A stretch of DNA of 53,778 nucleotides from a virus (lineage: Duplodnaviria > Caudoviricetes), in IMG/VR virus record IMGVR_UViG_3300017779_003527, positions 1 through 53,778 of that record; one strand, given 5' to 3'. The translations under genes were made by a program, and so were the position numbers. Every line of letters starts with the position of its first letter. Position 1 is the first letter of the stretch. A model generated the notes under the pieces. The model saw nothing but the letters and a program-made list of their open reading frames with translations. It made no database searches and was not told where the DNA came from. Positions 1-53,778 of this stretch are shown one piece after another.

Positions 1-522
1 GAGACCACTCATACTAATATAGCTATACAAGCAATAAAAGACTTTGCAACTGTTGATGAGATAACAGAAATCAAAAACAACAATGCCGAAACATTAAGTT
101 TAATAACACAACAAGTACAAGAATGGAACAATAGCAATTGGGAATTTGATTGTGACTGGGACAATCCAACTATTGCTATAAAAAAAGAAGGCGAATTAGA
201 TAAAAGACAACTCAGAGCTGACTACTCTATTCATTGGGGCAACATGGATAAGACTGCAGCAAAGTGGACAGCACTTTTAGTGTGTAGTAATAGAGATGAT
301 GTACAAGGTGGAGAAATAGGATTTTCTGTATGGCCTGATCCAGCAAGATATGATAATTATGGCAATCTTATAAAGCCTGCAGGCAATGTACAGCCACAAT
401 GGATTAATGAACAAGGAACGTTAATTATATTCCCTAGTATTTTAGAATGGGGACACAGGGCAGTAATATCAGGTGAATTAGTTCTTTGTAGAATGATGTT
501 TTCAGGAGTGGGGTGGAAATGA
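1..522 (+). CDS. 2OG-Fe(II) oxygenase-like protein, 5'-truncated
   Basis: Frame is open from base 1 into the 244..522 ORF. C-terminal pattern GGEIGF...QGTLIIFPS..WGHRAVISGE resembles the DSBH oxygenase core. No clear HxD motif. Confidence 0.55.
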   Translation, partial: ETTHTNIAIQAIKDFATVDEITEIKNNNAETLSLITQQVQEWNNSNWEFDCDWDNPTIAIKKEGELDKRQLRADYSIHWGNMDKTAAKWTALLVCSNRDDVQGGEIGFSVWPDPARYDNYGNLIKPAGNVQPQWINEQGTLIIFPSILEWGHRAVISGELVLCRMMFSGVGWK

Positions 523-791
523 GTGAATATGATGATGTGGTACAATACCAAAGAGATTTATTAAAAGCAGAAGAATGGGCTAAAGGCATTGCTTGCATAC
601 ATGCCCATGGTTTATCTTCAATGCATTATGACGATCGTCCACAAGATACCGCTGACGGAAAAAATGTTACAGACTATGAATACAATTCCGGTATTGTTAA
701 AAGATACCAACAAGGAGAGCTCATTCATATATTTGGTGAAGAGCTTGAAGGCGAACGACTAGTTCAAAAGTATGGATCACATAACCGATGA
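519..791 (+). CDS. hypothetical phage protein
   Basis: ATGA overlap with the upstream stop and with the denV start; no recognised motif. Confidence 0.6.
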   Translation: MSEYDDVVQYQRDLLKAEEWAKGIACIHAHGLSSMHYDDRPQDTADGKNVTDYEYNSGIVKRYQQGELIHIFGEELEGERLVQKYGSHNR

Positions 792-1198
792 CAAGAATTA
801 ACTTAGTATCAACTGCTGAGTTAGCCGATCAACATTTGGTAGCCGAGTATAGAGAAATCTTTATGGTGGGCTCGTCACTTCAACGATCTTTAAAATCTCC
901 TAACTGGGAAAAGAATAAAAAGACCTGGCCTAAAGTGTTCACTCTTAATGGTGGTCATGTTAAGTTTTTTTATAATAAGGGAAAGTACTTACACAAAAGA
1001 TACAACGAACTTGTAAACGAAATGAAAAGCAGGGGTATGAATCCAGATCCAAGTAGAGTCTTTAAAAGGGAACAATGGCCAGATGATCTATACCTAGATT
1101 GGTCTCCAACAGAGCAAGATCTGTTAATTGTTCGTCAAAGAATACAAGAAAGAATTGATATGAAACCAGAATGGTATCGATATTCTAAATCGTTATAG
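788..1198 (+). CDS. denV: pyrimidine-dimer DNA glycosylase / endonuclease V
   Basis: N-terminus MTRINLV..ELADQHLVAEYRE (catalytic Thr2 and Glu23), F.L..GHVKFFYNK, and C-terminal RI..KP.WYRY, as in T4 DenV. Confidence 0.95.
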   Translation: MTRINLVSTAELADQHLVAEYREIFMVGSSLQRSLKSPNWEKNKKTWPKVFTLNGGHVKFFYNKGKYLHKRYNELVNEMKSRGMNPDPSRVFKREQWPDDLYLDWSPTEQDLLIVRQRIQERIDMKPEWYRYSKSL

Positions 1199-1227
1199 CC
1201 CCCATAACCAAAAGTAATAAAAAACTG

Positions 1228-1256
1228 TTGTCTTTATAACAATAAAGGTGTATAGT
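1228..1256 (+). promoter_or_regulatory. sigma70-type promoter candidate
   Basis: TTGTCT-N17-TATAGT in the intergenic region. Confidence 0.5.
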
Positions 1257-1258
1257 CT

Positions 1259-1266
1259 TATAAATA
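1259..1266 (+). promoter_or_regulatory. T4-type late promoter
   Basis: TATAAATA upstream of ORF 1328. Confidence 0.65.
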
Positions 1267-1270
1267 AATC

Positions 1271-1301
1271 GAATGATAAATTATCATTCATACTTATCAT
1301 T
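1271..1301. promoter_or_regulatory. inverted repeat / Fur-box-like operator
   Basis: 9-1-9 palindrome GAATGATAA-A-TTATCATTC (1271-1289) plus a third TTATCATT half-site (1294-1301). Confidence 0.45.
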
Positions 1302-1327
1302 AATTATTTTAATTTTTAAGAGGAACT

Positions 1328-1510
1328 ATGACCACATCTGCGCTACGGGCAGTGAAGTTCATGGAGACCAGGATTGACAAGTTTAGAGATGATCACCAAC
1401 AGGTTTGTGAAATCTGTTCGACTATCGAAGAAGTGCTAAGATTCGCTTTGTGTCTACTAGGACCGATACTGTTACCAATAACTATTATGTACTTAGAAAC
1501 TAGATTCTAA
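1328..1510 (+). CDS. small membrane protein with CxxC
   Basis: AGAGGA RBS, CEIC motif, hydrophobic C-terminal helix. Confidence 0.65.
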   Translation: MTTSALRAVKFMETRIDKFRDDHQQVCEICSTIEEVLRFALCLLGPILLPITIMYLETRF

Positions 1511-1512
1511 GG

Positions 1513-1659
1513 ATGAAACTACTATGGCTGAACTTATTATTCCCGAGCCTACTGTACTCGATGTTGCTCCTAGGTCTGCATCAATACGATCCAAACCAAG
1601 GGGCACTTCGTGCAATCAGAGAAGCGGAACAATTTAAAGCAAGAATAAGAGAAATATAA
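1513..1659 (+). CDS. small membrane protein (48 aa, not in ORF track)
   Basis: Hand translation MKLLWLNLLFPSLLYSMLLLGLHQYDPNQGALRAIREAEQFKARIREI; starts 2 nt after the previous stop. Confidence 0.6.
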   Translation: MKLLWLNLLFPSLLYSMLLLGLHQYDPNQGALRAIREAEQFKARIREI

Positions 1660-1661
1660 TA

Positions 1662-1736
1662 ATGGAAAAATTAGAACTTGCCCTACTAATAACTATATTT
1701 TGTGGGTCGGTCTTTGCATTAACTCCAATAATATGA
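1662..1736 (+). CDS. 24-aa hydrophobic peptide (not in ORF track)
   Basis: MEKLELALLITIFCGSVFALTPII; starts 2 nt after the previous stop and has an ATGA overlap with the next ORF. Confidence 0.5.
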   Translation: MEKLELALLITIFCGSVFALTPII

Positions 1737-1936
1737 GTCAACAATTACAACTATTACTTAATAAACCAAGAGATGCTACACCAGAAGAAGTTGAGCAATG
1801 GCAAAATGGTGGTGACTATTTTATGACAGGCAACTTCGATCCAATGAAAATGTTTGTTGTAGTACCAGCAATAATACAAGCTCTTGTGTTTGGTATGATG
1901 TTGGCTGTAATGTTATACAACACTTTACTGTTTTGA
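1733..1936 (+). CDS. small membrane protein
   Basis: Start reassigned to ATG 1733 (ATGA coupling); C-terminal TM helix. Confidence 0.65.
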   Translation: MSQQLQLLLNKPRDATPEEVEQWQNGGDYFMTGNFDPMKMFVVVPAIIQALVFGMMLAVMLYNTLLF

Positions 1937-2085
1937 TTAAGCAAGCATTCAAAGCCGTCATGGGCGTTGGTAAAAAGGAAGACGTACAGGTGACGGAACT
2001 TAAAGTTATTTTCTTTGCATTCTTAGTTACACTTTTATTCCTAGGTTTTATTGCTTCAATGATGGTACTTGTTTCTGTATTATAA
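1933..2085 (+). CDS. small membrane protein (50 aa, DUF2970-like layout; not in ORF track)
   Basis: TTG start overlapping the previous TGA; MIKQAFKAVMGVGKKEDVQVTELKVIFFAFLVTLLFLGFIASMMVLVSVL. Confidence 0.55.
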   Translation: MIKQAFKAVMGVGKKEDVQVTELKVIFFAFLVTLLFLGFIASMMVLVSVL

Positions 2086-2088
2086 ATA
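2081..2088 (+). promoter_or_regulatory. T4-type late promoter
   Basis: TATAAATA just upstream of ORF 2094. Confidence 0.6.
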
Positions 2089-2093
2089 AATGT

Positions 2094-2417
2094 ATGACAG
2101 AACTTACCCGACAATTTATTGTATCAGCATCACCATACTCAGCAGTTAATTCTAGCTGCTATGTTGCAAGCGTTAAATTTAACAAATCAGCTCAATCTGT
2201 TCTATTACTTGTGAACTATCCAGAAGATGCCACAGAGGCAGAAAGAGTACCGCCTACCAATGAAAAGACTATTACTGATCATCTTGAAAGAGTCTATGAT
2301 AATGTAACTGACATTTCAGGCACAATAGACGGAGCACTTGCTATACGTAATTTGCTGAAATCAAAAACCACAGACGATCCAAACATGCCAGTATCTTTGG
2401 CAACAGCGAGCGTATAA
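2094..2417 (+). CDS. hypothetical protein
   Basis: 107-aa ORF with TAATG coupling to the next gene. Confidence 0.6.
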   Translation: MTELTRQFIVSASPYSAVNSSCYVASVKFNKSAQSVLLLVNYPEDATEAERVPPTNEKTITDHLERVYDNVTDISGTIDGALAIRNLLKSKTTDDPNMPVSLATASV

Positions 2418-3286
2418 TGCCTATAACATATACAGCAAATAAAATGTGCTACGATGTAGTAATGTCAGAAATAAAAGTGGAAGGTAAAGGATCAATGCAA
2501 CTTCCACAACCAGTCCCAACACCACATTCGCGTATTGGTAAAACAATAAATGTTAAATCTCCTTGGAGATGTCAATTACAAAGTGGTGGATGGAGACGTC
2601 ATAGAATGGTATTTGGCAAAGCAAGATATCAAGAATATCAAAACTATGTAAATTCTAAAGCAGGCGACATTATTAGTTTAATTGGTGCAGAAACAACTGG
2701 TCATACAATATCAAAACATAATAAATTGTTTGCGTGGAACAAGGTTGATGGACAATATGGTTTAACCGATGATATGAATGACATGAAGATCGGCGATCTA
2801 TTTCACCACAATCCAGATGACTGTTCCGTAGTAATGGATTTTGATTTTTCTTTAGGGGCTGATGGCCGAAAAGAAAGAATAGAATCATTAAATATACTTG
2901 ATAAAAATGGATGTTTTAAAAATCCAATGACATCCGTAATACCATCAGTACCCATAATAACAGAATTCGACTCAGACAGAATGCCAGGTAATAATGATAA
3001 AGTATATTGTACTTCATTTTGGCCATCTAATCTTAACACGTATGATCAACTGTTTAAAGACTGGAGTCAAATTGGTTACATTAAATTTGCTGGCGACACA
3101 ATGGTCATTCCTAAAAGAGGAACAAAAGATATCCTCATAGTCAATAATAAAGTAAGATTCTTACCTCAAGCAGGTCATGAGCAGGGTAATTCTATGGATC
3201 CTAATAGACCATATGAGCTTAAATCAAATATCCGCACACTAGACAGCATTGGAAGTGCAATTATCATCCATTTGTGGAGAAGGTAA
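2417..3286 (+). CDS. hypothetical protein
   Basis: 289-aa ORF, no recognised motif. Confidence 0.7.
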   Translation: MPITYTANKMCYDVVMSEIKVEGKGSMQLPQPVPTPHSRIGKTINVKSPWRCQLQSGGWRRHRMVFGKARYQEYQNYVNSKAGDIISLIGAETTGHTISKHNKLFAWNKVDGQYGLTDDMNDMKIGDLFHHNPDDCSVVMDFDFSLGADGRKERIESLNILDKNGCFKNPMTSVIPSVPIITEFDSDRMPGNNDKVYCTSFWPSNLNTYDQLFKDWSQIGYIKFAGDTMVIPKRGTKDILIVNNKVRFLPQAGHEQGNSMDPNRPYELKSNIRTLDSIGSAIIIHLWRR

Positions 3287-3297
3287 TACCTAAACTG

Positions 3298-3305
3298 TAT
3301 AAATA
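3298..3305 (+). promoter_or_regulatory. T4-type late promoter heading the curli-associated operon
   Basis: TATAAATA 5 nt upstream of ATG 3311. Confidence 0.7.
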
Positions 3306-3310
3306 GTCGT

Positions 3311-3604
3311 ATGACTATTACGCAATTTTTACTTGAGGTCGGTGTACCAATAGGAAGTGCCTTAATTATGGCCTTCTTTATTTTTCTAACATTAAAGTAT
3401 ATGCTAGACTCTGTTAAGGGTCAGGTAGGTACACTTACAGGTATTATTGGCGGACTTGAGAGTAGAGTAAGACAGATGAATAATGATATGATAAAAATTG
3501 ATCTATTAGTTTCATCAGCATTGGAATTAAAACCTGATATTGAAAGGATTGCAAGAGCTGAAAACTTTATGGAAGATGGCAACATAGACGCTAGACGAGA
3601 TTAG
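3311..3604 (+). CDS. membrane-anchored coiled-coil protein (YvrJ/holin-like), paralog A
   Basis: N-terminal TM (EVGVPIGSALIMAFFIF), then a coiled coil similar to 3606..3902. Confidence 0.65.
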   Translation: MTITQFLLEVGVPIGSALIMAFFIFLTLKYMLDSVKGQVGTLTGIIGGLESRVRQMNNDMIKIDLLVSSALELKPDIERIARAENFMEDGNIDARRD

Positions 3605-3605
3605 T

Positions 3606-3902
3606 ATGGATAAAGTTGCGCTATTAGTTGCTGAGTTTGGTTTTCCAATGGTACTTGCATTGGGTATGGGATACTTTATGTGGTATCTGTGGAAGTTTCT
3701 AACATTGGAATTAAAACCAGCACTAGGAACCTCTCAAAAAGAGTTGATCAAATTGATTGATCAAATTAGAATGCTAGATAATGATTTAATTCGTCTACAA
3801 CAAAAGGTAGACACAGTATTAGAGTATAAACAGACTCAAGATATTATTAGAGATGCAGAAAAAGAGAATGCATTTCAGGAGTTAAAAGATAATGGTATAT
3901 AA
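3606..3902 (+). CDS. membrane-anchored coiled-coil protein (YvrJ/holin-like), paralog B
   Basis: EFGFPMVLALGMGYFMW TM; IRMLDNDLIRL..KVDTVLEYK matches VRQMNNDMIKID..VSSALELK of paralog A. Confidence 0.65.
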   Translation: MDKVALLVAEFGFPMVLALGMGYFMWYLWKFLTLELKPALGTSQKELIKLIDQIRMLDNDLIRLQQKVDTVLEYKQTQDIIRDAEKENAFQELKDNGI

Positions 3903-4392
3903 AATATTACTTAGTTTGGTTGGAGCGCTGGCATTAACAGCACAAGCAGACATAGTACACAAATTTAAAAATCCTTCATTCAGTGGACAAGGCACTGGTG
4001 CTCATTATTTAACAATTGAGAACCAGGAGCATTCAAGGAAGAAGGCAATCGAAGATGCTTTAGAGGCTGCAAGAAAAGCGGCAGAAAGGGAAGCAGAGAA
4101 TACTACATTGGCCAAATTCATGAGGAATCTTGAGTCAAGAATTTACGCACAGTTTGCAAAACAGTTAGTTGACAGTATGTTTTCTAACGACAGTCCAAAT
4201 ACGTTTGGTACATTTACATTAGAAGGTTCAGTCATTACTTGGGAACTTGTTCCCGGTGTTGATGGATCACCAGATGTTATTAGATTAACAGTTGTAGATG
4301 AGTTTGGATCTGAAACCGTTATAGAAATACCGGTTGGAACTGGATACTATTCACAAGACAGTGATGGTAATGGTTCAGATGGGGACGGATAA
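3892..4392 (+). CDS. csgF: curli assembly component CsgF
   Basis: Signal peptide (ALTAQA), then the CsgF-type mature N-terminus IVHKFKNPSFSG; F.RNLESRIYAQ..KQL helix; directly upstream of csgG. Confidence 0.8.
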   Translation: MVYKILLSLVGALALTAQADIVHKFKNPSFSGQGTGAHYLTIENQEHSRKKAIEDALEAARKAAEREAENTTLAKFMRNLESRIYAQFAKQLVDSMFSNDSPNTFGTFTLEGSVITWELVPGVDGSPDVIRLTVVDEFGSETVIEIPVGTGYYSQDSDGNGSDGDG

Positions 4393-5330
4393 TGGAAGCT
4401 CTACTTGGTTTAATGCTTATCTTAGGAGTCTTACAGGAGTCTGATACTCCAATATGGACTGATGAGCCAATAAAATGTGATCAAGTAGAAATAGTTGATA
4501 TGATAACTGCAGTTGAAAAAGCAGTTAACAGAACCTATCTTTGTGTTGAAGAAGCAGAAGTAATTAACTTACCATCTTACTTAGAACTATTACAACTACC
4601 GGCACCAGACCAAAAACCAGTTGTAGCTGTTTATGATTTTTTAGATAAATCAGGACAAAGAAAAGATTCCGCCTCAGGTCAGTCATTTAGTACTGCTGTA
4701 ACTCAAGGTGGTGTAGAATTATTAATAGATGCTCTAAAAACTGCAGGTGGAGGAACCTGGTTTAGAGTAGTTGAGAGACAAGGGATTGATCATCTAGTTA
4801 GAGAAAGACAGATTATTAGATCCGGAAGAGATGAAGCGGCAAAAGCGCTTAATATAGAGCCGCAAAATATTGGACCACTCTTATTCGCAGGAATGATTAT
4901 TGAGGGTGGCGTTATAGGTTATGACACTAATATAAAATCCGGAGGTCGTGGCGCGCGTATCTTTGGTATAGGCAAAACAAAACAGTATAAACAAGATCAA
5001 GTTACTGTTTCTGTTAGAGCTGTTAGTGTTCTAACTGGTGAAGTATTATTAAACGTCCAAACAAGAAAGTCTATCCTTTCTTATGGTGGCGGTGGAGATG
5101 TTTTTAAGTTTATTGAAAACGGAACCACCTTATTAGAATATGAAGACGGTGTGGGAAATAATGAGAATGTGACTTATGCGGTACGAACAGCTGTTGAAGC
5201 TGCAGTACTGGAATTAATATACCAAGGACATGATAGAGGTTTTTGGACAATCAAGGATGGACATAGGCACCCGCATAATGCGGACGGAACTCAGCTTTTA
5301 CATCCTTTAGAGGGAGAAGGAAATGAATAG
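4392..5330 (+). CDS. csgG: curli secretion channel CsgG
   Basis: CsgG hallmarks VAVYDFLDKSGQRK, SFSTAVTQG, WFRVVERQGIDHLVRERQIIR, IIEGGVIGYDTNIKSGG.GAR, DQVTVSVRAVSV.TGEVL. Confidence 0.93.
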   Translation: MEALLGLMLILGVLQESDTPIWTDEPIKCDQVEIVDMITAVEKAVNRTYLCVEEAEVINLPSYLELLQLPAPDQKPVVAVYDFLDKSGQRKDSASGQSFSTAVTQGGVELLIDALKTAGGGTWFRVVERQGIDHLVRERQIIRSGRDEAAKALNIEPQNIGPLLFAGMIIEGGVIGYDTNIKSGGRGARIFGIGKTKQYKQDQVTVSVRAVSVLTGEVLLNVQTRKSILSYGGGGDVFKFIENGTTLLEYEDGVGNNENVTYAVRTAVEAAVLELIYQGHDRGFWTIKDGHRHPHNADGTQLLHPLEGEGNE

Positions 5331-6051
5331 AATATTATTAGGCCTAACTTTACTATTCTCTACATCTTTCATTTATGCAGCAGCCACTGACGATAACGAA
5401 ATTAACATCAATCAAGAGGGTGATACTTTAACACTTTTAATTGATCAAATTGGTTACGGTAACAAAATTGGATTGAACGACTTTTCATCAAGCTCGTCCC
5501 CAATGGTAATTACTGGTACCACATTAAATTTTAATATAGATCAGCAAGGTAATGAAAACTTATTATACGGACCGTTCATCGCTGATACGTCGACCGTTGT
5601 TTTAAGTTGGATTGGCGACAGCAATGTATGGGACTGGAACATTGGTTCTACTGGATCAGCAGATGATATGAACATCGCTTCGGACATCACTGGTGACTCC
5701 AATACAATGGACCTTGACATAGGTGCTAACGCTAGTGCAGAAAGATTAGATTTTGACTTGACAGTAATTGGAAGTTCAAACGTATTTGATGTTGATATAG
5801 ACGTCGATGATGCAGTTTGGAACTTTGATATTACAGGTGGATCAAACAACATTAATACTATGCAAAAAGATGGTGGTGAGCAAGAGATCAATTTGACTCA
5901 TGTTGGCTCCGGTGCTGATATTGATATCAACCAAATGAGTGGATCATGCCCCCAGGGTATTTCTACTTGTAATGGTATCATAACATTGGACATAGATTCT
6001 GAGAATGCAACAATTCAAATTAATCAGAAAGACGCTACTAACGACAGCTAG
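5323..6051 (+). CDS. curlin-like (CsgA/B-like) secreted beta-solenoid repeat protein
   Basis: Signal peptide; repeats of the type x-I-x-Q/T-x-G-x-x-N (IDQIGYGN, IDQQGNEN, ITGDSN, VIGSSN, ITGGSN); very acidic; adjacent to csgG. Confidence 0.7.
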   Translation: MNRILLGLTLLFSTSFIYAAATDDNEININQEGDTLTLLIDQIGYGNKIGLNDFSSSSSPMVITGTTLNFNIDQQGNENLLYGPFIADTSTVVLSWIGDSNVWDWNIGSTGSADDMNIASDITGDSNTMDLDIGANASAERLDFDLTVIGSSNVFDVDIDVDDAVWNFDITGGSNNINTMQKDGGEQEINLTHVGSGADIDINQMSGSCPQGISTCNGIITLDIDSENATIQINQKDATNDS

Positions 6052-7153
6052 TATAGGCTTCTTCATGGGTTCGGTTTTAGCTGAACCCATTGGAGATATT
6101 AAAGAGTATAAAGGAAGCGCAAAGCTAACTAGAGAGGCTGGAGAAGAGCTCGTAGTCTCAGGTTCGTTCGTACCAGAAGTAAACATGAACGACACTGCCG
6201 AAACAAACAACGGCAGAATGCTTATCGAATTCAAAGATAAAGCAGAATTAACATTAACAGAAAACACAAGAGTATACATTGATAACGTATACTATGACCC
6301 CGATCCAAGTAAAAGTAAAATGACCATGCGTATGGCAATGGGCACTGCTAGATTTGCTAGTGGACGACTTGGAATGGTTAATAAGAACAATATAGATATA
6401 TCAACTCCAACAGCTACTATTGCTGTTAGAGGGACAGACTTTACGACAACTATAGATGAGCTAGGGAGAAGTTTAGTTATATTATTGCCAGACGACTTTG
6501 GTAATCCATCTGGACAAATAGACGTGTTTAATGATGGAGGAAAAGTCACACTTACAGAAGCATATGCAGCTACAATGGTAACAGCATATGATAGCCCTCC
6601 AACACCAACAGTTGTTATTAATAACATAACACCCAATATGATTGACAATATGTTTATTGTAGCACCACCTCCTGATGTAAGACGGAACTTAGAAGCTACA
6701 GCAAGGGACGAAGAAAATCAAGATCAAGGATTATTAGATGTAGACTTTTTAGAGTTTAATGAGCTTGAAGGAGATGCAGGACTATCTACAGACGAATTAG
6801 AATTTTCAGAATTAGATATAGACTTCTTGGATGTTGACTTCTTAACCGATTTGCTTGATATAGTAGAAGCATTAGTTCGAACTACAGCATCCCTCTCTGA
6901 CGTACAGAAACAGGGTTCTGGAGGCGCATTTACAATAAAAGGTGCTTCAGTTGGGTTTAACAAAGATTCACAATACAACGTGTTTGAACAAGATGGCGAC
7001 GTAGTATTTTTAAGGGACGTAAACGGAGCCATTAGATTGCAACTAGACATAGGTGCAGCTGCATCAATAGTATCATATGTAGAAGGATACGAAGGAGAGA
7101 TATGTTTAAATGGGTGCGATGATATTTTTATTGTCATAACTCAACAGAACTAA
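6005..7153 (+). CDS. secreted FecR-domain protein with acidic linker
   Basis: Signal peptide (GSVLA|EP); FecR core TNNGRMLIEFKD..L.L.ENT and ISTPTATIAVRGTDF; acidic LDVDFL repeats. Confidence 0.85.
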   Translation: MQQFKLIRKTLLTTASIGFFMGSVLAEPIGDIKEYKGSAKLTREAGEELVVSGSFVPEVNMNDTAETNNGRMLIEFKDKAELTLTENTRVYIDNVYYDPDPSKSKMTMRMAMGTARFASGRLGMVNKNNIDISTPTATIAVRGTDFTTTIDELGRSLVILLPDDFGNPSGQIDVFNDGGKVTLTEAYAATMVTAYDSPPTPTVVINNITPNMIDNMFIVAPPPDVRRNLEATARDEENQDQGLLDVDFLEFNELEGDAGLSTDELEFSELDIDFLDVDFLTDLLDIVEALVRTTASLSDVQKQGSGGAFTIKGASVGFNKDSQYNVFEQDGDVVFLRDVNGAIRLQLDIGAAASIVSYVEGYEGEICLNGCDDIFIVITQQN

Positions 7154-7174
7154 ATATTAATAGAGGTACAAAAA

Positions 7175-7384
7175 ATGATAGAAAAAATATTAGCTAACAG
7201 ACTAAACATTAAAGAAGATTCAATTTATGATTCGTCTGATATAGTTGAGGATCTGGGTGCAGACTCATTATCAGTAGTTGAAATAATTATGGATGTAGAA
7301 AGCGAATACAACATTTCAATTCCCGACGAAGATGCAGAACTCTTACATACTGTAGGAGAACTTAAGGCGTATATAAGTGATTAG
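7175..7384 (+). CDS. acpP: acyl carrier protein
   Basis: EDLGADSLSVVEIIM.VE..Y.I.IPDEDAE with the phosphopantetheinylation Ser; AGAGGT RBS. Confidence 0.92.
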   Translation: MIEKILANRLNIKEDSIYDSSDIVEDLGADSLSVVEIIMDVESEYNISIPDEDAELLHTVGELKAYISD

Positions 7385-8024
7385 ATTTTTAGCAATATTA
7401 TTTTTAACAATGCCAGCATTCGCTGGAGATAATCACGTACACATAGAACAAGTTAGTAGTGGGGATAATGTTAATATTGATATTGACCAGATAGGGTATG
7501 GCAACTTAATTAGATTTAGTACAGCACATAATAACAACACATTTAACTTAACTCAAAAAAATGATAACAATACAGTATCATGGGTACCCTGGTGGGGATC
7601 TGGAGCTAGTTGGGGTGGTGATGTTGATGGTGTTTCAAATGTAATTAATATAGACCAACGTGGTGGAGCTGTTTATGGAGCCCATGTACTTGGTGATTAT
7701 AATGCAGTTGACGTATACCAAGATGGTGACGGAGATCATGAGACTTACTTAGATATTCATTCTAACAATACTAATACAGATATATGGCAAGAGGGTGCTG
7801 GCGACAAGTATGCTAGACTTTATTATTACGGTACAGCTAATAATTCTGACGTAGATTTGATGCAAAAAGGATCGGGTGCACATACTGCATTAATTACATT
7901 AAAAGGATCCCAAGCAACTAATCTAGATTTATTACAACAAGGTGTAACCGATCAATCATATTCTTTAACTCAAACTTGTGTAACAGCTGGTGGTTGTACT
8001 ATCAATGTTACTCAAGGCGATTAG
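7377..8024 (+). CDS. curlin-like (CsgA/B-like) secreted repeat protein
   Basis: GTG start, signal peptide (PAFA|GDN); repeats IDQIGYGN, IDQRGG, VYQDGDG, IWQEGAG, LMQKGSG, LLQQG. Confidence 0.75.
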   Translation: MIRFLAILFLTMPAFAGDNHVHIEQVSSGDNVNIDIDQIGYGNLIRFSTAHNNNTFNLTQKNDNNTVSWVPWWGSGASWGGDVDGVSNVINIDQRGGAVYGAHVLGDYNAVDVYQDGDGDHETYLDIHSNNTNTDIWQEGAGDKYARLYYYGTANNSDVDLMQKGSGAHTALITLKGSQATNLDLLQQGVTDQSYSLTQTCVTAGGCTINVTQGD

Positions 8025-8041
8025 TTGAACTACATTATATT

Positions 8042-9319
8042 ATGAAAAGACTTTTTAATTTTAGTGTAAAGTGGGAGCCACTGTTAAAACTTGCCGGCGA
8101 GCCTACTAATGATATGTGTGCTGGTAGTGCAAATCAAAAACCAGAAAAAGTTGCTGATGATTATGATGTGTTTATATATAGAACACCATGGCATCAAAAA
8201 GTCATGAGATACTGCAGACACCACAAAGCAACTCTTATGAAAAATTGTGTGTGTGGTTGTAGAGCTGGGTTGGGAGATAAGGGTCTACTTAAACTAATAA
8301 GAAATAAAGACTGGTTCCCTCCAACATATTTTGAACATGAAGAGTGTGGTGATATATTAAACGACAAAGAACTATACTTTCAAAAACATTACAAATTAGA
8401 AGCTGGAACAGGAATAAGTATACTTCCAGGAAACCGTTTACACAACCGTTTATCTAAAACCAATAATCTTGTGCCACCCAGAAAGCTGCTTCAACGAAAC
8501 ATAGATCCGCATTTATTTGATATTGATTATAATGGATCACATCCAGACTTTATTGATAAAGATTTCTTTAAAGATAAAAAATATTCAATAAGAATATGGG
8601 CGCTTGTTAGTGATCAGGGTGACGTAGCAGTAATGAAAGATTATCATTATAAGTTTGCTCTGTTTAAGCATAAAACAAGAGATGAAATAATGGATACATC
8701 TAGCAGACTTGGTCATTGGATAAAGCCTGGTTGGTTTCATTTAACAAACTCTACTCACACAAGAGATATTAAAATGAGGTACAAATCTTATGATGATCTG
8801 GACCCTAGTGAAAAATTTGAAGAAATAGAAGAGTGGTGGCACGATCCTTTAGCCAATTTAAAGGCTCAACATAGCTTTATGAGATTAAATGATGATCCAA
8901 AATTCTTTGAAAATTATAATGAAATATATCCTAAAATGTGTCAATATATAAAAGAATACCTAGACGAAATAATACCTTATCAAAAAGTGCCAAAATGTCT
9001 TGAGGGTAGAACGTGGACAACATTTGGTATGGATTTTATGTTTGATAAGAATAAAAAAATGTATTTTTTAGAGGCAAATTTATGCCCAGGATATAAATTG
9101 TTTAAGCCAAGCGATACTTTATATATAGAATGGTGGAACAATGTGTCTGATTTAATTAGAAAAGATGATAGTTCTATGTGGACAATGATGAAAAGTAAAA
9201 GTAAAATGACAATAACTAAACAGGTCGATAACAAATACGAATATGAAGACGATGCAAGAACTTCTGACTTTGAACTCTTGAGAAGCGAGTGTTGTTATCC
9301 AGGATCAAAACCCTATTAG
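8042..9319 (+). CDS. tubulin-tyrosine-ligase (TTL)-family ATP-grasp protein
   Basis: LLQRNIDPHL, KYSIRIWALV (cf. KFDLRIYVLV), HLTNS, FGMDFMFD...YFLEANLCP (cf. FGxDFxLD..PWLLEVNxxP); start reassigned to ATG 8042. Confidence 0.8.
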   Translation: MKRLFNFSVKWEPLLKLAGEPTNDMCAGSANQKPEKVADDYDVFIYRTPWHQKVMRYCRHHKATLMKNCVCGCRAGLGDKGLLKLIRNKDWFPPTYFEHEECGDILNDKELYFQKHYKLEAGTGISILPGNRLHNRLSKTNNLVPPRKLLQRNIDPHLFDIDYNGSHPDFIDKDFFKDKKYSIRIWALVSDQGDVAVMKDYHYKFALFKHKTRDEIMDTSSRLGHWIKPGWFHLTNSTHTRDIKMRYKSYDDLDPSEKFEEIEEWWHDPLANLKAQHSFMRLNDDPKFFENYNEIYPKMCQYIKEYLDEIIPYQKVPKCLEGRTWTTFGMDFMFDKNKKMYFLEANLCPGYKLFKPSDTLYIEWWNNVSDLIRKDDSSMWTMMKSKSKMTITKQVDNKYEYEDDARTSDFELLRSECCYPGSKPY

Positions 9320-9327
9320 GAAAAATT

Positions 9328-9489
9328 ATGACAAATTGGTTATACAATAAACTAGTGCCACATGCTTTAAGGTTTAGAGAGTGGTCTAAAGATAAACTAT
9401 GGGTTAAAATACCACTAGGACTCTTAATCCTATGGATGATGGGGATATTTAATCCCTATTGGTGTGTTTATCCGGTATGTTGGATATAA
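9328..9489 (+). CDS. small membrane protein
   Basis: AGGA RBS before ATG 9328; one TM helix; C-terminal WCVYPVCWI. Confidence 0.6.
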   Translation: MTNWLYNKLVPHALRFREWSKDKLWVKIPLGLLILWMMGIFNPYWCVYPVCWI

Positions 9490-9492
9490 ATT

Positions 9493-11298
9493 ATGACTAA
9501 GTGGTGGAGTGTATTAATAACTATAATGCTATTGGCATCTGTCAAAGTATGGAATCCTGATCCAATAAAATCTTTAAGGTTTATCCAATACGATTACTTC
9601 CAACAGACGCAAGAACAAGTACAATCAGAAGACATAGTACTTATTAACATAGACGAAAAAGCAATTCAAAAAGAAGGACAGTATCCTTGGCCCAGAGAAA
9701 TAATGGCAAAGTATATGAACGAAGGACCTGGCAATTCTTTATATGTTCTAAACATGATATATTCAGAGCCAGATAGATTTGGTGGTGATCATGAATTCAT
9801 GCAAGCGATTGCAAACAAAGCAACAGTATTAACATCAGCACCAACCAATCAATTATCAGATGGAGTTGGAGCTCATGTTGGTGTAGGTACATTTGGAAAA
9901 GATCCTAAAGGATGGTTATATGAATATCCAGGATTATTATATCCTATTGATATACTCGGTAACTGGGCAATGGGAGTTGGAGCTGCAGCAAGTATTCCAG
10001 ACCAGCCAACAGGCGTTGTGCGAAGAGCTCCTCTTATCATTAGAGCAAATGATACTCAGTACCCTGGACTTGCGCTCGATACACTTAGAGTATTTACTGG
10101 AGAACCAAGCTATAATGTTAAAGTTGGAGACAATGGAGTAGAGTGGGTTAGGATTGGAAAACTAGATCCAATAACCACAGACAGCTTTGGCCAAATCCCA
10201 ATTGCATTTTGGAATAAATTTCAATCACAATCTATACTAGATGATATACCTCAAGGCAAAGTATTAGTATTTGGAATTACAGCTGAAGGATATTCTAATC
10301 CAGTTGCAACATCAATGGGACCAATGTATCCCCACGAAGTTCAAGCACATCTAATTCAGACCGCCCTTTCAGGTATTCAAATAGTCGAACCCGACTGGAG
10401 TGCAATAGCCGAGCTCGCTCTTCTGGTGAGCATATGTTTAGGAATTCTTCTAGCGGTCTATACTCTTCCCACAGTTGCTGCGGGGTTAGTGTCTGTTGGT
10501 ATGATTGGCGCCTCGATTGGAGTGTCGTGGTACTTATGGACGACCTTAATCTTCTTAGATGCATCCTTCGCTTTGCTTTGTTCAATAGTGGTATTTGCGC
10601 AGAGCTCGTTTAACAAATATTATACTACCTACAAGTTAAAAGAGCAGATTAAAAAACAATTTCAAACGTATTTATCACCCGACATGGTTAGGATGTTACA
10701 AGACGATCCAACACTATTAAAGCTGGGTGGTGAGAGAAGAGAGATGAGTTTTATGTTCATGGACATATGTGGATTCACACCCATATCGGAGCATTATAAA
10801 AACAATGATGACCCTGAGGGACTTGTAGAGTTAGTTAATAAATTCTTAGATTTGCAGACGAAGATAATTCTAAATAATAATGGAACAGTTGACAAGTACA
10901 TGGGCGATTGTATTATGGCATTCTGGAATGCACCATTGCCTTGTGACAACCATGCTGATATGGCTGTCAAGACTTCAATTGAAATAATAGAAGCAACCAA
11001 GAAACTTAATGAAGAACTTAAACCACTCAATCTCCCTCCTATTAATGTTGGCATTGGTGTCAATACCGGGGACTGCATTGTCGGAAACATGGGGTCAGAA
11101 GTTAGATTTGACTATTCCGTCATTGGAGATGCAGTCAACCTCGCAGCTAGACTTGAAAGCCAAACAAGGAATTATGAAGGGGTGGATCTGTTGCTATCAT
11201 CCTTCACTCGTGACGCAAGTACAGAAAGAACATTCACAGAAGTTGATTGCATTACAGTTAAAGGAAAAACAGAACCGGTTACAATTTATACATACTGA
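9493..11298 (+). CDS. CHASE2-domain class III adenylate cyclase
   Basis: N-terminal TM; CHASE2 (IVLINIDEKAI...GQYPWPRE, EPDR); three TM helices; catalytic FMDICGFT, DKYMGDCIM, GIGVNTG..IVGNMGS..RFDYSVIGDAVNLAARLE, VKGK. Confidence 0.95.
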   Translation: MTKWWSVLITIMLLASVKVWNPDPIKSLRFIQYDYFQQTQEQVQSEDIVLINIDEKAIQKEGQYPWPREIMAKYMNEGPGNSLYVLNMIYSEPDRFGGDHEFMQAIANKATVLTSAPTNQLSDGVGAHVGVGTFGKDPKGWLYEYPGLLYPIDILGNWAMGVGAAASIPDQPTGVVRRAPLIIRANDTQYPGLALDTLRVFTGEPSYNVKVGDNGVEWVRIGKLDPITTDSFGQIPIAFWNKFQSQSILDDIPQGKVLVFGITAEGYSNPVATSMGPMYPHEVQAHLIQTALSGIQIVEPDWSAIAELALLVSICLGILLAVYTLPTVAAGLVSVGMIGASIGVSWYLWTTLIFLDASFALLCSIVVFAQSSFNKYYTTYKLKEQIKKQFQTYLSPDMVRMLQDDPTLLKLGGERREMSFMFMDICGFTPISEHYKNNDDPEGLVELVNKFLDLQTKIILNNNGTVDKYMGDCIMAFWNAPLPCDNHADMAVKTSIEIIEATKKLNEELKPLNLPPINVGIGVNTGDCIVGNMGSEVRFDYSVIGDAVNLAARLESQTRNYEGVDLLLSSFTRDASTERTFTEVDCITVKGKTEPVTIYTY

Positions 11299-11602
11299 AC
11301 CAATAACAAACTATCAAGTAGCAACACTTATTGCTCTTCAAACATTAGATGTGTATACGACATACCGAGGTCTTAAATATGATTGTGTCAGAGAAATCAA
11401 TCCCCTAATGGGTGAAAGTCCATCAGTAGGAAAAATGTTATTTACAAAGGCAGCAATCCTTACACCAGCGCTGCAATATGATTATAATAATGGATCTCTG
11501 TCCCCAAAAATAATGAATGATATGAATTTTTTAATGTCTATAGTAGTTGCAAATAATTATCATGTCTTGCAAGATGCTAAAAGATATTGTGTAAAAAAAT
11601 AA
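11009..11602 (+). CDS. predicted exported/membrane protein (DUF5658-like C-terminus) overlapping the cyclase in the +1 frame
   Basis: Signal-peptide-like N-terminus; LQTLDVYTTYRGL...REINPLMG motif; no plausible start after the cyclase stop. Confidence 0.6.
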   Translation: MKNLNHSISLLLMLALVSIPGTALSETWGQKLDLTIPSLEMQSTSQLDLKAKQGIMKGWICCYHPSLVTQVQKEHSQKLIALQLKEKQNRLQFIHTEPITNYQVATLIALQTLDVYTTYRGLKYDCVREINPLMGESPSVGKMLFTKAAILTPALQYDYNNGSLSPKIMNDMNFLMSIVVANNYHVLQDAKRYCVKK

Positions 11603-11617
11603 CTAGGAGTTTAAATA

Positions 11618-12259
11618 ATGAAATTAAGATTGAGTAAAAACAGACTTAACCCTCATAAAAATTGGAAAAAGGCAATACCAGACAGTGAACTATCTAAGTT
11701 TACTGCAGGAGAGCTAGCATTGTTTGATCAAAACGGTTATGACTTAACTGTAGTAGAAAGAGCATTTGCAGCTGCTAATGGTTATGTTGTTCAAGCTCAT
11801 AGAGACAAATTTACATGCAAGACCCCATGGTTTAGAGATCTTGATGCTAAAACATATGGACCTCATTTAAACCATGCAGATTTATATTTTAGACATGGGT
11901 TTGCAGGAGCAGCACTTAAACAGCTAGAAGAAAGATCCAAAGTGCATCCTATTTTTCATAAGTTTACTCAAATGAGACCAAAATGGGGTATTGATATTAG
12001 TGTCGATTATGCTGACTTTGATGGTAATGTATTTGAATTGTTACACTTTGAATGGGACGGGTTTGATCTTATACAAGTTACTGAACAAAAATTAAAAGTT
12101 GAAAAAATAGTTAAAGGAATAGACTTTGATGCAAAGGCTCAAGAGATGCTTGACAGGAAAGAAGAGTGGCATCATTTAGACTTCTTTGGTCAGTCAGATT
12201 GGAAGCAAGCGTTCTGGGGATTACCAAAAGAGAATTTTAAAGAAGTAATTTGGCGTTGA
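11618..12259 (+). CDS. hypothetical phage protein
   Basis: AGGAG RBS, 213-aa ORF. Confidence 0.75.
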   Translation: MKLRLSKNRLNPHKNWKKAIPDSELSKFTAGELALFDQNGYDLTVVERAFAAANGYVVQAHRDKFTCKTPWFRDLDAKTYGPHLNHADLYFRHGFAGAALKQLEERSKVHPIFHKFTQMRPKWGIDISVDYADFDGNVFELLHFEWDGFDLIQVTEQKLKVEKIVKGIDFDAKAQEMLDRKEEWHHLDFFGQSDWKQAFWGLPKENFKEVIWR

Positions 12260-12284
12260 CTTTTAACCGAAACTTTAGTATAAT
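12256..12284 (+). promoter_or_regulatory. sigma70-type (early) promoter
   Basis: TTGACT-N17-TATAAT. Confidence 0.85.
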
Positions 12285-12306
12285 GTCCCATGTAAGGAGA
12301 TAAATT

Positions 12307-12900
12307 ATGATAAAGAAAAAAGTTATAGTCACAGATGTCGATGGCGTACTACTCAATTGGGAAGACGCGTTTCAGATATGGATGGAACATCAAGGCTTTG
12401 AAAAAGTAAAAAAACATAAGTTCATTTATAATGCAGCAGAGCAATTTGGTCTTGATAAAGCAGAGGGTAAAAAGTGGGTTAGGTTATTTAACCAGTCAGC
12501 CGCTATTGGTTTCTTACCACCTTTAAGAGATGCACAAGAAATTGTATCACTACTAGCTAATAATTATGGATACAGATTTGTAGTATGTACGAGTCTATCT
12601 AAAGACAAAGCAGCACAGGATTTGAGAACCAGAAACCTCAAAAAATACTTTGGTGATGTTTTTGATGATTTTGTATATCTTGATACAGGAGCAGATAAAG
12701 ATGAGGCTCTATATAAGTTAGGTAAAAAATACAGAGGCTGTTTGTGGGTAGAAGATAAAGTAGAAAATGCTATTGCAGGAGCTAAGGTAGACTTTGAACC
12801 TGTAGTAATGGAACATGGCTACAATATGAATGAAGAGCACGATTGCTTCGTAGCTAGAAATTGGGAAGATATTTACTTACATATTATTAAAAGGAAATAA
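12307..12900 (+). CDS. HAD-superfamily phosphatase (T4 gp30.2-like)
   Basis: VTDVDGVLLNW motif I and WVEDK motif IV. Confidence 0.85.
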   Translation: MIKKKVIVTDVDGVLLNWEDAFQIWMEHQGFEKVKKHKFIYNAAEQFGLDKAEGKKWVRLFNQSAAIGFLPPLRDAQEIVSLLANNYGYRFVVCTSLSKDKAAQDLRTRNLKKYFGDVFDDFVYLDTGADKDEALYKLGKKYRGCLWVEDKVENAIAGAKVDFEPVVMEHGYNMNEEHDCFVARNWEDIYLHIIKRK

Positions 12901-12903
12901 ATT

Positions 12904-13362
12904 ATGTTTTGTTATGTTACTGGAACAAAGGGTGGACCTGTTGGTAAAAAATTAGAGCTATCTCTGGAAAGTATATTCCAAGTTTGCGTTAATGAGCTAG
13001 ATATTGGAAGATTTAAGGGGATGGTTCATATAAAATACCCTAAAAAGAAAGGTCTAATAGAAAACAGTTATCATGGTCTTTGTGTAATGGATATAGTTGA
13101 TACAGAAGAACATGGTAAGGTTTGGTGGTCTACAATTGATCTAGCAAATACAAAAAGTTTTAAGGAAGTCGTTTCTACATTATGCCATGAGATGGTTCAT
13201 GTAAAACAATTTCTTAGAAAAGAGCTATCATTAGATGGCATGCATTGGAAAGGCGAGGAGATGAAGAAGTTAGATGATCCTTTTGAACCGCCTTCTGAAA
13301 TAGAGGCATATGCACGAGAGAAAGTATTATTTCAAAAGTGTGTTGACCTTAAATTAGTATAG
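12904..13362 (+). CDS. zincin-like metalloprotein
   Basis: TLCHEMVHVKQF (HExxH) and downstream P.EIEAY. Confidence 0.75.
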   Translation: MFCYVTGTKGGPVGKKLELSLESIFQVCVNELDIGRFKGMVHIKYPKKKGLIENSYHGLCVMDIVDTEEHGKVWWSTIDLANTKSFKEVVSTLCHEMVHVKQFLRKELSLDGMHWKGEEMKKLDDPFEPPSEIEAYAREKVLFQKCVDLKLV

Positions 13363-13371
13363 TGGTATAAT
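13343..13371 (+). promoter_or_regulatory. sigma70-type (early) promoter
   Basis: TTGACC-N17-TATAAT with extended -10 TG. Confidence 0.85.
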
Positions 13372-13401
13372 ATCGCTACTTTTATATTATAGGAGAAAGA
13401 A

Positions 13402-13638
13402 ATGGCAGATAAAGAATTTGCAAATATAGATAAACAAGTCTTTGCTATTGCTGGACTGTTAGATGCTCAATTGAGACTAGCTGGTTTATCAGCAGGAGAG
13501 TTTTCAGAATTAGAAACTGACTACTTAAAGAATTGGTTAAACAAAGAAAAAGATCCTTTGCTTGGCACTATCGTTGCTCAACTTGTAGGACTCAGAGAAG
13601 TTAGCTCTGGAGAAACTGGTGCACCGGATGATAGCTAA
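13402..13638 (+). CDS. small acidic hypothetical protein
   Basis: Strong AGGAG RBS directly after the early promoter. Confidence 0.75.
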   Translation: MADKEFANIDKQVFAIAGLLDAQLRLAGLSAGEFSELETDYLKNWLNKEKDPLLGTIVAQLVGLREVSSGETGAPDDS

Positions 13639-14161
13639 AGGAGATAAATTTCCATTATTTAACTATGCTGACAGGAAAGCTGGTGAATGGATTAAGATAG
13701 ATTTTAACAAAGAAATACAAGGACAAAAAGTTCTTATCTTTGGTCTACCTGGTGCATTTACTCCAACATGCTCTTCTAAGCAATTACCAGGATTTGAAAA
13801 ACTTTTTAGTAAGTTTAAAGAACTAGGAGTTGATAACATCTATTGTACTACGGTAAATGATCCCTTTGTAATGAATGCTTGGTTTGATAAGCATGATATT
13901 GAAAATGTAAGATCACTGCCTGATGGAAATGGAGACTTATGTCAGAAATTTGGAATGAATTGTCAGAAGAGAAACGTAAACTTTGGTATGCGTTCTTGGA
14001 GATATGCAATGCTCGTTGATGGAGACACGCAAACAGTTATTAATGTATTTGCAGAACCTGAAATGAGAGATAATGCAGATGACGATTCATATATTGCTTC
14101 AACACCTGAAGCAGTTTTAAAATGGATGCAACAGAATCCTGAATGGTACTTTCAGAAGTAA
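13628..14161 (+). CDS. peroxiredoxin (Prx5/PRX5-like)
   Basis: GLPGAFTPTCSSKQLPGF, VNDPFVMNAW, PDGNG, GMRSWRYAMLV. Confidence 0.93.
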   Translation: MIAKGDKFPLFNYADRKAGEWIKIDFNKEIQGQKVLIFGLPGAFTPTCSSKQLPGFEKLFSKFKELGVDNIYCTTVNDPFVMNAWFDKHDIENVRSLPDGNGDLCQKFGMNCQKRNVNFGMRSWRYAMLVDGDTQTVINVFAEPEMRDNADDDSYIASTPEAVLKWMQQNPEWYFQK

Positions 14162-14592
14162 GTAGACGAGAAGTCAGCTGGGAAGAATATGATGAGATGG
14201 TTCAATCAATCATCTCTCAACTCGGCAAATGGAAACCAGATGCAATAATAGGATTGACAAGAGGAGGATTAATTCCTGCTGTCAATCTTTCGCATTATTA
14301 CGATTGTAAACTTTATACACTAAACATCTCTCTCAGAGATGGTAAAGCCCCTAAGTCTAAATTTAAGTGGCAAGATGTTTACAAATACAACAATTTACTT
14401 ATAGTTGATGATATAAACGATTCTGGTCGCACATTGCGTGAAGTCCACAATCAATTTTATTTAAGGGATATGAAAAACCCTAAATTTGCTACATTATTAA
14501 GTAAGCCTTCATCTCAAATGAAGGTCAACGTGTGTGGAGAGACTATAAATAAAGATAGGGAAGACGATTGGATCGTATTTCCCTGGGAATAA
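14143..14592 (+). CDS. purine phosphoribosyltransferase (type I PRTase)
   Basis: IIGLTRGGLIPA, PRPP-binding LIVDDINDSGRT, C-terminal WIVFPWE. Confidence 0.9.
   Translation: MVLSEVSRREVSWEEYDEMVQSIISQLGKWKPDAIIGLTRGGLIPAVNLSHYYDCKLYTLNISLRDGKAPKSKFKWQDVYKYNNLLIVDDINDSGRTLREVHNQFYLRDMKNPKFATLLSKPSSQMKVNVCGETINKDREDDWIVFPWE
14544..14551 (+). promoter_or_regulatory. T4-type late promoter
   Basis: TATAAATA about 60 nt upstream of ATG 14610. Confidence 0.5.
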
Positions 14593-14609
14593 TAAAAAAC
14601 GGAGATTGT

Positions 14610-14786
14610 ATGTTAGATACAGCAAAAAATTGGATTATGGCCCGTTGGGCAGAAAGAACTACCTGGGATGGTGGTGTAATTATAGGGTTATCCCTATGTT
14701 GGATATTATTAGGTGGACTTATAGACTGGTTAGCTTACGTAGCGCTAGCTTATGGTGTGTATACATTTATTGTATCAGAGAAATAA
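14610..14786 (+). CDS. small two-TM membrane protein (holin-like layout)
   Basis: GGAG RBS; WIMARWAERTTWDG followed by hydrophobic helices. Confidence 0.65.
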   Translation: MLDTAKNWIMARWAERTTWDGGVIIGLSLCWILLGGLIDWLAYVALAYGVYTFIVSEK

Positions 14787-14804
14787 ACCAAAGGGGAAAG
14801 GAAG

Positions 14805-15656
14805 ATGTGGAATCCATTTAAAATTTACAAATATACAATGTCAGTGTTTAATTCAGATAGCGAAGAAAAAAAGGCTGAATTAATTAAAGATGATCATGGG
14901 GAAGCTCGTTTATCAGAAGTACAAGGACTGTACAGAGAGATGATGTTTCCAACCAACTTTACACTTCATAGAAAACTCACATCCAGCCATGCTGGAAGAC
15001 AAGTCCTTTGGGGCTTCGGTTTCAATGATAAAGAGAGAGTTGAACAAAATGTGATTCCAAAACTAGCCGATAGAGATTGGCTGCAAAGTCTTCCTTCCAA
15101 TACTTGGGGAGCTCATTTAGGAAACCTATTTAAAAACTGGGACTTGAATGACCTTTATGACAAAAGATTTTTAGACACTGAAAAAAAAGAAGGGATGATG
15201 GGGTCTACTGATGAGATGAGAGCTAACCTATCAAGACATGGCTTTTTATGGCATGATCTACTTCACGTATTAATGAGATATGATACATCACCTATGGGTG
15301 AAGCATGTATACAAGCTGTAACACATAAGGTAGTCAAACACTTTGCACCAAAGTACGTCGGATTCGTTGTCACATGTAGAATAGCATATAGAACAAAGTC
15401 ATGGACACCTTTTAAAGTTTATAGAGAAGCATTAAGACTCGGAGAAAGAGCAGCTAATAAAGGTTTAATGTTACATGGACATTTAGATTATATTGAATCA
15501 GACATCGCAGAAGTTAGAAAAATGTTTGATGTTGGTGTTCCTGTTGAATATAAAAAGTTTGCAGAAGCACACGCAGAAGATTTTAGACATGACGTTCTAC
15601 ATCCAGAATATAAAGACGTTGCATGGGATACAGCTGTAGAAGAAATATCAGTCTAA
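14805..15656 (+). CDS. Coq4-family protein
   Basis: LQSLPSNTWG and the metal-binding HDLLHVL..YDTSPMGEACIQA (HDxxH-x11-E) signature. Confidence 0.8.
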   Translation: MWNPFKIYKYTMSVFNSDSEEKKAELIKDDHGEARLSEVQGLYREMMFPTNFTLHRKLTSSHAGRQVLWGFGFNDKERVEQNVIPKLADRDWLQSLPSNTWGAHLGNLFKNWDLNDLYDKRFLDTEKKEGMMGSTDEMRANLSRHGFLWHDLLHVLMRYDTSPMGEACIQAVTHKVVKHFAPKYVGFVVTCRIAYRTKSWTPFKVYREALRLGERAANKGLMLHGHLDYIESDIAEVRKMFDVGVPVEYKKFAEAHAEDFRHDVLHPEYKDVAWDTAVEEISV

Positions 15657-15854
15657 ATGAAAATTAGATTATGGTTTTGGAAGTTTCCATTATTAAACTT
15701 TATATTAAGTAAAGGTAAAAAAGCTGCTTGGACAATTTTTTGGATAGGGTTTTTTAAGGTTATGATTATTAATAATATTATAGTTTGGTGGACAGGAACA
15801 GGATATTACTTTCCAATATTCAGATCAATATTCAAATCAATAGGTCTTATATGA
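15657..15854 (+). CDS. small membrane protein
   Basis: Trp/Phe/Ile-rich hydrophobic ORF abutting its neighbours. Confidence 0.55.
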   Translation: MKIRLWFWKFPLLNFILSKGKKAAWTIFWIGFFKVMIINNIIVWWTGTGYYFPIFRSIFKSIGLI

Positions 15855-16021
15855 ATTGTTGGCACTGCGGTACAGAATTAATTTGGGGTGGTGATCACGA
15901 CCTCGAAAAAGATGATAATGAAACATATGACATGGTTACTAATCTAACATGTCCAAATTGTCAGGCATATGTAGAAGTATACATGCCTAGAATAATAGAA
16001 AATAACGAGCATTACAATTAA
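15851..16021 (+). CDS. small zinc-ribbon protein
   Basis: MNCWHCGTELIWGGDHD...LTCPNC; ATGA-coupled start at 15851. Confidence 0.7.
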   Translation: MNCWHCGTELIWGGDHDLEKDDNETYDMVTNLTCPNCQAYVEVYMPRIIENNEHYN

Positions 16022-16449
16022 TGGCATATTCAGCAAAAGTAGTAAAAAGATTTGAAGAGGTTTTAAACAACCCACCAGCACATGGTGTGGGTCGTTTTGA
16101 TCCTAAAGATCCTAATGTAGCAACCGGCATGGCTGGAGCTCCTGCTTGTGGCGATGTAATGAAACTCGATTTAAAAGTTAATCCAGATACTGATATCATT
16201 GAGGATGTCAAGTTTAAAACATATGGGTGTGGTTCTGCTATAGCAAGCTCTACTATGTTTGTTGAGATGCTTAAAGGTCTTACAATGACAGAAGCATTAG
16301 AGATTAAAGATAAGGACATAGCTGAATCATTAGAGCTACCTCCTATCAAATTACACTGTTCTGTTTTGGCAGAAGATTCTATTAAGAAGGCTCTGAGAGA
16401 TTGGGACGAAAAGAAAGCAAAAAGAAAACATAACAATCCACCAGCATGA
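16021..16449 (+). CDS. iscU: Fe-S cluster scaffold IscU
   Basis: GAPACGDVMKL, FKTYGCGSAIASS, LELPPIKLHCSVLAED. Confidence 0.97.
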   Translation: MAYSAKVVKRFEEVLNNPPAHGVGRFDPKDPNVATGMAGAPACGDVMKLDLKVNPDTDIIEDVKFKTYGCGSAIASSTMFVEMLKGLTMTEALEIKDKDIAESLELPPIKLHCSVLAEDSIKKALRDWDEKKAKRKHNNPPA

Positions 16450-16763
16450 TTGATCTAACAGATAGAGCAATCACTCATGTTATGAAAAATTTGAGAGCAG
16501 AAGGTGAATATGTTAGAGTAGGTTTAACACCTGCTGGATGTACAGGATTTGAATACAAAATTGATTGGGACAATGATGTATCAGCTGACGATATTATAAT
16601 TGACTTTGGTAAGTTTGGAGTTGTTGTAGACGTAATGTCAGCACCAATGGTAGAGGGATCTACAATAGATGTTGTTACAGAAGGAATGAATACTACTGTA
16701 AAAATTATAAACCCAAAAGAAACTAATTCATGTGGTTGCGGAGCAAGTGTAAATTTCTCTTGA
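16446..16763 (+). CDS. iscA: A-type Fe-S carrier (IscA/SufA/ErpA)
   Basis: I.LTDRA, GCTGFEY, NP....SCGCGAS. Confidence 0.93.
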   Translation: MIDLTDRAITHVMKNLRAEGEYVRVGLTPAGCTGFEYKIDWDNDVSADDIIIDFGKFGVVVDVMSAPMVEGSTIDVVTEGMNTTVKIINPKETNSCGCGASVNFS

Positions 16764-16788
16764 CCTTTACAAATAAATAATATATAAT
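16760..16788 (+). promoter_or_regulatory. sigma70-type promoter
   Basis: TTGACC-N17-TATAAT. Confidence 0.75.
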
Positions 16789-16797
16789 GGAGTTATT

Positions 16798-17043
16798 ATG
16801 ACAAAGTGGTTAATATATTCAAAGAACAATTGTCCTTATTGCGAAAAGGCTAAGTTCGAGCTTCAACACGAAGCAGAAGTACAAGTAAAAAATATCAATG
16901 AGGATCCAGAATTCTTTACGGAATTAATGGAAAAAAATCCTAACGCAAGAACCATGCCTCAAATATACAAAGATGATCAACTCATCGGTGGGTATGATCA
17001 ACTTATTGCTCATAGAGCAATTGACGCTAAGTACGGACTATGA
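16798..17043 (+). CDS. glutaredoxin
   Basis: CPYC, RTMPQI, IGGY. Confidence 0.93.
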   Translation: MTKWLIYSKNNCPYCEKAKFELQHEAEVQVKNINEDPEFFTELMEKNPNARTMPQIYKDDQLIGGYDQLIAHRAIDAKYGL

Positions 17044-18029
17044 AGTTAAACGTAATCGGTGATCCTAAAGCAGCAAAGGACGCTAGAGTTAAAGCTGAAC
17101 AAAACGAAGTAGATCAGAATGCAATGGGTGGCACTGAGATAATGAAACATGCATTGTTTGATAAGTTAGATGATGCTACTCTTGATAAGTTTCAAATAAT
17201 CCCATCAAGGTTTAGAGGAACAAAGAAAGGCAAGAAACCAATCTACTGGGTACACGACTTAGCTGGTGATCCAGAAATGGCTCATCTTAAAGATGGTGGC
17301 CATAATAAGTTTGATGGTATTGTGTGCGTGTCACATTGGCAAAGACAACAAATAGAAAACTATCTGAATGTTCCAGCTGGTTCTTTGACTGTATTACAAA
17401 ACGCTATTGAGCCTATTCCGGAACATACAAAACCAGATTCTAAAGAATGTGTTAATTTAATTTATCATACTACTCCTCATAGAGGATTAGATTTATAGTA
17501 TCCGGTCATGGAATGGGTTGAGCAGACTCTACCTGACATTAACTGGCACTTAGATGTTTATAGTTCATTTGGGATATATGGTTGGGAAGAAAGAGATAAA
17601 GAATTCCAACCTCTGTTTGATAAAATTAAAAAGCATCCTAAAATGACTTATCACGGACACGTAGATAATAAAGAGATACACAAAGCATTACAGAAAGCTC
17701 ATATATTTGCTCTACCAAGCATATGGCCTGAGACTTCTTGTATTGCTCTTATAGAGGCTATGAGTGCTGGATGCATATGTGTACATAGTAGTCTTGCAGC
17801 ACTACCTGAGACAGCTGCTAATTGGACCCTAATGTATGATTATACACAGGACATGAATGAGCACGCTTCGAGGCATGCTTTAACTTTAGCTGATGCTATG
17901 AGATTAATTGAAGAACCATCTATGAAAGAAAGATTGCAAATGCAAAAGGCATATGCTGATGGTTTCTATTCATGGGATGTGAGATCAAAGCAATGGGAAG
18001 TTTTCTTAACATCATTACTAAGTAAATGA
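17040..18029 (+). pseudogene. GT-B (GT4-like) glycosyltransferase interrupted by one in-frame TAG (17496-17498)
   Basis: 17040..17498 and 17508..18029 are in the same frame: TPHRGLDL*YPVMEW. Motifs AMGGTE, WVHD, VCVSHWQ and WPETSCIALIEAMSAG belong to one enzyme. Confidence 0.8.
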
Positions 18030-18187
18030 CAAACAAACAAATAAATTTAGATACTTATTATAAGGGTACGGTAAAAGAACTACAAGAACAAGTCTATAAG
18101 CTCTATCAAAGAATTCAAATATTAGTAGACGAAAAAAAAGAGCTAGCCGATGAGGTCGAACGCCTCTCTAAGCTCAAGAAACTTTAA
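18026..18187 (+). CDS. small coiled-coil protein (53 aa, not in ORF track)
   Basis: ATGA-coupled; MTNKQINLDTYYKGTVKELQEQVYKLYQRIQILVDEKKELADEVERLSKLKKL. Confidence 0.55.
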   Translation: MTNKQINLDTYYKGTVKELQEQVYKLYQRIQILVDEKKELADEVERLSKLKKL

Positions 18188-18808
18188 TAAGTATTGATTT
18201 CTCTCTTTAGTATTCTTGATGAATACTTGAGGTTCGCTTTCACCATCAACTCCAATAATAGTTACTAGCTGAGGTATTTGTATACCTGTCATTTGTTCAA
18301 ACATAAAGCTATAAGCTGCTTCCTGAACAAAATAATTCTGACACCATGCTTCAGGTTTCTTTTTCTTAGATGTCTTAAAATCTATAACAGACATTACTCC
18401 ATTATATTCACCAACACAATCTACCTGTCCAGCTGATCGTAAGAAGTCAGAGAATAAAAATCCTTCTACACATTTAATTACTCCCAATGTATCACCAAGA
18501 TGTTTTGACATTGCATCAAACATCTCTTTGTTAGATGGCATCACCTTAACATCGTCCATTGTTCCAAGAACATAATGCTCACATAACTTGTGAATAGATG
18601 TTCCTCTTGAAGCTGCTTTAGTTGTTATTTCATTAGCAACTTTTTCTCCTACCCGGGCGCGCCATTCTGTAATAGCCTTCTTCGTCATCTGCCCTGTTAT
18701 AGTCGTTACTGACGGGTATAAAGTACCATCTGGTGTCTCATATAGTCTCTTACCGTTTACGTTCCTTCTAGGCAGTCTCTGAAGGTCTGAGAGCTGGAGA
18801 TCGATCAT
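18143..18808 (-). CDS. PD-(D/E)xK exonuclease of T4-like phages
   Basis: R.Y.TPDG..YPSVTT, RGTSIH..CE, AGQVDCV...SVIDFKTS, YFVQ..AY. Confidence 0.88.
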   Translation of the reverse strand: MIDLQLSDLQRLPRRNVNGKRLYETPDGTLYPSVTTITGQMTKKAITEWRARVGEKVANEITTKAASRGTSIHKLCEHYVLGTMDDVKVMPSNKEMFDAMSKHLGDTLGVIKCVEGFLFSDFLRSAGQVDCVGEYNGVMSVIDFKTSKKKKPEAWCQNYFVQEAAYSFMFEQMTGIQIPQLVTIIGVDGESEPQVFIKNTKERNQYLLKFLELREAFDLIG

Positions 18809-18811
18809 GTT

Positions 18812-19090
18812 CTAGTCTCTCACTGCTTTAATAGCTTCTAAAGGCAAGATTACGCCCTGTCTATCATCATCAACATCAATAATCAATCCTTTAGACCAGT
18901 CTACATAAACTACATCATTTGGTTTGATGTATGTTACGTCTGGACCAACGGCAATTACCATTGCTGGTGCTGAGCCTGGTTTAGTATCATCGACGTCAGC
19001 TGAAAGAATAATACCGCCTTCGGTTTGTCTTTCTTTCTTTTCTTTTACTTTCATCTCTGCAACTAAAATGTTGTCTGTAGTCATCTTCAT
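18812..19090 (-). CDS. groES: co-chaperonin GroES (gp31 analogue)
   Basis: DNILV, mobile loop TEGGIIL, VIAVGPDV..IKPND.V. Confidence 0.85.
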   Translation of the reverse strand: MKMTTDNILVAEMKVKEKKERQTEGGIILSADVDDTKPGSAPAMVIAVGPDVTYIKPNDVVYVDWSKGLIIDVDDDRQGVILPLEAIKAVRD

Positions 19091-19431
19091 AAATTTTCTA
19101 TTCCTTTGGTGTCGTACACCTTTTTATCTTTTGCGGCTTTCGCCTTCCATTTATCAACAGCTCTATTAACCTGACCTTGTTTACCAGACTTAGCTGAATT
19201 CATTTCCCTACCAAAATTAGATTGAGGATTCTGCTCACCTATCTTTTGTAGTACTTCATTAAAGCCATCATCGACTTTACGTAAACCATCTACACCACCT
19301 ACGATCATAGGAGCACTGACCTTTTGTTTTACGTTTGGATTGTCCTTTAAGAACTCCTCACGTTCGGCTATTTTAAGCATTAGCTCAAATTCCTCACCGG
19401 TTTCAGTGTCTATGAAATCGTATAGTGGCAT
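19087..19431 (-). CDS. conserved T4-like phage protein (FmdB-like N-terminus)
   Basis: MPLYDFIDTETGEEFE...EFLKDNPNVKQ. Confidence 0.7.
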   Translation of the reverse strand: MPLYDFIDTETGEEFELMLKIAEREEFLKDNPNVKQKVSAPMIVGGVDGLRKVDDGFNEVLQKIGEQNPQSNFGREMNSAKSGKQGQVNRAVDKWKAKAAKDKKVYDTKGIENL

Positions 19432-19904
19432 TATACGTCTTGGTTTTCTGCTTCGTTTAGAAAATCTGCAAAGGCCATCTTAACAGTCTTCTTACTACAG
19501 CCTTTGATCTTTCCATCTTTGACTTGTACTAAAAGAGCTGCATCATCAGGATCAATGGTCTCAAGTATCTGAACGAACATTTGTTCTCTTCTAGCTTGAG
19601 TGACATTTGCCTTACCTTCTAAGAACACATACATTCTTCTCATCTCTGTATGTAATGTTCCTTGAGCATCCATTGATTTGTCCAATGGTTTGTAAGGAGG
19701 GTTGCCTTCTGGAAGTGCCCACTTAATTCGATTGTCATATGCTAACTCAAAGATTCCTCTAAGCTCTCGACTATCGCATTGTTGTAGGATTTTTATTTTA
19801 GAAGCTACAGACTTTTCTTTCTTAACTTCAAGAATAATTTCACCCAGTCCATCTTTCTTTGCATTTGCTGCATTTGGATTTTGTAGTGCCATATTAAAAC
19901 TCAC
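19431..19904 (-). CDS. conserved hypothetical protein of marine T4-like phages
   Basis: WALPEGNPPY, RREQMFVQILE.I.PDDA.LL..VKD pattern; lies next to rnh. Confidence 0.7.
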   Translation of the reverse strand: MSFNMALQNPNAANAKKDGLGEIILEVKKEKSVASKIKILQQCDSRELRGIFELAYDNRIKWALPEGNPPYKPLDKSMDAQGTLHTEMRRMYVFLEGKANVTQARREQMFVQILETIDPDDAALLVQVKDGKIKGCSKKTVKMAFADFLNEAENQDV

Positions 19905-20766
19905 TTATGTTTTCGATAAGATTATTTAATCTCTTTTTAACAAAGTAATTAAACAACCCATCTCTTCCACCTGGATCTACATTGAACTGTTCTAAAACTT
20001 GTTCTCTAATATAATCAGGTGTGTTAATTAAATCAACCAATTTTTCATTTCTTATATAACCGGCTGCCCATTCATGGTGCCAATAGTCCGGAGCAATGTC
20101 TGCTTTTGCTACTGCCTCCATTATTTCTTGCAATCTTTTTGCTCGCATTGGCTTTTGACGGCCACCACTTACAAAAGTATCATCAGCTGATAAACAATTC
20201 GGAATTCCATCACCTCTATCTCCTTTAGCAATATGCTCTAAAAGATATTGTGCTGGATCTTTATGCTTTATCATTCTCTTTCTAACTGGATCATATTGAC
20301 TCACATTTACAAATTGTTGTAATTGTATAAAGTCTTTATCTCCACTTAAAACTAGTATTGGTTCTCCCTCTCCTAATTGTACACCGAACTCATGACACAA
20401 GACACCAATAATATCATCTGCCTCAGCTGTATGTACTCTTAGATGCTTATAAGGAAAAAATTCTTTGAGCTCATCTCTAACAACATTCAAAGTATCAAAT
20501 ATATTTGGCCAATCTAAAACTGACTCATCTCTGTTTTGTTTTCTATGAGCTTTGTAGTATGGATATTCTTTCTTACGCCAGTTATTAGTATCATCACAAC
20601 AGATAACTATTTCACCGTACTTGTCTTTGAATTTGTTTCTATACGATCGAATACCATTAAGCACCATATGTCTTAATAGCTCTTCATCAACAGTATTGGA
20701 TCTACTGCTGTGTAGTTGAGCCATCAGGTTTGATATCATCACCTGATTTAAGTCTAATAATATCAT
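19894..20766 (-). CDS. rnh: T4-type RNase H / 5'-3' exonuclease
   Basis: MILLDLNQV, WRK..YPYYKAHR, EADDIIG, LSGDKDFIQLQ, KGDRGDGIPN. Confidence 0.95.
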   Translation of the reverse strand: MILLDLNQVMISNLMAQLHSSRSNTVDEELLRHMVLNGIRSYRNKFKDKYGEIVICCDDTNNWRKKEYPYYKAHRKQNRDESVLDWPNIFDTLNVVRDELKEFFPYKHLRVHTAEADDIIGVLCHEFGVQLGEGEPILVLSGDKDFIQLQQFVNVSQYDPVRKRMIKHKDPAQYLLEHIAKGDRGDGIPNCLSADDTFVSGGRQKPMRAKRLQEIMEAVAKADIAPDYWHHEWAAGYIRNEKLVDLINTPDYIREQVLEQFNVDPGGRDGLFNYFVKKRLNNLIENISEF

Positions 20767-20789
20767 AATTTATCCATATTAAAACTACC

Positions 20790-20818
20790 ATTATACATTA
20801 ATGGTATTATAAAGTCAA
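20790..20818 (-). promoter_or_regulatory. sigma70-type promoter for rnh operon
   Basis: Minus-strand TTGACT-N17-TATAAT with extended -10 TG. Confidence 0.8.
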
Positions 20819-20821
20819 CTG

Positions 20822-21196
20822 CTATTGGTCGTTATATAAGTCCTGCCATGTGCTGGCAAAAATCTTGCTTTCTTCGGAATTAACAACCTGCTCTGTTATC
20901 TTTTGAAGTGGATGATCGTGACCACACGCTTTTAACAATGCAGATTTTAATGCCTCACATACCATTAACAAATCTTGGTCTAGCTCTTTATTGCGTAATT
21001 TAATTCCTCTTGCTTCGATCTCTTCGAATAATTGATACGTAAGCTCAATGGAAGTGTTTAAAGAAAGCTCCGCTTGATAGCGCTTAATGTTATTAAGTCT
21101 TTCCTCCTCACTTACAGGTACGTTGTGAGAACCCATTTTTGGGAATTGAATTACTTCGCCCATGGAAGTATTTAGCTCACTTTTGTTTGGCTTCAC
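20822..21196 (-). CDS. hypothetical protein
   Basis: ORF with VIQFPK and HPLQ motifs typical of this T4-like gene slot; true start may be the internal Met (MGEVIQFPK). Confidence 0.65.
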   Translation of the reverse strand: MKPNKSELNTSMGEVIQFPKMGSHNVPVSEEERLNNIKRYQAELSLNTSIELTYQLFEEIEARGIKLRNKELDQDLLMVCEALKSALLKACGHDHPLQKITEQVVNSEESKIFASTWQDLYNDQ

Positions 21197-21797
21197 GCGC
21201 TTTCTTCATTCTCTCAACAAATGCTTGCTTTTGTAACAGTCCCATTGGTTTTCTTTTCTTTTTAGTCTTAGTAGTCTTCTTGGTACTAGATGTTGAAACG
21301 AGTATATGTCCGTCTTCTGTATACTCAAGTCTAGGCATACCATAACTTTCTCGTTCTTCGTTCTCTAACTCTGGTGTCCAGTCTTGCATATAGTCATGAT
21401 AGAATACACCAAATTCTCTTTTAGGCTTTCCGTTAGGATAGTAAGCCATTGCAATACATGCTCTCTTTACTTTTCTTTCCATATCACCTCCAGCAAATGG
21501 ACTAGTATAATCACCCGTTCTCAAATAGGCATCTAATTGAGATATGTAACCTTCCCATGTCACTCTTCTTGCAAGTGCAGATTTATCTCCACTAACATGG
21601 GATCTATGTTCAGAGGTTCTATGCATCTTAGCTTCTTTAATCCACTCACGTACATTTTTTAAACTAAAGTCGTGGTCATCATCTAATGCTACAACTGATG
21701 GTGCAAATTGGGTATACTTAGGAGGGTTCTTTTTGTACCTCTCCTCTCTAGCCTTTGCTAATCTTTCTGCTGCTGCTAATTTAGCTTCCTCTTTCAT
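21177..21797 (-). CDS. basic hypothetical protein
   Basis: ERLAKARE at the N-terminus and ERMKKARE at the C-terminus; Lys-rich tail. Confidence 0.7.
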   Translation of the reverse strand: MKEEAKLAAAERLAKAREERYKKNPPKYTQFAPSVVALDDDHDFSLKNVREWIKEAKMHRTSEHRSHVSGDKSALARRVTWEGYISQLDAYLRTGDYTSPFAGGDMERKVKRACIAMAYYPNGKPKREFGVFYHDYMQDWTPELENEERESYGMPRLEYTEDGHILVSTSSTKKTTKTKKKRKPMGLLQKQAFVERMKKAREAKQK

Positions 21798-22590
21798 ATA
21801 GTTTCTCCAGTATGTGTAATTGTCTGTATGTGGTTGGCTCGTAAATTGATCCTAGTTTCTTACTATGCTCTATTGTTGAATCTACTTTAGGATAAAAGCA
21901 TTGGGTGACTGGAGCATTTTGTAATCCCTTTCTACCATCCAGTGCTTCCTTCCATCTATTAGACATTCCTAATTTATTCTTTGAATGAATAGTAGGCCAT
22001 AACAATCTTGCTCTTTTGGCTTTGCTAGAAAGTTTCTTTACTTCAATTTTTTCTTTCTTGCCATCAAATCTATCAAGCATTGCAGTCCATTCTGTAAATG
22101 CTGTAAACAATTCTGCCATTGGTCCTGCATCAATCATTTCATTAACTGTCTGCCACTTACTCATACAATATCTTGCAAAGCTAGGTGACATTGATACGCA
22201 TTCCATTGCAATGCCAACACACCACAAATCTTTACCCTCTATCTCGTCAACTAGCGCCATCAGTTTTTTAGGGTTAGTGACATATGCATCATGTTCTAAT
22301 ATAATAACTTGCTCTCCTGTATCAGCTATATGCTTCCACCAATGAAACATTGAGGTAAGGCATGCCTTCTCTGTCGGAGTTATCTCATGTCTGTTTGTTT
22401 TATACTTACCAGCACTACTATACTTGCCCCAGTTGATTTTAAAAGGTGCATCGTTTATAGTAGCGGGCGTATAACATTGAAACCTTTCGACCTCAACATT
22501 CTTAACAGCTTCCCAAGTCTTGAGAGCTATCTTTGAATACGCAACAGAGATGGGATTATTGAAATCGCAAATCATTTTCGCTTTTATCAT
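21781..22590 (-). CDS. GT25-like glycosyltransferase
   Basis: TEKACLTSMFHWWKHIA.....IILEHDA matches the GT25 (Lex2A/LgtB) motif; start reassigned to ATG 22590, downstream of its promoter. Confidence 0.75.
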   Translation of the reverse strand: MIKAKMICDFNNPISVAYSKIALKTWEAVKNVEVERFQCYTPATINDAPFKINWGKYSSAGKYKTNRHEITPTEKACLTSMFHWWKHIADTGEQVIILEHDAYVTNPKKLMALVDEIEGKDLWCVGIAMECVSMSPSFARYCMSKWQTVNEMIDAGPMAELFTAFTEWTAMLDRFDGKKEKIEVKKLSSKAKRARLLWPTIHSKNKLGMSNRWKEALDGRKGLQNAPVTQCFYPKVDSTIEHSKKLGSIYEPTTYRQLHILEKLYERGS

Positions 22591-22600
22591 AATAGAGTCC

Positions 22601-22629
22601 ATTATACTACAATTTAGATTAAAAGTCAA
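22601..22629 (-). promoter_or_regulatory. sigma70-type promoter
   Basis: Minus-strand TTGACT-N17-TATAAT. Confidence 0.8.
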
Positions 22630-22672
22630 TATCGACTTTTTTAACTTTTTACTAAAATATATATATTAGCTG

Positions 22673-22701
22673 TTGACTTTTGATTCTTTTTAGTGGATCA
22701 T
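22673..22701 (+). promoter_or_regulatory. weak sigma70-type promoter candidate for flavodoxin
   Basis: TTGACT-N17-GATCAT with extended -10 TG; divergent from the 22601-22629 promoter. Confidence 0.4.
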
Positions 22702-22740
22702 CTCGTCTGTGAGTAGGTCAGGTATAGATAAGGAAAAATA

Positions 22741-23265
22741 ATGAATAAGGTAAAAATAGTAGTAGGAACCGATACTGGTAATACAGAGTACCATGCTAAG
22801 TATATTAAGAAGGAGCTCTTAAGGCATTATAATATAGAGTCAGAGATAGTAATGGTGCATGACATCCAACCAGAAGATTGGACGTCGCATGATTATTATA
22901 TACTAGGAGCGCCAACATGGTTTGATGGAGAGATGTCTCAAGATTGGAATTGGTATCTCCCTACTTTTAAAGATACCAACTTTACAGACAAAACTATATT
23001 CATATATGGGCTAGGCGATCAGGTTGGATATCCAACTTACTATTGTGATGCTGTAGGCCTATTAGGTAGAGCTGTGACAGAGGCTGGCGGATCAGTTGAA
23101 TGTTTAACTACTACTGATGGCCATGACTTTAAAGAGTCTCAAGCTGTAGTAACTGAAGGTGTATTCTGGGGCCTTTGCTTAGATGAAGAAAACCAACCAG
23201 AAATGTCAGACGACCGTATTAATGAATGGGTACAAAACGTAGCCAAAATAATTAATTCAAATTAA
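22741..23265 (+). CDS. fldA: long-chain flavodoxin
   Basis: GTDTGNTE, ILGAPTWFDGE, YGLGDQVGY...YCDA, F.GLCLDEENQ...DRI..WV. Confidence 0.95.
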   Translation: MNKVKIVVGTDTGNTEYHAKYIKKELLRHYNIESEIVMVHDIQPEDWTSHDYYILGAPTWFDGEMSQDWNWYLPTFKDTNFTDKTIFIYGLGDQVGYPTYYCDAVGLLGRAVTEAGGSVECLTTTDGHDFKESQAVVTEGVFWGLCLDEENQPEMSDDRINEWVQNVAKIINSN

Positions 23266-23278
23266 TTTAAAATAACTG

Positions 23279-23307
23279 TTGACTTTAAATTAACTATTTT
23301 GTATAAT
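23279..23307 (+). promoter_or_regulatory. sigma70-type (early) promoter
   Basis: TTGACT-N17-TATAAT. Confidence 0.85.
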
Positions 23308-23342
23308 AGCTGTATAATTTAAACTAATAGGAGAAATAAATT

Positions 23343-24317
23343 ATGGCACATATGGTAGAAACAATGGCTTACGCAGGGGAACTTCCTTGGCATGGTCTTG
23401 GTACGAAAGTAGCAGATGGTATCGGCGTAGACGATATGATCAGAGAAGCTGGTTTAGATTGGCAAGTCGAAAAGATTCCTGCATTAGCAGATTTCAATGG
23501 CGAGAAAATCTATTCTGGTCACGATATGTTAGTGAGAAGTTCTGATGGAATGCCTCTTGACATGGTAAAGGAAAACTGGGTTCCTGTTCAAAACTCAGAT
23601 GCGTTTGAATTCTTTAGAGAGTTTTGTGATGCTGGTGATATGGAAATGCATACTGCTGGTTCTTTACAGGACGGTAAAAGAGTTTGGGCACTTGCTAAAG
23701 TAAAGGATGACTTTACAATTAACGGTGGAGATAAAGTAGATTCTTATTTGCTTCTAACTAATCCACATATGTATGGTAGAGCAGTAGATATTAGGTTTAC
23801 TCCTATAAGAGTTGTATGTAACAATACGCTTACTCTTTCTCTTGCTCAGAAAGGAGACTATCAAGTTTCTCTTAACCATAAGAAAGCGTTTGATGTTCAA
23901 GAAGCTAAAGAGCTACTTGGAGTTGCTAAAGGCAAAATGGAAACTTATAAAGATATGGCTCAGTTCTTATCTTCTAAGCGTTATACTCCTGAGTCTCTTA
24001 GAACTTATTTCACTACAGTGTTCGCTAATCAGAACCCTAAAGTGAAAGGCATTGGATTCGATCCAGCTAATACTGAGGACTTCCTTAAGTATGGATCTAA
24101 AAATGCAAAGAGAGCAATGGAAGTTGTTGGAACTCAACCTGGCGCGCAATACGCAGAAGGTTCATTCTGGCAAGCATTCAACGCTGTAACATATTTGACT
24201 GACCACGAGCTTGGTAGAGAAAATGATTCCAGAATCAACTCTGCTTGGTACGGTGTCAATAAAGTCAAGAAGGTTAAGGCGTTAGAGTCTGCTCTTGCTT
24301 TTGCAGAAGCTGCTTAA
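23343..24317 (+). CDS. DUF932 / TIGR03299 phage-plasmid family protein
   Basis: MAHMVETMAYAGELPWHGLG, AGLDW.V, PVQNSDAFEFF, TAGSL.DGKRVW, TPIRVVCNNTL, WQAFNAVT. Confidence 0.9.
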   Translation: MAHMVETMAYAGELPWHGLGTKVADGIGVDDMIREAGLDWQVEKIPALADFNGEKIYSGHDMLVRSSDGMPLDMVKENWVPVQNSDAFEFFREFCDAGDMEMHTAGSLQDGKRVWALAKVKDDFTINGGDKVDSYLLLTNPHMYGRAVDIRFTPIRVVCNNTLTLSLAQKGDYQVSLNHKKAFDVQEAKELLGVAKGKMETYKDMAQFLSSKRYTPESLRTYFTTVFANQNPKVKGIGFDPANTEDFLKYGSKNAKRAMEVVGTQPGAQYAEGSFWQAFNAVTYLTDHELGRENDSRINSAWYGVNKVKKVKALESALAFAEAA

Positions 24318-24333
24318 TTAAGTAGCTACAAAG

Positions 24334-24356
24334 AAAGGGCCCTACAGGGCCCTTTT
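24334..24356 (+). terminator. intrinsic terminator
   Basis: AAAGGGCCC-TACA-GGGCCCTTTT hairpin 16 nt after the stop. Confidence 0.8.
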
Positions 24357-24389
24357 GGCGTTAAATATATATTATAGGGACCTTTTTTT

Positions 24390-24926
24390 ATGTATTACAA
24401 AATTGAAAACATTATAAGCGATACTCACAGAAAACAATTAATAGATGTGTACAATTCATTGCCATCAGAGCTAGCACATCAAGACTACAATTTATTTGAT
24501 GTAGATAAAAGGCATCCTGAAAAGTCGCAAGTTGAAATGGAATGCTTTGGAGCAATAGATCAATATGCATCTAACCATGAAAAAACATTTAGACATTACT
24601 TCCTAGACTATACAGAAGAATCGTTTACTAAATTTCATAGCGATAACGATGATGAAGTTGGATTAACTATCGTCACATTCTTAGATGCATCAGATGACTT
24701 AAAAGGTGGCCAAGCATTAGCCATGTTGCCATACGAAAAAAGAGGTAGACCTCAGAATAAATATAGAAAGGGTGATGCACCTCTTAACGAAAGATGCATT
24801 CCAAAAGTAATTGATATGCATGTAGGACAATCGTTGGTATACGATAAACATTTAATACATGGAGTAGGACAAGTTGAAAGGGGCAACCGTTTAGTGTTGA
24901 TAAGTTGGTATGGCCACGCAATTTGA
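24390..24926 (+). CDS. 2OG-Fe(II) oxygenase
   Basis: FTKFHSD (HxD), LKGG, IHGVGQVERGNRLVLISWY. Confidence 0.85.
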   Translation: MYYKIENIISDTHRKQLIDVYNSLPSELAHQDYNLFDVDKRHPEKSQVEMECFGAIDQYASNHEKTFRHYFLDYTEESFTKFHSDNDDEVGLTIVTFLDASDDLKGGQALAMLPYEKRGRPQNKYRKGDAPLNERCIPKVIDMHVGQSLVYDKHLIHGVGQVERGNRLVLISWYGHAI

Positions 24927-25443
24927 AGTACTAAAAGGTACAGACATTTATGATGATTTGTATGAGGGTTACACAGCAGGATTTAAGATCATGCGTAACC
25001 TGGTCGATGTTAATTTAACTGCATTAGATGTAGTAAAAGCATATCAACATGCCGACAAGAAAAAGTATCTACAACCTCTAAAAGAAATAAACTATAACAA
25101 TAGATGGTTACAATTTAAGGGAGAGTTCGAGCCTGAATCTGAAAAGGTTGCCAGGTATATGAAAAAAAGGTTTAAGTTCTCTCAACAACACATTTATGCC
25201 AATTGGATACCAGACGGATTTAGTTTTGGAAGACATAAAGATGGTATGGATGTTATTATATTGCAGTGTTGGAACACAGTTGCGTATACTGTAGAAAGCC
25301 CATATGGCGAAAAAGAAAATTCTTCTTTTGTTTTGTCGCCGGGTGATGCAATATATATACGTAGCGGGGTATATCATACCCCTATTATATTTGGCGAAAG
25401 AATGACAATGAGTTTCAGTTGGCCGTTGACTTCCAGTCAATAG
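24910..25443 (+). CDS. JmjC/cupin-type 2OG oxygenase
   Basis: FGRHKDGMDVIILQ and LSPGDAIYIRSGVYH. Confidence 0.8.
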   Translation: MATQFEVLKGTDIYDDLYEGYTAGFKIMRNLVDVNLTALDVVKAYQHADKKKYLQPLKEINYNNRWLQFKGEFEPESEKVARYMKKRFKFSQQHIYANWIPDGFSFGRHKDGMDVIILQCWNTVAYTVESPYGEKENSSFVLSPGDAIYIRSGVYHTPIIFGERMTMSFSWPLTSSQ

Positions 25444-25454
25444 CACTGTATAAT
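25426..25454 (+). promoter_or_regulatory. sigma70-type promoter
   Basis: TTGACT-N17-TATAAT; the -35 lies in the palindrome TTGACT-TCC-AGTCAA. Confidence 0.8.
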
Positions 25455-25459
25455 AAACT

Positions 25460-25567
25460 CATATTCGGTAGAGCATCTGGTAGCTCTACCCGCGGAAAGA
25501 CAATCAAGAGCGGGGGATTGTCGGATAAATGGGCGAGGGTACAAAACGAGGGGCCACATTATCACCT
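25460..25567 (+). ncRNA. candidate structured RNA / 5' leader
   Basis: GC-rich non-coding island right after the promoter, with hairpins GGTAGAGC/GCTCTACC, GACAATC/GATTGTC and an imperfect GATAAATGGGC/GCCACATTATC. Confidence 0.5.
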
Positions 25568-25588
25568 TTAATATTAACAGGACAGTGA

Positions 25589-26497
25589 ATGCCAAATAAT
25601 CCGGACACACCATTTAGATTAGATCATCCTCTCCAAGACTATAAAGAACATAGTATAAGAGATAACTTTGATCCTTTAATAATCAATTGGAAAGGTAAAA
25701 TAGGTTACGGTGATATCATATCACCAATTTCGTATGCATATAATATGGCAGAAAAGAACAGTTCAGATGTAGTTCTGAAATTCCATTGGCCAGATCCTGA
25801 ACCTAAATTATACAAAGAATCAGATACAGAAACTATCCAACAATGGATATCTATAACAAATAACATAATAAAGAAACCTCCTTTCTGGGATGTAGGAATA
25901 GAACACGTATATGATAGTCCTCTAGGATACAATCATGATAATTATGATGCACAGGATATGGAGCTTCATAACATGAGATTCTCTCAATATGGGATGAATG
26001 ATGGGGACAATGCTTTTAGTACATACAATAAAATTACTATGGTTACTAGCATTAAACACAAACAACAATTAGCTGACTACGACGCTGGCAAAGCATGGAA
26101 GGACCCGCTCGCAAACACACCTTCTGGAATGGCTTGGCCAAGAGTAGGAGACCTAATTAAGAAACGTGGATGGGATCCTAGACACGTACATTATGCAACA
26201 CCAATGAAAAAAGTTGTTGATTTAATGTTGCAAAGTAGGGGTGTTATAGGGTATCATGGAGCCCATATGTGGATTGCTAGATTATTAGGCATGCCAATGA
26301 TTATATTTTCAAAAGGCAACTTAACTAAAAAAGCATTCCCATGGGCAATAATATTTGAATACTGGAGTGATTATAACCCAGAACTTACTGAAGAATATTT
26401 TCAGCAAAGTATACAAAAGAGAGAGGAATGGATACATGAGTACAAATACTGGCTCACTGAACCGAATTTTCATAGGCTACGACAGCAGAGAACGTAG
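25589..26497 (+). CDS. GT9-like glycosyltransferase
   Basis: GTG start; GKIGYGDIISP and VIGYHGAHMWIARLLGMPMIIFS resemble GT9 N- and C-terminal motifs. Confidence 0.6.
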   Translation: MPNNPDTPFRLDHPLQDYKEHSIRDNFDPLIINWKGKIGYGDIISPISYAYNMAEKNSSDVVLKFHWPDPEPKLYKESDTETIQQWISITNNIIKKPPFWDVGIEHVYDSPLGYNHDNYDAQDMELHNMRFSQYGMNDGDNAFSTYNKITMVTSIKHKQQLADYDAGKAWKDPLANTPSGMAWPRVGDLIKKRGWDPRHVHYATPMKKVVDLMLQSRGVIGYHGAHMWIARLLGMPMIIFSKGNLTKKAFPWAIIFEYWSDYNPELTEEYFQQSIQKREEWIHEYKYWLTEPNFHRLRQQRT

Positions 26498-27140
26498 AGC
26501 TTATGATGTCTGTAAGAGTAGTTTAAAATATACTACACTATCAGTACATAAACTTTTTAGTGAAGATATAGAAGAATATAGTAGGGATTGGGGTGAAGTC
26601 CAATCCACTGACTTTACGTTTACAAGATTCTTTGTACCATATCTATCTGGATTCAAAGGATGGTCATTCTTTGTTGACTGTGACTTTCTTTTCTTAGCAG
26701 ATCCTGCTATGCTAATAGATACTTTTGATAACGACAAAGCTGCTTATGTTTGTAAACATCCAGGATATATTCCTAACAGTCAAATAAAGATGGATGGCAT
26801 TCCACAACACAGAGCATTCAGAAAGAACTGGGCTAGCTTTATGGCATTTAATAATGAGCATCCAAGTAATGCAATACTAACACCAGAGTATTGTAATAAC
26901 CATAGACCAGGATTGGACTTCCATCAACTTAGATGGTTAAAGGATGGAGAGATTGGATCAATACCATTAGAGTGGAATTGTTTAGATGAGTATTATCATT
27001 TAGAGAATCCAAAAGCAATACACTATACAGATGGTGGTCCGTGGTTCCCTGATTACCAAGATACGTTCTATGGTGATCTATGGAAAGAAGCAGAACATAA
27101 TTTAATTATGCAAAGAGAATGGGAAAAAGATGAAGTCTAA
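26436..27140 (+). CDS. GT-A (GT8-like) glycosyltransferase
   Basis: IFIGYDSRE, STDFTFTRFFVPYL, FVDCDFL (DxD), RKNWAS, HYTDGGPWF. Confidence 0.88.
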   Translation: MSTNTGSLNRIFIGYDSRERRAYDVCKSSLKYTTLSVHKLFSEDIEEYSRDWGEVQSTDFTFTRFFVPYLSGFKGWSFFVDCDFLFLADPAMLIDTFDNDKAAYVCKHPGYIPNSQIKMDGIPQHRAFRKNWASFMAFNNEHPSNAILTPEYCNNHRPGLDFHQLRWLKDGEIGSIPLEWNCLDEYYHLENPKAIHYTDGGPWFPDYQDTFYGDLWKEAEHNLIMQREWEKDEV

Positions 27141-27927
27141 AACTTTAAATGATATAACTGTTATAATGACTTGGTATGGCCAAGAGAATCATTTGTTCAA
27201 TCAAATGCAATTCTATAATTCTATGGCACAGCAGTATCCTCATTTAACTCCTAGACTAATAGTAATAAATGATGGTCATGAAAAAGGCAGAGACTATTTT
27301 AGAGAAGTAATTAAAGTACACAGAGATAGATTTGATCTTACGGGTATTGATGTAATGAAAGATATGGGATTCAATTCTCATGCTTGTAGAAACATAGGCG
27401 TTAAGCAATGTAAGACTGACTGGATGTTATTAATGGACGTTGATTGCTTTGAGTCCATTGGAATGTACAAGTATTTAAGATTCTTTAAAGAATTAAAAGA
27501 TAGCATGTGGTATGCTCCTAAAGCAGATATGGAGATGCCGGAAGAAATGTCTTCATATGAATTGTTGGATCCCAAAGGAATAATTAAATATGTGACACAT
27601 CCTAATACATGGATAATGAGCAAAGAATGTTTTTGGTCCACAGGTGGATATGATTTAGAGTTTCAGGGTGTAAGGCATGGTGATGCAGAATTCTTTACTG
27701 GTATTGGAAGACCAGGTGTTAAAGAATGGGATTATGATTTGCTATCTGATTCTGATAACCATAGAATGATTGTTAAGGTTCCAAAGAGGGATCCATTTTA
27801 TATTAGACAGGAGTCAAGAAAGCAGAAACAAGCATCTCCAATAATAAACTTTGTAAGGGTTAAGAATCTAGATCCTTATAAAAAATATAGGAAAAGATTA
27901 TGGAACACTCCATGGGAGTTTGTGTGA
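27130..27927 (+). CDS. GT2/GT7-like glycosyltransferase
   Basis: LIVINDG, CRNIG, LLMDVD, GGYDLEF.G....DAEF. Confidence 0.85.
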   Translation: MKSKTLNDITVIMTWYGQENHLFNQMQFYNSMAQQYPHLTPRLIVINDGHEKGRDYFREVIKVHRDRFDLTGIDVMKDMGFNSHACRNIGVKQCKTDWMLLMDVDCFESIGMYKYLRFFKELKDSMWYAPKADMEMPEEMSSYELLDPKGIIKYVTHPNTWIMSKECFWSTGGYDLEFQGVRHGDAEFFTGIGRPGVKEWDYDLLSDSDNHRMIVKVPKRDPFYIRQESRKQKQASPIINFVRVKNLDPYKKYRKRLWNTPWEFV

Positions 27928-28187
27928 GCAAGAAACAAGTAGAGCTGAAAGTATTATCATCAGCTGAATTTGCTCGTGCTATTGAAGAAGCTGTAGTAGA
28001 TGCAAAAGGTAAGATAACTCACCTTGATGCAGTACAAGACTTTTTAGAAAGAAACGAAGAAGTAGAACCAGAAACACTGGCGTCTCTAATACAGAGAAAT
28101 CAAAAGCTAAAGGCAATCTTGTATGAGAACGCAGAAGGATTAAACCTCGTTCAAAAACAAAGTAGATTACCTTTAGATGAAGAATAA
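27924..28187 (+). CDS. gp33: late transcription co-activator gp33
   Basis: F...IEE.V......LDAV....E..E.E....LI...LK..L..NAE.LNL....RLP pattern; lies before gp59/gp32; GTGA-coupled start. Confidence 0.8.
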   Translation: MSKKQVELKVLSSAEFARAIEEAVVDAKGKITHLDAVQDFLERNEEVEPETLASLIQRNQKLKAILYENAEGLNLVQKQSRLPLDEE

Positions 28188-28959
28188 ACCGTACGATTTA
28201 AAAGATGTAGATTGCATACTAGCCATGTCTGGCGGTATGGATTGTGTTGCATTATTACATTGGCTTTTAAAGAATGGAAGAAAGCCATACATCTTTAGAT
28301 ACGAGTTTTCATCCAACAAAAAAACCAATGCATGGCATAGATCAGCAATAAAAAAAATAGAAGACTATTATAATGTTAAGGTAATTAATTGGAAATTAGA
28401 GCCAGAACACAATCTCAATGGCTTTGTAGACAGAGAAAGAACAAAAAAATACAATAAAGATAAACCTAGAACAAGAGGCATATCTAATACAATACCAATA
28501 TTATCTAAATGGCCTGCAATAGCATATATGATTAATTTTGCAAATCCATGGATTAAAGAAATACATTTTGGAATGTGCTATGGAGGATTGCTAAAGTTTA
28601 ATGATGGCCATAGTGATAATTTATATGATTATAACGACGATGGGGTATTAGAACGAATACCTGCAATGCCATTTGGACTAGACGCAACCAACTATGATGA
28701 TAGGCATAAAAAATTATTTGATGGATACATCAGCAATCTTAAAGACTACGGAATACATACAGAGTTTAAATCACCTATAGGTCATAGAACTAAACTACAT
28801 TTATGGAACACGTTACCAAGAGAAATGCAAAAAGCTGTTGTCACTTGTGGCGAACCAGTGTATAATAAAGATAATACAAAAGTAATTGGTGAATGCGGCA
28901 AGTGTATTAAGTGTCGCGAATTAAATGGAGTAAAGAACTTTGCTGCAAGGCAGGCTTAA
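28177..28959 (+). CDS. QueC-like PP-loop ATPase
   Basis: LAMSGGMDC PP-loop and C-terminal TC...CGKCIKC zinc site. Confidence 0.75.
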   Translation: MKNKPYDLKDVDCILAMSGGMDCVALLHWLLKNGRKPYIFRYEFSSNKKTNAWHRSAIKKIEDYYNVKVINWKLEPEHNLNGFVDRERTKKYNKDKPRTRGISNTIPILSKWPAIAYMINFANPWIKEIHFGMCYGGLLKFNDGHSDNLYDYNDDGVLERIPAMPFGLDATNYDDRHKKLFDGYISNLKDYGIHTEFKSPIGHRTKLHLWNTLPREMQKAVVTCGEPVYNKDNTKVIGECGKCIKCRELNGVKNFAARQA

Positions 28960-28963
28960 ACAA

Positions 28964-29545
28964 GTGGACCCATATGACGCATATGTAAAATACTTAGCAC
29001 TGAAGTCTCACTTTAGTGACAAGAACTACGACTATTTTAAATACAATGGTAAAGTCAAAGCCTGGCGTCAGACATTTGAAACAAGAAAAGACAAATACTT
29101 TTTCTATAAATTAAGCAAGAAGAAAGACCCAGTGGAGTTTCTTGTAGCTAACTTTATAGGTAGTAAAGATTTTTATATTGGCAGTATAAGAGAAGATAGT
29201 GCTGAAGACATCTACATGGAATATAAAAAGAGACATCAATCTCTAACTTATATTTTTAAAGGCGATATAGCTAAAATGAAAGATGACTTTAATGACAATA
29301 TCATTGTGCCTAAGAACGAGCATCCATATCTATTGAGATTATATATGCGTGGAGATATTTGTATTGAAACGTTGACTTTAATTAATAGATGTTGTAAAAT
29401 GTTCGCATATTGGGATAAAGAATTAAGTGATGATATTATGTGGCCTGACATTAAATTAAAAGCCATAAAGTACGAACCTTTTCTTAATGTTGATATAAAT
29501 AAGTATAGGGAGATAATACTCTCTAATTTTAATAAAACGCAATAA
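28964..29545 (+). CDS. gp59: helicase loader gp59
   Basis: AYVKYLALKSHF...YDYFKYNGK, FETRKDKYFF.KL, I.IETL. Confidence 0.92.
   Translation: MDPYDAYVKYLALKSHFSDKNYDYFKYNGKVKAWRQTFETRKDKYFFYKLSKKKDPVEFLVANFIGSKDFYIGSIREDSAEDIYMEYKKRHQSLTYIFKGDIAKMKDDFNDNIIVPKNEHPYLLRLYMRGDICIETLTLINRCCKMFAYWDKELSDDIMWPDIKLKAIKYEPFLNVDINKYREIILSNFNKTQ
29494..29501 (+). promoter_or_regulatory. T4-type late promoter upstream of gp32
   Basis: TATAAATA about 70 nt before the gp32 start. Confidence 0.45.
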
Positions 29546-29573
29546 ATCGCATACAACGTATATAGGAGTAAAT

Positions 29574-30473
29574 ATGACTGATTCATTCGGCGCACTCAAG
29601 CGCAATAGAGCTGAAGGTTTTGATAAGCTGACAGCATCCCTTAATAAACTACAATCTAAGTCTAGCGGACCTGGACCTGATGAGCGTTTCTGGAAACCAG
29701 AAGTCGACAAAGCAGGTAATGGTTATGCTGTGATTAGATTCCTACCTGAGTCTGAAGGAGAGGATGTCCCGTTCGTAAGAATATGGGATCATGGCTTCCA
29801 AGGAACTGGTGGTTGGTATATTGAGAACTCTCTGACCACTCTTGGCCAAAAAGATCCAGTATCTGAGTATAACTCAATGTTATGGAACTCTGGTATTGAA
29901 ACCAATAAAGATAAAGCTAGAAAACAGAAAAGACGTTTGTCTTTCATTTCTAATATCTATGTTGTTAAAGATCCATCTAATCCAGAAAATGAAGGAAAAG
30001 TATTCCTTTACAAGTTTGGTAAAAAAATCTTTGACAAACTAAACGAATCTATGAACCCGCAGTTTGAAGATGAGTCGCCAATCAACCCATTTGATTTATG
30101 GGAAGGTGCTGACTTTAAACTAAAGATTAGAAACGTAGAAGGATTTAGAAACTATGACAAATCTGAGCTAGATGTTTCAGCTCCTTTATCTGACGATGAC
30201 GAGCAATTAGAGCAAGTATGGAAATCACAACATTCTCTACAAGAGTTTGTTAATCCTACTAACTTTAAAACTTATGAGGAACTTCAATCGAAGCTCAATA
30301 GAGTGTTAGGTCTTGATGGAGCAGCTCCATCTACAACAGCAGAATCTAGTTTTGGTTCTGAGCCAGCAGCTGAAATACCATCAGCTCCAGCAGCACCTGT
30401 TGCACCAGAAGTTATGTCATCAGAATCTGATGATGAGTCTTTAGATTTCTTTAAGAAATTAGCCGAAGACTAA
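29574..30473 (+). CDS. gp32: single-stranded DNA-binding protein gp32
   Basis: DERFWKP..DKAGNGYAVIRFLP, GWYIENSLTT, V.DP..PENEGKVFLYKFGKKIFDK, acidic tail. Confidence 0.97.
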   Translation: MTDSFGALKRNRAEGFDKLTASLNKLQSKSSGPGPDERFWKPEVDKAGNGYAVIRFLPESEGEDVPFVRIWDHGFQGTGGWYIENSLTTLGQKDPVSEYNSMLWNSGIETNKDKARKQKRRLSFISNIYVVKDPSNPENEGKVFLYKFGKKIFDKLNESMNPQFEDESPINPFDLWEGADFKLKIRNVEGFRNYDKSELDVSAPLSDDDEQLEQVWKSQHSLQEFVNPTNFKTYEELQSKLNRVLGLDGAAPSTTAESSFGSEPAAEIPSAPAAPVAPEVMSSESDDESLDFFKKLAED

Positions 30474-32345
30474 TTACTGAGCACCAACATAGAAACCGCG
30501 TGAGGTAGTGGGCGAACCACCCTCATGCGTTATGTTAGTTGATTTGACACTAGAGTTTTGATTGTTATTAACTGACATTGCTGTATTGACATTCTGATCG
30601 CCACCTTTAGATGCAGCTGCATCAGCAGCTCTTTGTTCATCGGTAGCGTCACCTGTTTGGTCGCTAAGATCATTTCCTTTAATACCAGCAGTCTCACCAA
30701 AGAAATCTTGCATACTTGTTTCTGCAGCTTCTGAAGCTGCCATTTCATCTTTAGCTTTCTGAGCTCCAGCAAGGGTAGCTATAATATGAGGTGTAGCACC
30801 ACCTTTCTTAGAGTGTGATCTACCCACTAGCTGCATTGTTTCTGGATCATACATGTTGAAAGATCCATTGTCATTAGGAACTTTATCTACTAGATATTCG
30901 TCATCATGTCTCCACCCATCAATAGACTTGAAATTACTCATTAGAACCATTGGAGTACCATCTTGATCTTGTACTGTAACTTCTGAACTGCCTGCTTCTA
31001 TGTTTTGCTTTTCAGCCATTTCATATATTTTTTTAGCAGCTTCTAATTCATCATCTTCTTGCTTTTCTTTAAACTTGTCTTTGTTAGCCTTCATTTCTGC
31101 GGCTTCTGTTTTATTAAGGTTTCCTAGTTCGAGCTGAGCATCTATCTGTTTATCAATTTGTTCATCGGACATACTAAAATCAACAAATGCAGCCTTCTCG
31201 TCTGATTGATCCCTTTCTGCATAATCCACTTTAAGAGCTCTTACTTCATCACCTTTACCAAATAGGCTGGCCAACATTGCCACCCCTTCAATAATTCCAT
31301 TCCAGACTCCTATAAAGATATTAATAAATCCATATACTACATCAACCAAAGCATCAATAATTCCAGAATCTACTAGCCCTTGGAATACAGCTGCTATTAT
31401 ACTAAGGACTGCACTAATTGCATTTATAACAATTTCAAGAACAGGCATTAGCGCTTGAACAACTTCCATTATAACATCTATAATTATTGCAAGGACATCC
31501 ATTATTGGAGGTAGGAATGCAGAGATTGCATCAACAACTATCGTCAGTACTTCGGCAAATACTGGTAATACCTTTTCAACTACTATACCGACTATTTGTT
31601 TGAATACCTCAAACACTTTATTGAACAAATTCTTTATAGCAGAGAACATGCCCTCATTAGCAGTTAATAAAGTACCAACTAATAATCCAGCTATTAAGAA
31701 GCCCTTTGCCAGTCCTTTTAAGAAGTCTGTTATTACTTTAAATGTCTTACCTATGGCGCCTTTTTCTTTTTTGACTTCCTCACCTTTTTCATCATCACCT
31801 TTCTTAGTCTTCTTGCCATCATCACCTTTCTTAGTTCGCTTATCTTCATCTCCATCAAGCATTTTTTTGTAAATATCAGTTACTGCGTAATAGATTTCAG
31901 TTAATATTTCTTTTGTTGCATCATCAGCATCTCTTGTATCTTCTGCCTCTTCGTTGACGACTTCTGCCATTTCATCTTTAACTTCTTCTCCCTGCTGCTC
32001 GGCATCAGGGACTTGCTCAAGCTCTTCAACTTGTTCTGCGTTTTCTTCTGACTCCATAGCTGCAAGGATTGCATCCATTTCATCATGAAACTCTTTTTGA
32101 AATTGGTCGTTTTGTTTGTGTATTTGATCAGCTTTAAGTTTTATTGCTCTTGTATGAGCATCAATAAAACCTAACTTAGGAATGTAGTTTTTCATGATCT
32201 CTGTAAACTCCATTATCTTTTGGAGTTGCTCGACCATTGTATCTTCTACATCTTTTATGCCTTTAGCCATAGCCTCAGATTCAGGAGAAGCACTACTTGG
32301 TCTTCCCTTATTCGGATCTGTGTTTGGGGCTGCAGGCAGTGCCAT
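30474..32345 (-). CDS. tape measure / baseplate hub protein (gp29-like)
   Basis: 623 aa, helical, with central amphipathic Pro-punctuated repeats; downstream of gp26/gp51. Confidence 0.65.
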   Translation of the reverse strand: MALPAAPNTDPNKGRPSSASPESEAMAKGIKDVEDTMVEQLQKIMEFTEIMKNYIPKLGFIDAHTRAIKLKADQIHKQNDQFQKEFHDEMDAILAAMESEENAEQVEELEQVPDAEQQGEEVKDEMAEVVNEEAEDTRDADDATKEILTEIYYAVTDIYKKMLDGDEDKRTKKGDDGKKTKKGDDEKGEEVKKEKGAIGKTFKVITDFLKGLAKGFLIAGLLVGTLLTANEGMFSAIKNLFNKVFEVFKQIVGIVVEKVLPVFAEVLTIVVDAISAFLPPIMDVLAIIIDVIMEVVQALMPVLEIVINAISAVLSIIAAVFQGLVDSGIIDALVDVVYGFINIFIGVWNGIIEGVAMLASLFGKGDEVRALKVDYAERDQSDEKAAFVDFSMSDEQIDKQIDAQLELGNLNKTEAAEMKANKDKFKEKQEDDELEAAKKIYEMAEKQNIEAGSSEVTVQDQDGTPMVLMSNFKSIDGWRHDDEYLVDKVPNDNGSFNMYDPETMQLVGRSHSKKGGATPHIIATLAGAQKAKDEMAASEAAETSMQDFFGETAGIKGNDLSDQTGDATDEQRAADAAASKGGDQNVNTAMSVNNNQNSSVKSTNITHEGGSPTTSRGFYVGAQ

Positions 32346-32348
32346 TTA

Positions 32349-32726
32349 TTACTTTCCGCTTCCGTTGATTTTGTCTTTAGCTGTTCCAGCATATAGACCA
32401 AACCAAGCTGCACCAGCACCAACTACGATACTGATAAGTCCCGATTGTTCCATGGTAGGATCTGGCAATTCCATGAACCACATAGTACAGTAGTACAATA
32501 AGAATATGTAAACACTTAAAAATGCTCTTGGGAATATTCTCCAGGAATCAACCATGTTAGAAAGGAATATCCATCTTTGCCATGGATTATCAGGTTCTTT
32601 ATTAGCCTTTAAGTCTACAATCTCTGCTTTTAGATTAGAGTTTTCTGTTACAAGCTCCATGAATTTATTAAGATCAATCTCGACCTCATTACGACTCATG
32701 TCACCACTAAATTTTTCATCTGCCAT
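32349..32726 (-). CDS. two-TM membrane protein
   Basis: DSWRIFPRAF...WFMELPDPT.EQSGLISIVVGAGAAWFGLY; GGGT RBS. Confidence 0.7.
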   Translation of the reverse strand: MADEKFSGDMSRNEVEIDLNKFMELVTENSNLKAEIVDLKANKEPDNPWQRWIFLSNMVDSWRIFPRAFLSVYIFLLYYCTMWFMELPDPTMEQSGLISIVVGAGAAWFGLYAGTAKDKINGSGK

Positions 32727-32743
32727 TTTGTTACCCTTATAGT

Positions 32744-32980
32744 TTATCTTTTACTAAATTGTTTAAAGTTGGTCCTACGAGGAGTGGGTTTCATCCCGTT
32801 TTTCCTCTGTTCATTCCTTTCCTTTTCCTGCTTTAAATGCTCGGATAACATAGCAACATATAATTCACGCTCATAAGGAATGAGATTTTCAACTTCCGTT
32901 ATACTATATTTATGATGCTGAACCAGTGCAAAGATTAATTCGTAGTAATTTGCCAAGGTATTATGGCTCAGCATTATCAA
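32744..32980 (-). CDS. gp51: baseplate hub assembly protein gp51-like
   Basis: L.NYY...FALVQHHKYSITEVENLIPYERELYV.ML. Confidence 0.85.
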   Translation of the reverse strand: MIMLSHNTLANYYELIFALVQHHKYSITEVENLIPYERELYVAMLSEHLKQEKERNEQRKNGMKPTPRRTNFKQFSKR

Positions 32981-33696
32981 AAAAAATCTGATATGCCTCT
33001 TAGTACTATACTTCTATCATTTCCTAAACTGTTTTTATACTCTAAAGTGTGTTCTAATTTTGGTGCGGTATTAAAGAAATTCTGTACTTGTTCGAAAGAC
33101 TTAATATCCATACCTCTTATGAACTCTTTAGCCTCCTCAATTGTAAAGTCATCATAGACTTCATTTGCATCCCATACCTTAACTAGACAATGAGCAAGAA
33201 GTCCAAATACTGTTTCTGCTTGGCTCTCATCATTAGCTTCAACAGTAGAATCTAAATTCATACCAGACTTCTCTAATGTTCCCATTGTAGGATCTTTAAG
33301 AAGCATTGTAAGATCACCAATAGAAAGCTCATAGCTTCTATTTGGATCTATTGTTGGTTCAATCTCATTGATGTCTAACTCAAAATCATAGAGTTGTTCA
33401 TCTTCTTTATCTTTATACTTTAACTTTACAATATTGTTAACAGACTTGCCTCTTAAGTGCATAAACAAATATTCTATATCTGTTACTGTCAGATCACTAG
33501 GATCAAAGTTTTTAGGACTAAGGACAACATTAGTCAAAACTTGCTTAATTGAATTAAGCTGATCGCCTGCTCCGCCTTCTTTACCGACGAGCAGTAGTTT
33601 CTCTTCTTTTACAAGAAAAGGTCTAAATTTTACTTTTTTCTTTATTACGGGTAGTGTAATTTCAAACTCTGGTTGAGTTATTTTTGGTAGCGCCAT
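32977..33696 (-). CDS. gp26: baseplate hub subunit gp26-like
   Basis: MALPKI..P.F...LP....VKFRPFLVKEEKLLL, DIEYLF..LRGKSV, C-terminal L.GI.DFF. Confidence 0.9.
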   Translation of the reverse strand: MALPKITQPEFEITLPVIKKKVKFRPFLVKEEKLLLVGKEGGAGDQLNSIKQVLTNVVLSPKNFDPSDLTVTDIEYLFMHLRGKSVNNIVKLKYKDKEDEQLYDFELDINEIEPTIDPNRSYELSIGDLTMLLKDPTMGTLEKSGMNLDSTVEANDESQAETVFGLLAHCLVKVWDANEVYDDFTIEEAKEFIRGMDIKSFEQVQNFFNTAPKLEHTLEYKNSLGNDRSIVLRGISDFF

Positions 33697-33716
33697 TATA
33701 TTTCTCCATTATTATA

Positions 33717-34604
33717 TTATCTATTACCACCGAAAGATCCTAAGAAACTTTGTGCGTTAGATAAAACATTTATCACATCGCCAACATTATTAGGTTTCTT
33801 CCAACTTGCTTTCAAAGCTGTTCCAGTCTGTCCTATTCTTAACAATTGCTCCATTGGAGATAACGCTCTATTAGCTAAGAACGATTCGCCGTTGGTTCCT
33901 TCTGGTAGCTGATGGTTTTCAGATACCCAAGTTCTCAATTGCAAGTTAACAGTCAATCTTGCAACTTCATCATTTTGAGCCCAGCCTAATGTCACATCAC
34001 CTATTTGTGAAGGCCAGACTTCATATGCTGTTAAAGTATTTATATGGTTTGCAGCCATATCAAATGTCTTAATTCTTGCGGTAGTGATGTATGAATCTCT
34101 ATATGAAATTTCACCAAATGCAGCACCACTTTCGTTTACCGTGTTGTCTATTGCAGACTCAGGGGCTCCTAAGTGTACAATATTAGATGCCCATTTTTGA
34201 AAGAAGTCTAAATTCCTTCCTCTAGCATCTAACATAAAACTTGCTGATATCTCTGACGGAATAGCACTGACTGCCCTTCTATCAAAAGGTCCAATTGTAT
34301 TTCTTCTATGATCTACTGGTACAACATTAACACCTGGTATGTTAATATTATCACAAAAGAACTGTAACGACTGTGCTGTTTGTGCACTGGCCCAAGCTCC
34401 GCTAGGTACATCTATCTCAACAAGATATCTATTGGCACGTGCCATGCCATTGTTCTGTTCCATTGCACCCAGGAAAGAACCTATATTAAACGATCCGGCA
34501 GGACTGTCTTGTCCTACTGTTCCAGATCCTTTCTTTTCTTTCTTAAGGGCATTACCCTTAGTTAGATTAAATAAATCTTTTGCTATGTCTAGTGCTTTTG
34601 CCAT
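33717..34604 (-). CDS. tail tube initiator (gp54-like, tube fold)
   Basis: ARANRYLVEI, FFCDNINIPG, FFQKW, EVWPSQIG...LGW; position in the tail module. Confidence 0.7.
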   Translation of the reverse strand: MAKALDIAKDLFNLTKGNALKKEKKGSGTVGQDSPAGSFNIGSFLGAMEQNNGMARANRYLVEIDVPSGAWASAQTAQSLQFFCDNINIPGVNVVPVDHRRNTIGPFDRRAVSAIPSEISASFMLDARGRNLDFFQKWASNIVHLGAPESAIDNTVNESGAAFGEISYRDSYITTARIKTFDMAANHINTLTAYEVWPSQIGDVTLGWAQNDEVARLTVNLQLRTWVSENHQLPEGTNGESFLANRALSPMEQLLRIGQTGTALKASWKKPNNVGDVINVLSNAQSFLGSFGGNR

Positions 34605-35290
34605 TACGTTTTAGCCTTGGTCCTGTCTATTTTCTTTCTTGCTCTCTTTTCCATTTGAGAATCCATCCATACTCTATTTATGCCACTCTTCCTAAATCTA
34701 TGCACAGGAAGCATCATAATAGTATCCCATCCTATAGGCGGAACATATAACATTTGTCCGACTATTCTTTTATAGTCATATCTTTTCCAACAAGGCAAGA
34801 AACCTCTCATGTCCATTCTTTTCTTCATGAACTTATAATCAACTCTCTGAGTATTAACTCTAGCCCTAATAGATGATCCAATTTCCTTAGCTTTAACTTC
34901 CGGAAAGATTGAAAACTTATATAACTCATTCATAAGAGTTGCTCTTTCAATGTAAGGTAGATAATGAAAGTTTAGCATTGTAAAATATCCCTTCTCTGGT
35001 TTTACATTCATTATAATACCAACTGGGAACATATCATAATAAGGAAGTTTGTTTGCCATCTTAGGCATATACTTCATCATATACATTCTACCTGGTAGAA
35101 TTCTTTTTGTTCTGTTTGCGCCTGATAATATAGTAGAAGGATTAGCCTCACGTTCCAACTCTGCTAGCTCTCTTAATCTAGTAACTGGATCACCGTTCTC
35201 TTTTGTATATAAATCTTTCATGGATTTGAATTCCATATCGAATTCATCTCCAACAAGGCTTACTAACTTATCAAAAAAATATGCTGGCAT
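34604..35290 (-). CDS. gp2: DNA end protector gp2
   Basis: PGRMYM..Y.PK...LPYYD.FP, LNFHYLP...R, W....MLP. Confidence 0.85.
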   Translation of the reverse strand: MPAYFFDKLVSLVGDEFDMEFKSMKDLYTKENGDPVTRLRELAELEREANPSTILSGANRTKRILPGRMYMMKYMPKMANKLPYYDMFPVGIIMNVKPEKGYFTMLNFHYLPYIERATLMNELYKFSIFPEVKAKEIGSSIRARVNTQRVDYKFMKKRMDMRGFLPCWKRYDYKRIVGQMLYVPPIGWDTIMMLPVHRFRKSGINRVWMDSQMEKRARKKIDRTKAKT

Positions 35291-35715
35291 TATTTTATTC
35301 CTAACTCATCTTGAGTCATTATCATCCATTTCATACCTTTATTCTTACAATATTCAGCTGCAACTTCAAACTTTCTTTGATTAACTGCAAACGTTTTCAT
35401 CTCTCTTAGGTATTTTACTGTCTGTCTTTTAGGCTTTTTAGGTGGAAGTAAATGCTGTTTAGGTTTAACTTCTATTACCATTTGCTCTCCGTTTTCTTTT
35501 TGAACCCAAAAATCTGGGAAGTATCTATGCATCTTTCTATCAATTGGACTGCGATATGGTATGCAAAATTCCTCAGAAGACCACTTTTCTATCTGTTTGT
35601 GGTCATCTAAATACTTCATTAGCTTGAACTCCCACAAACTTCTATAAATAATATTAGTGGAGTCCCCTCTATATTTGTTGGGGTTCTTGGGAACGAATTT
35701 ACCAGAGTAAGCCAT
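35290..35715 (-). CDS. gp4: head completion nuclease gp4 (TnsA-like)
   Basis: MAYSGKF.PKNP.KY.GD..NIIYRSLWE, WSSEE..IPY.SP.D...HRYFPDF, IEVKP; start at ATG 35715. Confidence 0.93.
   Translation of the reverse strand: MAYSGKFVPKNPNKYRGDSTNIIYRSLWEFKLMKYLDDHKQIEKWSSEEFCIPYRSPIDRKMHRYFPDFWVQKENGEQMVIEVKPKQHLLPPKKPKRQTVKYLREMKTFAVNQRKFEVAAEYCKNKGMKWMIMTQDELGIK
35643..35650 (+). promoter_or_regulatory. T4-type late promoter for the baseplate operon, embedded antisense in gp4
   Basis: TATAAATA 80 nt upstream of the gp48 start. Confidence 0.55.
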
Positions 35716-35730
35716 ATAGGTATTTATTAA

Positions 35731-36618
35731 ATGTACATAGGAAGACAAAAAAAAGGTTTAGCAGGTGGGAATGCACCATCAGCTAAGATTAAATCTAAAT
35801 TAGATGCAGGAGGCTCGTTCTCGTTTCCAAACGATTTAGGTGTACATCAATTCTGTATGATATTCCATGAGTACAATTATAACATGGAGGCCTCACAAGT
35901 AAAAGAATCTGTAGTATTACCATTACCAATGACAATAGTAGACAAGTATGGAATGGAATACAACAGTGCTGATCTAAAAACTATGGGAGCAGCTGGTGCA
36001 AGTGCAGCCGATGATATTATTGATAGCTTTAAGAAAGCAGGTAGCGCAGCAGGAAAAGAAAAAGAAGCACAACGAGCGGGGTCAATAAACATTGATGGTC
36101 TAGCAGCTGATGTAGGAACGGGCGTTATGGCCATTGCAAGGGACTTAAATCCTTTTGCATCTCAAGTAGAACCAGCTTTAGCATTGTCTACGGGAACAAT
36201 TAGTAATCCTCATACAGCATTATTATTCTCGGCAGTTAAATTAAAAGTGTTTGATTTTACATGGAAACTATATCCTCAAACATTAGACGAATCAAATAAC
36301 CTTAAAAAAATAATTAAGTTAATAAAACAAAGATCACATCCTTCTTTTATGGGGCAAGGAACAAATAACTTTATAATGAAGTATCCGCATGAAGTAGACT
36401 TGTACTATCTTGGACAAGGCGATAGTATGCATAGATTCAAGAGAGCAGCTATTACTTCAATGCAAGTAAACTATACGCCAGAGGGACAACCAGCTTTCTT
36501 TGCAGGAACAGGTCAACCAGTATTTACAGAACTACAATTAGGATTTACAGAGACAACAGTTTGGACCTCAGAGGATTTTGAAGACGAGCCAGATGCAACA
36601 GGTAGTGGAGAATTATAA
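35731..36618 (+). CDS. gp48: baseplate tail-tube cap gp48
   Basis: V.LPLP..I.D, NPHTALLF....K.FDFTWKL.P....ES, ITSMQVNYTP.G, L.FTE. Confidence 0.85.
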   Translation: MYIGRQKKGLAGGNAPSAKIKSKLDAGGSFSFPNDLGVHQFCMIFHEYNYNMEASQVKESVVLPLPMTIVDKYGMEYNSADLKTMGAAGASAADDIIDSFKKAGSAAGKEKEAQRAGSINIDGLAADVGTGVMAIARDLNPFASQVEPALALSTGTISNPHTALLFSAVKLKVFDFTWKLYPQTLDESNNLKKIIKLIKQRSHPSFMGQGTNNFIMKYPHEVDLYYLGQGDSMHRFKRAAITSMQVNYTPEGQPAFFAGTGQPVFTELQLGFTETTVWTSEDFEDEPDATGSGEL

Positions 36619-37154
36619 TGAGATTTAGTAAAGGATACTTTTCTGACTTTCCACAAGTAGAATATGGAACTAAGATTGCACGTAATCTGATGTCGCGTCC
36701 TAAAATTAAAGAATCACTATTAGGTAATCCAAATGCATTTTATGATTACGTAGTTGAAGATGGTATGAGACCAGATCAAATAGCTCATCTTTATTATGAG
36801 GATTCTCAATTAGTATGGTTAATATTTTTAGCAAATAACATTGTAGATCCATATTATGACTGGCCACTTCCACAAACTCAATTTGGAAATTTCTTAATTT
36901 CAAAGTATGGTTCTATAGCAGCTGCACAAGCATTAATTAAACATTACAAGCATAACACAAAGGGTACAATAATTACAAAAGAAACATACGATCTCAATGG
37001 CACATATAGTAATATTGTAGCAGGTCAATATACAGCAGTATATGCTTATGATTTTGAAAACGATTTAAACGAGAGTAAAAGACAAATAAAATTGATAGAT
37101 AGTAGATTAGCTAACAAAGCAAAAGCTATGTTACGCGAAATTATGATTGGATAA
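36618..37154 (+). CDS. gp53: baseplate wedge gp53
   Basis: YFSDFP, Y.VEDGMRPDQIAH.YY.D..L.WLI.LANNI.DPYYDWP, NESKRQIKL. Confidence 0.92.
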   Translation: MRFSKGYFSDFPQVEYGTKIARNLMSRPKIKESLLGNPNAFYDYVVEDGMRPDQIAHLYYEDSQLVWLIFLANNIVDPYYDWPLPQTQFGNFLISKYGSIAAAQALIKHYKHNTKGTIITKETYDLNGTYSNIVAGQYTAVYAYDFENDLNESKRQIKLIDSRLANKAKAMLREIMIG

Positions 37155-38520
37155 TATTATGGACAGATTCATAAATGTTCCAGCATCACAAAAAACAGAT
37201 ATAGGAACAACAACAGACAGAGGCATAACAGAACCTATAGATGGTAATGATCAATCTCTGTACAATCCAAGTAACGTCGTAATAGATTTTTTAGAAATCA
37301 ATCATCCTGCAGGCAGATTAGATTTACAGGGATCATATCATTCTATAGTAATAACAGAAAGCGTATTTGAAAAAGCATTGACATGTAAGGTAGTAGTACT
37401 TGATGCAACAGAGAAGCTAGCAGAATTAGATTTAGATGGATCCGAAGAATTAAAAATAGGATTCCATAGCGAGAAGAATAAAGAAATAGTAAACTCTTAT
37501 AAAGTCTATAGAGTAGAAACAACTAATGATGATGCATCTGGTTCAAAAGGAAAAGCATATCAACTGTTTGGTATATCAGAAGAATTTGTAAAACAATCTA
37601 CAATGGACATTAATAAAGCATTTACTGGTACGCTTAGTAAATTTGTTGAAATAATATACGACTTCATAGGTAGCAAAAAACAAATAGACATACATCGTAC
37701 AACTGGAAGAGTTACTACTATTATACCAGGAATGACACCATTTGAGTCTATTGAAATGATACAAAGAAGATCATACAATGCTAGATTCTCTTCATCTATA
37801 TTTCTTTTTTATGAAGACACAAGAGGCTTTAACTTTGTAAACATGGAGCAATTGATAGCTGAAGGACGAAACAGAGCAATAGAATATTCGTATAACCCTG
37901 GTGTGCAATTGGACGACATGAAGACGTTACAAGCTCAGCGCACAATAAGCGAGATTAATTTTCCAAGGGGAAGAAACTTAATAGATAAAATTAAGAGTGG
38001 AGCATATGCATCACAGGTAGCAGAAATTGATGTCATTAATCAAAGAATTGATAGAACAATATTAACTGTAAAAGAGAACTTCAATGACTTCTATCATTTA
38101 GACAAGCCGGCCATTACATTAGATAAGACAGATATAATCAACGATTCACTTAATGTAATTAACAGTACTACATGGATTAACAAGTATGTTGATGGCGTAA
38201 GGCATAGAGAAAATAACTTTGGTCCGGCTTTAACTAGAAGAAAATTCTATGCAGATAGCTTAGGACAGATACAAATGAATGCTGTTGTGCCCGGTAATTC
38301 CGATCTAAATGTAGGAATGGTAATGGATTTAGACATGATAGAGTCATCAGCAAACAAAGAAAATCCAGATCAAGAAAAGAAAATAAGTGGTAAATATTTA
38401 ATAACTGAAGTTAACCACCAAATAATTAAAGACAAATACAATTGTACAGTGGCTTGTAATAAAGAAAGCTATAGAGCTAATGTAGATGATATATCAAGAT
38501 ATGTGGTAGGTAAAAGATAA
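37147..38520 (+). CDS. baseplate hub protein (gp27-like)
   Basis: Lies between gp53 and gp5; ITESVF, G.EEL.I.F, FLFYE...GFNF, VPGNSDL.VG, SGKYLITEV.H. Confidence 0.7.
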   Translation: MDNIMDRFINVPASQKTDIGTTTDRGITEPIDGNDQSLYNPSNVVIDFLEINHPAGRLDLQGSYHSIVITESVFEKALTCKVVVLDATEKLAELDLDGSEELKIGFHSEKNKEIVNSYKVYRVETTNDDASGSKGKAYQLFGISEEFVKQSTMDINKAFTGTLSKFVEIIYDFIGSKKQIDIHRTTGRVTTIIPGMTPFESIEMIQRRSYNARFSSSIFLFYEDTRGFNFVNMEQLIAEGRNRAIEYSYNPGVQLDDMKTLQAQRTISEINFPRGRNLIDKIKSGAYASQVAEIDVINQRIDRTILTVKENFNDFYHLDKPAITLDKTDIINDSLNVINSTTWINKYVDGVRHRENNFGPALTRRKFYADSLGQIQMNAVVPGNSDLNVGMVMDLDMIESSANKENPDQEKKISGKYLITEVNHQIIKDKYNCTVACNKESYRANVDDISRYVVGKR

Positions 38521-39959
38521 TGCAGAGTGGATCAGATAGTTTTGTAAATTTAAGACACTTCATTGGTGTGGTGGAAGATAGAAATGATCCATTACAACTT
38601 GGTAGAGTTAGAGTAAGAGTATATTCTATTCATACAGAAGATAAGAGTCTTATTAAAACTAAAGACTTGCCATGGGCTCTTGTATTACAACCTGGCAGCA
38701 ACCCAGCTACAAGTGGCATAGGTCAATCAGGAACAGGTATTGTCGAGGGTACTTGGGTATTTGGTTTATTTTTAGATCAAGGTGAATATCAAAATCCATT
38801 AATATTAGGTGCTATGCATGGTATGCCAGTGAGTAGTTCTGATCCTACAGAAGGGTTCAATGATCCAAGAGGAGTATATCCTAAGGATGATCCAGAAATA
38901 CATTCGCTTGGCGAGACATCTATATCAAGATTAGCAAGAGGCAGAAAGCATGCAGAGCAGCATACTGTCATGGTCAGTAAGAGAGAAGGAAAAGATAAGC
39001 TAGGTAAAGTAGACACAGCTAAAGCTCCAGCAATGGGATCAGTAATATCAAGAGGCGTGTTCTCAATATACAATAGAAGAAAGACTTGGGTAGAGCCACA
39101 TCCAAGAACTGGTGACATAGAATTAACTGATTGGTTTAATTCAGATAAAAATTATTCTACATATCCTTACTGTCACGTCTGGTATACAGAAAGCGGCCAT
39201 GCATTAGAAGTAGATGATACGCCAGGTGCAGAAAGATTGCATATGTATCATAAGTCAGGAACATTCCAAGAAATTCAAGCAGATGGTGACAAAATAGAAA
39301 AAATTATTGGCGATAACTATGAAATTGATTTAAAGAATAAACATCTTTATGTATCCGGCGATTATACGGTTACAGTAGATGGCGATATGAAAGAGCTTGT
39401 TCATGGTGATAAGTATACAGAAGTAGACGGAAATCATTTTGTAACAGTTAGAAAAGATTACGTTAAGAAAGTACAAGGTAATGAGCTAAAAGAAATACTA
39501 TCAGATAAGTCTACTCAAGTCAATGGAGACGAGAATAAAAGAACAAGTGGTAACTTTATATCAGCTATTGTTGGTGCAGCCACAGAAAGTATCAAAGGTA
39601 CATTTACAAAAACTACTGCTGGAGAAGAAAAGAGAACTAATCTATCTACAGCTACACACATACTATCTGACAACTACACATTGCTTGGTGCAAACAATTT
39701 AAACATAGCAGCAGGTGGAAACTTAAACATAGCGGCTCAAAAAGACATTATATTTAAAGCAGTAGCTAATATGGACATAGATGCAAACGCCATGACAATA
39801 GATGCTCCTACAATGTCTATAGATGGACCGGCTGGAAATATAACTTCTAATGAAGTAACACTACATACTCATACACATCAAACAACATCAATGGATACTG
39901 GTAATGGTGCAAATTCAGGTAGTAAGAATGCTTCAGATTCACCAAACAGTGGGACATAA
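38520..39959 (+). CDS. gp5: baseplate central spike gp5 (no lysozyme domain)
   Basis: OB fold GVVEDRNDP..LGRVRVR...H, TESGH..EVDDTPGAERL..YHKSGTF, V.GD beta-helix repeats, C-terminal LHTHTH. Confidence 0.92.
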   Translation: MQSGSDSFVNLRHFIGVVEDRNDPLQLGRVRVRVYSIHTEDKSLIKTKDLPWALVLQPGSNPATSGIGQSGTGIVEGTWVFGLFLDQGEYQNPLILGAMHGMPVSSSDPTEGFNDPRGVYPKDDPEIHSLGETSISRLARGRKHAEQHTVMVSKREGKDKLGKVDTAKAPAMGSVISRGVFSIYNRRKTWVEPHPRTGDIELTDWFNSDKNYSTYPYCHVWYTESGHALEVDDTPGAERLHMYHKSGTFQEIQADGDKIEKIIGDNYEIDLKNKHLYVSGDYTVTVDGDMKELVHGDKYTEVDGNHFVTVRKDYVKKVQGNELKEILSDKSTQVNGDENKRTSGNFISAIVGAATESIKGTFTKTTAGEEKRTNLSTATHILSDNYTLLGANNLNIAAGGNLNIAAQKDIIFKAVANMDIDANAMTIDAPTMSIDGPAGNITSNEVTLHTHTHQTTSMDTGNGANSGSKNASDSPNSGT

Positions 39960-39961
39960 CG

Positions 39962-41119
39962 ATGAGTAAAGAATGCGGAATATCAGAAGCAGCTGCTGCA
40001 TTGAACAGTACGATAGACGGTGCAAAAGCAAAAGCAGATGAAATTGTAGGCGATATTACTTCAGGTATATCTTCATTAGCAGCTGATATAACATCACAAA
40101 CAAGTGGTATAAAAGCCGACTTAGAAAGTATGGCACCAGATATTCCAGTACCGGCTGCTAGCTTACAGAGCATGATGCAGAACTTAGTTGACAATCCTAA
40201 TCCAGCTACTATGGCTCAACAACTTGCAGAGATAGAAGAAAAGTTTGGACCTCATGTAGATGTTAGTGCAATGCTTGATGACTTTGGATTAGATTCAAAA
40301 GAACTAACTGATATGTCAAGCAAGTTTAAAGCAGCTGATCTTCTTAATGTTCCTGTAGACCTATCAGGTGTCGGATCATTAGTAGGCGGTGCAGTTGATA
40401 AAATATTTGGATCATTAAGTGCTACCGATGCTCAAGGTAAGGTATGTATAGGAATTCCTAAACTAGAAATTGATGCAAATGGCAATGTTACTGAAAAGGG
40501 AAAAGAATCAAAAGCAGCTACAGAAGATGCAGCTGCTGATCAAGACGTAGCAGAGAAGAAAGCTGATATTAAACCTGACACTAAAGACGTAAGTGCAGAT
40601 AATGTTTTAAAATTAATAGATCCGGAATCTAAAGTAGATGCAGAGAAGTTTGATTTTGGTACTCCTATTAATAATAAATTAGCAGAAGAACTTAAAAAAG
40701 AATTTGCTATAGACACAGCAAAGCTAGCTAATCATGAGAAGACCGCAAGAAAGATACGTTCAGATTATATTAAAACAAGATCGACCGCGAGTGGTCTTCC
40801 AATAGGATACACAACATCTGCTGGAAGAGACCCTGACACAGAACATTTTTTAAACTGCTATAGAGAATTTTTAAACTTATATAAAATACAAATTCAAAAG
40901 AAATATCAAAATTTAGAAACGGATGATAAGACATCAACATTTAAAGTTGGTGAATTAGAACTTAGTCAAACAACAACAGATGACCCTGGAAACTATAAGT
41001 ATAGTGAATTCAAATACTTCTTTATAGAAACGACACCAAAAAAATCTACCAATAGACATAAAGCATTAATAGTAGAATTAAAGACATTTGATAGAATAAC
41101 TATACTCGAGGGAGAATAA
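39962..41119 (+). CDS. hypothetical virion-associated protein
   Basis: 385-aa ORF between gp5 and gp25. Confidence 0.65.
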   Translation: MSKECGISEAAAALNSTIDGAKAKADEIVGDITSGISSLAADITSQTSGIKADLESMAPDIPVPAASLQSMMQNLVDNPNPATMAQQLAEIEEKFGPHVDVSAMLDDFGLDSKELTDMSSKFKAADLLNVPVDLSGVGSLVGGAVDKIFGSLSATDAQGKVCIGIPKLEIDANGNVTEKGKESKAATEDAAADQDVAEKKADIKPDTKDVSADNVLKLIDPESKVDAEKFDFGTPINNKLAEELKKEFAIDTAKLANHEKTARKIRSDYIKTRSTASGLPIGYTTSAGRDPDTEHFLNCYREFLNLYKIQIQKKYQNLETDDKTSTFKVGELELSQTTTDDPGNYKYSEFKYFFIETTPKKSTNRHKALIVELKTFDRITILEGE

Positions 41120-41127
41120 ATATACTT

Positions 41128-41508
41128 ATGGCTATTTTTACAGACTTCAATACTTCATTAGCAGTGCATCCTGTTAAAAAAGACCTTTCGCTTAAAAGTG
41201 ATGTAGATGCTGTAAAGCAATCTATTAAGAGTTTAGTGCTCACTGATAAGATGGAAAGACCTTTTCAACCAGGAATAGGTTGTGATATTAGAAAAAGTTT
41301 ATTTGAAAACTTCTCTCCACAAACAGTAACAAAGGCAAAAGCACAGATAGTAGAGACAATAGAAACATATGAGCCAAGATGTAATTTAATTAACATAGTA
41401 GCATCACCAGATCCGGATAACAACACTTTAAATATAGCGATTGTTTTTAGTCTGATAAATAGTGATAGAGAAGAAAATCTTCAATTAGTATTAGAGAGAG
41501 TAAGATAA
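41128..41508 (+). CDS. gp25: baseplate wedge gp25
   Basis: AVKQSIKSLVLT...ERPFQP.IG......LFE, I..YEPR. Confidence 0.95.
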   Translation: MAIFTDFNTSLAVHPVKKDLSLKSDVDAVKQSIKSLVLTDKMERPFQPGIGCDIRKSLFENFSPQTVTKAKAQIVETIETYEPRCNLINIVASPDPDNNTLNIAIVFSLINSDREENLQLVLERVR

Positions 41509-41509
41509 A

Positions 41510-43303
41510 ATGGCTAACAGTGCATTATCAGTAGCAAACACAAACTTCGCAGACATTAAGCAAAATTTAAAAAGCTATTTGTCTTCGCAAGGATTATTTA
41601 AAGATTATAATTTTGAAGGTTCAAATATGAATGTTCTATTGGACGTGTTATCATATAATACTTTCATACAAAATTTTTATCTAAACCAAGTAGCTTCAGA
41701 ATCATTTTTAGACAGCTCACAGTTAAGAGACAGTATTGTATCTCATGCAAAAACATTAAACTACTTACCTAAATCTCAGACAGCGGCAACATCAGTTGTT
41801 GATGTTGAAATATATCCAGCCAATACTCCAGCAGCTATTACAATGCCAAAGTATACTTCATTTACTACATCAGTAGAAAGCAACTCATTTAACTTTACAA
41901 CAGATGCAGGACTAACAATTACAGCCGATGCAAATGGAAAATATATTGCTAGTGGCGTAACTCTTAAAGAGGGTGAAATAGTAACAGAACTATTTACAGT
42001 TAATACAGCAAACACAGATCAAAGATATGTTTTAAGTAATCCAGAAATAGACACAGATAGTTTATCAGTTAAAATTAATGAATCAACAACAGACACTACT
42101 AACTCTATATGGACTAGTAGTTTATCAGCAGTAGGACTTTCTGGAACTTCCAATGTGTATTATATTGTTCCAGCTGAAGGAAAGAAATATGAATTGCAAT
42201 TTGGAGATGGAATACTAGGAGCTCCTGTATTAAACGGTAATGTTATTGAAGCCACATATAGAAAGGTAAGTGCAAACGCAGCAAATGAAGCATCAGTGTT
42301 TACATCAGCATCAGATATTCAAGGATATACAAATGTAGTAGTGACAACTGTATCTTCAGCATCGGGTGGAGGCTTTGAAGAGAGCAACACATCAATTAAA
42401 TTCAATGCACCAAAAGCATTATCAATACAAGATAGAACAGTAACAACAAACGATTATGAAACTATACTAAAGCAACAATTTAATGATATAGAAGCTATTA
42501 GTGTATTTGGTGGTGAAGAAGCTGATCCACCTCAATTTGGTAAAGTAATTATTTCAGTAGACTTAAAAAATGCAACTGGAATTCCAAACAGTAAAAAGAA
42601 ATTAATAGAAGACTTTACTAGGTTAAGATCCCCATTAGGAATATCACCAGAAGTTGTAGATCCAGTATTTTTATTTGTTGACGTTTCAACTAAAGTGTTG
42701 TATAATCCCAATGTAACAACTAAGAGTGATACAGAAATAGAAACATTAGTGTCGACAGCTATCAACGATCATGCAGCATCTAAGATAAACGACTTTAATG
42801 CTAAGCTGAGAGTATCTAAGTTATCAGCTGCTATTGATGCTGCTGATGCATCAATACTTAATAATGAGACTTCTATATTACTTCAAAAAACTATTATACC
42901 AACTTTAAACCAGGCAGGAAGCCATACTTTAGAGTTTGGAAATGAGATTTACAGGGAGATCGCGGACAGTTCGAATGAATTCGTAGACGGATCGTCACCT
43001 ATTACATCAACAACTTTTACATTTAATGGTCTTACTGGTTGTTCTTTAAGAGACAATGGCTCTGGAGTCATGCAAGTAGTACAACAACAAAATGCAGTGT
43101 TAACAATAGTGAATTCAAATATCGGAACAGTTGATTACATAACAGGAAAGGTTACAATATCTAATCTAAATGTATCAACATTTACTGGAGACTCTATAAG
43201 AGTGTCAGCTAACCCAACAGCGAAGACACTAAAATCAAATAAGAATATTATCTTATCATATAATCAGACACCGAGCATTACTATAGAACAAGAGAGGGTA
43301 TAA
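41510..43303 (+). CDS. gp6: baseplate wedge gp6
   Basis: F.DIK.NL..YL....FKDYNFEGS....LLDVLSYNT, ESFLDS.QLRDSIVSHAK.L.Y.P, FGDGILG, QDR.VT..DY. Confidence 0.95.
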   Translation: MANSALSVANTNFADIKQNLKSYLSSQGLFKDYNFEGSNMNVLLDVLSYNTFIQNFYLNQVASESFLDSSQLRDSIVSHAKTLNYLPKSQTAATSVVDVEIYPANTPAAITMPKYTSFTTSVESNSFNFTTDAGLTITADANGKYIASGVTLKEGEIVTELFTVNTANTDQRYVLSNPEIDTDSLSVKINESTTDTTNSIWTSSLSAVGLSGTSNVYYIVPAEGKKYELQFGDGILGAPVLNGNVIEATYRKVSANAANEASVFTSASDIQGYTNVVVTTVSSASGGGFEESNTSIKFNAPKALSIQDRTVTTNDYETILKQQFNDIEAISVFGGEEADPPQFGKVIISVDLKNATGIPNSKKKLIEDFTRLRSPLGISPEVVDPVFLFVDVSTKVLYNPNVTTKSDTEIETLVSTAINDHAASKINDFNAKLRVSKLSAAIDAADASILNNETSILLQKTIIPTLNQAGSHTLEFGNEIYREIADSSNEFVDGSSPITSTTFTFNGLTGCSLRDNGSGVMQVVQQQNAVLTIVNSNIGTVDYITGKVTISNLNVSTFTGDSIRVSANPTAKTLKSNKNIILSYNQTPSITIEQERV

Positions 43304-46300
43304 TGCCTGCAGAGATTAATGATAAAATCTCTTTATTCGTAAAGGATCAGTTTCCGGCATTCTATGCAGAAGATGGAAATATGTTTCGACTTTTTGTTGA
43401 AGCATATTATGAATTCCTAGAACAATCTGGTCAATCATTAGACTACTCAAGAAACTTAATAGAATATCAAGACATTGATAATACAACAGCTGAGTTTTTA
43501 GATCAATTTAAAAAACTATATTTAAACCAACTACCTGGATTAATTAAGGCTGATGATAGATTAACCATTAAAAATATAATGGACTTCTATAGAGCTAAAG
43601 GTAGTGAAAGATCAATCCAATTATTGTTTAGAATAATATTTGATGAAGAAGCATTAGTTGAGAATCCAGGAGACGATGTACTTAAACCTTCGACTTCTGA
43701 CTTTAGATTGCCAAGATACGTTGAAGTATATGCACCCGATGAAGATAATTTAATTGGATTACAAGGTAAAGAAATAATAGGTGCAACTTCTGGTGCAAAG
43801 GCTTTTGTAGAAAGTATATCTACCAAGATGGCAAATGGAGTAACAACCAGTGTCATACAACTATCAAACTTAAAAGGAAATTTTTTACGTGGAGAAATCA
43901 TTGCATCATCGTCTGATGGAATACAAGACAACATGCCAGTTGTTACTGGTTCATTATCATCCATTAATGTTACATTGGGAGGCCAAGACTTTAATGTTGG
44001 TGATTCTTTTGATGTCATTGCAGACGTAGGTAAATCAGGTAAAGCCAGAGTAACAGCAATTGATGCGGCTACTGGATTAGTAGACTTTCAATTAGCAAAT
44101 GGCGGATTTGGTTTTACAACTAACACATCATTTACTTCTATAGATGTTAATGATCAAAACATATCTGTAAATAATGTAATAAACGCAGCACAAACATATT
44201 CCAATACATCTAAAATAGATAATGCACAGTATACCAGATTTGAGACTGTAGACCAAAAAGTAGAGAAAATTACTTTCTTGAGTGGCGCACAAATGGTATC
44301 AGACATTAATACTATGATTGCTGATGGTGGGCAACCTTACATTGTTGGATCAAAAGATGCTAACGTAACCCATATTAATACAGTTGTAGCAAATGGCTAC
44401 ATAATAGATACAGCAATTGATGGAGCAAATGGTACACTGACAATTGCACCATTTAGTGGCTCTTTTGGAAATCAATTAGCACTTGCAGCCAATCTTTCTG
44501 TTAATACTCACATCTTTCAAGCAGGTGAGGAGATAGAGGAAGAGAATTTAGTTTCCTTAGGTATTAGTGGAACAGCAGGTTCTTTCTCAGCAGGAGATGT
44601 AGTAAAAGGTGATGACAGTGCAGCTAATGGTGTTGTAGTAACAGTTAACTCATCAGTAATGACTATTAATGGATCTTTTGGTACTTGGACATCTAATGAC
44701 AATGTTCAAGATGTAACTTCTGGGATAGCCAACACAGCAAACGTAACTTCCGTCTCAGTAACAAATACAGGTGCCAATGCTATTCTAGGTTCATTTACAA
44801 ATACTAACGCCAAACAATACACATTAAACATACATGAAATAGCTGGACAGTTTAATACTACTAAAAAAATTAAAGGTAAAAGAACAAATTCAATAGCCAT
44901 ATTAAATGGCGCTCCAGCAGATACAGGCGCATCTGATATATTCATGCAAGCTAATTTAGCATCAAGAGCAGTAGTTGATACGTATGCAAACGTATCTGTG
45001 TCCGGACAAGTAATTGGATCCAACACAACTAATATTGGTTTTAAAAACACTAAATGGGCAAATGGAAATAGTGCTGCTGTAAAATTTTATGCAAACGCAG
45101 CTGCATTTATAGTAGGAAGAGATTCAAACACATACGCTAATGTAATAACCGTTGGAACAGGATCAGGTGCAGGATTTAAAATTGGTGGATTAGAAAACCA
45201 AGAAACAATAACAATATACACAGACTTTATAGGTGAGAACAATGTATCAAATGTATCTTATCTTGATTGTGTTATAGGCGGCCAAGATGCAACAGCAACT
45301 GGTGCTAATAGTGGAACAGGATTTTTAGATACGGTAACAATTAGAACTGCAGGATCAGGTTATGCAAATGGAGAGGTAATAACATTTGCTACAGGTGGAC
45401 CAGGAGACGGACCGCCAACGACTAATGCTACAGCAAATGTAACAACTAATGGTAGTGGTGCTATAATAAGTACACAAGTAATAACAGCTGGGGCTGGTTT
45501 CTTCAATCAAAATGTTATAGGAACAGTAGCCACTTCAGGTGGATCAAGTGGTGTATTAACCGCTAACATAGATTTTGGATATGGATTTCCAAAAGATCCA
45601 AATGGAGATATAGATACAATATTAGATAATGTCCTTACAAGATTCTCAGGTAATGTGGGAACTATTACATCCATAGCTGACATTAACCCTGGTAATAATT
45701 ATAACTTTGATCCATTCTTATCTGTATACACAGGTGGTATTGCCAAATTCGATAGAAGAGATATAGTAGTTAATTTAACAGGAATGAACTCTGGTAGTGG
45801 TGGTTTGATAAAAGACTTCACTATTGGTGAAGTAGTAAACCAAACAGTTACTAATGCTGGCCAGACATTAACACTTAATGCAGTAACGGTACAAAACACA
45901 TCAACATCAAGTAATACGACAACAGGCGGAACAACAAACTTCCCACTTGGAGCATCTGTTGTTCAATCAAAAAATAGTACAGTTAGTGCAATTGGAACTA
46001 TTTTCTCATCTGACAGTACCAAAATTAATATTATAAATGGTAATATTAAAACTACTTTTGCAAATGGTCTGGTTACAATACTAACAAACAATCAACCATT
46101 TACATCTAATTCAACTATTAATGCTGTATCAATTGCATCTCCAAATACAGCAAACAACGAAACAAACGTATTTAGTACAATATCTTCTACTGGTGTGACA
46201 TCATCATCAGCAGTTGCTAAAGGACAAGTATATAAATTTAATAATAATCAAGATGGTACAGGCGATGTTGGATTAAGAAGATTATCATTTAGTGTAGGAT

Positions 46301-46800
46301 TTAATGATACAGGCTCTCTTACTGGAGCAACATCTGGTGCAGGTGGAACGGTAGATAGTTTATATCAAGATGCTAATACAAAACCAATTGGAGACAATGC
46401 AATAGTTAATGCAGATGCAAAAGCTGCTAATGGTATTGTAACTGCTTTGGAGATTACAGATAGTGGATTTGGTTATCAACACAATTCAAATTTAACATTA
46501 AGATCATCAGGAAATTCTAATATTGTTGTCAGTGGTTTAGCTAATGTATCGACTACTGGTGTGGGTCCTGGCTTTTGGGCATCACAGGAGTCTCAATTGA
46601 ATACTAAATACATACACGACAACGATTTTTATCAATCTCACTCATATGTTATTGAAACAGGGTTGTCTTTAAATAAATATAGAGATATACTACTTAAGAC
46701 CGCACACATAGCGGGAACAAGATTATTTGGTAGAGTAGTAAAAGAAAGTTCAGTAAACAATGCTGTAACGGTAAGTAATAGCTCAATAGGAGCGGTATAG
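43303..46800 (+). CDS. gp7: baseplate wedge gp7-like protein with large insertions
   Basis: QFP.FY...F..F..AYYEFLE, IKNI.DFYRAKGSE.SI.LLFRIIF, C-terminal IHDNDFYQ.HSYVI...H.AGT..FG; between gp6 and gp8. Confidence 0.8.
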   Translation: MPAEINDKISLFVKDQFPAFYAEDGNMFRLFVEAYYEFLEQSGQSLDYSRNLIEYQDIDNTTAEFLDQFKKLYLNQLPGLIKADDRLTIKNIMDFYRAKGSERSIQLLFRIIFDEEALVENPGDDVLKPSTSDFRLPRYVEVYAPDEDNLIGLQGKEIIGATSGAKAFVESISTKMANGVTTSVIQLSNLKGNFLRGEIIASSSDGIQDNMPVVTGSLSSINVTLGGQDFNVGDSFDVIADVGKSGKARVTAIDAATGLVDFQLANGGFGFTTNTSFTSIDVNDQNISVNNVINAAQTYSNTSKIDNAQYTRFETVDQKVEKITFLSGAQMVSDINTMIADGGQPYIVGSKDANVTHINTVVANGYIIDTAIDGANGTLTIAPFSGSFGNQLALAANLSVNTHIFQAGEEIEEENLVSLGISGTAGSFSAGDVVKGDDSAANGVVVTVNSSVMTINGSFGTWTSNDNVQDVTSGIANTANVTSVSVTNTGANAILGSFTNTNAKQYTLNIHEIAGQFNTTKKIKGKRTNSIAILNGAPADTGASDIFMQANLASRAVVDTYANVSVSGQVIGSNTTNIGFKNTKWANGNSAAVKFYANAAAFIVGRDSNTYANVITVGTGSGAGFKIGGLENQETITIYTDFIGENNVSNVSYLDCVIGGQDATATGANSGTGFLDTVTIRTAGSGYANGEVITFATGGPGDGPPTTNATANVTTNGSGAIISTQVITAGAGFFNQNVIGTVATSGGSSGVLTANIDFGYGFPKDPNGDIDTILDNVLTRFSGNVGTITSIADINPGNNYNFDPFLSVYTGGIAKFDRRDIVVNLTGMNSGSGGLIKDFTIGEVVNQTVTNAGQTLTLNAVTVQNTSTSSNTTTGGTTNFPLGASVVQSKNSTVSAIGTIFSSDSTKINIINGNIKTTFANGLVTILTNNQPFTSNSTINAVSIASPNTANNETNVFSTISSTGVTSSSAVAKGQVYKFNNNQDGTGDVGLRRLSFSVGFNDTGSLTGATSGAGGTVDSLYQDANTKPIGDNAIVNADAKAANGIVTALEITDSGFGYQHNSNLTLRSSGNSNIVVSGLANVSTTGVGPGFWASQESQLNTKYIHDNDFYQSHSYVIETGLSLNKYRDILLKTAHIAGTRLFGRVVKESSVNNAVTVSNSSIGAV

Positions 46801-46803
46801 TAA

Positions 46804-48957
46804 ATGGGTAAGTTAGTAAAATCAAATCTTAATACACACAATGCAAAACAATTTGTAGAGTCTATTACTGAAGCAGCAAATTCAATTTACTATATGTATG
46901 TTGGAAAGCATACTGGATTCCCAGACGACAATAATCCACCAACTGCTAATAACTCAGACGAAAGCTCTTTCTACGAACAATATAGAAATATGATTTATGG
47001 TAAGCATATTACTGATAGTGATATTAAGCATATGGTAAACAAAAATGCTTGGACAACCGGAACCGTATATACACAGTATGACAATAACAATGGATCATTA
47101 CAAACTTCTCCTTTCTTTGCATCAGTAGAAGAAGCAAATGGAAACTTTAGTGTATTCAAATGCCTTTATAATAATAAAGATTCTGCATCAACTGATTCAC
47201 CAACTAAAACAGAAACTGCCGCTAATGATGATATCTATATTACTACTGCTGACAAATATCAGTGGAAGTATATGTATGAGCTAACTGCTGCAGAACATAC
47301 TAAGTTTAGTACAACTGATAAAATACCTTTAGTGATTGATACAGCGGTTACCAGTAATGCTGTAGCAGGAGCTATTGATGTAGTCAATGTTAATAGCGGT
47401 GGCTCAAGATATAACTCTGTTGCAAACGGAGTAGTTAAAGATGCTGCAGTAGGCGGAAATAATTTAATTATAGAATTAGAATCATTAGTAAGTGCTAACG
47501 TCACTATAGATCAAACAGATGCAAACACAAGTGGAACATTTGCTGTAGAACGAGTAGACTTATTTGATAAGACAAGCAACATAACAGCTAACACAGCTAA
47601 CAACGTTGCAAATGGTATTATTGTTTCAGCTAATAGTACTGTAATTAAAGTTGTAGACATTGCAGGAAACTTCTTTGGTCAGACTGGAAATGTAGTAGTT
47701 AAAGGTCAAACATCAGGAGCTACAGCTTTAATATCAAGCGTTGCATCAGACACATCAACGCTATCATCGAACACAGATTTTTATAAGGGAAGTACTTTTT
47801 ATATCTCTAGTGGAGCAGGAGCAGGACAAGCTAAAACTATTAGTGAGTATATTGTTACAGGTTCAGCTAGAAGAGTATTAATAACCAATGCATTTGCAAC
47901 AAGCATAGACACAACATCATTATTTGAAATAACACCTAGAGTAGTTATAGCAGGTGATGGTTCTGGTGCAGAAGGTAGAGCATTAATTAATACAGCAAAC
48001 TTTTCAGTAGATACAATTCAAATGACCAATAGAGGGTCAGGATATACATTCGCAAGTGCTCAGGTATTGGGAAACACTGGTATAGTAGAAAATGGAACAA
48101 CAGCTCAAGCTAATAACGCAAACGTCGTACCAATTATAGGTCCTAAAGGTGGCCATGGTTCAGATGTTATTAATGAGCTTTATGCAGATACAGTTGGGGT
48201 ATCGGTAGACTTTGCAAACAGTGAAAACGGAACAATACCGGCACAGAATGATTTTAGAACAGTAGGCATATTAAAAGATCCTCTGTATAGTAATGTTGTA
48301 TTAACAATTGCAGACACTACACTTAACACTGATGGTACTACTGGATCCGGTACTTCTTTTACAGCAGGTAGTGTCGTTACTCAGGGATCTAATGATACTC
48401 ATGGTAGTGCAACTGGAGTGATAGCAGCGAGAGCAGCTGGTACAATTAACCTAACAAACGTGTATGGTCAATTTGTATCATCCGGAGGTGCAGCTGGAAT
48501 GAGGATAGTTAATAATGCAAATGTGTTAGCTAATACGGTTACCGCTAATGTAACAGCTATAAAGACTTCTGATAAAACAAACTCAAACTTTACAACATTT
48601 GACCAAAGATTAAGGCTAACTGGCTTTGCAAATGCATCACAAGTAGCTTTTTCCACGGATGAGACAATTAAACAGGACTCTACTGACGCCAATGGTGCTA
48701 TACACTTTATAAATACTTCTAGTGGATCGGTCATGAGTATTACTAATAAGAAAGGAAACTTCTTAGCATCTGATACTGTTTCTGGCACATACTATTATGT
48801 AAGAGGCCAAACTAGTGGTGGTGTAGGATACTTCACAGACACAGCGGGACCAGACATTGTACCTAACTCAGGTGAAGTTATGTACGTAGAAAACATCTCT
48901 CCTATCACAAGAAGTGATAGTCAAACTGAGAGAGTAAAAGTAATGATTAAATTTTAG
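46804..48957 (+). CDS. gp8: baseplate wedge gp8-like protein
   Basis: WT.GTVY.QYD, VFKCLYNN, D.YQWKYMY, P.GGHGSD, NDFR.VGIL.DP, SGEVMYVEN..PITR...QTE.VK...F. Confidence 0.88.
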   Translation: MGKLVKSNLNTHNAKQFVESITEAANSIYYMYVGKHTGFPDDNNPPTANNSDESSFYEQYRNMIYGKHITDSDIKHMVNKNAWTTGTVYTQYDNNNGSLQTSPFFASVEEANGNFSVFKCLYNNKDSASTDSPTKTETAANDDIYITTADKYQWKYMYELTAAEHTKFSTTDKIPLVIDTAVTSNAVAGAIDVVNVNSGGSRYNSVANGVVKDAAVGGNNLIIELESLVSANVTIDQTDANTSGTFAVERVDLFDKTSNITANTANNVANGIIVSANSTVIKVVDIAGNFFGQTGNVVVKGQTSGATALISSVASDTSTLSSNTDFYKGSTFYISSGAGAGQAKTISEYIVTGSARRVLITNAFATSIDTTSLFEITPRVVIAGDGSGAEGRALINTANFSVDTIQMTNRGSGYTFASAQVLGNTGIVENGTTAQANNANVVPIIGPKGGHGSDVINELYADTVGVSVDFANSENGTIPAQNDFRTVGILKDPLYSNVVLTIADTTLNTDGTTGSGTSFTAGSVVTQGSNDTHGSATGVIAARAAGTINLTNVYGQFVSSGGAAGMRIVNNANVLANTVTANVTAIKTSDKTNSNFTTFDQRLRLTGFANASQVAFSTDETIKQDSTDANGAIHFINTSSGSVMSITNKKGNFLASDTVSGTYYYVRGQTSGGVGYFTDTAGPDIVPNSGEVMYVENISPITRSDSQTERVKVMIKF

Positions 48958-48967
48958 AGATTAAGAA

Positions 48968-51900
48968 ATGGGAATAGAAACAGATCTAAATGTAAGTCCT
49001 TATTATGATGACTTCGACGAAACGAAGAATTATCATAAGGTATTATTTAAACCAGCAGTAGCTCTACAAGCTAGGGAATTAACTCAGCTGCAGACTATTC
49101 TACAAAACCAAGTTGAAAGATTTGGCCAACATGTATTTAAAGAAGGATCAATAGTAAAAGGATGTACATTTAATTTCAATTCTTCTATTGACTATTTAAA
49201 AATATTAGATAAAACTATTGCAGGAACAGATGTAAATGTTGCATTAATTTCTGAAGGAGATTACTTAAGAGGTCAAACTGCTAACTTAGTCTCTCGTGTT
49301 GTTGATAGAGCAAGTGGATTAGAAACACAGAACCCAGATCTAAATACATTATTTTTTAATTACATTAGTTCAGATAATGCAGTAACAAAATATTCTAATG
49401 GTGAGATAATAGAAGTATATCCAGCAGCCACGGGACTTGCTAATATACAAGTTACTAACAATGGAACCAATGGATATTCAAACTCAGATACAGTTACAAT
49501 TACATCCAGCAATGGTGGAAATGCTACAGCTAATGTTATAACAAACAACATTGGAGCAGTTACATCAATTAACGTGACTGCAAATGGTACAGGATTTACT
49601 GCTGACGATTATCCTACAGCTACTATTACATCAGCTAATGCTAGTGCTAATGGAGCAACATTAAGAGTTAATCTTCAAGAGACAATGAGAATAACTGCAG
49701 CCAACTCGAGTTTCTTTGATGCAGGTGGAAACACACAATTTAATATAACCGGTAAGTCATACCAGATGTCTGTCGGTGATGGAGTAATATTCCAAAAAGG
49801 AATATTCCAAAGATTTGCAGAACAATCAATTATAGTATCTAAGTACACTAATAAGCCTCATGAATTGGCTGTAGGTGCAGAGACATTAGAAAGCACCGTT
49901 AATAACAGCGTTGATACTTCTCTATTAGACAATGCAGCAGGATTTAATAATGAAAATGCTCCTGGTGCTGATAGATTAAAACTAGAACCAACATTAGTTG
50001 TCAATACTGTATCTAATGCAACATCATCAAACAACTTTTTAAAATTAGTAGAATTTAATTTTGGTACTGTTATTGGTAAATCACAAGGCGCTCAATTAAA
50101 TAGTCTTGGCGATCAAATGGCCAGAAGAACCTATGAAGAAAGTGGGGACTATGTTGTAGAGCCGTTTGGTTTAACCACAGAAGAAAGAGTAGGTGATGCT
50201 AATAATATAACTGTAATGGTTGGAGCTGGTACAGGTTACGTTCAAGGAAAAAGATTTGAATTGTCTGGAGCTACTAGAATGAAGCTACCTAGAGCAAGAA
50301 CAACACAAACAGCAACATCACAATCAGTATCAATTAACTACGGTTCATATATTGAAGTTGATGAGTTAGTTGGAGAATTTGGTGAAGTAAACAATGACCT
50401 AGTCTTAATAATGGACAAGGCTTTTGATGCTATTAGTGGCACGACAAATGGAGCCAATAGTTCATTATCAGCAGCAAGTAATACAGCCGTGACTTATGAT
50501 GGCGTAACAAGTAGTGTTGTTGGTACAGCAAGAGTCAGATCCCTAGAACAACAAGGTGATCTTCCAGGTGGATCCAATAACAAATATAAATTATATCTTT
50601 ATGACATTAAAATGTCAACAGGTTTTTCATTCAATAAACATGCTAAATCAATTTGGCATTATAAAGGTGGTAGTGAATATACAGTAGCTGGTTATCAAAC
50701 AAATATTGCAGTATCAGGTGTAGCAGATATAGTTTTAGATGGTAACAGCCTAGCAGAAATTAAAGACGCATCATTTAATAAATTAGTATTTCCAATAGGA
50801 CAAAAAGGTGTATCTGCCGTTAATGCAAATGGTAATTATACATTTAGAAGAAAGCAAACATTAAGTTTTAGTACTGGTGGAACAGGATTTGTTGATCTTA
50901 GTGATGCTAACCAGACATTTGGTTATGGTAGTACGGGCGATCTAAATGAGACACAAGAAAAAGAATTAATACTTATTCCTCAAGAAGATGGAACAGGGTC
51001 AGCTGCAGAATCTACTAATGCTGATGTCAACGGAACAAGTACTCCAGTAGTTACAAGTTGCTCTACGACTAATCTAAGAGTCGGAGATCATGTTAAGATT
51101 GATACTAAAATTAGACAAATTACAGGCATCAACAGTGCCACATCATTTACAGTTAATCAAAACGTAGGTGTAGATCATAATTCAAATGGAACAGTTACTA
51201 GATTCTTCCCTAAGCATTATCCTTTATCGTTACATAATAGATCGGATGCAAAAGGCACAGTTAGTAATAGTGGTCAGAGATTAACTATTAACATAGACAG
51301 AGCATTAACGGCTCAGATGAATTGTTCTGTAACACATAATGTAGTAGATACAGCAGAAGCAGGTAAAACAAAATCTTTAAGCACTACAGAGATGTCTATA
51401 CTAACAGTAAACAATGCAGGGTTATATACTGGACCTTGGACATTAGGTGTTCCAGATGCATTAAGTTTAGTAGAAGTTTGTGTATCTAATTCAGGATCTA
51501 ACACTGTTGCAAACTCAACAGTATACAATACAGCTACAGGTTATGGTACTAATGTCACTGAGAACTTTGAAATTGTTACTGGACAGAAAGATGGTTTCTA
51601 TGGTTTATCTACATTAAAAATAAAACCAGATTCTGGATATTCATTATCTGCTGGTATGAACTTAGCAGTTAAATTTAAGCACTTTACAGAAAGTGGATCA
51701 GGATTCTTTAGTTACCAATCATATAATACTATGATATCTGGTGAAGATATTACTATTCAAGAGATTCCCGTATTTGCATCACCACAAGATGGAACAGAAA
51801 TTTCATTAAGAGATTCAATTGACTTTAGACCTCAAGTAGCTACAACAGCTAATGTAGGTGCAACATTTGCAGCTGGTGGTACTAACCATACATTAAACCC

Positions 51901-53778
51901 AGCAGCAACAGAAACATTTTCTAACGCAAGTTTGTTATCAACACCAAATAAAACATGGTCATCAAATGTAACATATTATCTACCTAGAAAAGACAGACTA
52001 GTAATAGAAAGCGGTGGTATAAGAGTAGTTCAAGGACAGCCTAGTGTTAATCCTCAACTTCCAGATATCCCACCTCAAGCAATGCAGCTAGGGACAATGG
52101 ATATTCCAGTGTTCCCAACTTTAAGTACACAAGGTGGCAAGTTTTACAAGAGACCAGATTTAGCAGTTAAGATAAGAGCTACTCAGTTAAAAAGATATAC
52201 AATGGGTGATATTAGAAAAATTGACGATAGAGTTAATAATCTCGAATATTATTCATCACTAAATTTATTAGAAACTAATACTAAAGACTCAGTATTGCCA
52301 GGTAAAACAAACGCAGCACTTAATAGATTTAAGAATGGATTTATTGTTGATAACTTTGCATCTCTAACTAATGGTAATATTCTTAATAATGAACACAAAG
52401 CAGGTATTGACGAAGCAAGAAAACTTCTAACATCAAAGTTTGAAAAGTATCACGTAGAATTAAAATACGAAAGTGGTGCTAATATTACTCAACACGGTGA
52501 TCATATAACACCAAGATATGAACAAAATTTATTAATACAACAAAATAAAGCTAGTGGAACAAGAAGATGTACTTCGCAATATTGGAAGTATAATGGAGCT
52601 GTAAAATTATTCCCAGATTACATATCAAGAGTAGATGAGACAATAGTACCAGAACAAGCAATGCAAATAGATGTAGACGTAGCGTCTGGAACATTAGCGT
52701 TATTAGATTCATTGAATAAAGCAATGCCATCTCAATTTACTTCTGATGAAGTTATTAGTGAGGAAGCTGATACCAGATTAACTTCTACCACAGAAACAGA
52801 TACAACAAGAACAGATACTTTTGAAACAATAGTAACTCAAAATGTTAGAAGAACAACAAGTACGGTATCTGGTTCAACAGCAACAACTAAAAAGAAAGTT
52901 GGTGAATTTATGACCAGCTTAGCATTCCAACCTTATATTCCTGGAACGTTAATTAGATTTGTCGCGACAGGATTAAGACCAGGTCTTAGACATTATATAT
53001 TCTTTGATGAAGTAAATGTAAACGAGCACGTAACGCCAAGTGAATTACGTAATTACTCTACCAGCGAAAAAGCATTGTCTACACTTTCTACTTCCAATGC
53101 AAAAGAAAGAATAATTAGAGAAAAAAGTTCAGGATCAGCATTAACTGCTAACTCTATGGGATCAATTGCAGGTGTACTAAGTATCCCTTCTAATACATTC
53201 TTTGCAGGCGAAAGAAAATTTGTAATTACAGATGTAGATAACTTAGCTCAAATTAAAGATTCTGTTTCTGCTGCAACTGCTAGATTTAATTGTTACAACT
53301 TCTCTGTTAATACATCAGAAATACATCAGACAACAAGATCACCAATACTAAGTTCAAGCCAATCTGGTGATGTGTTGAGAATAAGAAAGGATCCAACTAC
53401 ATCGCAAGTAGTAACTACGCTACCGCCACCACCACAAACTAATACAGTTGCTAATACTGTACCTGATATTGGCATATTTGACTTTAATGGTGATATAATA
53501 GTTTTACCTAATACAGCCATTGTAAATGCAGCTGCCAATACATTTGTACCAGCACGACCAATAATTGATGGAGATCTATGTATTGATATTGGTATTCCTA
53601 GATTTGATATGGGGTTCCGAAGTTTTTCAGAACCTCCTTTAATGGGGTTAGATTTCAATGATTGTGACGACGACGATCCATTATGTCAAACTTTTATGCT
53701 AAACGATGGTATGTTTGGTGGATCACCAACAGGCTTCTTATCATCTATAGATTTATATTTTGCAGAAAAAGATCCTAA
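48968..53778 (+). CDS. large virion structural protein (DUF4815/VrlC-like), 3'-truncated; absent from ORF track
   Basis: Starts MGIETDLNVSPYYDDFDETKNYHKVLFKP...QARELTQLQTILQNQ.ERFG..FKEGS; later NAPGADRL, RRTYEESGDY, RFKNGF.VDNF. Still in frame at the window end (...IDLYFAEKDP). Confidence 0.88.
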   Translation, partial: MGIETDLNVSPYYDDFDETKNYHKVLFKPAVALQARELTQLQTILQNQVERFGQHVFKEGSIVKGCTFNFNSSIDYLKILDKTIAGTDVNVALISEGDYLRGQTANLVSRVVDRASGLETQNPDLNTLFFNYISSDNAVTKYSNGEIIEVYPAATGLANIQVTNNGTNGYSNSDTVTITSSNGGNATANVITNNIGAVTSINVTANGTGFTADDYPTATITSANASANGATLRVNLQETMRITAANSSFFDAGGNTQFNITGKSYQMSVGDGVIFQKGIFQRFAEQSIIVSKYTNKPHELAVGAETLESTVNNSVDTSLLDNAAGFNNENAPGADRLKLEPTLVVNTVSNATSSNNFLKLVEFNFGTVIGKSQGAQLNSLGDQMARRTYEESGDYVVEPFGLTTEERVGDANNITVMVGAGTGYVQGKRFELSGATRMKLPRARTTQTATSQSVSINYGSYIEVDELVGEFGEVNNDLVLIMDKAFDAISGTTNGANSSLSAASNTAVTYDGVTSSVVGTARVRSLEQQGDLPGGSNNKYKLYLYDIKMSTGFSFNKHAKSIWHYKGGSEYTVAGYQTNIAVSGVADIVLDGNSLAEIKDASFNKLVFPIGQKGVSAVNANGNYTFRRKQTLSFSTGGTGFVDLSDANQTFGYGSTGDLNETQEKELILIPQEDGTGSAAESTNADVNGTSTPVVTSCSTTNLRVGDHVKIDTKIRQITGINSATSFTVNQNVGVDHNSNGTVTRFFPKHYPLSLHNRSDAKGTVSNSGQRLTINIDRALTAQMNCSVTHNVVDTAEAGKTKSLSTTEMSILTVNNAGLYTGPWTLGVPDALSLVEVCVSNSGSNTVANSTVYNTATGYGTNVTENFEIVTGQKDGFYGLSTLKIKPDSGYSLSAGMNLAVKFKHFTESGSGFFSYQSYNTMISGEDITIQEIPVFASPQDGTEISLRDSIDFRPQVATTANVGATFAAGGTNHTLNPAATETFSNASLLSTPNKTWSSNVTYYLPRKDRLVIESGGIRVVQGQPSVNPQLPDIPPQAMQLGTMDIPVFPTLSTQGGKFYKRPDLAVKIRATQLKRYTMGDIRKIDDRVNNLEYYSSLNLLETNTKDSVLPGKTNAALNRFKNGFIVDNFASLTNGNILNNEHKAGIDEARKLLTSKFEKYHVELKYESGANITQHGDHITPRYEQNLLIQQNKASGTRRCTSQYWKYNGAVKLFPDYISRVDETIVPEQAMQIDVDVASGTLALLDSLNKAMPSQFTSDEVISEEADTRLTSTTETDTTRTDTFETIVTQNVRRTTSTVSGSTATTKKKVGEFMTSLAFQPYIPGTLIRFVATGLRPGLRHYIFFDEVNVNEHVTPSELRNYSTSEKALSTLSTSNAKERIIREKSSGSALTANSMGSIAGVLSIPSNTFFAGERKFVITDVDNLAQIKDSVSAATARFNCYNFSVNTSEIHQTTRSPILSSSQSGDVLRIRKDPTTSQVVTTLPPPPQTNTVANTVPDIGIFDFNGDIIVLPNTAIVNAAANTFVPARPIIDGDLCIDIGIPRFDMGFRSFSEPPLMGLDFNDCDDDDPLCQTFMLNDGMFGGSPTGFLSSIDLYFAEKDP

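Follow-up and report, generated by a model that had tools for sequence, protein, structure and literature searches.

[quoted passage not shown] 2020 (PMC7029224). The order HK–CsgF–CsgG–CsgA/B–FecR–CsgA/B–AC was described in pelagiphages by Wittmers et al. 2022 (PMC9599517), who also reported metatranscriptome expression of the viral module, and its presence in Melnitz was described by Buchholz et al. 2022 (PMC9004378). According to two of these papers, curli genes are missing from host clades of the cultured relatives (PMC7029224, PMC9004378). The curli system of E. coli (csgBAC/csgDEFG) shares CsgG, the CsgF family and secreted Q/G/N-rich repeat proteins, as candidate substrates, with the locus described here, whereas FecR, the cyclase, tmA/tmB and the DUF5658 gene are extras of our locus.

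In bacteria, FecR-domain genes adjoin CHASE2 sensors (PMC5192318, PMC9239204, PMC5498481). In the Burkholderia 'BiofilmReg' cluster (RR-LysM/FecR-CHASE2 kinase) and the Campylobacterota cluster (CHASE2 cyclase-PDE-FecR-TPR), the gene of a periplasmic FecR-domain protein neighbours that of a CHASE2 sensor (PMC5192318, PMC9239204), as in our locus; however, these clusters have no T8SS, and their outputs and extra partners differ. Sinorhizobium meliloti has the CHASE2 class III cyclases CyaD1, CyaD2 and CyaK, the type of enzyme also found here. A further likeness is its FecR-domain periplasmic protein SMc02177, encoded in a Clr-controlled gene set and, as a difference, dispensable for signal perception (PMC5498481). 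The outer-membrane protein NsrA is needed in S. meliloti to perceive an external protein signal, and together with CyaD1/D2/K it sets an earlier example of CHASE2 cyclases that take their input from an outer-membrane protein (PMC13001267). In our locus the outer-membrane part is a T8SS channel instead of NsrA. S. meliloti also has the regulator Clr, whereas the phages examined yielded no receptor of the Clr/CRP type.

A viral curli module with a nine-gene core

The window, that is, the whole 53,778-nt stretch of DNA analysed, is a genome fragment of a marine, uncultured T4-like phage. Its region 3311-11602 contains 12 ORFs, all on the + strand, with gaps of -290 to +21 nt between neighbours (Table 1), and genome comparison showed direct synteny with HTVC008M and Melnitz. 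The region is almost certainly a copy of the published viral T8SS module of pelagiphage-type viruses: the gene order is the one given by Wittmers et al. 2022 (PMC9599517), including one to two small 'HK' genes before CsgF. The window differs from that module in its additional ACP, ATP-grasp ligase and 66-aa ORF, and in a CsgG that lacks the lipobox Cys. The gene set is therefore real and tightly conserved, yet not new, and the sequence-only reading that preceded this work, which held the full combination to be undescribed, was wrong on this point. Its other observations fared better. The ORF list of the window confirmed the positions of its near-gapless operon (gaps of at most 21 nt), Pfam agrees with its identification of csgF, csgG, FecR, ACP and the CHASE2 cyclase, and its two membrane proteins are indeed paralogues (E 3e-11). 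The exported protein that it found overprinted belongs to DUF5658. Overall, we regard its interpretation as partly supported.

Table 1. Features of the T8SS locus, with positions in the window
Feature	Position	Strand	Evidence or remark
TATAAATA, T4-late-promoter-like site	3298..3305	+	5 nt upstream of first ATG; putative promoter
tmA, 97 aa, single-pass membrane protein, coiled-coil tail; core	3311..3604	+	PHROG 18771, function unknown
tmB, 98 aa, tmA paralogue; core	3606..3902	+	31% identity to tmA
CsgF homologue, signal peptide	3892..4392	+	Pfam CsgF 8.3e-14
CsgG homologue, outer-membrane channel by family, no lipobox Cys	4392..5330	+	Pfam CsgG 8.2e-53
Curlin-like A, signal peptide and Q/G/N-rich repeat beta-solenoid (modelled)	5323..6051	+	Curlin_rpt below cut-off; AF2
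Secreted FecR-domain protein, signal peptide	6005..7153	+	Pfam FecR 4.8e-10
Acyl carrier protein (ACP), DSL serine, no signal peptide; passenger	7175..7384	+	PP-binding 8.8e-13; PHROG 5934
Curlin-like B, signal peptide, GTG start	7377..8024	+	Curlin_rpt below cut-off
Putative ATP-grasp ligase of the TTL / YheCD kind, signal peptide absent; passenger	8042..9319	+	Pfam TTL 7.3e-5
66-aa ORF, C-terminal hydrophobic stretch; not conserved, reality uncertain	9289..9489	+	no family match
CHASE2 receptor cyclase	9493..11298	+	CHASE2 1.4e-27; Guanylate_cyc 2.7e-18
Exported DUF5658 protein	11009..11602	+	Pfam DUF5658 8.7e-6

The TATAAATA motif has 8 matches in the window against 9.2 expected. Because it is not enriched, we call the site ahead of the operon promoter-like only. 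A second pair of motif and ATG with the same spacing is found at 2081/2094.

Co-occurrence was counted in two viral CsgG clades, with the loci that reach far enough to show a given gene as the denominator. CsgF was present in 74/74 and 71/71 loci, curlin-like A in 68/68 and 70/70, tmA in 73/73 and 37/38, and tmB in 74/74 and 37/38. Curlin-like B was found in 50 of 51 loci and the DUF5658 gene in 28 of 37. The FecR gene (57/57 and 63/63) and the cyclase gene (39/39 and 41/41) were not seen to assort apart from csgFG, on whose linkage to them the sequence-only reading depended. The core of the module thus consists of nine genes: tmA, tmB, CsgF, CsgG, curlin-like A, FecR, curlin-like B, the CHASE2 cyclase and DUF5658. 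To the published description we add 'HK' genes without kinase features, a conserved overprinted DUF5658 gene, the catalytic residues and mosaicism of the cyclase, and bacterial counterparts. CHASE2 is mentioned nowhere in the main texts of PMC7029224 and PMC9599517, and neither the DUF5658 gene nor its overprinting appears in the main texts of the viral T8SS papers (PMC7029224, PMC9599517, PMC9004378).

The tmA and tmB genes lie directly upstream of csgF and are homologous to the genes that precede csgF in HTVC008M and Melnitz. From this position, we infer that they are the 'HK' genes of Wittmers et al. 2022 (PMC9599517). The label of histidine kinase found no support: HisKA and HATPase gave no match, and a conserved phospho-accepting His is lacking. 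A kinase family match at E<=5 was obtained for 0 of 20 members of the tmA/tmB family, a profile search of the PDB with the family matched coiled coils only, and the family alignment has M1, G11 and F23 as its invariant columns, with no invariant His. The linkage of the pair to the module persists even where it is relocated downstream on the opposite strand.

Against the experimental structures of E. coli CsgG, the CsgG homologue gave E 3e-50, and a search of PDB sequences with CsgF was empty at E<=0.01. In an N-terminal alignment, the lipobox Cys of CsgG was missing in the window and in loci L005, L014 and L026, and present in L037, L044, L070, L028 and HTVC008M. In the case of the curlin-like proteins, Curlin_rpt scored 15.5 bits for A and 15.4 bits for B, both under the cut-off of 20.7. 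The AF2 model of curlin-like A is all-beta (pLDDT 81.6) with beta-helices as its top fold matches (Z 16.4). CsgA was not among the top 50 of these, and the model resembles generic beta-helices. A PDB profile search with the curlin-like protein gave no match.

The FecR-domain protein, the CHASE2 cyclase and their bacterial counterparts

From sequence and model, the FecR protein consists of a signal peptide, the FecR domain (about residues 30-195), an acidic linker of low confidence and a small C-terminal beta domain. The signal peptide runs straight into the FecR domain, and neither a cytoplasmic anti-sigma part nor a transmembrane helix was found in the protein. Its model matched the C-terminal signalling domain of PupR (6ovm_R) with Z 15.2 and rmsd 2.8 over 139 aligned residues, and 4m0h_A with Z 13.9, while the next, unrelated rows did not exceed 5.5. 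The FecR-domain fold is thus common to our locus and the FecA-FecR-FecI and PupB-PupR systems, and the structure of the PupR domain comes from a complex that also contains an outer-membrane transducer domain. In contrast to these regulators, the protein of the window is soluble and secreted, and no family of ECF sigma factors or TonB-dependent receptors was matched among the ORFs of 2-13.5 kb.

The cyclase consists of an N-terminal TM segment, a periplasmic CHASE2 domain (residues 18-316 by Pfam), a TM bundle and a class III catalytic domain (417-597), and the alignment shows its hydrophobic segments. The residues D424, K468, D472, S542, N549 and R553 are all present. We take D424 and D472 to be the metal-binding Asp pair of class III cyclases, K468 and S542 to be purine-specifying, and N549 and R553 to act on the transition state. 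The catalytic domain accordingly appears intact and is predicted to be an adenylate cyclase. The enzyme is a mosaic, with sensor and catalytic halves of different histories. Distances of the FecR domain correlate with those of the CHASE2 half at a Pearson coefficient of 0.57 and with those of the catalytic half at 0.39; the closer correlation with CHASE2 may merely mirror proximity on the DNA. Between lineages whose FecR domains are 62-66% identical, the CHASE2 half falls to 32-34% identity, which fits a loose FecR-CHASE2 match, or a FecR domain constrained by another partner. No cNMP-binding domain (PF00027) was matched in the window, HTVC008M, Melnitz and three large viral contigs; therefore, we name no cAMP receptor in these phage sequences.

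The signal peptide and the first ~97 codons of the DUF5658 gene are overprinted on the 3' end of the cyclase gene, over 290 nt in frame +1. This overprinting is conserved: an overlap of 290-308 nt recurs in 23 of the 35 entries in which both genes are present (the window and 22 loci), and the overlapping ORF starts with a signal-peptide-like N-terminus in each of the 23. In the long-cyclase lineage the two genes share 29 nt, and in L030 the DUF5658 gene is free-standing upstream.

A homologous cassette, CsgF–CsgG–curlin-like–FecR–CHASE2 cyclase in the same order as in the phage, was found on one 397-kb contig of a Henriciella MAG. It has cellular flanks, no phage genes around it and a GC content near that of the flanks. 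Homologues of the Henriciella cyclase occur in 129 of 401 alphaproteobacterial genomes at E<=1e-60. Pairs of FecR and CHASE2 cyclase without a T8SS are also present in Alphaproteobacteria, and a FecR match lay within 7 kb (<=7 kb) of the CHASE2-cyclase gene at 8 of 20 alphaproteobacterial loci. This pairing and the bacterial clusters described in PMC5192318, PMC9239204 and PMC5498481 bear out the neighbourhood that the sequence-only reading had mentioned.

A possible outside-to-inside relay and its alternatives

The explanation that we favour overall, a known module that also signals from outside to inside, is held with slightly less than even confidence, and its mechanism more tentatively still. 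In infected cells, CsgG and CsgF would form a channel across the outer membrane, through which the two beta-solenoid curlin-like proteins may be exported. The FecR-domain protein would stay in the periplasm, as does the PupR/FecR signalling domain, which binds to a protein of the outer membrane, and might inform the CHASE2 sensor of the condition of channel, fibre or envelope. The catalytic domain of the cyclase would then produce cAMP in the cytoplasm, so that information would flow from outside to inside. We infer every contact between these parts, as well as the signal, its timing and the cAMP target. Such a signalling relay is plausible. The sequence-only reading suggested superinfection or contact sensing and lysis timing as possible roles. 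In favour of the explanation as a whole are the strict co-occurrence, the export signals, the PupR-like fold of the FecR protein, the catalytic residues of the cyclase, the FecR distances that follow CHASE2 more closely, the NsrA example, the FecR/CHASE2 pairing in bacteria and the Henriciella cassette. It is weakened by the sub-threshold curlin repeats with their generic beta-helix matches, the lack of a PF00027 match in the sequences searched, the divergence of CHASE2 between lineages with similar FecR domains, the missing lipobox Cys of this CsgG and the promoter motif at chance level. It is also weakened by the statement of Wittmers et al. (PMC9599517) that the viral T8SS in some cases has no neighbouring AC, and by the fact that contigs from RNA libraries are not proof of transcription.

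A different view, put forward by Zaragoza-Solas 2020 and Wittmers 2022 (PMC7029224, PMC9599517), is that the locus is a complete curli system whose amyloid fibres at the surface serve aggregation ('sibling capture') or give protection from other phages, with FecR and the cyclase regulating it instead of forming a sensor fed by it. The constant presence of CsgF, CsgG and two secreted repeat proteins, modelled as beta-solenoids, agrees with this view, and yet we consider it rather unlikely. For cultures infected with Melnitz, Buchholz et al. (PMC9004378) report that neither cytograms nor TEM showed clumping. CsgD-, CsgE- and CsgC-like families were without match among the ORFs of 2-13.5 kb of the window, the rest of the phage genome lying outside the window. 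Cytoplasmic cAMP would also need a receptor to affect periplasmic secretion, and the search of the phages examined gave none. Since CHASE2 is an extracytoplasmic sensor domain in the Pfam description quoted in PMC5192318, the natural direction is from outside to inside. Buchholz 2022 proposed, with structural modelling (PMC9004378), that the CsgG/F channel serves as a gated secretin or pinholin and helps to time lysis, and the position of the operon among late-type genes, behind the TATAAATA site, is in keeping with this. We give this proposal a small chance. A lysis-specific role is disfavoured because the homologous Henriciella cassette sits in a bacterial chromosome without surrounding phage genes. 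Holins act at the inner membrane, whereas the CsgG family forms channels in the outer membrane, and the proposal leaves the two secreted repeat proteins, FecR and the always-linked cyclase unexplained.

[quoted passage not shown] This has a very small chance of being correct: the FecR protein has no cytoplasmic anti-sigma part, the ECF sigma and TonB-dependent receptor families were unmatched in the interval given above, and bacterial FecR proteins of this kind have CHASE2 sensors rather than iron transport as their partners (PMC5192318, PMC9239204, PMC5498481, and the 8/20 loci above). Finally, all 12 genes might act together, with the ACP, the TTL-like ligase and the small TM protein as working parts, for example in curlin modification. 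Their location inside the gapless operon and the DSL serine kept by the PP-binding domain of the ACP speak for such a system, which we nevertheless find highly improbable. The ACP occurs in 3/80 loci (L037, L050, L052; 2/51 of those reaching far enough), and the ligase and the 66-aa ORF each in 0/39 loci reaching far enough. Moreover, export signals are missing from both the ACP and the ligase, and unrelated genes fill the slot in relatives. Thus, when the sequence-only reading joined 12 genes into one set, the core held as a conserved unit and these three did not.

The ACP, the ligase and the 66-aa ORF are unrelated, rare passengers in two insertion slots. The ligase probably starts at the ATG at 8042, whereas the listed TTG ORF begins at 7976. 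Its Pfam TTL match (22.6 bits against a cut-off of 20.1) covers 70 residues only, YheCD was matched at 1e-4 with 22.1 bits against a cut-off of 26.8, and its relatives carry PF14398. Among viral loci it was seen only in the near-identical contig L003; the phage database gave no match, and four other clusters were found among 5.8 billion proteins. The 66-aa ORF was without a family match in Pfam and PHROG, and its slot is occupied in relatives by a different small C-tail-anchored protein. The variable slot of relatives contains unrelated genes whose products, judged by eye from their sequences, look like URO-D, IscU, IscA, GT2 and LpxH.

Gene content and published relatives of the module

The window is a fragment of a T4-like phage (53.8 kb, GC ~36%) in which PHROG matches marked baseplate wedge, hub, tail tube and tape-measure genes. 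Its record lists it as a linear virus fragment with an estimated completeness of 33%. The module is filled by 12 ORFs, all on the + strand, and the gaps between them range from -290 to +21 nt. ORF calls, gap lengths and Pfam matches bear out the near-gapless operon described in the sequence-only reading. The order is two paralogous membrane proteins (tmA and tmB), CsgF, CsgG, curlin-like A, FecR, ACP, curlin-like B, an ATP-grasp ligase, a 66-aa ORF, a CHASE2 cyclase and a DUF5658 protein. Both curlin-like repeat proteins scored under the cut-off of the Pfam Curlin_rpt family.

Features of the module region and their presence at csgG loci of two viral clades (loci counted only where the contig reaches far enough)
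Feature	Window position	Pfam match	First clade	Second clade
TATAAATA-5 nt-ATG, preceding gene block	2081-2096
TATAAATA-5 nt-ATG, module	3298-3313
Module, + strand	3311-11602
tmA	3311-3604		73/73
tmB	3606-3902		74/74
tmA/tmB				37/38
CsgF		8.3e-14	74/74	71/71
CsgG		8.2e-53
CsgG N-terminus	4392-4460
Sequence skipped in RNA run X17	5062-5211
Curlin-like A			68/68	70/70
FecR		4.8e-10	57/57	63/63
Uncovered by RNA-library contigs	7760-9295
ACP		PP-binding, 8.8e-13
Curlin-like B			50/51
Slot between curlin-like B and cyclase	8025-9492
ATP-grasp ligase		TTL/YheCD, marginal
Cyclase		CHASE2, 1.4e-27; Guanylate_cyc, 2.7e-18	39/39	41/41
DUF5658		8.7e-6	28/37
213-aa protein and HAD hydrolase	11618-12900

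The motif TATAAATA is located 5 nt upstream of the first ATG of the module, a spacing that leaves almost no space for a leader or a ribosome-binding site. Its frequency in the window is not above chance. The identical spacing is found before two consecutive gene blocks. Downstream, the module is followed by a protein of 213 aa that matched no family and by a HAD hydrolase; the same two genes stand 3′ of the module in four related contigs (L022, L025, L047 and L078).

A megablast search of the module region against the phage database gave no match. In a tblastn search with CsgG, Pelagibacter phage HTVC008M and four Methylophilales phage Melnitz records were matched; their annotation has the same gene order as the window, and FecR and the cyclase are named in Melnitz. 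The sequence-only reading had considered the full combination undescribed, which was mistaken. Wittmers et al. (2022, PMC9599517) report the set from podo- and myo-pelagiphages as one or two ‘HK’ genes followed by CsgF, CsgG, CsgA/B, FecR, another CsgA/B and an adenylate cyclase; it was present at 65 of 65 GOV2 stations and in metatranscriptomes. The same paper states that the adenylate cyclase is sometimes missing beside the viral type VIII secretion (T8SS) genes. According to Zaragoza-Solas et al. (2020, PMC7029224) and PMC9004378, the host clades of the cultured relatives are without the module. CHASE2 is unmentioned in the main texts of PMC7029224 and PMC9599517, and the terms ‘acyl carrier’ and ‘ligase’ in PMC9599517. 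A full-text literature search returned no paper combining CsgG, phage and CHASE2, and since 2022 curli, pelagiphage and adenylate cyclase were combined only in PMC9599517. The region is a well-observed instance of an already known viral module.

Distribution in viruses and bacteria

Viral contigs were scanned with the window CsgG, and the best 80 of the 197 relatives were examined; a second, remoter viral clade comprised 73 loci. Both samples consist of the nearest relatives of the respective query and are not a random draw. The gene-neighbourhood comparison proposed in the sequence-only reading placed FecR and the cyclase at every countable csgG locus of both clades (Table). In the second clade, tmA has two settings, upstream in the same orientation (21 loci) or downstream in the opposite orientation (26 loci), which indicates that the tmA/tmB linkage survives rearrangement.

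The 12-gene list itself proved too wide. Among the best 80 of the 197 relatives, ACP was present in three loci, the ligase only in one other contig (L003, 99% identical), and the 66-aa ORF in none. A search of 5.8 billion proteins gave four other clusters for the ligase, and the phage database gave no match. In relatives, curlin-like B and the cyclase are 0.65 to 3.4 kb apart. ACP and the ligase are without export signals, and we regard both as cargo at an insertion hot spot between these genes. The slot is also seen in L008, L011, L022, L026, L041, L042, L053 and L070. Its contents in relatives, judged from translations read by eye, resemble uroporphyrinogen decarboxylase, IscU, IscA, a GT2 glycosyltransferase and an LpxH-like phosphoesterase, and a small acidic C-tail-anchored protein occupies it in 9 of 12 loci inspected.

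A genome scan with the CsgG alignment yielded 306 relatives, of which the best 80 were examined. Twelve of these were phage-like contigs binned in MAGs of unrelated phyla (L084-L092, L094, L095 and L107), labelled Rhodobacterales, Sphingobacteriales, Synechococcus, Saprospirales, Planctomycetaceae, Flavobacteriaceae or Pirellulales. In eleven of the 12, tmA/tmB are present, and L107 shares 98% identity with a viral contig. These contigs are likely binning contaminants, so the host cannot be read from their MAG labels. Among the 68 cellular loci within the best 80, FecR and the cyclase were found in one, L093 of a Henriciella MAG; the other 67 gave no tblastn match to them at E<=1e-3.

In the L093 cassette (positions 6466-12486 of a 397-kb contig), CsgF and CsgG are followed by a secreted repeat protein of 504 aa, then by FecR and a CHASE2 cyclase. 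Around the cassette lie TonB-dependent receptors, an FAA hydrolase and oxidases but no phage genes, and its GC content is 50.5% compared with 53.3% and 52.7% in the flanks. In a quick CsgG tree, L093 joined the viral clade (SH-aLRT 90) on a long branch at an open fork at the clade base, a position compatible with both a sister and a nested placement relative to the viral copies. The tmA/tmB profile had no match in the Henriciella genome, an empty answer that carries no weight. No full-length relative of the Henriciella cyclase was found in the other 200 sampled genomes of its family, and a homologue at E<=1e-60 was present in 129 of 401 genomes of its class.

Twenty of the cyclase homologues were inspected, and a FecR match lay within 7 kb of the CHASE2 cyclase in eight loci, in five of them within 1 kb. 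CsgG, CsgF, curlin-like genes and tmA/tmB were in none of the loci. FecR and the CHASE2 cyclase are therefore a bacterial pair in their own right. This agrees with the neighbourhood already pointed out in the sequence-only reading and with PMC5192318, PMC9239204 and PMC5498481. The union of this pair with T8SS genes is rare in cells and fixed in the examined phages.

Predicted properties of the module proteins

In the FecR model (pLDDT 68), a confident FecR domain (residues 30-195) is joined by an acidic linker of low confidence to a small beta domain at the C-terminus. Its best fold match was the C-terminal cell-surface signalling domain of PupR (6ovm_R; Z 15.2, rmsd 2.8, 139 aligned), followed by a putative anti-sigma factor (4m0h_A, Z 13.9) and 5ix9 (Z 10.0); the remaining Z values were at most 5.5. 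In contrast to FecR and PupR, a signal peptide alone precedes the domain in the window protein. A profile-profile comparison with curlin-like A (probability 0.5%) led us to abandon a curlin-repeat identity for the C-terminal domain.

Curlin-like A was modelled as an all-beta solenoid (pLDDT 81.6) that resembles generic beta-helices (top 1vh4, Z 16.4). CsgA was absent from the best 50 rows of the fold comparison, Foldseek gave no match at E<=0.001, and the profile had no meaningful match among PDB sequences. The window CsgG matched E. coli CsgG at 3e-50, and CsgF had no match to PDB sequences at E<=0.01. The CsgG N-terminus is hydrophobic and without the lipobox Cys, as in L005, L014 and L026; a typical lipobox with Cys is found in L037, L044, L070, L028 and L001.

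The closest solved relatives of the cyclase are Cya2-derived (6fht, 8.9e-35; 2w01, 2e-31). Its catalytic positions are held by D424, K468, D472, S542, N549 and R553, whose roles we take to be those in class III cyclases, and the Lys/Ser pair suggests ATP as substrate. A second catalytic type (L008, L038 and L094) has a C-terminal extension of ~80 residues, common also to the Henriciella cyclase. Distances for the CHASE2 half and the catalytic half are nearly uncorrelated (Spearman 0.15), which indicates a mosaic gene whose halves have different histories. FecR-domain distances correlated more closely with those of the CHASE2 half (Pearson 0.57, 0/2000 permutations) than with those of the catalytic half (Pearson 0.39, p 0.024). 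Where the FecR domain keeps 62-66% identity, CHASE2 is down to 32-34%.

An alignment of 20 tmA/tmB sequences showed ~95 residues, with one hydrophobic helix followed by a helical tail; M1, G11 and F23 are invariant. The published ‘HK’ label for these genes, a histidine kinase, finds no support: none of the 20 sequences matched kinase families at E<=5, there is no invariant His, and PDB matches to the profile were limited to coiled coils. Judged by their sequences, tmA and tmB are bitopic coiled-coil membrane proteins. They belong to PHROG 18771, which has no assigned function. In the protein atlas, tmA and the DUF5658 protein fell only into unnamed viral clusters, and YvrJ at 0.88 is a lead only.

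The DUF5658 ORF begins 290 nt upstream of the cyclase stop in frame +1. An overlap of 290-308 nt is kept in 22 loci and the window; the cyclases of these loci are only 44-81% identical to that of the window, and every overlapping ORF has a signal-peptide-like N-terminus. The overlap is 29 nt in the long-cyclase lineage, and in L030 the gene is free-standing, 5′ of the cyclase. It is a real and conserved part of the module with a predicted exported product.

Possible signalling role and expression

Buchholz et al. (2022, PMC9004378) proposed a pinholin or secretin role and did not see clumping. The mechanism that fits best, each step of which we infer, is a signalling one, and we offer it tentatively, as possible rather than probable. 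The curli-type channel and the secreted beta-solenoid proteins would have been co-opted to form the outer-membrane arm of a surface signalling pathway, and the soluble PupR-like FecR protein would couple this arm to the CHASE2 receptor cyclase. An event at the cell surface or envelope would then be converted to cAMP in infected cells, and also in the rare Henriciella lineage. This signalling mechanism is suggested by the extracytoplasmic CHASE2 sensor, the PupR-like FecR, the intact cyclase, the independent FecR/CHASE2 pairing and the NsrA precedent (PMC13001267, introduction). The better fit of FecR to the CHASE2 half could be explained by closeness on the DNA. No cNMP-binding domain was found in the phage sequences searched, namely the window, two complete phage genomes and three large contigs.

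The Pfam text quoted in PMC5192318 states that what CHASE2 senses is unknown. If true, the signalling mechanism would give viral CHASE2 its first proposed ligand or partner logic and would put T8SS to a non-fibre use. The module is widespread and costs 8 kb of phage genome. With CHASE2 recognised on the cyclase, the FecR/CHASE2-cyclase pair standing in its own right and a cellular cassette of the same order, the vague notion of regulators next to curli genes becomes testable in E. coli.

Four RNA-library runs from three studies contained short contigs (at least 95% alike) that map to tmB, CsgF, CsgG, curlin-like A, FecR and the cyclase. They agree with the published expression data, short of proving transcription; one stretch was uncovered in all four runs (Table), which is not evidence of absence. 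In run X17, one contig (depth 43) skips 148 nt inside csgG, which may reflect a variant, another organism or an assembly artefact. The window sequence was also found in 14 viral or seawater DNA runs at a fraction of at least 0.91 of sampled words.
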